Shown here in pieces: positions 1 to 34,991 of a DNA stretch of 34,991 nt. The stretch spans positions 1 through 34,991 of IMG/VR virus record IMGVR_UViG_3300042922_000685; one strand, given 5' to 3'. The DNA comes from a virus (lineage: Duplodnaviria; Caudoviricetes). The notes beneath the pieces were generated by a model. The model was not told where the DNA came from. It did not search any database and was given only the letters and a program-made list of their open reading frames with translations. The number at the start of each line of letters is the position of its first letter. The first letter of the stretch is position 1. Both the position numbers and the translations under genes were made by a program.

Positions 1-127
1 ATTTTCTTCCAAAAGCGAATTAACTGTATTGATTTCTCCCTTGGTTGCATAGGTAGTTGTGTCAGCAGTTGCTATTACATTCTCTAAATCTTCTTTAGCT
101 TCTATTCCATCTTGAATAGTTTCATTC
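1..127 (+). repeat. Terminal direct repeat copy 1 (assembly overlap of a circular contig)
   Basis: Identical to 34865-34991; 127 is a common assembler k-mer size. Confidence 0.95.
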
Positions 128-531
128 AACTCTTCGGTTAATGTTATTACATTAGATGATGGAATTGTATCATCTATTACAGAGCCTTGAATTATGCAAT
201 CAATAACAAAGTTTGATATTATATTACCATCTTTAACTATTAATAATTCAAGATTGCCTTTTCCATATGCTCTTAAGCAATCATCAACTAAAGTTACCGA
301 TACTTTTCCTGAACTTAAAAGAGAAGTATCAAATCCGCTTGTTTGAACTACTAATGTTTTATCACCTTTTATAAAATTTAAAATAAAAGAGTTTCCACTT
401 AGATTAGCAGAAACTCCGTTATTGCTTATTATAAAATTTAATTTAGTGTTGTCATATTGCTTTAAATTTAAAGGAATGTAATTTTGATTATATAGGTCCA
501 AATGAATATCTATATTTCTTACTGAATCCAA
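1..531 (-). CDS. N-terminal part of tail receptor-binding protein (BppU/upper-baseplate-like anchor plus coiled linker), continuing across the junction into 33713-34864; about 560 aa in total
   Basis: Not in the ORF track. SD AGGAGG then TTG at 529-531; open frame MDSVRNIDIHLDLYNQNYIPLNLKQYDNTKLNFII...TVNSLLEEN, in frame with the 33713..34876 ORF; KQYD motif and position after Tal fit a BppU-like domain. Confidence 0.85.
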   Translation of the reverse strand, partial: MDSVRNIDIHLDLYNQNYIPLNLKQYDNTKLNFIISNNGVSANLSGNSFILNFIKGDKTLVVQTSGFDTSLLSSGKVSVTLVDDCLRAYGKGNLELLIVKDGNIISNFVIDCIIQGSVIDDTIPSSNVITLTEELNETIQDGIEAKEDLENVIATADTTTYATKGEINTVNSLLEEN

Positions 532-543
532 TTATATCCCTCC

Positions 544-798
544 TTATAAGTATTTTGATAAATCAAAATTTTCTTTAATCTTAAGTTCCTTGTTTCCATT
601 TATAAAAAATTTATTTAGATTTTTTATAACATAATCATCTTTTTCAACGACTATATAATCCCAAATTATTTCAAAGTCATTTTTATTAACTCCAAAAAAA
701 TTCATATCTGAAATTCCTGTAATATATTGAGTTATTTCTCCAGTTTTTTTACTGAAAAACAATGTCATTTTTTTATTCATTTCTTCTATTGTAGCCAT
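544..798 (-). CDS. Small tail/baseplate-associated hypothetical protein
   Basis: 84-aa ORF with GGAGG SD between Tal and RBP. Confidence 0.7.
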   Translation of the reverse strand: MATIEEMNKKMTLFFSKKTGEITQYITGISDMNFFGVNKNDFEIIWDYIVVEKDDYVIKNLNKFFINGNKELKIKENFDLSKYL

Positions 799-807
799 TT
801 AAACCTC

Positions 808-2682
808 CTAGGCTGTAACTATAAATCCAATAGTTGGCTGTCCATCCACAAAAGTCTTACTTGAACCACTCTCAGTTACAAATGTAGAGTAAGCATATAT
901 ATAAAAAGTTGCGTTAGTATAATTGATATATGTTGTATTATTCTCAAAGTTTATTCCAAACCATTTAAGTGTAGTGTTTGCTGATCCATCAATTAACATA
1001 GGGTTAGTTGAATCAATGAAGTATGGATTGACAACAAAATTCTTGCCTTTAAATTCATCTGGAAGTGTAACATATAATATACTACCATTAAAATTTAATT
1101 CTCCTGAATAAAAAAGGTGATGATACTCTCTTTTACTTCCTGCAACAAAATTATAGAATCCTTCAGCATCAGATCTGCTATAACTGCCATTAGAATGAAT
1201 AAACTTAGCATATAAATTTGTAATTTCCGCAACATCTCCACTTCTACCGCCTATTTTAAAAGCACCATTTTGAATATTTATGATAATAGATCCATCTTGA
1301 CTTTGTATAACTCCAACTTTTATTAAGGTTGCATCAAGCTCACCAGTTTTGATAAAATTAGCGACTATTTCACCATCCATTGTTATAGCTACACCATAAT
1401 CTCCATTGTATCCTGTAGGACTATATCCAAGCCCATTTAAATTAAACCTCCACACCTTTGTAGCTGTTGTAATGCTATCAGTGTCCATAATTAATATTTC
1501 ACCCTCACGTTTAACTACGTGACCTCCTAAGGCACTTTTAAGCTTGTTGCCTATTTCATAGTTTTCAGTTTGGATTTTGATTATATTATTTCTTATAACA
1601 GCATTTGCAGTATACTGAGATTTTATATAATCTCCTAACTCATAAGAAATATATTTTTTCTTAATACTATCCCAACTATATTTTCTCAATCTAGCTTTTA
1701 AATCTAAATTAAGCTTATTAGAATGTATTGTACAAATATCTCCAATGAATAAAGTTAATAATGAAGATATATTTTTAAATTTATTAACTTTTCTAAGCTC
1801 CTTAAACTCAACAGCAAAATTAATCTGTGGTCTATCAACATTATCTTCTGAATACATCAAATTAACTTGTCTTCTTAGTTCAGTATAAACAGCTTCTTTT
1901 GTTGCATACTCTGTTTCTTCATCTGGTCTTGATACTTTAATATTGGGGAAATCCATAGGTTTAACTTTGGGATTAGGATAAGAGCCTATTAAAGGACTAT
2001 CAATATACTTTTCAGGAAGTAATAATGGATTGTCATTTTCATCTCTTCCAACTGGCATTATTCTAGTTATTGGCTCACCTTCCTCGGTTTCCTCTATCCC
2101 TATAATATTTTTTCCGTATTGAACTCTAAAACCTCGGTCACTACCAAGGCTTTGAAGAATTTCAAATCGGAAATTTTGTCTGTTAAGCTCTCCTCCCCAT
2201 CTATTAAAGAAAGAATTTTCATCATCTCCCATAATCGCTTCAATGAAATTCTTTCTAATGTAATATGCAGTATTAGTTTTAGTTATATTAGAAAAAAAAC
2301 TAAATTCAGTAGGAAATTGTAGTCCAGCAACCATGTGTGATAATGCAGCTGTACCATTAACATTAGTTGGTCGAACATCTTCTAAAAAGTTATCATCTAA
2401 ATCATAAGTTATGTGTTTACATAAACATTCAATTTGTCTTGTATTCTTTCTAGTTTTAAATATTCTAAATACTTCATCACCTTTAGGTCCAGGTGCTTTT
2501 ATTATATTGCCTTTGACTAAATAACTACTTTTAGAATCACTTAATGGGTAAACTAATGTTAAAGTATAATCTGAATTTATACCTTCATCAATAACAGCAG
2601 AAATGCATTTGTTCAATATCTTATGCCCATTTCTATATAAGATTTTATCTTTTATAGTATTTGAATTATAAACATTAATCAT
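808..2682 (-). CDS. Tail-associated hub/spike protein (Tal-like, prophage tail endopeptidase family)
   Basis: Follows Dit; motifs LTLVYP, RWGGEL, YGKNI, TRIMPVG, GEIVANFIKTG; ATG at 2682 overlaps the Dit stop (track start 2694 is an alternative). Confidence 0.85.
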   Translation of the reverse strand: MINVYNSNTIKDKILYRNGHKILNKCISAVIDEGINSDYTLTLVYPLSDSKSSYLVKGNIIKAPGPKGDEVFRIFKTRKNTRQIECLCKHITYDLDDNFLEDVRPTNVNGTAALSHMVAGLQFPTEFSFFSNITKTNTAYYIRKNFIEAIMGDDENSFFNRWGGELNRQNFRFEILQSLGSDRGFRVQYGKNIIGIEETEEGEPITRIMPVGRDENDNPLLLPEKYIDSPLIGSYPNPKVKPMDFPNIKVSRPDEETEYATKEAVYTELRRQVNLMYSEDNVDRPQINFAVEFKELRKVNKFKNISSLLTLFIGDICTIHSNKLNLDLKARLRKYSWDSIKKKYISYELGDYIKSQYTANAVIRNNIIKIQTENYEIGNKLKSALGGHVVKREGEILIMDTDSITTATKVWRFNLNGLGYSPTGYNGDYGVAITMDGEIVANFIKTGELDATLIKVGVIQSQDGSIIINIQNGAFKIGGRSGDVAEITNLYAKFIHSNGSYSRSDAEGFYNFVAGSKREYHHLFYSGELNFNGSILYVTLPDEFKGKNFVVNPYFIDSTNPMLIDGSANTTLKWFGINFENNTTYINYTNATFYIYAYSTFVTESGSSKTFVDGQPTIGFIVTA

Positions 2683-3395
2683 AATATGCACCAATTAGGA
2701 GTAATTTCGATTTTACTTACTGTTCCAATAAAACTTACATCATTTTTACCATTCTTAAGCCTAAGAAACTCTCCATTAGTATTATTGTTCAGATTATCAA
2801 AAGACTCATTATATGCTTCTTCTAAATCTGAATTTAAAATTATATGGCCAGATACTGAATATAATAATTGATCCTGTCCATTAATAGTTAATGTTATATC
2901 TCCACTCCCAAAAACCTTTATTGTAGGTATTGAAACATATACTAACTCTGGTGAATAAATACTACTATTTGCTGTTATTGATATTAAGGCTTCTTCATTT
3001 AAATGTTTAAATGGGTTGCAAGTGAAATTAATAATAAAGCTACCTTTAACCCTTAATTGTCTTTTTATATCTTCACATTCAACTTTTTCAACTATCCTAA
3101 AGTACCTGGTATCATCTGAGAAGATAAGTTTCTCATTATTAATGTTTGTTAACCAGTGTGCTATCCTACTTGCCTTACTGTTAATGTCTTCTCTATCTAT
3201 AAAGTTGCATTCGACTGGTATTACTATGCTATCATATGTCTCTAAATCTTCTGAATAAGAACCATCTACTCCATCTAAAGGAGTTAATTCAACTCTTCTT
3301 TTTGGTATAGGAATATCAATTTCTTTAACTATTTTAATTCCTAAATCTTTCGTGCTAGAATCATTAAATATAACATTGTAGTTCATTTCTAACAC
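2679..3395 (-). CDS. Distal tail protein (Dit)
   Basis: Follows tape measure; GVDGS, KLIFSDD, FTCNPFK, LKNGKNDVSFIG motifs typical of Dit. Confidence 0.85.
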   Translation of the reverse strand: MLEMNYNVIFNDSSTKDLGIKIVKEIDIPIPKRRVELTPLDGVDGSYSEDLETYDSIVIPVECNFIDREDINSKASRIAHWLTNINNEKLIFSDDTRYFRIVEKVECEDIKRQLRVKGSFIINFTCNPFKHLNEEALISITANSSIYSPELVYVSIPTIKVFGSGDITLTINGQDQLLYSVSGHIILNSDLEEAYNESFDNLNNNTNGEFLRLKNGKNDVSFIGTVSKIEITPNWCIL

Positions 3396-3398
3396 CTC

Positions 3399-5813
3399 CT
3401 AAACAAGTCTAAATCCATTTTCATCATCAACTATTTGGGCAACTGCTCTTCCAATTTCTTTAAGTCCATTATTGTCTAAAAGTATTTGAACAATTAATGG
3501 CTGAGATATATCTCCACGATTTGAATTCGAAGCATCTAATACATTTTTAACTTGTGTATAAACAATTTCATTTAATTTCTTTTCTGGAGCAACTATTTCA
3601 TTATCATTGCCTTCTCCAACCATTGCAACTGTCGGTTTGGTTATATACGCACCATTTGCCAAGAAAGGTATTTTAGGTATACTTATCCCTAATCCTCCAA
3701 CCCCAGGAACCCAACTCGGGAACTTCAACCCATTGATGCCTGATATAACTGCATTAACCATTCCAATAATTGTGTTTAAAGGAGATTTAACATAAGCTGA
3801 TAAACCATTGAATATTCCTCCAAAAACATTTAATACACCTTGCCATGCTCTTTCCCAATTACCAGTAAATATTCCTGCTATAAAATCAATAACTCCACCA
3901 AAAATTTGTTGAACTGATGAGAAAACTTGTTGAATGTTAAAAAGAAAAGAGTTGAGAATGTCTCCAAGCCATCCAAATTTTGTAGACCAATCTGTAGAAA
4001 ACACAGTTCCTAACCATTCACTAAACCCTGAAAAAACTGATTTTATATTTTCCCATATTCCTATAATTGCATTCCTAAAATCTTCGTTTGTATTCCATAA
4101 ATGCATTAACAATAATATTAATGCACCAATTGCAGCTACAACTGCCATTACTGGATTGCCAGCTACTAACTTTAATGCTCCTGATAATCCTGTTCCTATT
4201 GAAGATATCAACCCATTAACAATAGGTCCAGCTATAGTAAATAATCTTATTATATTAAATATGCTCCCTGCAAATGTACCAATTAATAATAGCAAAGGTC
4301 CTACAATTGCAATAAAAATTCCAATCGTTGCAATTGTATTTTTAGTAGAATTATCAAGTCCCATAAACCAATCACTAGCTTTTTTAATAGCTTCTGATAC
4401 TGAAGTTAAAGCAGGTGCAAATATATCCAACAATGTTGCCCCTAAATCTGCTAAACTTAAATTTAATGAATTAGTTGCTTCTTTTCCTTGTACCCCTACT
4501 CCTTGGCTCATAGTGTTAACCAATTCTTCAATTTTACCATTTGTATTTATAATACTACTGTCCATGTTGCCTAATGCATTACCTACACTTTGAGTTAAAT
4601 CTTCCCATGGTCCACCAAACAAAGAAACTGCAATTTGATTAGCTAATACTTGATCTTTCATGTTTTTCAAATCATTAACAACAGCTATCATAACATCAGA
4701 AGCGGTTGATTTGCCTTTAAGCATTTCATTGAAAACATTTCGTGTGCTTGAACTTAGTTGTTTCATTGCTTCATCTGTAGTTTTTGAACCATCAGTAATT
4801 CTTAATCCAAACTCTTTAGCTGCGTCACCAACCTTATCTAAGTTGAATGCTCCAGCATCTGCTCCACTTTTTAAAATTGTAAACATCTCATTAGCTGAAA
4901 ATCCTGCATTGCTGAATTGAACTGAATACTCATTTATAGAATCAAGAAACTCACCGCTAAAATCAAGATTATTTTGAAATCCCCAAGTAATATAATTAAA
5001 TGCATCATTAGCGCTTAGTCCGAAATTTTTCATAAGAGCAACAGTACTTCTCATTACTTCATTTATATCTATCTCAAACACTTGTGCTATTGTAGCTGCT
5101 TTTGATGATAAATCGGTCATTTCATTTTCGCTTAAATCACCTAAGTTTTTTCTTACAGTTAAAACAATCCTATTAGCTTCACCAATATTATCTGCAAAAG
5201 CATTTTTGAATACATCTTCTGAAACTCTCTTTAATTTTTCCATTTCATCAGCTGTAAGTCCAAGCTGAGCTTGCATTTTATTATTACTAGCTTCAACTTC
5301 TAATGCACTTTTAATTGCAACTCCACCAATAACCCCTACTGCTGCACTTGCTACTGATGCCTTCTTGCCTACTTCAGTTGTCTTTTCAGAAAACTTATTA
5401 AGTTTTTCTGTCGCTTGATCTAATGATTTTGAATGCTTACTTAATTCTTCTGATGTAGCTTTTAAATCATTTTGATATTTTCCTAATGTTGTTTCTGCTT
5501 TAGTAAGTTGAAGCCTTTTTTTTGCTATTGCATCCTCATCTTTTTCTTCTGCTTTTGTTAAAGCTTCTAATTCCTTACTTAATACATTAACTTTTTGACC
5601 TTGAAGTTCGTATTGTTTTTGGAGTAAATCTTGCTTAGCTTTCAATCTATCTGTAGCAGTAGAATTTTCATCCATTGATGTAGTTACTTTTCTAAACTCT
5701 GCGTATGACTGGTTAAGTTCTCTATTGATTGCTGTTATAGATTTTTGAAAGTCAACACTACCATCAGCTTTAAATCGTAAGCCAACTTCTTCTATATTTT
5801 TATTATCTGCCAT
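3399..5813 (-). CDS. Tail tape measure protein
   Basis: 804 aa; N-terminal coiled coil, GAFNLDKVGDAAKEF motif, hydrophobic segments and Trp/Phe-periodic C-terminus. Confidence 0.93.
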   Translation of the reverse strand: MADNKNIEEVGLRFKADGSVDFQKSITAINRELNQSYAEFRKVTTSMDENSTATDRLKAKQDLLQKQYELQGQKVNVLSKELEALTKAEEKDEDAIAKKRLQLTKAETTLGKYQNDLKATSEELSKHSKSLDQATEKLNKFSEKTTEVGKKASVASAAVGVIGGVAIKSALEVEASNNKMQAQLGLTADEMEKLKRVSEDVFKNAFADNIGEANRIVLTVRKNLGDLSENEMTDLSSKAATIAQVFEIDINEVMRSTVALMKNFGLSANDAFNYITWGFQNNLDFSGEFLDSINEYSVQFSNAGFSANEMFTILKSGADAGAFNLDKVGDAAKEFGLRITDGSKTTDEAMKQLSSSTRNVFNEMLKGKSTASDVMIAVVNDLKNMKDQVLANQIAVSLFGGPWEDLTQSVGNALGNMDSSIINTNGKIEELVNTMSQGVGVQGKEATNSLNLSLADLGATLLDIFAPALTSVSEAIKKASDWFMGLDNSTKNTIATIGIFIAIVGPLLLLIGTFAGSIFNIIRLFTIAGPIVNGLISSIGTGLSGALKLVAGNPVMAVVAAIGALILLLMHLWNTNEDFRNAIIGIWENIKSVFSGFSEWLGTVFSTDWSTKFGWLGDILNSFLFNIQQVFSSVQQIFGGVIDFIAGIFTGNWERAWQGVLNVFGGIFNGLSAYVKSPLNTIIGMVNAVISGINGLKFPSWVPGVGGLGISIPKIPFLANGAYITKPTVAMVGEGNDNEIVAPEKKLNEIVYTQVKNVLDASNSNRGDISQPLIVQILLDNNGLKEIGRAVAQIVDDENGFRLV

Positions 5814-5827
5814 AAGTAACCTCCATT

Positions 5828-6033
5828 CTATAATTCATCAATGTAATAAACTTTATCTTCATCATATTCTTGCTGATTGTTATTACTCTTTTTATTAGCC
5901 TTAATATGTTTTTCACATAATTGAGCAAATAATAAAGGATTGAGCGCCCAAAATTCTTCAACGCTCAATCCTAGCATTTTTGCAGTATATATTAACTCAG
6001 CCCAATCTATTTCATTTACTTTTGTTTTTTTTT
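5828..6033 (-). CDS. -1 frameshift extension of tail assembly chaperone (gpGT-like)
   Basis: A9 run at 6025-6033; the -1 frame reads KTKVNEIDWAELIYTAKMLGLSVEEFWALNPLLFAQLCEKH...YYIDEL and stops just before the TMP SD. Confidence 0.8.
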
Positions 6034-6372
6034 AGAAACTTTATCAACTGCTTGAACATACTCTTGAAATATTTCCATTAACTTTTCTATATCATCAAAG
6101 CCAATCATCATAAGACACTTTTCTTGACTAATCATCATTCCTGATGAACGTATTAGACAATACAATAAATATCCACATGCCTTAACCGCTTTGCCAGGAT
6201 CTTCATCTTTGTTTTTCATAGCTTCTTCTAGTCCTAAGAAACCACCATTTGGATAATCACTCATTAAATCTATAGTATAAAAATTAACTCCTATACTTAT
6301 CATTTGCCCATTAGTAAGTTGAAAATCTTTCTTTTGAACTGCAACCTGTGAAGGGTTTTTATATTTACCCAT
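6016..6372 (-). CDS. Tail assembly chaperone (gpG-like)
   Basis: 118 aa between major tail and TMP genes; ends at a slippery A-run. Confidence 0.8.
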   Translation of the reverse strand: MGKYKNPSQVAVQKKDFQLTNGQMISIGVNFYTIDLMSDYPNGGFLGLEEAMKNKDEDPGKAVKACGYLLYCLIRSSGMMISQEKCLMMIGFDDIEKLMEIFQEYVQAVDKVSKKKQK

Positions 6373-6983
6373 TATGCTCCGCCTCCTTCAACTGGTGGTA
6401 CTTCAAGAAGTACCGCTGTAAAGAATTGCTCTTCTGTGAAAGTATCATCACCTTCCGCAAGCAATTCTGTATCATACTCAATTTCATAATCTCCATCATC
6501 ATTAAAAGGCATTGCTTGAATAACTAAGGTTTTGTTTTGAGCATTGTCTCCATCATCATTTTTAGTTTGTGCTTCTTCGTTTGCTTCAGTTAATCTGCAT
6601 TTAGGATACCAAACATATTTTGCATTTCCGCTTTTCTTAGGGTATACAACTCCGAACCCAAAATAAGCTCCTTCATCATAACTATTCTTAACTAAGAATC
6701 CTCTTGTTACTGTATGTCCTTTCATCTTTGCTCTATGAGGTGCTGCAAAAGCTACAACTTCTACACTTAAATCTATTCCAGTTGTAGATTCTGTTTTATC
6801 ATATATAGCATTTGATGCCCAAACATTTTCACTAGTTGCATTTTCTGTTGTACCTATTGATGCGACCGTAGCTGCTTTATGAACATCTGCTTCATATGTT
6901 AATGGATCAATCGCAGTTGCAAAACAATAGTACATTGCACCTACGCCTACGTTTCTAAATGGCTTATTTGATTTAATTGCCAT
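6372..6983 (-). CDS. Major tail protein
   Basis: 203 aa; position; VWASNAIY, YFGFGVV, YVWYPKC motifs resemble phi13-family tail tube proteins. Confidence 0.85.
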   Translation of the reverse strand: MAIKSNKPFRNVGVGAMYYCFATAIDPLTYEADVHKAATVASIGTTENATSENVWASNAIYDKTESTTGIDLSVEVVAFAAPHRAKMKGHTVTRGFLVKNSYDEGAYFGFGVVYPKKSGNAKYVWYPKCRLTEANEEAQTKNDDGDNAQNKTLVIQAMPFNDDGDYEIEYDTELLAEGDDTFTEEQFFTAVLLEVPPVEGGGA

Positions 6984-6984
6984 A

Positions 6985-7359
6985 TTATTTCACCTTCCTT
7001 TTCAAAGTATCAATCATTATTTTGTTAATAAAATTCTTATTAGCTTCAAATGTTGGTTTTAAATGTGCCTTTGCACTAACAACCTTTTTGCCACTTCTTG
7101 TTTTGTGTCCACTTTCAACCAACCTTCCATAAAACTTACCCCAACCGACTTCTACTGTTTTTTCTTTCTTGTTATATTCGAAATCCATAGATTCAAGCAT
7201 TTTACCGGTATTACGTGGTTTAGATAATCTTCTCAACTTTCCTACTAAAAACGCTGCTCCAGCTTCTTGAGCTTCTTTTATATTATCTTCATCAGCCATT
7301 TTACTGAAATTATTTAATGTATCAATTAAATTTAAAAATCCTTTATTATCATCAGTCAT
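6985..7359 (-). CDS. HK97 gp10-family neck/tail completion protein
   Basis: PRNTGKM, FYGRLVESGH, AKAHLKP motifs. Confidence 0.85.
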   Translation of the reverse strand: MTDDNKGFLNLIDTLNNFSKMADEDNIKEAQEAGAAFLVGKLRRLSKPRNTGKMLESMDFEYNKKEKTVEVGWGKFYGRLVESGHKTRSGKKVVSAKAHLKPTFEANKNFINKIMIDTLKRKVK

Positions 7360-7678
7360 CTATTATTTCCGTTATAGAAATATCTAATGTTGTTGTTGCA
7401 ACTTTTGTTTGAGGATCAAAAGATATTTCTCCTGTAAATGGTATTTTATTAACTCTTAATACTCTTTTTAATTCTTCTAATGATTCATCAAACTCTATAT
7501 CTGTAAAATGGTTAATTTCTATAGGAGTTGTTTCTTCAGTTGCTCCATTTGAAGCGTATTCCTGTCTTATTGCATATTCCTGATATACTATCCTAGGTAA
7601 TTCTTCTCCTAAGCTTTCATAATGATATACTGGTATCCCAACAGTTTCTAAAATCGCTTTTAAATCAAGTAATTTCAT
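7352..7678 (-). CDS. Tail terminator-like protein
   Basis: Position; GIPVYHY..ELPRIVY; ATG at 7678 preferred over track start 7699. Confidence 0.65.
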   Translation of the reverse strand: MKLLDLKAILETVGIPVYHYESLGEELPRIVYQEYAIRQEYASNGATEETTPIEINHFTDIEFDESLEELKRVLRVNKIPFTGEISFDPQTKVATTTLDISITEIIDD

Positions 7679-8003
7679 AACTCTTAACCACCCTTTCAAG
7701 TGTTATATCAGTTATAGGCATTCCATTTTGATTCTTTCCTGAGAATGTTCTTCCAACTTTATATTGTTTATCATCTATAACAATGATATTTAAAGAAGTT
7801 AAGCTTCTATCTTGAAGTATTCTAACTCTTTTAACTATTTCCGTATTAGCTTGTTTAGCTGAATAATATTCACCTGTAACTATGTCTAAATCTCCATACC
7901 ATGCATTCTTTTTAAAAGAAAGAGTTTCTATTGGTTTTCCTCCAGTACTTTTAATAGGAGTTATTTCATAAATCTTTAATTGACCTGAATTTAATTCAAC
8001 CAT
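7665..8003 (-). CDS. Head closure (head-tail joining) protein
   Basis: Position; EYYSAKQA motif. Confidence 0.75.
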   Translation of the reverse strand: MVELNSGQLKIYEITPIKSTGGKPIETLSFKKNAWYGDLDIVTGEYYSAKQANTEIVKRVRILQDRSLTSLNIIVIDDKQYKVGRTFSGKNQNGMPITDITLERVVKSYEIT

Positions 8004-8270
8004 CTAAACACTTCCTTTTTGACTAATCAACTTATTATTTAATCTAAATTGAAGATGTCGGGGTAATCCAACATCTTCATCTCTTTTCTTATATAGCCAT
8101 GCAGCATAGTCAACTATTAGAAATATATCTTCTGTTTTAGAAATATCAAGAGTTATTCCTCTTCTTTCAATGTCAGCTTTAGCACCCTCAATTCTTTTAT
8201 TTAAATACGTATCCTCCAAATTATGAAGGATACGTAAATCAAATTTTAAAAGCTCGAGTAATTGCTCCAT
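8004..8270 (-). CDS. Head-tail connector protein (gp6-like)
   Basis: Follows MCP; LK.DLRI...DTYL, DYAAWLY, LPRHLQFRL. Confidence 0.8.
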   Translation of the reverse strand: MEQLLELLKFDLRILHNLEDTYLNKRIEGAKADIERRGITLDISKTEDIFLIVDYAAWLYKKRDEDVGLPRHLQFRLNNKLISQKGSV

Positions 8271-8281
8271 AAAATCACTTC

Positions 8282-9943
8282 CTATGATTTAGTAACAGCT
8301 ATTGTATAAACCTTTGTAGTAGTTCCGTTTTTAACTGTTATTTCAACTGTATTTGCACCTGAAGTCCAAGTTGCAGCAGCGCCATTAGCATGAGCTGAAC
8401 CATTAAGTTTTATTTCTACAGTTGAGTTTTCTTTAGCAGCAGTTGCAGTTATTGTATTTGTAGTGTTTGTTGTAGTTGTTGCATAAGTTCCAACAGCAGG
8501 ATCAAATATTGGTGCAAGAGTTAAAGAGCCTAATACTAGTGAATTTAAATATGCATCTGATGGATTAGCTGTGTCAGGAGCAAATGCTACTGATGTTGTT
8601 GGATTAGTATTAGCTATGTTTGCAATAACAAATGCTTCTCCAAATACAGGCATTCCATCATATCTAGCAGTTCCTTTAAATACTGTTTGATCTTCAATAA
8701 ATTTCACATGTTCAGATTGTGAAAGATTAGCTCCAGCTCTTTCAGCTAATAAATATGCTGAACCATAGCCTCCTATAATGTCATTGTCTGCAACAAATTC
8801 TAACTCGACTATATCTCCACCAATTATTGGCATTGTCCCATTTGTTCCAGCAACTAATGCTCCAGCAGCATTAAATGAAATTGCTTTTGATAATACAACT
8901 GCTTTAGTTTTAGAGTTCATAACCCAGAACTTTTCACCATTGCTATAGTTTGGTTTAGCTACAGAGAGATTTAATATTAATGCTGCAAAAAAATCTGTAG
9001 CACTCATTCCAGAAGGGTTTATTTTAAGCAGGTTTGTTGTGCGTAAGTCAACCCAAGTTGGTGCGTTTTTACCCCAATCAGAAGGTTTAGAAGCTTGTGA
9101 AAGTCTTGTGGCAATACCTAAAGGCATTTTAGAGCCTGTACCATATAAGATAGCTTTATCTATTGCATATCCTATGGCTTGACCTAATGCATCCATTATT
9201 TCATTTGCTAAATTCAAATCTGAATCCTCTAATATAGAATTAGGTACTGGTATAAATCCGCCAACCTTATAACCGTCTACTTCGACTTGCCCGAAATTTA
9301 TTGATAATTCATTAAGTATTCCTGTAGCTTCTGTCCAAATAGCTTCTGGAATAGCTCCAGCAATATTTTGTCTTGCTTTACCTGCAACAGGTTTTAAATT
9401 AACCTTGCTTATTAATTTGCTATATCTGTGAAGATTATCTCTTAATAGGTCTAATACTATTTCTGGAATAGTTAACTCCGCTCCATTTACAGATCTCTTT
9501 TGTCCTATTAATTCTCTAGTCCTTACTAGAAAATCTTTAACCTCTTCTCTAGCTAAAAATGATGATCTTGCTTCAATGCTCATTCCTGTAAAAAATTTCT
9601 TTGCTCCCATTCTTATTTCTCCCCCTAAATTTTTATTTCTTTCTTCCGGAACTTTTGGCTCTGGCTTTGGTTCATTAGTATTTAATTTTTCAAGCTCTAC
9701 TTCTAACTCGGCAATTTCATCTTCAATTCCTTTGATTTTGCCTTCATTATCAATTTCATCTGCTTCAAGTGTATTAACCTCTTCTTCTACCGTTGCAATT
9801 TCTTCATCTGTTTGAGCTTCTTCTAGAGCTGTTTCAAGTTCTGATGATCTAGTTTTTAAGCTATCTCTCTTTTCTAGTAAAGTCTTTAGACCATTCTTTC
9901 TTTGTTCTATTTTCTTTGATAACATAATTTGTTTTAATGCCAT
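8282..9943 (-). CDS. Major capsid protein (HK97 fold) with N-terminal coiled-coil scaffold and C-terminal cadherin/Ig-like domain
   Basis: LTIPE, LEDSDLNL, AILYGTG, FKGTARYDG motifs; Thr-rich C-terminal beta-sandwich (LNSLVLG..LAPIFDP..Y ... GANTVEITV..YTIAVTK). Confidence 0.93.
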   Translation of the reverse strand: MALKQIMLSKKIEQRKNGLKTLLEKRDSLKTRSSELETALEEAQTDEEIATVEEEVNTLEADEIDNEGKIKGIEDEIAELEVELEKLNTNEPKPEPKVPEERNKNLGGEIRMGAKKFFTGMSIEARSSFLAREEVKDFLVRTRELIGQKRSVNGAELTIPEIVLDLLRDNLHRYSKLISKVNLKPVAGKARQNIAGAIPEAIWTEATGILNELSINFGQVEVDGYKVGGFIPVPNSILEDSDLNLANEIMDALGQAIGYAIDKAILYGTGSKMPLGIATRLSQASKPSDWGKNAPTWVDLRTTNLLKINPSGMSATDFFAALILNLSVAKPNYSNGEKFWVMNSKTKAVVLSKAISFNAAGALVAGTNGTMPIIGGDIVELEFVADNDIIGGYGSAYLLAERAGANLSQSEHVKFIEDQTVFKGTARYDGMPVFGEAFVIANIANTNPTTSVAFAPDTANPSDAYLNSLVLGSLTLAPIFDPAVGTYATTTTNTTNTITATAAKENSTVEIKLNGSAHANGAAATWTSGANTVEITVKNGTTTKVYTIAVTKS

Positions 9944-10533
9944 TTATTTAACCTCGCTTTCAAATCCTTTTTTCTTTGTTCTACTTGTCTTTCTTTATAC
10001 TGCTTTACATCATCATGCCTTGCTTGTACTCCTGTTTCTTCATAGGCAGGGAATGTACATACAGAAACTTCATGTAAGTCTATCTCTTTCATAGTCCATT
10101 TAACTGTCCCATCATCTTTCCAATCAGTTTCTTCTTGTAAAACATTAAATCCAAATGAACATTGATCTACATCTCCACGTTGAACTCTTTCATAGAGATT
10201 TACTGCATCAGTGTCTTTTGGATTTATTTTTATTCTCCCCCATAATCCATGGCTATCTGTTTTTAATTCTAATGTATTGGATTTATTTCTTCCAAGTACA
10301 AGTGTTGTGTCATGATTTATTAATGCTCTGATATCATTTCCTAATGTACCATCAAATGCCCCTGGTGATATTTCTTCAAAGGCACCAGGCCATAATTCGG
10401 TAGTTTTATTAAAAACAGCAAAATAACCTTCAATATACATATCTTCTTTGTTTTCTTCAGCTCTTTTAGCTATTAAATCAGATTTGTAACTTCTGGTCTG
10501 TCTTTTATTCCTTTCCACTACCATCACCTCCAT
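9934..10533 (-). CDS. HK97-family prohead protease
   Basis: [33 protein letters not shown]. Confidence 0.95.
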
Positions 10534-11710
10534 TCAATTTCTTTTGATCTCCTATCATTCCAGCAGGTATATAATTTTCTAGAATAACTCTTTCATTTAA
10601 TCCTTCTAGTGGAGACATTCCTATCCAATCTCTAACTTCATTCCCAACCATTATTCCTCTTACATACAAGTTTCCTCCAACGTCTGCAAGTTCTTTCATG
10701 TCATACGAAAGTAAGCTTCTATGATTTAGTTTTAAATATAAATCAGGACTATATAGTAACCCTTTAGTTAAAACTTGTTGAATAGATTCTGCAATACTTT
10801 TTATCCTAGTGTTTATAAAATTGTTGTACTCATCTTTGTTATAAGTTCCAACGCCTAAAAAAAATGCAGGTATATCAAATATTCCTGCAACAGTTCTTTT
10901 ATCTAATTGGACACTATCGTTTATAGCTAAATCATTTAATGATAGTGGTTTTACTTGTTCAACTTTAAATAAATCAGCTGGTACTACCCAAGGCTTTCCG
11001 CCTCCTGTTTCACTTATATATTTATTAAGTATTTTATCCCTACCTTCTTCACTTGCTAATTCATCATTCATAGCATCAACAGAAATAATAATACTAGGTT
11101 TCCATTTGTCGCTCATAAAGCTATTTTTAGTATGTGAAGCTTGCTTTAAATTGCTAACTATATCCTTAAGTACAACTTTATATCCTTGCCCCATCCATGG
11201 TTTTTCAGGATCTGGATTTATAACAAAATGAAGTACTTCATCATGATTATAACGTTGAGGTCCATAATTAATTTGGTATCCATTAGTTGTTTCAGTAAAT
11301 GAAACCTTTGAAGGTTTTAATGGTATTAAATCATCAATTAATCCATCATTATTAATTTTAGGATAAACTATACTATTACCAGCTCCATCAAGTAGTAGAG
11401 TATAAACAATATTGTACATCCATGTTTTTCTTGTCATTAATGAATATGGATTTATATCAATTTTTCTAGATAATTCATTTTTTATTCTAATATCTCCATC
11501 TCCAGTATTTTGCATTAAATGTATTGTCATTGATGAAACTAAATCCGCTATTTTATGAACAGCCATCTTAACTTCTGGATTATCTGATAACCTAGTGTAT
11601 CCTGGCACGCATAAAGTATCATTAGCATCATTACTTAGAAACCAATTCAAAGCAGTTTGTGTTGTGGGTTCTGCTCTAGTCCTTCCAATTTTCTTCTTCC
11701 TTTTCTTCAA
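10505..11710 (-). CDS. Portal protein (HK97 family)
   Basis: 401 aa after TerL; [25 protein letters not shown]. Confidence 0.93.
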
Positions 11711-11723
11711 TCATAATCACCTC

Positions 11724-13433
11724 TTAACCCTTACTAAAAAATTCAGCTGCTTTAGAGCTTTTCTCCTTCATTTCAATTAGTTGTTTACATGCAACTACAG
11801 AAGCATCAAATAAATCAATTCTTTGAGTATCTGATATTTTTGAGAATTTAATTCTATCCTCACTATCTTCAACTGCCTTAACATTTGAAATACAGTACTC
11901 ATAAGCTTTATTGTGAAGATAATAATAGTTTTTCTTTTTAATTCTTCTTTCAATTTCTCTAAATGCTTCTGACTTTTTCCAATACGCTTGATCCTGATTA
12001 ATCATCCTAAATTTATGCTTTTGCATACTAGCAACAAAGTCCCTACTGTTATATTTATCAAATCCTACAAGTTTAATTTTAAATCCTATTCTCTTCATTT
12101 CTAAAAACCACTTTACAACATCTTCATAGTCAACAACTTCATCATTACACATAGTAAGCCATCCCTCTTCTTCCCACCAGAAGAAAGGAATATCATCTTC
12201 ATCAGCTTTCTTTTGAGCTTGTGTTCTAGGTATGAATCCATGTGCTATAGTTATATCTGTATCTCCATATCTTCCATATAAACATGCTGCTGTCAAATCA
12301 TGCTGTTTAGATAAATCAGCTCCGCCATACCAATCAATTTTAAGCTTTGATAATTCTTCAATAGTCCAGTTATATTTTTCATCAGAAGCTTGAACTTCAT
12401 AAATATTGAAGTAAGTATTTAATGTATTAGTATAAATATTTAAAGACTTATTTAAAAATTGATTTCTAGCAGTAACGTCATTCTGAGCTTGTAGAGCTTC
12501 TGCAATTAAATCTTCAGCTCTTACAGTTCTCTTATAATTAGGATTTGCTTTTTCATGTTCAATTGGATTTGTATAATCCGTAGGATCATCAGCTTTACAT
12601 ATAAAAACAAAGCACTGTTCATCTTTATATTCTTTAAGTAAAACCTTTTGACAATATTGCAACCTTTGATAACAAAAGCTATTCATGTTTTCACCAGCAG
12701 TTGTAATTCCAATTAAAAGTTTGTTTATATAGGCTTTCATTGCTTGTCTTATAACGAAATATTGATTACTGTTTTTGTAAGCATGTATTTCATCACATAT
12801 CGCAATGTTGCAATTATAACCATCTTGATTATCAGGATTACTTGCTAGCGCTTCAATTTTTATACTTCCAACTTCTTCATCATCTTCATTATAAAAATCT
12901 CTTGAAATTGAATGCTCACTATTATTATCTAATATCCTAAATTCAGCATCCTCACCCATTATTCTTATATTTCTTCTTATAATTGAAAAACTTTCTAGTG
13001 CTTGTTTAAGTACATTCCCAACTATATATATAGTTGATCCAAATTTTCTTTCTAGCAATGATAATGCCCATGTTAAAGCAGCTATAAAAGTTGTTTTACC
13101 ATTCTTTCTAGGAATAAAAATAAACGCCTCTTTGAAGCGTCTTTCATCAGTTCCTTTTATATAAAACCCTACTAGATTATAAACACAAAACTTTTCCCAA
13201 TCATCTAGCTTTAATGGTTTATTTTTTAATGGTCCCTTAACATGTACAAATGTTTTTTCAATTATTGAAATAATAAACTCAGCACTTTCAGCTTTGAAAT
13301 CATATTTGCCTGAATTTAAATCATCAACAAATCTTTGACAGGCTTGAATTGTTTCAATACAAGCAACTTTTCTTCCTTCTAAGATACTGTTGACATACTC
13401 CATGACTTCAAGAAAATTTTTATATTTATCCAT
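11724..13433 (-). CDS. terL: Terminase large subunit
   Basis: Walker A PRKNGKT, Walker B ICDEIH, ITTAG, KANPN, nuclease GADLS and RIDLFDA. Confidence 0.97.
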   Translation of the reverse strand: MDKYKNFLEVMEYVNSILEGRKVACIETIQACQRFVDDLNSGKYDFKAESAEFIISIIEKTFVHVKGPLKNKPLKLDDWEKFCVYNLVGFYIKGTDERRFKEAFIFIPRKNGKTTFIAALTWALSLLERKFGSTIYIVGNVLKQALESFSIIRRNIRIMGEDAEFRILDNNSEHSISRDFYNEDDEEVGSIKIEALASNPDNQDGYNCNIAICDEIHAYKNSNQYFVIRQAMKAYINKLLIGITTAGENMNSFCYQRLQYCQKVLLKEYKDEQCFVFICKADDPTDYTNPIEHEKANPNYKRTVRAEDLIAEALQAQNDVTARNQFLNKSLNIYTNTLNTYFNIYEVQASDEKYNWTIEELSKLKIDWYGGADLSKQHDLTAACLYGRYGDTDITIAHGFIPRTQAQKKADEDDIPFFWWEEEGWLTMCNDEVVDYEDVVKWFLEMKRIGFKIKLVGFDKYNSRDFVASMQKHKFRMINQDQAYWKKSEAFREIERRIKKKNYYYLHNKAYEYCISNVKAVEDSEDRIKFSKISDTQRIDLFDASVVACKQLIEMKEKSSKAAEFFSKG

Positions 13434-13809
13434 TTATATTACTTAGTGCCTTTTCTAGCTTACTAACCTTTTTCTTTTTAGTTAGTTCATCATTAATCCT
13501 GTTTAATCCAGCAGGATTTAAACCGAGCTTATCTGAATATGATAGGATATCTTTTCTTAAACCTTCAAGTGCCATGTAAACAGGTGTCTTTCTTTCATTT
13601 GTTGCTCCTGCCTTATTTGTATATTCATCAGTAATCTTAAAATTAGATTTTTTAAATTGAAAATTCAATACTTCATACTGATGCATTAGTCCAGCATAAA
13701 TTTCAATTATGGGATCAAAGGATTTTTTATAGATTAATAATTCTTTCATTTGCTTAATGGTGTCTCTTTTAATTTTTGCTATTCTTTTATCGTTCGTATC
13801 CTTTTCCAT
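13426..13809 (-). CDS. terS: Terminase small subunit (P27 family)
   Basis: Directly upstream of TerL; YTNKAGATNERKTP and LGLNP motifs. Confidence 0.9.
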   Translation of the reverse strand: MEKDTNDKRIAKIKRDTIKQMKELLIYKKSFDPIIEIYAGLMHQYEVLNFQFKKSNFKITDEYTNKAGATNERKTPVYMALEGLRKDILSYSDKLGLNPAGLNRINDELTKKKKVSKLEKALSNING

Positions 13810-13839
13810 TTTGAACCCCCTTTCTAAAAAATATCGTGT

Positions 13840-13905
13840 AGTCGGAGAACTAGCCTTATCCCCGTTTTCCTAGAGTTAAAATTTTATGAATGATGGTGGG
13901 GGGGA
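13840..13905. other. Candidate cos/packaging site
   Basis: GC-rich patch (G7 run, CCTTATCCCCG) just upstream of terS, the usual cos position in HNH/HK97-type phages; exact cut site not determinable. Confidence 0.35.
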
Positions 13906-14333
13906 TACGATTTTGTAGAAACTTCTACAAATAAATCAGAGTATAAATCATACCTTCTCAAAGTACGCTCACATATACTCATGAACCCAACAGGCAATCG
14001 GTTGTCTTTGTTTAATCTACGCCTACACTCTGTAGCTATCGTATTTAACCATATGAACTTACTGCCTATTAATAATTCCATCTCAGCATCATCAGGCATA
14101 CATCTAATTAACCAAACATTGTTGAATTCATATTCATCACGTTTATAGATTGTAGCTTTAATTAAGTCATTGATGTAATTAGCAATGTTGTCATCCTTCC
14201 TTTCATGTTCATCTCTATTTGTAAGAGCGTGATATAACATGTCTAGGTCTAGCATTATATCTCCCTTATCCATTCTTTCTTTAACATAAGTAGTCTTACC
14301 TGCGCCTGGGAATCCACAAACAACTGTTACCAT
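13884..14333 (-). CDS. Small P-loop (AAA_33/kinase-like) protein
   Basis: VVCGFPGAGKTT Walker A, LDLD; overlaps the HNH stop. Confidence 0.8.
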   Translation of the reverse strand: MVTVVCGFPGAGKTTYVKERMDKGDIMLDLDMLYHALTNRDEHERKDDNIANYINDLIKATIYKRDEYEFNNVWLIRCMPDDAEMELLIGSKFIWLNTIATECRRRLNKDNRLPVGFMSICERTLRRYDLYSDLFVEVSTKSYPPHHHS

Positions 14334-14572
14334 CTTCTACTTCCTCCCTTCTCAGGATGTTCTTTGTTATGACATTTATTGCAAAGACTTTTTAAATTAC
14401 TATCTTTTAATGCCAGTTCTGGATTATCTTCTAAATGCTTTATGTGATGTACTGTTATTGCTGCTGTTCTTCTTCCATACTTCTTACACTCTTGACAAAG
14501 ATATTCATCTCGTCTTAATATTGCTTTTCTTTTTCTTTTCCATTTCTCAGATGTATAAAAATTTGTACTCAT
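14327..14572 (-). CDS. HNH endonuclease (packaging-associated)
   Basis: RDEYLCQEC, VHHI, NLKSLCNKCHNKEH. Confidence 0.95.
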   Translation of the reverse strand: MSTNFYTSEKWKRKRKAILRRDEYLCQECKKYGRRTAAITVHHIKHLEDNPELALKDSNLKSLCNKCHNKEHPEKGGSRRW

Positions 14573-14600
14573 AAAGCTATCCTTTCTCTTGAAATAGTGG

Positions 14601-14681
14601 CGAACATTATTGAAATTATACTTTTAATGTTCGTGTTTTAGGTGTTTGAATGTTTGATTTACTTAGAGAATCACACATTCA
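14601..14681. other. Two inverted repeats downstream of the 201-aa recombinase; candidate recombination/binding site
   Basis: CGAACATTA-N15-TAATGTTCG (14601-14633) and TGAATGTTTGATT-N9-AATCACACATTCA (14647-14681, 12/13 match). Confidence 0.5.
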
Positions 14682-14776
14682 TTTAAAACTTTCTCTACTA
14701 ATATAAGTCATTAATTTTTATCGCATTAATGTTTATATGCTCATTTTTTAAACATTCACTGGTTAAAAAAATAATA

Positions 14777-15382
14777 TCACCTTACAAGATCACTTAGTGA
14801 CTTGCTATATTGGTGATACTTTTCTTTATCTATTCCTATATATAATTTTGTTTCTTCTACTGAAGAATGTCCTAATAATTCTTTAACTACAACTATATCT
14901 TTATCGTTAGTATTATAAATTCTATATGCATAAGTCTTTCTCATGCTATGAGCGGTTATGTCTTGCAAGCCAAAATATTCTCCAGCATCTTTTAATATAT
15001 TGCTTACTGCTTGGACTCCTATATGCTTATTCATACCTTTTCTTGATTGGAATATATATTCATAATCTTTTTTATCTTTTATATATTCCTTTAGTATTTT
15101 AGCTAACTTAGGAATTATTTCGACTGTCCTTGGTTTACGATTTTTTTCTCTTATGTTCTTAGAGTTTTTCTTCTTGCCTTCAAGTATTTCAAACTCTCCC
15201 CTTTTAAGGGCATCTTTAATATCTCGTGTTTTTAATTTAACTAAGTCACCTGCTCTATAGCCTGTAGTTATTCCTAACACAAAAAGCACATAATTTCTTT
15301 CACTTTTATATTTTAAATAATCTTGAATATCTAAAACTAATTCTGTGCTTTTTATAGGTTTAGCAGGTCTTTTTCTGCTCAT
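14777..15382 (-). CDS. Tyrosine recombinase, catalytic domain only
   Basis: TTGYRAGD (R), HSMRKT (HxxR), LLGH, TKLY (Y); 201 aa with no N-terminal binding domain. Confidence 0.92.
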   Translation of the reverse strand: MSRKRPAKPIKSTELVLDIQDYLKYKSERNYVLFVLGITTGYRAGDLVKLKTRDIKDALKRGEFEILEGKKKNSKNIREKNRKPRTVEIIPKLAKILKEYIKDKKDYEYIFQSRKGMNKHIGVQAVSNILKDAGEYFGLQDITAHSMRKTYAYRIYNTNDKDIVVVKELLGHSSVEETKLYIGIDKEKYHQYSKSLSDLVR

Positions 15383-15386
15383 TTCA

Positions 15387-15608
15387 TCATCTCACCTGCC
15401 TTATTGCTCCGCCTACACGCTTGTAAGATGAATGTTTAATACACTCTTTTAAATTGGAGGTTTTACTCTCTTTGCTTAATCTTTGAGAATTACAATAAGG
15501 ACAAGCAATATATCTGTTATTCTTTATGCTATCCTCAACCTGCTCTTTTAAAAGAATAGTTTCATTTTTACATGATCTACAGCTATAAATTTCATAAATA
15601 TCTTGCAT
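15387..15608 (-). CDS. Small zinc-ribbon protein
   Basis: CRSC...CPYC; strong GGAGG SD. Confidence 0.75.
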   Translation of the reverse strand: MQDIYEIYSCRSCKNETILLKEQVEDSIKNNRYIACPYCNSQRLSKESKTSNLKECIKHSSYKRVGGAIRQVR

Positions 15609-15635
15609 ATCCTCCCTCCTAATTCTTCAAATTAA

Positions 15636-15664
15636 AAGGACAGGAATATTAAACTCCTGTCCTT
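15636..15664 (-). terminator. Intrinsic terminator-like hairpin in late leader
   Basis: AAGGACAGGA-N9-TCCTGTCCTT followed by T-run on the minus strand. Confidence 0.65.
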
Positions 15665-15746
15665 ATTTGCAGTAACCACTAGTTGTAAGTCCCTACTAAT
15701 TAACTGCCAAAATATATTTTTTCACACTATCATCATAAATCTTTTG

Positions 15747-15778
15747 CAACCCCATCACAACCCCATCTTTTCCCCAAA
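15747..15778 (-). promoter_or_regulatory. Direct repeats, candidate late-activator binding site
   Basis: CAACCCCATC at 15747-15756 and 15758-15767 (11-bp period) plus a degenerate third copy, immediately after the activator stop. Confidence 0.6.
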
Positions 15779-15779
15779 C

Positions 15780-16316
15780 TCACCCTATCAAATCTATTTT
15801 TAAACCATCTACACCAAATAAAAGAACGCTTAATTCATCTATCATCTCTTTAACCCATCTTCCTGGTGTATTCTTGCCGCAATTAAGTTTTTCTTGTATA
15901 TACTCATAACTTTTTTCATTTATAAAAAACATCTCTAAAGCACGATACTTTTCAATTGTTCCTTCTTTTGCCTGTCTCTTTTTTAACTCATTCAATGCCA
16001 TATCAATATGAGCTATCATTACTAAGGTTCTAGCCTTACTTTGTTTTATAGAGAGAATATATATTTCATCTTCACTCAAAGTATCATAATCACCATTATT
16101 AATAGCAAACTTTAAACTATCTATCCCTTTCTCTGAATGTTTTTTCAAATCAGTATAATTACTCATTAGCAATCTAGTGTTATGAAAAATTTTACTTCTT
16201 TTTTCTTCCATTTCTTTTGTTTTATATTCTTTAATAGCTTCTCTAGCTCCTAACTTAGCTCCTTCAGCTGCTGCTTTTTGAATTAATTCCTCATAATTTA
16301 TTTTATTATTTTTCAT
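15780..16316 (-). CDS. Late transcriptional activator (ArpU/RinA-like, sigma r4-type HTH)
   Basis: End of early region; HNTRLLM..Y, C-terminal SYEYIQEKL..GKNT..RW...LSVLLFG. Confidence 0.75.
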   Translation of the reverse strand: MKNNKINYEELIQKAAAEGAKLGAREAIKEYKTKEMEEKRSKIFHNTRLLMSNYTDLKKHSEKGIDSLKFAINNGDYDTLSEDEIYILSIKQSKARTLVMIAHIDMALNELKKRQAKEGTIEKYRALEMFFINEKSYEYIQEKLNCGKNTPGRWVKEMIDELSVLLFGVDGLKIDLIG

Positions 16317-16422
16317 TTAAATCCTCCTTTTTATTTTTAACTTCTGGTGTCTTTTTCCCTGCTGCTTTCATTAGTGATAATCCATAAATAAGTAAGAGTA
16401 TATAAATTATTATCCATTTCAT
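16306..16422 (-). CDS. 38-aa single-TM peptide
   Basis: MKWIIIYILLLIYGLSLMKAAGKK...; GGAGG SD; fills an operon gap; below the ORF-track cutoff. Confidence 0.55.
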   Translation of the reverse strand: MKWIIIYILLLIYGLSLMKAAGKKTPEVKNKKEDLNEK

Positions 16423-16426
16423 AGCA

Positions 16427-16669
16427 TTACCCCTCCATATGTTTACCCCATACATATCCTTCTCGTTTTTCTATTTCACCTTTCAAATCTAAATCCATTA
16501 ATAAAAGCATTACTTCCATGCAACTTCTTTTAAATATCTTAGACATTTCTTTTATTCCTGCTCCACATTCCCATAAATCTTTAGCTTTATCTATTTGAGA
16601 TGGATACCAACAAAAGTCAGTATCCAATAGAATAGTTACTAATTTTTCAGTATTCTTTTTGCCCTTCAT
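16427..16669 (-). CDS. Small HTH-like hypothetical protein
   Basis: W..GAGIKEMSKIFKRS..EV pattern. Confidence 0.6.
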   Translation of the reverse strand: MKGKKNTEKLVTILLDTDFCWYPSQIDKAKDLWECGAGIKEMSKIFKRSCMEVMLLLMDLDLKGEIEKREGYVWGKHMEG

Positions 16670-17784
16670 TACTTTTCAATGTAGTTGATTATATTTTTAA
16701 GAACCATGTTTATTGTTCCATCACCATTTCTAACAACTTCAAACTTACTTTTATCATTATAAGTTTCATTGTCTAGGTATAAATCTAAGTTTCTATCAAT
16801 GTTTAATCTTAGTCTTTTAGTCTTTTTCTCAACATACTTTTTATCAACATAAACTTCTTCATTAATACCTTTGCTTATTATAAAATCATCAAATACTTTT
16901 TTAGCTTCAGGCTCATTTTCAAATAACTTATCTGAGAGCTTGGATATATTTATTTTTTCTTCATTTAACAATTCATTTCTTATTGTAGATCTTACAAATT
17001 CAGCTTTATCAGCATCATTATTTATAAATGCTCTTGTAAAGTGTTCTGAACAGTCAATTAACCTTTTAGTTGAATCCCTACTGTTTTCTATTAAAGTGCA
17101 ATATAGAAAGTTTTTAGTAAAATAATTCAATCCATAATCTTCATCATTAGTTTTTTTATTTATTTTATCTATTACCATCAAATTAAACTGCTGATTCATT
17201 GATATAGGTTTAATAAATGCTGCTTTATCAATTTTACAATTTGAATGAGGTAATCCTAATGGTTGCTTAACTAAATTAATAGCTAGATTATTTTCAATAA
17301 AATCCACTTTATGAGTATAGTTGCTTATATAATCTAGTTTTAGCATTCCAATCATAGGACCTTGATCTGTTGATAGAGATACAACTATTAAGTCGCATGA
17401 TGGAATGTTCCCTTGGCTTTTCATTATTGCAAAAAGTTGTTTACTAATTTCTTTTGATATTTCAATTAAATTTCTATTAGATCCATTTAAGTAATCCTGA
17501 GATACTTCTCTTACAAGGTTTCTTTCCTCATTGAATAATGCATACTTTAAATTTTCATCATTAAAAGCTCTTTCTATGTGTTTATAAATAAACTTATAAA
17601 CCTCATCCCCTAAATCTAACTTATATTCATTTAATACTGGTTCATCAGCGTTGTTATCTAATATATGGACTATTGCTTCAATGATATTTATGTCTTGTGG
17701 TATGCAACTTGTATCTATAGCTATGCTTAATTCTTGATATTCCCATTCTCCAGCTTTTTTCATTTTAGATTCATGTATATCCAT
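16669..17784 (-). CDS. Nucleoid-associated protein (YejK/NdpA, NA37 family)
   Basis: AIVHILDNNADEPVLNE, GNIPSCDLIVV, GMLKLDY, YFTKNFL, NGDGTINMVLKNI. Confidence 0.85.
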   Translation of the reverse strand: MDIHESKMKKAGEWEYQELSIAIDTSCIPQDINIIEAIVHILDNNADEPVLNEYKLDLGDEVYKFIYKHIERAFNDENLKYALFNEERNLVREVSQDYLNGSNRNLIEISKEISKQLFAIMKSQGNIPSCDLIVVSLSTDQGPMIGMLKLDYISNYTHKVDFIENNLAINLVKQPLGLPHSNCKIDKAAFIKPISMNQQFNLMVIDKINKKTNDEDYGLNYFTKNFLYCTLIENSRDSTKRLIDCSEHFTRAFINNDADKAEFVRSTIRNELLNEEKINISKLSDKLFENEPEAKKVFDDFIISKGINEEVYVDKKYVEKKTKRLRLNIDRNLDLYLDNETYNDKSKFEVVRNGDGTINMVLKNIINYIEK

Positions 17785-17799
17785 AACTTAACCCCTTTC

Positions 17800-18075
17800 T
17801 TATTTATTCTTTTTAATCCATTTCCAAAGTTTTATTGATGACATATTGTCAACTTTTTTAACTCTTATAAATTTATCTTCTTTTACATAACGCCATTGAA
17901 CATTTTTAGGTGTACCAAATACAAGTTCATTTTTAACAAGTTTAAATCCATTAGCTTTTAATATCATTCTTTTAATTATTGCATCAGCATAATAAAAGAA
18001 AACTGGTACTGCTAAAAATATGAATAAAGCAACTAACAATTCTACTCTTATTTCTAAAGAAACATATTGTTTCAT
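17800..18075 (-). CDS. Hypothetical membrane protein
   Basis: 91 aa with an N-terminal hydrophobic helix. Confidence 0.65.
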   Translation of the reverse strand: MKQYVSLEIRVELLVALFIFLAVPVFFYYADAIIKRMILKANGFKLVKNELVFGTPKNVQWRYVKEDKFIRVKKVDNMSSIKLWKWIKKNK

Positions 18076-18169
18076 TAAATCACCCTTTCATTATTATTTG
18101 ATAGTCATTTGAGAACTAAAGGATATGACTATTGCTGAAATATCCTTTATTCTCTCTTATGTTTTAATA

Positions 18170-18565
18170 CTAATCTATATTTTCTAATTCAACTGGTATC
18201 CACATTTTTGGATTATAGTTAAGTGAATATTTATATTTATCAACATCTTTATACTCCTTTTGTTCAACAACATATGCTACATTATCACCTAATCCAATAA
18301 AGTGTTTTTGATAAGTTCCTTCCGCGCTTTCAACTATAACCTCTAGCTGATTATCTGAAGTATCTGCCTTTATAGACATCTTTCCAGTCATTTGGAATAA
18401 TACATCGCCCTGAATACAATTCATTACAGTTAATTGCCTAACTATATTGAAGTTATCAGCTTCCTGGGATAGATTGTGCGATACTTTGTCTGACTGTCTA
18501 TCGCATCCTGCTATTGTCATTGCTACACCTATTGTTAATATGAACGTTAATATTTTATTTTTCAC
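18170..18565 (-). CDS. Phage lipoprotein
   Basis: Signal peptide with lipobox IAG-C; VSHNLSQEADNFNIVRQLTV. Confidence 0.8.
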   Translation of the reverse strand: MKNKILTFILTIGVAMTIAGCDRQSDKVSHNLSQEADNFNIVRQLTVMNCIQGDVLFQMTGKMSIKADTSDNQLEVIVESAEGTYQKHFIGLGDNVAYVVEQKEYKDVDKYKYSLNYNPKMWIPVELENID

Positions 18566-18586
18566 TATTTGTTCCTCCTGTATTTC

Positions 18587-18781
18587 TTAATATTTGTGCC
18601 TTTTAAATAATTCTTTAGCAACCTCTGCTATTTTGTTTGTATACACTTTCCAACAATCGTGACATACTTCTCTATGTGTTAAACCTTCTAAGCTTCCAAA
18701 GGTTATCTCAATTGATGTTAATTGCCCTTTATTTTCTACTTGCTTATTGCAACAATCACAATAATATTGAGTCTTTCTCAT
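18587..18781 (-). CDS. Small zinc-finger protein
   Basis: YCDCC...VCHDC; AGGAG SD. Confidence 0.7.
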   Translation of the reverse strand: MRKTQYYCDCCNKQVENKGQLTSIEITFGSLEGLTHREVCHDCWKVYTNKIAEVAKELFKRHKY

Positions 18782-18839
18782 AAATAATCTCCTTATTAAA
18801 TTTTGCTGTTTTACTTCTTAATATTTTTGTATTGCGAAC

Positions 18840-19991
18840 CTAGATTATTAAATTCCAATCATCTTCTCTTACCTGGAACGCATCTCCGCATTGAATTATG
18901 TCTGGGTAATTACTCATTGCTACTTGCATTGCGTATTTATCTATTTCATAAGCATAGTATTTTACATTCTTATATCCTAGCTTGTCTAAGCAATATCTGC
19001 CTGTACCTATACCATCATACATACTCAATACAACTATTTCTTCATCTAGTGGTATATTCATGTGTTTTAGAATGTGTATTATAACCTCAGCTGTCCATCC
19101 ATTACCTAATCCTTTATATCCTTGTGAAGCAGATACTACTCTCATATAATCATCTGGCATAGTCTGTAATCTGCAACATTCTGTTACTGTAAGCTTACGG
19201 ATCATATAATAACCATCAACTAGCTTTATAGGATATTGTTTATCTTTTATAGTTATTAACCCATCTTCGACTTCATATATAGGATATCTTTTATCATCTT
19301 TACCTACAGGGCAAGCATATAATCCTGTCTTAGCTCCAACTCCACCACCTTGACCACATATTGTTGTAGCTTTCCCATTAGGAGAATAAACTCTATATTG
19401 TTTACTATCATGTTTTTCATTTTTCGCTTCATTTTCAATAATACCTATCCTTATTGGTTCTGCTATGACATTGTATGGAACCCCTTTATGAATATTGGCT
19501 GTAATACATAATGCCTTGTCTGCTTCTCCAGGTTTCTGACAGTAGCTCCATCTATCGCTATATTTGCCTTTTGTATCTCTGACCATGTAGTCCATTTCTT
19601 TCTCAGATAATGTTTTAATATTAGCAAAAGAATATGCTTGTTCATTTGTAGATGTTTCTAAAATATCTCTTAGCAATATTCCTCTATCTTCTGGCTGAAT
19701 AACATCAGGTATATTGTGAGCATAGAACCTTTGTCTATTCTGAGCACTTACTAATGAACTATTTATATATTGCAAAGGTACACCTAGTTCTAAACTAATT
19801 TGATCCTTTATTGGTTGTGCTGCTGATTTGTTATTTTCATATAAGAAGAAATCAGGTTCAAACTTTTCTTTAGCTATTAAATAATTTTCAAACAGTTCCC
19901 ATCCTATTCCTTCTGCTGCTATTTCTCTATCTTTTTTCTGTGCTATAGACCAACGTGTACATGGACTACCACCTATTAATATCTTTTTCAT
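18840..19991 (-). CDS. DNA (cytosine-5) methyltransferase, circularly permuted (motifs IV-VIII, TRD, IX-X, then I-III)
   Basis: GGSPC at residues 7-11, YENN, AQNRQR, RKLT..ECCRLQ, GLGNG, then VLSMYDGIG, YEID and GD at the C-terminus. Confidence 0.9.
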   Translation of the reverse strand: MKKILIGGSPCTRWSIAQKKDREIAAEGIGWELFENYLIAKEKFEPDFFLYENNKSAAQPIKDQISLELGVPLQYINSSLVSAQNRQRFYAHNIPDVIQPEDRGILLRDILETSTNEQAYSFANIKTLSEKEMDYMVRDTKGKYSDRWSYCQKPGEADKALCITANIHKGVPYNVIAEPIRIGIIENEAKNEKHDSKQYRVYSPNGKATTICGQGGGVGAKTGLYACPVGKDDKRYPIYEVEDGLITIKDKQYPIKLVDGYYMIRKLTVTECCRLQTMPDDYMRVVSASQGYKGLGNGWTAEVIIHILKHMNIPLDEEIVVLSMYDGIGTGRYCLDKLGYKNVKYYAYEIDKYAMQVAMSNYPDIIQCGDAFQVREDDWNLII

Positions 19992-20001
19992 TTATACATT
20001 C

Positions 20002-20028
20002 CCTCCACGTCTGGAGGTACCGCGGTAC
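20002..20028 (-). promoter_or_regulatory. SD-sequestering hairpin and 12-bp palindrome upstream of the MTase
   Basis: CCTCCA-N4-TGGAGG (20002-20017) and GTACCGCGGTAC (20017-20028). Confidence 0.55.
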
Positions 20029-20078
20029 ATTTTATCTAGAATTACTCCGATTTATTTTTAATTCACATTAATTTCACT

Positions 20079-21221
20079 TTACGCAGTTTTCTTTGCTGCT
20101 AAATAATCACACCATTTAATAAAGCCCTTAATTATTGGTCTTACATTATTGCTTGATGCCCATCCTGCAAATCCTATAAATCCATTAGAATTAAAACTTA
20201 TGCATTCTCTTTTGCTAAAATAATGAGCATCTACATACATATAAGCATGTATGATTTTTTTATTGCTTTTACATTTAGTTTTTATTTTAGGATTTATCTT
20301 CATAGTTTCTAAACAAGATCCTTTGCTTATTTCTTTATCTAAAAATTCATGTAACTTCTCAATGTCACATCTTTTAATATCATTGTATGAAAGTCCTTTC
20401 TTTGAGAAATAACCTCTAGCTGCTATTGTACTTGTTTCAAATGCATCTTTTTTATTTCTTTGAATTCTTCTTTCTTTAAAATCATTTTCAGTAGCATCAA
20501 ATAATAAGAAGGATGCTTCATTTGTATATTCTGTATCGTTTAATATTACCCACCACATATTATTTATATTATGGTATACCTTTCCCCTCACAAGCCTTCC
20601 CCTACGATCTCTAAAATATTTAACTTGACCATTGTATATAGTTTTCTTATCTCTATCAGTATTGTTGCAGCTTGATTCATCTGTTGTTCCATCTAAATCT
20701 TTTAACTTAAAATTCATGTCTTTTTGTGGTTTATGCCAACTCTTAACTAAATGCGCTTTAACACTATCTTCAGAATATTTTGTTTCAACTTCTGAGTTGT
20801 TTTCTATTCCCAACTCTTCTAAAAACTCTCCCATCTTTTTTGTTTCAATTATCCAATTCAACCTAACCAAATAAGGTGCTTTTCGAAATTTATTAGAGTC
20901 ATACTCTCCACCATTTACATTTTCAATATTTATATTTTGAAAAAAATCTATGCTAAATCCTCTAGGATATCTATGTGCCTTAAACTCTAAATCTCCTTTT
21001 CTTCCACGCCAATGGTCTTTATTTATGGCTTTATAATGCTCCTGAATTCTTGGATCTCTACCTATGCTAAAACCCCTTTGTTTCATAAAATTAAAGAGTC
21101 TGTGCATTATTGAATAATGTGACCATTTATATCTATCAGGCCATCCATGTTGTTCATCAGTATCATTTACAAAGCTTAAACTAAAATGATTTTTACTTAT
21201 ACTAAAAGAGTAACCATTCAT
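20079..21221 (-). CDS. Hypothetical protein (380 aa)
   Basis: Long ORF with GGAGG SD; no family recognised. Confidence 0.8.
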   Translation of the reverse strand: MNGYSFSISKNHFSLSFVNDTDEQHGWPDRYKWSHYSIMHRLFNFMKQRGFSIGRDPRIQEHYKAINKDHWRGRKGDLEFKAHRYPRGFSIDFFQNINIENVNGGEYDSNKFRKAPYLVRLNWIIETKKMGEFLEELGIENNSEVETKYSEDSVKAHLVKSWHKPQKDMNFKLKDLDGTTDESSCNNTDRDKKTIYNGQVKYFRDRRGRLVRGKVYHNINNMWWVILNDTEYTNEASFLLFDATENDFKERRIQRNKKDAFETSTIAARGYFSKKGLSYNDIKRCDIEKLHEFLDKEISKGSCLETMKINPKIKTKCKSNKKIIHAYMYVDAHYFSKRECISFNSNGFIGFAGWASSNNVRPIIKGFIKWCDYLAAKKTA

Positions 21222-21233
21222 TTTAAATCCTCC

Positions 21234-21416
21234 CTATTTGCAATCTTTGCATATTGCATAATTTTTTGTAACAAATATTGATTTTCTCTTATCTTTACTG
21301 TTGTATTTTCTTCTAGATAACTTATAATAACTTTGTCCAGCTTTAATAACCTTGTCGCATAAATAGCATCTAACATCCTTTTTACTTGTAGTTAAACTAT
21401 ACTGAGACTCTGCCAT
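21234..21416 (-). CDS. Small zinc-finger protein
   Basis: CYLC...ICKDC. Confidence 0.65.
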   Translation of the reverse strand: MAESQYSLTTSKKDVRCYLCDKVIKAGQSYYKLSRRKYNSKDKRKSIFVTKNYAICKDCK

Positions 21417-21420
21417 ATAG

Positions 21421-21612
21421 TTACCTCACCCTACCTAATGCCCTGCGCTTTATATAAAGGTTGTTTCTATTCCTAACCCTTCTTAGGTATCTCTTTTTAC
21501 TTAAAATAGATTTAAGCTTTGCTTCTTCTGTTGCTCTCCTTTTAGCTATTACTGCATCAGCTCTTTTATAAACCCTTGTCCAGAAGTCTTCCATATCAAA
21601 ACTCCTTTCCAT
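21421..21612 (-). CDS. Basic hypothetical protein
   Basis: Operon-packed ORF; true start probably the second Met (MEDFW) after an AGGAG SD. Confidence 0.6.
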   Translation of the reverse strand: MERSFDMEDFWTRVYKRADAVIAKRRATEEAKLKSILSKKRYLRRVRNRNNLYIKRRALGRVR

Positions 21613-21937
21613 GCTTATAAGGTCTATTCTTATTAATCTCCATCTTCTTAACTATTTCTTGCTCTAAATCTACGTTTAATCCTCCTGCAAGGTCACAAAC
21701 TCTTATTACTATATCTGCTAATTCTTCAGCAAAGTTATTAAAATCATTTTTCCTTAATGCTTCCTGAGCTTCTGCAACTTCTGAAACAATTAGCATTAAC
21801 CTATTACCTATAGCATTATTTATCATGCTTTTAGCAACTTCTTTATTTTCTATTTGGCTTGCTTGGAAGTAATCCTCCCAAAAACCTTTTTCTTCTGCGT
21901 TACTATTCGCTAGATTCATTATTCTTTGTACTATCAT
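21596..21937 (-). CDS. MazG-like nucleotide pyrophosphohydrolase
   Basis: LIVSEVAEAQEALRK, EELADIVIR, KKMEINKNRPYKHGK; start chosen by GGAGG SD (track start 21973). Confidence 0.88.
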   Translation of the reverse strand: MIVQRIMNLANSNAEEKGFWEDYFQASQIENKEVAKSMINNAIGNRLMLIVSEVAEAQEALRKNDFNNFAEELADIVIRVCDLAGGLNVDLEQEIVKKMEINKNRPYKHGKEF

Positions 21938-22154
21938 CTTCAATCTTCCTCCCTGTTTTATCTCTAAATCCAAGCATTATCTCCGTTTGATGGAGTTTCA
22001 TTAGTATATAAACCCAATTAACTGTTCCTTTTTTAAATTTAGTTACCATTTCCATGTTATTTGCATGATCTAGTATTACATGGAAGCTATCTAATGTTTC
22101 TTTAACCTGAAGAAGCTCTTGCTCGTTCAGCTTCTTTCCATTTTTTATACTCAT
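21903..22154 (-). CDS. Hypothetical protein
   Basis: 83-aa ORF overlapping both neighbours. Confidence 0.5.
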   Translation of the reverse strand: MSIKNGKKLNEQELLQVKETLDSFHVILDHANNMEMVTKFKKGTVNWVYILMKLHQTEIMLGFRDKTGRKIEDDSTKNNESSE

Positions 22155-23067
22155 TTAAAATCTCTGCACTCCTATCTTCTTCATCTTCCTCAATTTCTTC
22201 ATTGTAATTATTATTTAATAAGCCTGCTTCAAGTTCTTTTTCATCATATTGACGTCCTACAAAATTGTGGAATCTAGTAGGCTTAGGCTTACCATTGTAT
22301 CTATTAACTTGTTTTTCTTCCTGGTAATTTGCATCTAGGTAATCAACAAAGCCATTATTGAAGAAAGTACTTCCATTCTTATATGCAAGATTAAAGCCTG
22401 TATCTCTTTTTATCTTCACATACTTGTCATATCGCTCTATGCATCTTACTAACTGCTCATATCCATGTTTCTCTAATAACTTAGGTATTTTCTTTAAATA
22501 ATCTGCTTTACCTTTCTTATTAGGATACATATTCCATAACTCTTCTATATAATTTTTCTCATTATATTTAATAGATGAATCATTAATAGAAGAATTATTT
22601 ATAGAATAATCTTTTGTTCGGGATTCTAATCCGTACCCCTCGGGATTTAAATCCGTACCCTCTCGGGATTCTAATCCGTACCCCTCGGGATTTAAATCCG
22701 TACCCTTCGTATATAGTTCCGTACTATTAGTCAAATAATCACTATCAATTAATTGTCCATACATACTACCTGTTGAATAGAATGAATAAGTTCCTCCTTT
22801 CCTTTTGGTTTGATGTTTTAAAATTCCTATTTCAACTAATTTTTTTAATCTTCTATATACTGTATCTTTCTTAAGCCCTATTATTGGAATAGCTTTTAAA
22901 ATCCCTTCATATTCAACCCAATAATATTTATCATTTTCAAATATTTCCGATACCATCTTGTCAGTGTCTTTAAAGTCTATAAAGTATCTCAATATAAGAG
23001 CATCTAATACGTCAAGCTTATGCTCTATGAGTTTTTTTTGACTAAACCCTAGTATCGTATATTTCAT
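22102..23067 (-). CDS. Replication initiator (lambda O-like/winged-helix N-terminus) containing the origin
   Basis: KDTVYRRLKKL wHTH, internal tandem repeats, LWNMYPNKKGK and NGSTFFN C-terminal motifs. Confidence 0.85.
   Translation of the reverse strand: MKYTILGFSQKKLIEHKLDVLDALILRYFIDFKDTDKMVSEIFENDKYYWVEYEGILKAIPIIGLKKDTVYRRLKKLVEIGILKHQTKRKGGTYSFYSTGSMYGQLIDSDYLTNSTELYTKGTDLNPEGYGLESREGTDLNPEGYGLESRTKDYSINNSSINDSSIKYNEKNYIEELWNMYPNKKGKADYLKKIPKLLEKHGYEQLVRCIERYDKYVKIKRDTGFNLAYKNGSTFFNNGFVDYLDANYQEEKQVNRYNGKPKPTRFHNFVGRQYDEKELEAGLLNNNYNEEIEEDEEDRSAEILNEYKKWKEAERARASSG
22618..22706. repeat. Four 22/23-bp iterons (putative origin of replication)
   Basis: TCGGGATT(CT/TA)AATCCGTACCC x4, arranged as a 45-bp duplication; each unit has a GGATT-NN-AATCC palindrome; adjacent AT-rich tract at 22561-22617. 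Confidence 0.85.
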
Positions 23068-23109
23068 GTAATCACCTACTCTTAAGTTTTAAATTTTATA
23101 TATTTGTGT

Positions 23110-23171
23110 TATAATTTATAAGAATGTTTTTTTATTTATATTTGGGGTATCCTTGGATACTTCTTTTTTTT
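23110..23171 (+). ncRNA. Candidate small antisense RNA upstream of the replication gene
   Basis: Extended -10 TGTTATAAT (23107-23115), then hairpin GGGGTATC-CTTG-GATACTTC and T8. Confidence 0.4.
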
Positions 23172-23275
23172 ATACCCAATTTATCCATAGCTTTCTGACA
23201 TGCTTCTTTATATCCTAATCCCTCCTCTCGAATTAATCTTTCAACTTCATAGTAATAATTAAATCTGTCTCCCAT
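23132..23275 (-). CDS. 47-aa hypothetical protein
   Basis: GGAGG SD; MGDRFNYYYEVERLIREEGLGYKEACQKAMDKLG...; below track cutoff. Confidence 0.6.
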   Translation of the reverse strand: MGDRFNYYYEVERLIREEGLGYKEACQKAMDKLGIKKRSIQGYPKYK

Positions 23276-23291
23276 TACATTCCTCCCTTCA

Positions 23292-23543
23292 TCAATATAT
23301 AATTGCTGCTATTTTTACTAGTGATCCAAAAATAACAACTATTCCAGCTAGTCCGATAAATCCCATCACTATATTTTCAAATGTTAAAGCCTGAATAGCC
23401 TTTTTATTAGCTTCTAACATTGCATATAGAACATTTAGTGAGTTATCATCTGTTGTAGCCTTAATCTTGTTTAAAAGAGCTGTTTCATTTCTCTTTAATT
23501 GAAAAACTGCTTGTCTGAAGCTTAAATTAACTCTACTCTTCAT
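23292..23543 (-). CDS. Hypothetical protein with C-terminal TM helix
   Basis: 83 aa, hydrophobic C-terminus. Confidence 0.65.
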   Translation of the reverse strand: MKSRVNLSFRQAVFQLKRNETALLNKIKATTDDNSLNVLYAMLEANKKAIQALTFENIVMGFIGLAGIVVIFGSLVKIAAIIY

Positions 23544-23661
23544 TTTCTTCTATCTCTCCTTTCTTTTTATAAACAATACCTATACTTACACCGACTATTA
23601 CTGTGGCAAATACTGAGATTATTAATACGCTTGAAATAAATAACATTCCTGATAAAAACAT
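23533..23661 (-). CDS. 42-aa single-TM peptide
   Basis: MFLSGMLFISSVLIISVFATVIVGVSIGIVYKKK...; GAGG SD. Confidence 0.55.
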   Translation of the reverse strand: MFLSGMLFISSVLIISVFATVIVGVSIGIVYKKKGEIEENEE

Positions 23662-23671
23662 ATATAATCCC

Positions 23672-23941
23672 TCATTTTATTATTTTGAAGAAGTCCAAAA
23701 CTCCTTTTAGATCAACTTTTAAACCCTTTAGTCCTAGAATTATTAGGACCAATAATATTAATCCATCTATAACAAGTTCTTTTAAATTAAGTTTCTTAGG
23801 CTCTTTACCTTGCTTATTAATTTGCTTTATAGCTCGTCTTGTTGCACTACGTATTTCATCTGTAGCTATTGACAATGACCTGGATACCTCATCATTCATT
23901 GGATTTTTCCTCTCTAAATTGCTTAACTGACTTTTCAGCAC
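23672..23941 (-). CDS. Hypothetical membrane-anchored protein
   Basis: Hydrophobic helix near the C-terminus; start uncertain. Confidence 0.55.
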   Translation of the reverse strand: MLKSQLSNLERKNPMNDEVSRSLSIATDEIRSATRRAIKQINKQGKEPKKLNLKELVIDGLILLVLIILGLKGLKVDLKGVLDFFKIIK

Positions 23942-24025
23942 ACTCTAGAGAATTACAACCAGTTGTATAATTACTTATTGTTATTTGCATTAACCTGTAA
24001 GCATCTTTATCTTTCAAATTTCCAA

Positions 24026-24367
24026 TCATTCTTCATCAGTCTCCTTTTGCTCAATAATTTTAAAATTTACATCTTCACTATCTTCTAAAGAAGAAATTTT
24101 TATTCCTTTAGCACGTTCAATTCCTTTTTGTTTATCAAAGGTACTTCCAATACCATCAAGACAGCTGCCAAAATAGTTATGGGATAAATAAAGAATCTTT
24201 TCTGCGATTGATGATACTTTATCAGCATCAAGTCCAAAATAATGTTCTTCAAAATAATTAATTATATCTTGATCTAGGTTTTCATCAATTTCTATTTCAT
24301 AACTATTTGTAGTTTGTATAGTGGCTATAAATTTTCTTATTTTAGGAAGTTGTATTATTTCGCACAT
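24026..24367 (-). CDS. Hypothetical protein
   Basis: 113 aa, acidic, operon-packed. Confidence 0.65.
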   Translation of the reverse strand: MCEIIQLPKIRKFIATIQTTNSYEIEIDENLDQDIINYFEEHYFGLDADKVSSIAEKILYLSHNYFGSCLDGIGSTFDKQKGIERAKGIKISSLEDSEDVNFKIIEQKETDEE

Positions 24368-24756
24368 ATATTCTCGCCTTCTTCTAAATTACTTGGTTTG
24401 ACTAAGAAAGTATCTCCATCCTTAATAGGATCCAATCCAAAAGCTTCTCTAGTTTTATTTATAGTCCAATTGTTTTTACGACATTTTTCTAATAGTTCAA
24501 GAGTATTAGCAGGATTATCTGTTAGTGGCAAATTATTCTTTTCATTTTCAAGTTCTTTTTCCGCTTTATTAATCAAAATAGTTGTTGCTGTAAGTTTTGA
24601 ACTATGCCTATATATAACTTCTGAACATAGTTTCTTGAACTTTTCTTGAACTTCTTTATAAGTTTTACAATCTTTCTTTAATTCTTTTAAAAGCTCAGAT
24701 GTAGCATCATCTAAATTCTTGTTAAAATTTTCAATAATATTAATCAAATTTTGCAT
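24355..24756 (-). CDS. Hypothetical protein
   Basis: 133 aa, AGGAG SD; C-terminal TINKTREAFGLDPI..GD segment. Confidence 0.7.
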   Translation of the reverse strand: MQNLINIIENFNKNLDDATSELLKELKKDCKTYKEVQEKFKKLCSEVIYRHSSKLTATTILINKAEKELENEKNNLPLTDNPANTLELLEKCRKNNWTINKTREAFGLDPIKDGDTFLVKPSNLEEGENICAK

Positions 24757-24788
24757 GTATATCTCTCCTTCAAATTAATTCAATTTAC

Positions 24789-25625
24789 TCACGCTATCCC
24801 ATATTTAACAGCTAATCTGCCAACTATGTTTATATATCCATTAACAAGCTTCTTATCTTCAGCAATAATATCTAAATAGTTAACCTTATCAATCTTTGAC
24901 TTGCTGCATCCTTCTAAAGCCATATTCTTTCTTTTATTTTGTAATCTTCTATTTATATCCACACCGTAAGTGTTATTTAGCATTGCATAAGCTTCATCTC
25001 TAATTGGTTTTATATGTTCAAAGCCACCTATCTTATTAGCTATTTTATTTATTAATGTTGCTGTATCTTTTCTCCACTGATTAGGTTCTAAAGTAACTGC
25101 TTCTTTAATTGCTAAAACTTCTTGTTTAGTTTCTTCAGCCTTTTCACTAGCTTTAAGAGCATTAGTATTAGCTTCATAAACCTGTTGTTTTAAGTTTTTA
25201 ATGCTTTGAGCTTGCATTATGATTAAATCTTCTATTGTCTGAGGTTTATTATTTGCAAAAGCTTCTGCAAGAACATCTTTCGCTTTAAGCTGATAATTAA
25301 TTAATTTTTCGGTAACCAAAGGTTGTTCTTCTTTCATATTTGGTGTAATTGAAATCTTTGCTAACCATAATGGGAGAAAATCTAATTCTATTGCTAACAC
25401 CTCATTATTAGGATCTATTACCCCTGCTTCAAATTTCAAGCACCCCCTATTTAATATTTCATCTTCTTGAACATTCTTTACTTGCCTATCTTTTTGACCT
25501 TTCGTAAACCCCAATCCTTTACAGATATAACTAACTCCTGTATAAATTTTCCCTGTATTTTCATCTTTAGCAGCTACTAAGTTATCACCTAGAAAGTTGA
25601 CTGGTTTAATTATTAGATTATTCAA
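24789..25625 (-). CDS. Phage antirepressor (P22 Ant N-terminal domain family)
   Basis: VNFLGDNL, ICKGLG, LDFLPLWLAKI, KLINYQLKAKDVLAEAF. Confidence 0.88.
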   Translation of the reverse strand: MNNLIIKPVNFLGDNLVAAKDENTGKIYTGVSYICKGLGFTKGQKDRQVKNVQEDEILNRGCLKFEAGVIDPNNEVLAIELDFLPLWLAKISITPNMKEEQPLVTEKLINYQLKAKDVLAEAFANNKPQTIEDLIIMQAQSIKNLKQQVYEANTNALKASEKAEETKQEVLAIKEAVTLEPNQWRKDTATLINKIANKIGGFEHIKPIRDEAYAMLNNTYGVDINRRLQNKRKNMALEGCSKSKIDKVNYLDIIAEDKKLVNGYINIVGRLAVKYGIA

Positions 25626-25955
25626 TTACATCCCTTCCTTTAGTCTAAATATTGTATTTGTTGTTATAGAGTGTATTTGAGCAAATTCACTTTTTAACTT
25701 TTGAAGTTCTTCTTCCAGTTCTTTTATTTTTTTATCTTTTTTTCTTTCAGAATAAGAAGCTGCTTTTTTTAGGTAATCTTTCGTATTTTCTGACATGTTA
25801 GCTTCATGATATTCTATATCTTCAAGTAAAATTCTAACTGCTCCAATTCCACTAACTGTACGTAATATACCTTCTTTGACTAATTTATAAACTGTACTTT
25901 GTTCTATATCCCATCTTTCAGCAACCTCTTTTGGTTTAATTGCTTTCCTATTCAT
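25626..25955 (-). CDS. Excisionase-like HTH protein with coiled coil
   Basis: PKEVAERWDIEQSTVYKLVKEGIL...VRI (HTH_17-like). Confidence 0.75.
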   Translation of the reverse strand: MNRKAIKPKEVAERWDIEQSTVYKLVKEGILRTVSGIGAVRILLEDIEYHEANMSENTKDYLKKAASYSERKKDKKIKELEEELQKLKSEFAQIHSITTNTIFRLKEGM

Positions 25956-25965
25956 GTTCCTCCTC

Positions 25966-26160
25966 CTAATTAATAAGTGTCTCTATAGAAACCTTAAATA
26001 GCTTTGCCATTGGTTCTATATATTTAATTCCAACATTAGGCTTTTCTCCTTTTTCGATTTGTCCAACATAAGTAGCTGATGATCCGATTGCTTTAGCTAC
26101 ATCTTCTTGTGTTAAGTTATTTTCTTTTCTGAATTTCTTCAAGTTGTCCTTAAGAGCCAA
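25966..26160 (-). CDS. Cro-like XRE HTH regulator
   Basis: LKKFRKENNLTQEDVAKAIGSSATYVGQIEKG; AGGAGG SD with TTG start. Confidence 0.88.
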   Translation of the reverse strand: MALKDNLKKFRKENNLTQEDVAKAIGSSATYVGQIEKGEKPNVGIKYIEPMAKLFKVSIETLIN

Positions 26161-26190
26161 AGTTTACACCTCCTTCCAATCCAAATAAAA

Positions 26191-26237
26191 AGAGCCATTC
26201 AGCCCTCGTATTCAATTACGAGAAACTAAATGACTCT
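26191..26237 (-). terminator. Long hairpin terminator between the Com-like gene and cro
   Basis: Minus strand AGAGTCATTTAG..CTCGTA-loop-TACGAG.GCTGAATGGCTCT followed by TTTT. Confidence 0.7.
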
Positions 26238-26412
26238 GAGTTCTGGATTCTGGTCTCTTAAGGACTCCGATCTCTGACTTCCGGTCTGCGTTTATATTTA
26301 TGGTTACAATTCTTTTACACCCATAACATCTTGTTGTAAAGTTACTAACTACACTATCATCTTCATAAGTTCCTAATTTCTTACCACATACACATTTATA
26401 CCAACTTGTCAT
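26212..26412 (-). CDS. Mu Com-like zinc-ribbon regulator
   Basis: YKCVCGKKL...RCYGCKRIVTI. Confidence 0.65.
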   Translation of the reverse strand: MTSWYKCVCGKKLGTYEDDSVVSNFTTRCYGCKRIVTININADRKSEIGVLKRPESRTQSHLVSRN

Positions 26413-26599
26413 GCTAACATCACCTTTTCCATATTAATCAACCTCTCCTTTTATCTTCTATTAGATAATAGAATTTATTTTTGAATATTTGCACTAATTC
26501 TCCCCCTTAATTGCTAAACATAATCTTTTATTCTTAATAGTTATCTGATAAAATTAAGCTATGAATCAACTATCGTTATACATGTTACTCCCTCATTTT

Positions 26600-26785
26600 C
26601 TATTTATAATAAATTTCTATTTCTTCTGCATTTGTACATTGAATCATTATTGCTTCTCTCTGAACCAGTTCTTCTAGTTGATTTTCGTTTAATAAAGAAT
26701 AATCAGTGCGTTCAACAGAATATTCCTTCCAAAGATTTATCCTCATTGCACAACTTGTTAACTCAATAACATCTTTAACTGTCAT
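26600..26785 (-). CDS. Hypothetical protein, first gene of the lytic operon
   Basis: 61 aa, GGGAG SD just after the lytic promoter. Confidence 0.7.
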   Translation of the reverse strand: MTVKDVIELTSCAMRINLWKEYSVERTDYSLLNENQLEELVQREAIMIQCTNAEEIEIYYK

Positions 26786-26829
26786 ATCATCACTCCCTCA
26801 TTTCTTGTTTGTTTCCTGTCTATGTTTAT

Positions 26830-26858
26830 ATGATAACAACACTATAGTGTGATTTCAA
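26830..26858 (-). promoter_or_regulatory. Lytic (leftward) sigma-A promoter
   Basis: TTGAAA-N17-TATCAT with upstream TG; the perfect operator lies in the spacer. Confidence 0.7.
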
Positions 26859-26978
26859 TGTCCAAATAACACCATAGTGTTGTTTTATTCTTTATTATCT
26901 CTTTTTTTCTCAATATTACTATAGTTTACTTTACATTTTAAAAAAGTTAATTTATTATATAAATATAAACTATAGTGT
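26839..26978. promoter_or_regulatory. Four palindromic repressor/Cro operators (ACACTATAGTGT)
   Basis: ACACTATAGTGT 26839-26850, ACACCATAGTGT 26869-26880, TTACTATAGTTT 26916-26927, AAACTATAGTGT 26967-26978. Confidence 0.8.
26930..26958 (+). promoter_or_regulatory. Lysogenic (rightward) promoter for repressor-integrase
   Basis: TTTACA-N17-TATTAT flanked by two operators. Confidence 0.6.
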
Positions 26979-26995
26979 GTTTTTGAGGTGTAAAA

Positions 26996-27385
26996 ATGTC
27001 GATTGCAAATAGAGTATATGAACTAAGAAAGAAGAAAAACCTTTCCCAGTCAGAATTAGCCAAAGAAGCAGGGATTTCTCCTGCATATGTAGGAAAAATT
27101 GAAAAAGGCAATGCCAAGCCAACAGGAGATGTTTTATCTGGTTTAGCTGAAGCACTAGATACTACTATTGAATTCTTGCTTAATGGTCATAATTCAAAAG
27201 TTATAAATTATATAGTACCTAAAAAATTTGTAGTAGCAGATGAAGCGAGATTATATATTGAAAGACATAAGAAAATAGCCTCTGAAGATTTTGATGTTTC
27301 TAAACTAAGTGATCAAGAAGCATTAAAAATGGCTAATCAAATATTAGATTTCATTGAAACAGTTAGTTACAAATATAAGAAATAG
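26996..27385 (+). CDS. CI-like XRE repressor without an S24 autocleavage domain
   Basis: LRKKKNLSQSELAKEAGISPAYVGKIEKG; divergent from cro; 129 aa. Confidence 0.88.
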   Translation: MSIANRVYELRKKKNLSQSELAKEAGISPAYVGKIEKGNAKPTGDVLSGLAEALDTTIEFLLNGHNSKVINYIVPKKFVVADEARLYIERHKKIASEDFDVSKLSDQEALKMANQILDFIETVSYKYKK

Positions 27386-27394
27386 GGAGCGATA

Positions 27395-28483
27395 TTGATA
27401 ATGAAAACCAATATAACGTATCGAGAACGGAAGAAGGGTAATTGGCAATATATAATTAGTTATAAAGAAAATGAATTTTCAAAATGGAATTATGGTACTT
27501 CTAAACAGGGGTTCTCGAAGAAATCTATAGCAAAAGAAGCAGCCGAAGAAGCTTTGAAAGAATTCTTGAAAGAATATGATAAAGAATCTAAATTAGATAG
27601 TGAATTTAAAGGTATAACTTTTAAAGAATTTACTGAAGAGTATATAATTCATATGAAAAAATATAGATCATGGAAAACTGTAGAGAGTACTAAAAGCGCA
27701 GTAGGAAAATTTAAGGATTTAAATGATATTGAAATGATAAAGATTTCTACTATGGATGTGCAAAAGGCTGTTGATTCTATGATAGATACAATAAAAACAA
27801 ATACAATAAAATATTATTTAAAAAAGTTAAATATAATTTTTAACTCAGCATTAAATCAATATAATGTAATAACAAAAAATCCTTGTAAAGGTGTTATCAC
27901 AAATGAAGCTGATGAAATAATAAAACGAGCTTTAATAGATAGTGAAATTGCCACTCTTTTAGATAAATCAAAAGACACAGAATTCTACCTTGTATATCTA
28001 ATAGCTATTAATACAGGTATGCGATTTGGAGAAATATTAGGACTGAAATGGGATGATATAGATTATAATAACTCAACAATAAAAGTAGAAAGACAATGGA
28101 AAAAACTTGATGATAATACTTATGGATTTGGTACATTAAAAACTAAAAATTCAAAAAGGACTATACCCGTTAAAAAAACTTTTTTAGATGAACTATTAAC
28201 TTATAAAAAAATCATTAATATAGATCAACGAGTATTTGATATTTATGACAAAGCTTACGCAATATTTCGGATAAATAGACACATTAAAAGCATTATTCCC
28301 GATATTACAGCTCATGAATTAAGACATACTTACGCAACAAAATTAGTTGCAAGCGGAGTTCTTGACTTCAAAACAATTTCTTCTATACTTGGTCATACTG
28401 TAGCGCAAACAATTAAAACCTATAGTCATATTAATTCTGATATGCTCAGTAAAGCTCAAAAAGTTATAGAAGAAATTTTTTAA
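27395..28483 (+). CDS. int: Phage integrase (tyrosine recombinase with arm-binding N-terminus)
   Basis: NWQYII...KQGF.KK..A arm domain; NTGMRFGEI, KTKNS, HELRH, LGH, TYSH. Confidence 0.95.
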   Translation: MIMKTNITYRERKKGNWQYIISYKENEFSKWNYGTSKQGFSKKSIAKEAAEEALKEFLKEYDKESKLDSEFKGITFKEFTEEYIIHMKKYRSWKTVESTKSAVGKFKDLNDIEMIKISTMDVQKAVDSMIDTIKTNTIKYYLKKLNIIFNSALNQYNVITKNPCKGVITNEADEIIKRALIDSEIATLLDKSKDTEFYLVYLIAINTGMRFGEILGLKWDDIDYNNSTIKVERQWKKLDDNTYGFGTLKTKNSKRTIPVKKTFLDELLTYKKIINIDQRVFDIYDKAYAIFRINRHIKSIIPDITAHELRHTYATKLVASGVLDFKTISSILGHTVAQTIKTYSHINSDMLSKAQKVIEEIF

Positions 28484-28491
28484 ACTATTTT

Positions 28492-28700
28492 TTTGACATA
28501 TTTTTGACACTAAGACGTTAAAAGCCTTGATATAAGGCTTTTCTTTAATATATTAACCTTACATTTATGTAAGCTTGAATAAATTTTATTACCTATATAT
28601 TTTATATAAATAGCCTGTTTAGGTATTATTAAAATGAAATTAGTGTCTATATTTTATATAATTTTTATATTTTTATTTGACATATTTTTGACGTCAAAAA
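28492..28700. other. Probable attP region
   Basis: 17-bp direct repeat TTTGACATATTTTTGAC at 28492-28508 and 28676-28692 (tandem arm-type TTTGAC sites), an inverted copy within TTTTTGACGTCAAAAA, and a central palindrome CTTACAT-TT-ATGTAAG at 28558-28573. Confidence 0.65.
28520..28542 (+). terminator. Terminator-like hairpin after the integrase
   Basis: AAAAGCCTT-GATAT-AAGGCTTTT. Confidence 0.65.
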
Positions 28701-28728
28701 AAGCACTGGTATTCATACTAGTGCTTTT
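28699..28728 (-). terminator. Terminator of the SOS-box peptide gene
   Basis: AAAAGCACT..AGTGCTTTT stem with T7 on the minus strand. Confidence 0.6.
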
Positions 28729-28862
28729 AATACTTTATGTAGAGTTTTAATATCTTTTAAATAAATAATAAATATACCTTCATGCTTCACAACATAGTAA
28801 TTAAAGCTTGGACATATTTTTAATGTAAACCTTATCTTTTTATATTTTAATCTTTGTGTCAT
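28713..28862 (-). CDS. 49-aa basic peptide under a LexA-box promoter
   Basis: GGGGAG SD; MTQRLKYKKIRFTLKICPSFNYYVVKHEGIFIIYLKDIKTLHKVLKALV; own promoter and terminator; absent from the track. Confidence 0.65.
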   Translation of the reverse strand: MTQRLKYKKIRFTLKICPSFNYYVVKHEGIFIIYLKDIKTLHKVLKALV

Positions 28863-28903
28863 AGTATCCACTCCCCTTAATTCCCTTAACTATCCCTTGT
28901 TTT

Positions 28904-28932
28904 ATTATAGCAAACATATGTTCTAAAAACAA
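28904..28932 (-). promoter_or_regulatory. Sigma-A promoter with LexA (SOS) box in the spacer
   Basis: TTGTTT-N17-TATAAT with extended TG; GAACATATGTTT (28912-28923) fits the Firmicute GAAC-N4-GTTY box. Confidence 0.72.
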
Positions 28933-29042
28933 TATATCCCTTGGTTTTATTTTACTACAAAAAGACGTCGGGCGCCCCGACAGTTTCGACAATTGGGAGT
29001 TTTTTATCGACACAAAAAGACAACAATCAAAATGATTGTTGT

Positions 29043-29192
29043 TCACTTAACTTTACGTTTCTTTAATAAATCCGCTATTGCTTCATCTAATAACTTACTC
29101 ATAGGAATTCCAGTATCTTCAGAATACTTTTTAAGTTTCGTAAATAATTTAGTATCTATTGAATTTCCTATTCTTGTTCTATGAACTAACAA
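29043..29192 (-). CDS. Ribbon-helix-helix protein
   Basis: MLVHRTRIGNSIDTKLFTKLKKYSEDTGIPMSKLLDEAIADLLKK; GGTGAG SD with TTG start; absent from the track. Confidence 0.85.
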   Translation of the reverse strand: MLVHRTRIGNSIDTKLFTKLKKYSEDTGIPMSKLLDEAIADLLKKRKVK

Positions 29193-29236
29193 AAACTCAC
29201 CCCACACCTTTATAAAAAATATAATTTAATTATATA

Positions 29237-29288
29237 AAGTAGCATAAGGTTAAAACAAGTAACATAAGGTGCTGTCACTTTATGTCAC
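29237..29288. promoter_or_regulatory. Direct repeats in the divergent RHH/HTH promoter region
   Basis: AAGTAGCATAAGGT 29237-29250 and AAGTAACATAAGGT 29257-29270; TGTCAC at 29273 and 29283. Confidence 0.55.
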
Positions 29289-29359
29289 GTTCTAGCATAA
29301 TAAAAATATTATTACATATAATATGTGTAAATTTATAATAATAATAAAGGTGATCTGCT

Positions 29360-29641
29360 ATGAATAAAAAATATAAACTAAAGGTAAAACAGTATAGAAT
29401 ACTGAGAGGATTAACTCAAATAGAATTGGCTAGTAAGGTAGGAGTAAGTAGAAATTATGTATCAGAAGTTGAAAATAATAAATATGATATCAGAACTTCT
29501 TTACTTTATGATTTATCTGAAGTTCTTGATGTTAGCCTTGACGAACTTGTAGTAGATTTTTGTGATAAATGCATTATTAACATAATGAATAAGAAAAGTA
29601 AGTTAGGAAGAAGGTTAAACAGATGGAAAATAAAGAGGTAG
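29360..29641 (+). CDS. XRE-family HTH regulator
   Basis: YRILRGLTQIELASKVGVSRNYVSEVENN. Confidence 0.88.
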   Translation: MNKKYKLKVKQYRILRGLTQIELASKVGVSRNYVSEVENNKYDIRTSLLYDLSEVLDVSLDELVVDFCDKCIINIMNKKSKLGRRLNRWKIKR

Positions 29642-29793
29642 CTAGAGTTGTAGAGTTATTAAAAGAAGATAGGACTATAAATACTATATTTGACATAAAA
29701 GAATTTAGAATAAGTAAGCTATGTGAAATATCTGAGACTTATGATATATGTGTTAAGGATTTATTGAAATATTATGAGCAATCAATAAAATAG
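29623..29793 (+). CDS. 56-aa protein resembling the C-terminal half of an XRE domain
   Basis: MENKEVARVVELLKEDRTINTIFDIKEFRISKLCEISETYDICVKDLLKYYEQSIK; ends at a terminator; absent from the track. Confidence 0.6.
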   Translation: MENKEVARVVELLKEDRTINTIFDIKEFRISKLCEISETYDICVKDLLKYYEQSIK

Positions 29794-29811
29794 CCCCTTA
29801 TTTGGGGCTAT
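29790..29811. terminator. Terminator between convergent genes
   Basis: ATAGCCCC-TTATTT-GGGGCTAT. Confidence 0.75.
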
Positions 29812-29818
29812 TCCTTAA

Positions 29819-30544
29819 TTACTTATTTGTATTTATTGAAGCGTTTTTTATTTTTAAATATTGTCCATCTTGAATAGTTATATATTTTTCTGCTTGTAAG
29901 TTATCGTTAGTAACTATACTTTCTAGACCTCCAAGACTATCTTTATCAACTTCAACATATCCCATATTTGAATCTGGAACAACTTTATATTCTCCTGCTG
30001 ATATATGAACTCCTACCTTATACATACCAGCTTTATAAATACCATCTTCTGGTTTAAGCGAAGGTGCTTTATCAAATGCATACATATTAGCACTTTTTAG
30101 ATTTACATACTGCCCATCTTTCACTGTTATAATTGTATTACCTTGTACATTATCATTCATTACTATACTATCAAGTGTACCAGAGCTATCCTTTGTAACT
30201 TCTACATATCCTAATCCTAAACCACCTGAAGAAACAACTATGTATTCTCCTGCTGGCATATCTTGACCGACCTTATAATTTCCTGCCTTTATTTTATTTT
30301 CATCTTCTTTTTTAGTTTCTGCTGTTGAATTAGATTCAGTTGTTATTTTTGAACCATCATTTTTTTCTTTGTCATTCTTATCCCCTAACAAAGAGCCTAA
30401 AGCACCTATAATTACTAATATTCCTATTCCTATTAGAAGAGTTTTAAGACATCCTCCTGCATTTTTTTGCCCACATTTAGGGCATGTCTTTGCACTTTTG
30501 GATATTTCCGCTCCACAAGCTTTACATTGCTTTAATTTTGCCAT
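29819..30544 (-). CDS. Zinc-ribbon, single-TM membrane protein with two repeated extracellular domains (moron)
   Basis: CKAC...CPKCG, TM helix, two AG.YKVG....AGEY.V...GYVEV.KDS.G.L.SIV.NDN repeats. Confidence 0.85.
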   Translation of the reverse strand: MAKLKQCKACGAEISKSAKTCPKCGQKNAGGCLKTLLIGIGILVIIGALGSLLGDKNDKEKNDGSKITTESNSTAETKKEDENKIKAGNYKVGQDMPAGEYIVVSSGGLGLGYVEVTKDSSGTLDSIVMNDNVQGNTIITVKDGQYVNLKSANMYAFDKAPSLKPEDGIYKAGMYKVGVHISAGEYKVVPDSNMGYVEVDKDSLGGLESIVTNDNLQAEKYITIQDGQYLKIKNASINTNK

Positions 30545-30594
30545 TATTATCTTCCCCTTTTAATATTATTATGTGAATTTATTGTTCAATTTTA

Positions 30595-30634
30595 AGTATA
30601 TTATGAGAAAATAAGACAAGCAACATATTCGACA
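30595..30634 (-). promoter_or_regulatory. Own promoter of the moron with an adjacent Spo0A-type box
   Basis: TTGCTT-N17-TATACT; TGTCGAA at 30628-30634 (minus strand). Confidence 0.5.
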
Positions 30635-30653
30635 AAATGTCTTAAAATAAAAC

Positions 30654-30683
30654 AAGCCTAGAAGGAATTATCCCTCTAGGCTT
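30654..30683 (-). terminator. Terminator after the endolysin
   Basis: AAGCCTAGA...TCTAGGCTT. Confidence 0.75.
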
Positions 30684-30687
30684 AAGT

Positions 30688-31626
30688 TTATGCTAATAAT
30701 AATTTACTCCAGGTTATAGGACCTACAACTCCATCAGCAGATATTCCAGTACTAGATTGGAATTGCTTAATTGAAGAATCTGTAATAGGTCCAAATACTC
30801 CATCACTATTTATATTATAACCTTTTCTTTTTAAAAGCTCCTGGATAACAAATGTTATATTCCCCTTTGCTCCTTGCCTAACTATTGGCAATGAACCTAA
30901 TGTTTTAGGTCCTATAAGTCCATCCACCGCTAACCCCTTGCTGAATTGCTTATTTATCTCTGCTTGTAGCTGCTGAATTAATTCTCCGGATACATAACCA
31001 TTATATGTGTTTTGACCTGCCTGTGAGATTGTAGGAGCTTCAATAGAAACTTTATTGATAAATATCCCTTCATTAAAATTATTAAGGTCTACATTGCCAT
31101 TAATTCCATATACACTTCCACCAGAAGTATATTGATGCCCTACTACATTAGAAAAGCCTGTTTTCATAGGAGTATTAACTCCATAATGAGCTATCCAAGC
31201 TTTATATCTTTTAATTCTATTATCTAAGTTATCTCTTCCAAAATAACCACCTGTATAGATCATGCAATCTAATCCTGAAAGCTCCTTGAACTTAGCTAAA
31301 AATTCTAAGCATCTATCAGTTATTTGTGATGCAGTTCTATTTCGATTATTTGTTTCTATGTCTAGACAAGGCAATATTTCGTATTGTTTATCCTTTATAG
31401 CATTGTAAAAAGCTACTGCTTGTTCAGAAGGTGAAGTGCCTTCGCTCATAAAATGATAAAACCCAACTGGAAATCCAGCTGCCTTAGCTCCTTGATAATG
31501 CTCTCCTAATTTAGAATCTAAATAAGTTATTCCTTCAGTAGCTTTCATTATTACTACTTCAACAGAATTTTTAAGTGCATTAAAATCTACACTTGGTTGA
31601 TGATTTGATATATCAATACCTTTCAT
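30688..31626 (-). CDS. Endolysin: GH25 muramidase with peptidoglycan-binding domains
   Basis: KGIDISNHQ, KATEG, GFYHF, CLDIE, WIAHY, HQYTS, VDLN; three DG..GP.T motifs in the C-terminus. Confidence 0.95.
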   Translation of the reverse strand: MKGIDISNHQPSVDFNALKNSVEVVIMKATEGITYLDSKLGEHYQGAKAAGFPVGFYHFMSEGTSPSEQAVAFYNAIKDKQYEILPCLDIETNNRNRTASQITDRCLEFLAKFKELSGLDCMIYTGGYFGRDNLDNRIKRYKAWIAHYGVNTPMKTGFSNVVGHQYTSGGSVYGINGNVDLNNFNEGIFINKVSIEAPTISQAGQNTYNGYVSGELIQQLQAEINKQFSKGLAVDGLIGPKTLGSLPIVRQGAKGNITFVIQELLKRKGYNINSDGVFGPITDSSIKQFQSSTGISADGVVGPITWSKLLLA

Positions 31627-31636
31627 AATATCCTCC

Positions 31637-31888
31637 TTATTCTTCTTTGTTTTTTTGTTTAATTAATTGATTAGTATATACAGCTGCACCTACAACAAGC
31701 ACTCCCTGAATAACAGCCTGTACAGTAAAACCGATTAATGCTACAGAAGCAATAACTCCTATAGGTAATAAGATTACAGGTATAAACTTATCTTGAAACT
31801 TTTCAGTTCCTTTTAAGATCATCCCTAACACATATAATACAGGTACCAAGATTAAAGCATTTTCAGTTATAAATTTTACAAATTCCAT
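31637..31888 (-). CDS. Holin
   Basis: LILVPVLYVLG, DKFIPVIL, IQGVLV, NQLIKQ; directly before the endolysin. Confidence 0.9.
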   Translation of the reverse strand: MEFVKFITENALILVPVLYVLGMILKGTEKFQDKFIPVILLPIGVIASVALIGFTVQAVIQGVLVVGAAVYTNQLIKQKNKEE

Positions 31889-31906
31889 TTTTATCTCTCC
31901 TTAAAA

Positions 31907-32149
31907 TTATTTTTTTAATAAAAGGGCAACTACTCCGCCTATTATAGCTCCAGCAATTGCTCTCCATAACCACTTGTTATTATCTTCTAAATCTTTTATC
32001 CTATTGTTTGCAACTTTAAGTTTATCTTCAACATTCTTTAATTTTAGATCAGTAGTTTCAACCATATTCTTTAGGGTTGTTTTAATCTCAACTAAATTTT
32101 CACGAACTTCTTGTATAATTTCTTTTTCATCTGCCATTAAGCACCTCAC
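31907..32149 (-). CDS. XhlA-family (haemolysin/holin-associated) protein
   Basis: Coiled coil then NKWLWRAIAGAIIG; likely start at MADEKE. Confidence 0.88.
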   Translation of the reverse strand: MRCLMADEKEIIQEVRENLVEIKTTLKNMVETTDLKLKNVEDKLKVANNRIKDLEDNNKWLWRAIAGAIIGGVVALLLKK

Positions 32150-32160
32150 TAAATAAAGAA

Positions 32161-32181
32161 AAGGACTTATATAAAGTCCTT
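32161..32181 (-). terminator. Terminator after the XerD-like recombinase
   Basis: AAGGACTT-ATATA-AAGTCCTT plus T-run on the minus strand. Confidence 0.65.
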
Positions 32182-33202
32182 AACTAGTTTTATTATATTC
32201 ATGTTTTATATTATTTTCTGAGAGAGCAGCGTATATTTGAGTTGTTGAAGGGTTAGTATGTCCTAATAACATTTGCAAGGCTGTTATATTCATTCCTGAG
32301 TTTAGTCTATGTGTAGCAAAACTATGTCTCAGTAAATGAGGGAACACACTCTTTTCTATTCCTGCTCTTAATGCAACATTAGACACCTCCTTTTCAATGC
32401 TTCTTTGTCCTAGCCTTGCATATGGTCTTTTACTTGTTACAAATAAAGGTTTATTTTCATCTTTTCTTGTTTTCAAATAATCAATTATTAGTAACTTAGC
32501 CTTTACATTAAAATAAACCTTTCTTTCTTTATTGCCTTTTCCTATAACATTAACACTTAACTCATTCCAATTGATTGAATTTTTATCAACTCCAGTTACT
32601 TCACTTACCCTACAGCCTGTACTATATATAAATTCAATAAGAGCCTTCTCACGTGAACTTATACAAGCTTGTTTAACCTTTTCCATCTCTTCTAAAGTTA
32701 AAGCCTTACGCAAGCGTTTAGGTATCTTAGGACCTTTAATTTTTGCCATAGGATTTTTTAAAAGGTATTCTTCTTCAACAAGCCATTTAAAGAATCCCTT
32801 TAGTGTATATATAAATGTACTCATTGAAGTTTCTCTTTTATCCTTAGAAGATAAAGCTATATACATCCTCAAATCATTCGTTGTTATTGTACTTGTAGGT
32901 TTATTAAAAAATCCATTTAATTTTTGAAGTTGAACTTTATAATTATATAAAGTTTTTGCACTGAGTCCTTCTAATCTTCTAACTGCAAGATACATTTTTA
33001 TTCTATCTGACATATCAGAAGATACTAATGATGTTTCTCTTGTTAAAACATCATAATTATAAAGCACCTTTTCAACTATAGCTTTAACTTTTAGTTGTAA
33101 GCTAAGATCTTTTTCTAAATAATCAAATTCAGAAGATAATTTTCCTATTAGTTTAATAACTACTTCATCATTACAATTTGTCCTATGCTCATATTCATAC
33201 AT
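32180..33202 (-). CDS. XerC/D-like tyrosine recombinase with SAM-like N-terminal domain
   Basis: EGLSAKTLYNY, STGCRVSE, GKGNKER, VFPHLLRHSFAT, LLGH, TTQIY. Confidence 0.95.
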   Translation of the reverse strand: MYEYEHRTNCNDEVVIKLIGKLSSEFDYLEKDLSLQLKVKAIVEKVLYNYDVLTRETSLVSSDMSDRIKMYLAVRRLEGLSAKTLYNYKVQLQKLNGFFNKPTSTITTNDLRMYIALSSKDKRETSMSTFIYTLKGFFKWLVEEEYLLKNPMAKIKGPKIPKRLRKALTLEEMEKVKQACISSREKALIEFIYSTGCRVSEVTGVDKNSINWNELSVNVIGKGNKERKVYFNVKAKLLIIDYLKTRKDENKPLFVTSKRPYARLGQRSIEKEVSNVALRAGIEKSVFPHLLRHSFATHRLNSGMNITALQMLLGHTNPSTTQIYAALSENNIKHEYNKTS

Positions 33203-33217
33203 AATTCATCCCCCTAG

Positions 33218-33318
33218 TTTACACAAAGGAATAACTATGTTAATATCTAATTACACCTTTGTGTGTATGTTAGAGAGTTCTGTTTGCTTTGGTCGGCGTA
33301 GAACTCTCTTTCCTTTTT
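33218..33318 (+). ncRNA. Candidate antisense sRNA to the recombinase leader
   Basis: TTTACA-N17-TAATAT promoter (33218-33246); hairpin AGAGAGTTCT-N18-AGAACTCTCT (33272-33309) plus T-tail. Confidence 0.5.
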
Positions 33319-33320
33319 GG

Positions 33321-33572
33321 TTATTTATAGCTCTTAATTATCTCTTCTAATGTTCTATTAACTTTTTCTAAATCATCAGTTCCAATAGGGAAAGATGGAC
33401 TTCTTCTGCCAGAAACTATTCCATTGTATTCCATCTGTACTTTCGCTACAGAAGGGAATGTTCCATCCCAATCTTCCTTACCGATTGAAACTTTATACTT
33501 AGTATTTGGAGGATGTGGAGGGCAACTTGCATTTACATACTTAGTTACCTCCGGATAAAATATCTTGGCCAT
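33321..33572 (-). CDS. Hypothetical protein (moron-like)
   Basis: 83 aa, GAGGTG SD, upstream extended -10 TGGTATACT. Confidence 0.75.
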   Translation of the reverse strand: MAKIFYPEVTKYVNASCPPHPPNTKYKVSIGKEDWDGTFPSVAKVQMEYNGIVSGRRSPSFPIGTDDLEKVNRTLEEIIKSYK

Positions 33573-33681
33573 ATCATCACCTCTTTTCTTTAGCTTACCT
33601 ATAGTATACCAAGGTGTCCTAAAGGATTATACAGGTATGTTATGGTAAGAAAAATAGAGTATTTCTACTCTCTTAATTTAT

Positions 33682-33711
33682 AGTTAGTTCGCATTAATTT
33701 TCAATTGAGTA
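33682..33711 (-). other. Candidate recombination site, distal end of the RBP module
   Basis: Minus strand TACTCAAT-TGAAAATT-AATGCGAA-CTAACT, starting 1 nt after the RBP stop codon. Confidence 0.6.
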
Positions 33712-33712
33712 C

Positions 33713-34990
33713 TTAAACTATATTACCATTTGTATCTCTCCAATTACTTCCTGTGTTAATAATAAGTTTTTGAATCGCTCCATCATAACATAAACAACCT
33801 TTTACATTAAAAGTTGGTCTACCGCCTATTATAATTCCAGCAACCCATTGCCATTCACCCCATGAGGTGCTACTATCTAACCATCTTCTTCTTATACTGT
33901 AGTTAGAAAATTTTTCTGATACTACAAGCTCCTGATAGGATTGATTTGCTACAGCACTATGATAACTTTGTAAATGTCCACCTTTATTTAAATATGTGTC
34001 AGCACTAGCAGTTATTTCACAATAGGTTATTTTGCCTACTTGATAAGTAGATATTGGAGCATCAATATTAGTCAATGTATTGTCTACTACAACCATTTGT
34101 TGTTTAATAATATCACTTGATTTTATTTTTGCGCTTTTAGAAATAAACAAATAATCATCAGACAATGTATCACCAGCACTTATAATATTGCCAACTCTTT
34201 TTATGCCTTCTTCAAAAGTATATATTGGAATTCCTAATGATTGAATATAATCAATCATAGGTGCATATAAATCTGTGTTTGTTGCAAATCCACAATGGGT
34301 CAGAATGACAAGTATATTTTTTCTGTTGAAGCATTTGTCTATGAGTTCTTGTATTTCTGGTAAATCCGCACCATCAATCCCAACTCTTTCAACCCTCATT
34401 GAATCAAATGGTAGATAATTTGTTGTTTCAGTTGCATCTATTCCATAGTCATAATATTTTCTTGTTAATGCTTTTATATTTTTTCTTTTTGTATCATCCA
34501 TACCACTTTCATATAGTCCAAATGGGTATACTATTGCCTTATCATTGAATCCATTTTCTCTTACAAATTGTAAACTTTCACTACATTGTAATTCCCAATC
34601 GGCATCACTTATATTGTATAAATGTGGATGTGACTTCGAGTGCGAAAGAATATCGTAACCCGAATCCCTTAGATTTTTTAATTGTTCTAACGTCATGTAT
34701 CCACTCGTCCCTACAAAGTCTTTTACTGCACCAAGGCTTATTTTTATTCCTTTAGCATCACAAACTGGAACCCATTTAGTTAAAACGTTGCTAGTTATAT
34801 CATCATCTATTATGAATATCATAGGTTGATTGGCACTATTATATTTTGGTTTTAATTCCTTCTCATTTTCTTCCAAAAGCGAATTAACTGTATTGATTTC
34901 TCCCTTGGTTGCATAGGTAGTTGTGTCAGCAGTTGCTATTACATTCTCTAAATCTTCTTTAGCTTCTATTCCATCTTGAATAGTTTCATT
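33713..34990 (-). CDS. C-terminal part of the RBP: CE4/NodB polysaccharide deacetylase domain, tail-knob-like domain and tailspike-type terminal motif
   Basis: IFIIDDD, SHSKSHPHL, IVYPFG, VILTH (CE4 motifs); RRRW..SWGEW; GRP...G..YD.....I...G..WRD.NG..V; in frame with 1-531. Confidence 0.88.
   Translation of the reverse strand, partial: NETIQDGIEAKEDLENVIATADTTTYATKGEINTVNSLLEENEKELKPKYNSANQPMIFIIDDDITSNVLTKWVPVCDAKGIKISLGAVKDFVGTSGYMTLEQLKNLRDSGYDILSHSKSHPHLYNISDADWELQCSESLQFVRENGFNDKAIVYPFGLYESGMDDTKRKNIKALTRKYYDYGIDATETTNYLPFDSMRVERVGIDGADLPEIQELIDKCFNRKNILVILTHCGFATNTDLYAPMIDYIQSLGIPIYTFEEGIKRVGNIISAGDTLSDDYLFISKSAKIKSSDIIKQQMVVVDNTLTNIDAPISTYQVGKITYCEITASADTYLNKGGHLQSYHSAVANQSYQELVVSEKFSNYSIRRRWLDSSTSWGEWQWVAGIIIGGRPTFNVKGCLCYDGAIQKLIINTGSNWRDTNGNIV
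34860..34889 (-). other. Candidate recombination site at the anchor/module junction inside the RBP gene
   Basis: Minus strand AGTTAA-TTCGCTTT-TGGAAGAA-AATGAGAA (encodes VNSLLEENE); outer arm is a 10/11 inverted match to 33682-33692. Confidence 0.6.
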
Positions 34991-34991
34991 C
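34865..34991 (+). repeat. Terminal direct repeat copy 2 (assembly overlap)
   Basis: Identical to 1-127. Confidence 0.95.

What the first reader, a model, noticed from the sequence alone, without database searches (positions are those of the whole stretch)
32180..34889. Candidate recombinase-driven, in-frame receptor-binding cassette (integron-like RBP module swapping)
Seen: the RBP is a BppU-like anchor fused to a deacetylase/knob module. At the fusion point the minus strand reads agttaa TTCGCTTT TGGAAGAA AATGAGAA. One base after the stop codon it reads TACTCAAT TGAAAATT AATGCGAA ctaact, in the same orientation and register. Each site alone is a poor palindrome. The two outer arms pair well (AGTTAATTCGC vs GCGAACTAACT, 10/11), and the two inner arms also pair (TACTCA vs TGAGAA). 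This is the pattern expected for attL/attR hybrids. Excision would rebuild a symmetric site in which the anchor frame stops at once (...AAT GCG AAC TAA). An intact XerD-like recombinase lies about 500 bp downstream. Known: tyrosine recombinases act on inverted arms around a 6-8 bp core, and phage tail-fibre switching is classically by inversion. Inference: this phage exchanges a promoterless, start-less host-range module by excision and integration instead. The two cores differ, so the enzyme would need to tolerate heterology, as integron and Tn916 integrases do.
Basis: partly seen in the sequence, partly recalled or inferred. Interest (0 to 1): 0.9.

Follow-up and report, generated by a model that had tools for sequence, protein, structure and literature searches.

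The report
Address-matched host-range module swapping in phage
The likely host-recognising end of this phage's tail protein lies between two short mirror-image DNA sites where related phages carry unrelated ends joined in frame, and because each site has its own six-base centre, a neighbouring phage recombinase likely swaps these ends between phages slot for slot rather than cutting them out, which would be a built-in way to change host range.

Summary
Both sites belong to a 24-bp family (TTCGYAAT-N8-ATTRCGAA) found in Clostridium-type phages, in frame at the anchor/module junction of tail-fibre genes, after their stop codons, and between early accessory genes. Relatives and metagenome contigs change module or anchor at these sites. 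In one phage pair, four replaced blocks are each bounded by two sites. Crossovers map to the central 6 bp. In 47 of 49 site pairs sharing one flank, that centre matches at 5 or 6 of 6 (background 20%). Sites A and B of one phage match that well in only 2 of 18 cases (window 3/6), and no excision product was seen. So heterology-tolerant, integron-like excision is unlikely. Double crossover between phages at matching centres fits better: a natural cassette exchange, like pdif modules. The intact 340-aa XerA-like recombinase is the best candidate enzyme but is untested, and three site-bearing records lack it. Ten literature searches found no description. This scan noted similar 'addressed' sites earlier on other DNA.

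The parts
1..531 (-). RBP/tail-fibre anchor (BppU N-terminal domain plus linker); continues across the circular junction (1-127 = 34865-34991)
34860..34883 (-). Site A, in frame (codons S-L-L-E-E-N-E): left arm TTCGCTTT, spacer T-GGAAGA-A (6-bp centre 34874-34869), right arm AATGAGAA; TTAA precedes the left arm
33713..34867 (-). Exchangeable C-terminal module (polysaccharide deacetylase plus unassigned C-terminal part), read in frame from the anchor
33688..33711 (-). Site B, one base after the stop: left arm TACTCAAT, spacer T-GAAAAT-T (centre 33702-33697), right arm AATGCGAA followed by CTAA
33321..33572 (-). 83-aa ORF of unknown function between site B and the recombinase; no Pfam, PHROG or NCBIfam hit
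32180..33202 (-). 340-aa XerA-like tyrosine recombinase with intact RKHRHY residues and an extra helical N-terminal part (about residues 11-47); candidate enzyme
21237..21260 (-). Early-region site of the same family (centre TGCAAA), before a 380-aa ORF
20062..20085 (-). Early-region site (centre TGAAAT) overlapping the 380-aa ORF stop, before the cytosine methyltransferase gene
18815..18838 (-). Early-region site (centre CAAAAA) directly after the methyltransferase stop

Best explanation
The two sites mark where related phages carry different C-terminal tail modules on the same anchor, or the same module on different anchors, and they likely work as address-matched crossover points: a tyrosine recombinase, likely the adjacent 340-aa XerA-like enzyme, would recombine site A with the A site of a second phage or prophage in the same cell and site B with its B site, swapping the module in frame. 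Shown: exchange points fall in the sites; the crossover window is the central 6 bp; partner centres match; A and B centres differ. Inferred: symmetric arms bound by one enzyme, a cointegrate formed at one address and resolved at the other, protection of the essential module from deletion because A and B do not match, and a change of host range. Early-region sites with repeated centres would also allow gain, loss and reordering of accessory genes. Odds by step: sites are the exchange points 0.93; site-specific recombination needing matched centres 0.8; this enzyme 0.65.
For: Nine anchor homologs carry unrelated C-termini (GH43/32, pectate-lyase-like, GH113/GH5, M14 peptidase, none assigned), and similarity ends at NSxLEE. 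L034 vs L035: identity stops after core A and resumes at core B. Of 105 A-site pairs, 13 shared only one side; change points lay at 2-29 relative to the 24-bp site, 10 of 13 inside it. Anchors and modules combine freely: G006/G019/G020 and G032/G033/L039 share anchors with different modules; G009/G018/G025 share a module on different anchors. Contigs in three runs break at 34867/34866 (same anchor, other module), 34884 (same module, other anchor) and 33702 (same downstream gene, other module). G001 vs G002: 4 replaced blocks among 37 aligned pieces are bounded on both sides by sites with matching centres. Alignment ends fall in sites in 31 of 589 cases against 2.5 expected; gene ends with a site are breakpoints in 19 of 37 cases against 209 of 974 without. 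One-flank pairs match at 5-6/6 in 47 of 49 against 2062 of 10256 background pairs, and identity switches between spacer positions 2 and 7. The Leu codon in site A is TTG in 18 of 19 against 11% genome use. Phages picked only by the recombinase (TPELB_ph1, phiCp-D, C. magnum L233, G030) have the sites. Eight isolate phages without a close homolog have 0-1 stop-proximal hits. The same spacer rule is shown experimentally for pdif sites (PMC13141974).
Against: No recombination was observed and the enzyme is untested. G001 and G002 have 3-5 stop-proximal sites and clean swaps but no PF00589 gene, and G032 has site A but no homolog; these need an enzyme supplied in trans. Enzyme-positive G026, L231, L234 and L236 show no stop-proximal site. 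558 of 589 alignment ends lie outside sites, so other recombination dominates genome-wide. The pairs are not independent: genomes are related and some sites are reused. The first PWM was trained on loci of the same prophages it was then run on, and several A sites were found with it or with a pattern fixing TCG. Core A is also protein-coding. A and B match at 5/6 in 2 of 18 phages. One contig's B site has a degenerate left arm, and the phiCp-D and G033 A sites rank only 16th and 14th in their genes. The role as receptor-binding protein and the effect on host range are inferred from position and domains.
Confidence: 0.65

Rival explanations
1. Same address-matched sites, but another enzyme acts: host XerC/XerD-type proteins, a homolog on a co-resident prophage, or the window's small 201-aa integrase-family protein (14777-15382).
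For: G001, G002 and G032 carry sites without the enzyme. The TTCGYA of the arm lies at the same distance from the 6-bp centre as in XerC arms of pdif sites (Table 1 of PMC13141974). The window encodes three tyrosine-recombinase-family proteins.
Against: The inner arm bases are AAT-N/N-ATT rather than the ATAA/TTAT of pdif sites, and the two arms are alike rather than distinct C and D arms. The small protein is missing from site-bearing G013, G018, G025, G027, G030 and phiCp-D (G030 and phiCp-D were fetched in part). The 340-aa gene follows the RBP B site within about 2 kb in four phages. A homolog in trans is still the same system.
Confidence: 0.15
2. The sites are operators of a dimeric regulator, or conserved linkers, and exchange occurs by short-homology recombination (RecT/Sak-type) at these repeats.
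For: Many early sites sit between a stop codon and a ribosome-binding site. Recombinase-fold phage regulators exist (SroF and MrpR appear; their repressor role is partly recalled). Most genome-wide breakpoints are outside sites.
Against: An operator does not explain why partner centres match slot by slot (47 of 49), why the switch falls within 6 bp, or why non-homologous anchors join the same module with only the site in common. The catalytic residues are invariant in 52 sequences.
Confidence: 0.1
3. One reading: attL/attR hybrids, with the module excised as a 1.17-kb circle and re-integrated by a heterology-tolerant enzyme, as in integrons or Tn916.
For: Outer arms resemble each other more than other arm pairs do (window 12/14; G033 and L039 11/14). 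Same-centre neighbours occur in early regions (35 of 88 consecutive pairs at 5-6/6), so ordinary matched-core excision may happen there. L109 and G030 have A and B at 5/6.
Against: Heterology tolerance would scramble centres between ends, yet 18 of 19 A spacers begin TGG and B centres form a separate class. This test is weaker where an AG-type centre would make a stop codon at A. No A-B joint was seen in three runs of contigs, which drop rare variants. No empty/filled pair was found. The integron-integrase model is far below its cut-off (94 vs 265).
Confidence: 0.07
4. An inversion shufflon like Rin, with the arms read as an inverted pair.
For: Read as inverted repeats, A and B share the outer 10/11 match. 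Rin uses a tyrosine recombinase beside an RBP gene (PMC6109161).
Against: Spacers are directional and lie along transcription: window 4 forward, 0 reverse; most genomes 0-1 reverse. A vs reverse-complement B spacer identity averages 1.5/8. No silent alternative C-termini flank the gene in the 15 loci listed, and no strand-changing joint was seen.
Confidence: 0.03

Closest known systems
pdif sites and dif modules of Acinetobacter Rep_3/OrfX plasmids (PMC13141974; abstract, Introduction and passages read)
   Same: Two arms around a 6-bp spacer. Recombination occurs between identical or 5/6-identical spacers. A single module is replaced with near-identical spacers kept left and right, explained by cointegrate formation and resolution.
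   Different: Here the sites are on phages, all in direct orientation, with two alike arms rather than XerC and XerD arms in alternating C/D order. One site lies in frame inside a structural gene, so a protein domain is swapped. The candidate enzyme is phage-encoded.
Rin shufflon of Bifidobacterium prophages (PMC6109161; passages read)
   Same: A tyrosine recombinase lies beside an RBP gene with one site inside the gene and a second right after its 3' end, giving a constant N-terminus and a variable C-terminus.
   Different: Rin uses identical asymmetric 11-bp repeats and inverts stored alternative C-termini within one genome. Here each genome holds one module, the sites are symmetric with different centres, and the variation comes from other phages.
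Integrons and Tn916/Tn1549-type heterology-tolerant integrases (features recalled; structures listed)
   Same: Tyrosine recombinase; promoterless cargo with the site right after the stop codon; arrays of small genes in early regions.
   Different: Below the integron-integrase cut-off. No attC-like long imperfect hairpin is evident in the 24-32-bp sites, and centres are matched rather than mismatched.
Recombinase-mediated cassette exchange with heterospecific sites (engineered; recalled, search listing only)
   Same: A cassette flanked by two sites with different spacers is replaced by double crossover and is not excised.
   Different: That is a laboratory design; this would be a natural phage version.

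Membership tests
Tyrosine recombinase (Xer-like) | Core-binding and catalytic domains with R-K-H-R-H-Y residues | tested here: met
   model pLDDT 87.5 with top fold hits XerA
Tyrosine recombinase (Xer-like) | Binds and recombines these sites | not testable with these tools
   association only
XerC / XerD orthologs | Score above the curated cut-off | tested here: not met
   XerC 214 vs 335; XerD 208 vs 330; XerA-type 225 vs 220 met
pdif/dif modules | 6-bp spacer that matches between recombining partners | tested here: met
   47 of 49 one-flank pairs at 5-6/6; switch within spacer positions 2-7
pdif/dif modules | Distinct XerC and XerD arms, with alternating inversely oriented sites | tested here: not met
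   alike arms with AAT-N/N-ATT inner bases; sites in direct orientation
pdif/dif modules | Use of host XerC/XerD | not testable with these tools
   search for a host dif-like site was at chance level
Integron | Integron integrase (IntI) family enzyme | tested here: not met
   TIGR02249 94 vs cut-off 265
Integron | Cassettes excised as circles and inserted, leaving empty and filled sites | tested here: inconclusive
   0 empty/filled pairs among 146 sites; no A-B joint in contigs, which drop rare variants
Integron | attC single-strand hairpin sites | not tested
   no attC model was run; the sites are short 24-32-bp palindromes
Rin/Min-type shufflon | Several stored alternative C-termini and inverted identical sites | tested here: not met
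   one module per genome and direct, non-identical sites
Rin/Min-type shufflon | Site inside the RBP gene, site after its end, recombinase adjacent | tested here: met
   window, TPELB_ph1, C. magnum L233; degenerate A site in phiCp-D
BppU-anchored RBP | BppU N-terminal domain with an exchangeable C-terminus | tested here: met

The most novel reading that the evidence does not exclude
A widespread family of Clostridium-type phages encodes its own cassette-exchange machine. One XerA-like recombinase and a small code of 6-bp addresses let phages in the same cell trade receptor-binding domains in frame, across unrelated anchors and tail types, and trade accessory genes slot by slot, while mismatched addresses keep the essential module from being deleted. 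This would be programmed, site-specific mosaicism of host range without inversion, stored alleles or long homology.
Probability: 0.55. Interest if true: 0.93.

Novelty: new variant of a known kind. Interest (0 to 1): 0.84.

Why it matters
Exchange of receptor-binding domains behind a conserved anchor is common in phages and is usually put down to homologous or illegitimate recombination (established knowledge, recalled). Here it maps to a defined site with a readable spacer rule and a named candidate enzyme, so the question of how tail modules move becomes testable with a plasmid assay. It would give a function to a large family of orphan 'XerD-like' phage genes (6478 hits among 7999 scored candidates, many of them distant). 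It would let tail-module boundaries be predicted from DNA, and it would supply a natural recombinase with several orthogonal addresses.

Tried and rejected
Anchor searches in genome and metagenome contigs and in named phages found nothing; only two viral loci came by protein. A window-type A pattern found 0 of 27 prophage records; the looser PWM later found their sites. Of 119 loci from the pattern scan, 41 matches lay in long ORFs; I kept 6 as tail junctions (L039, L069, L070, L078, L109, L139, two of them the same records as G001 and G002) and treated the rest as chance. The single-sequence fold failed (pLDDT 35.5). The host dif-like pattern search was at chance level. The strict site pattern over four chromosomes gave 6, 0, 0 and 1 matches against controls of 1, 6, 1 and 2, which is uninformative. 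The promoter scan of 33150-33760 was near chance (5 vs 2.8). The tail regions of AR1074-1, phiCD6356 and Diva, which share an anchor type with G004, showed no convincing site. G021 was left out of the pair analyses because its orientation is mixed. The contig break inside site A (127-bp overlap) was considered as a sign of a graph branch and not used, since contig 8 of run X1 runs through the site. Inversion was rejected (see rivals). No complex prediction was run.
Full report
1. What is in the window. The record is a complete circular phage with a 127-bp terminal overlap. Its closest named homologs are from Clostridium, so the host is inferred. The tail gene starts at 531 on the minus strand and continues to 33713. 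It has a BppU N-terminal domain and a polysaccharide deacetylase domain, and is followed by an 83-aa ORF, a 340-aa tyrosine recombinase and the lysis genes. Taken alone this is weak, because such a match arose in 182 of 3851 random trials.

2. The module is exchanged at these sites. Nine longer homologs of the anchor carry unrelated C-termini, and similarity ends at NSxLEE. Two related phages, G001 and G002 (loci L034, L035), share the anchor through the spacer of site A, differ over 1.3 and 3.2 kb, and rejoin at the spacer of site B. In G002 both sites are near-perfect palindromes, which gave the consensus TTCGYAAT-N8-ATTRCGAA. Contigs from three soil runs break on the window at 34867 and 34866 (same anchor, other module), at 34884 (same module, other anchor) and at 33702 (same downstream gene, other module). 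Run X1 may be the source of this DNA, so its own contigs are not independent. No contig joins A to B; contigs drop rare variants.

3. The site is a family. In 27 loci around homologs of the recombinase, arm matches were enriched only at an 8-bp spacing: 23 at score 13 or more, against a shuffled mean of 5.6 and 1-11 at other spacings. Many begin at a stop codon and precede a ribosome-binding site. A PWM from 23 such sites plus 6 RBP sites found an in-frame site at the anchor/module junction of tail-fibre genes in 8 of the prophages fetched. It also found three more sites in the window's early region, at 18815, 20062 and 21237. An arm-only model trained without RBP sites ranks site A first in its gene in 16 of 19 cases and site B first in 15 of 18. 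This is partly circular where A was found by the PWM or by a pattern, but not for the window, G001 or G002, where A ranks first in 3 of 3. Anchors and modules combine freely, and P0005 and L069 start the same module on unrelated anchors. In 13 of 105 A-site pairs sharing one side only, change points lay at positions 2-29 of the 24-bp site. Genome-wide, 31 of 589 alignment ends lie in sites against 2.5 expected, and gene ends with a site are breakpoints in 19 of 37 cases against 209 of 974 without. Most breakpoints are therefore elsewhere.

4. The centres act as addresses. Among 146 sites, 60 cross-genome pairs (49 unique) share exactly one flank. In 47 of the 49, the central 6 bp match at 5 or 6 positions, against 2062 of 10256 for all pairs. 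Spacer position 1 follows the left flank and position 8 the right, so the crossover window is positions 2-7. G001 and G002 show four replaced blocks, each with one centre kept on the left and a different one kept on the right. A and B of the same phage match at 5/6 in only 2 of 18 cases; the window has GGAAGA and GAAAAT, 3/6. The pairs come from related genomes and are not independent. Centre A is also coding, although its Leu codon is TTG in 18 of 19 against 11% genome use. In early regions, 35 of 88 neighbouring sites share a centre, so gain and loss are possible there, but no clean empty/filled pair was found. The stop that follows a hypothetical A-B join comes from a TAA beyond the right arm that mirrors the TTA before the left arm, so the full site is probably about 32 bp. 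A likeness to loxP in arm layout is recalled and was not tested.

5. The enzyme. The 340-aa protein passes the XerA-type cut-off and fails those for XerC, XerD and integron integrase. R198, K222, H289, R292, H315 and Y324 are invariant in 52 sequences, and its model (pLDDT 87.5) is closest to XerA. Phages chosen only by this gene have the sites. TPELB_ph1 has site A at residue 86 and a perfect site B at the stop, followed by the gene; the C. magnum prophage has the same layout; phiCp-D has site B and a degenerate A; G030 has five early sites and an RBP site. Eight isolate phages without a close homolog have 0-1 stop-proximal hits. Against this, G001 and G002 have sites but no PF00589 gene, G032 has no homolog, and G026, L231, L234 and L236 have the gene but no stop-proximal site. 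The window's 201-aa integrase-family protein is absent from six site-bearing, enzyme-positive records, which makes it a weaker candidate.

6. Mechanism. Most likely, two phage genomes in one cell recombine at matching A centres and resolve at matching B centres, or at another shared address, which moves the module in frame. Unequal A and B centres would prevent its deletion. The positions of exchange and the matching rule are shown by comparison. Catalysis, the enzyme's identity, the cointegrate and the effect on host range are inferred.

7. Known systems. The logic is that of pdif modules, where crossovers in identical or 5/6 spacers were shown and single modules are replaced with both spacers kept (PMC13141974: abstract, Introduction and passages). 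It is not a member: it has no distinct C and D arms, its sites are in direct orientation, and it is phage-borne. The layout matches the Rin shufflon (PMC6109161: passages), but there are no stored alleles and no inversion. PMC1914069 (passages) supports the general site shape of two arms around 6-8 bp. Integron, Tn916 and RMCE features are recalled. Ten full-text searches listed no paper describing this system. The library lacks most subscription papers, and supplements were not read.

8. Earlier notes of this scan. I had listed exchange between unlike cores as a rival (note) before one search showed notes on 'addressed' 6-bp-centre sites in SPbeta-like and other large phages. I took the address wording and the pdif lead from them and tested the idea here. 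One search showed a note on a tail-fibre site encoding AQLADT, probably the same family but read there as inverted copies, and it gave the Rin lead. These notes are not counted as evidence.

9. Verdict. It is a new variant of a known kind; interest 0.84.

Noticed in passing
window 14777-15382 (-): A third tyrosine-recombinase-family gene (201 aa, catalytic domain only) near the terminase genes; homologs occur in several related prophages.
   Followed up: partly
window 18815-21260 (-): The cytosine methyltransferase gene and a 380-aa unknown gene are each bounded by the same site family; methyltransferase-like genes sit between such sites in G002 and G004 too.
   Followed up: partly
L027 5983-6594 and 7498-8199: The recombinase gene is in two pieces. 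The C-terminal part starts at a site-like sequence whose right arm is the gene's own coding sequence, possibly an off-target crossover.
   Followed up: partly
run X1 contigs on window 34361-34964: The same sample holds a second phage with a related deacetylase module on another anchor, and a contig carrying the G001-type module, so possible exchange partners co-occur.
   Followed up: partly
L109 6003, 8593, 10831: A 116-kb prophage record has A and B centres at 5/6 and a third site with the same centre after a second tail-like gene; here excision should be possible.
   Followed up: no
L034 7290-9452 (G001): The BppU-type gene lies after portal/head-morphogenesis-like genes rather than in a tail block, in a 52-kb record with no tyrosine recombinase.
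   Followed up: no
window 33321-33572 (-): The 83-aa ORF between site B and the recombinase has no family hit; its 5' flank is shared with a contig that carries another module.
   Followed up: no
window 16669-17784 (-): An NA37 nucleoid-associated protein gene; similar genes lie near the recombinase in other prophages.
   Followed up: no
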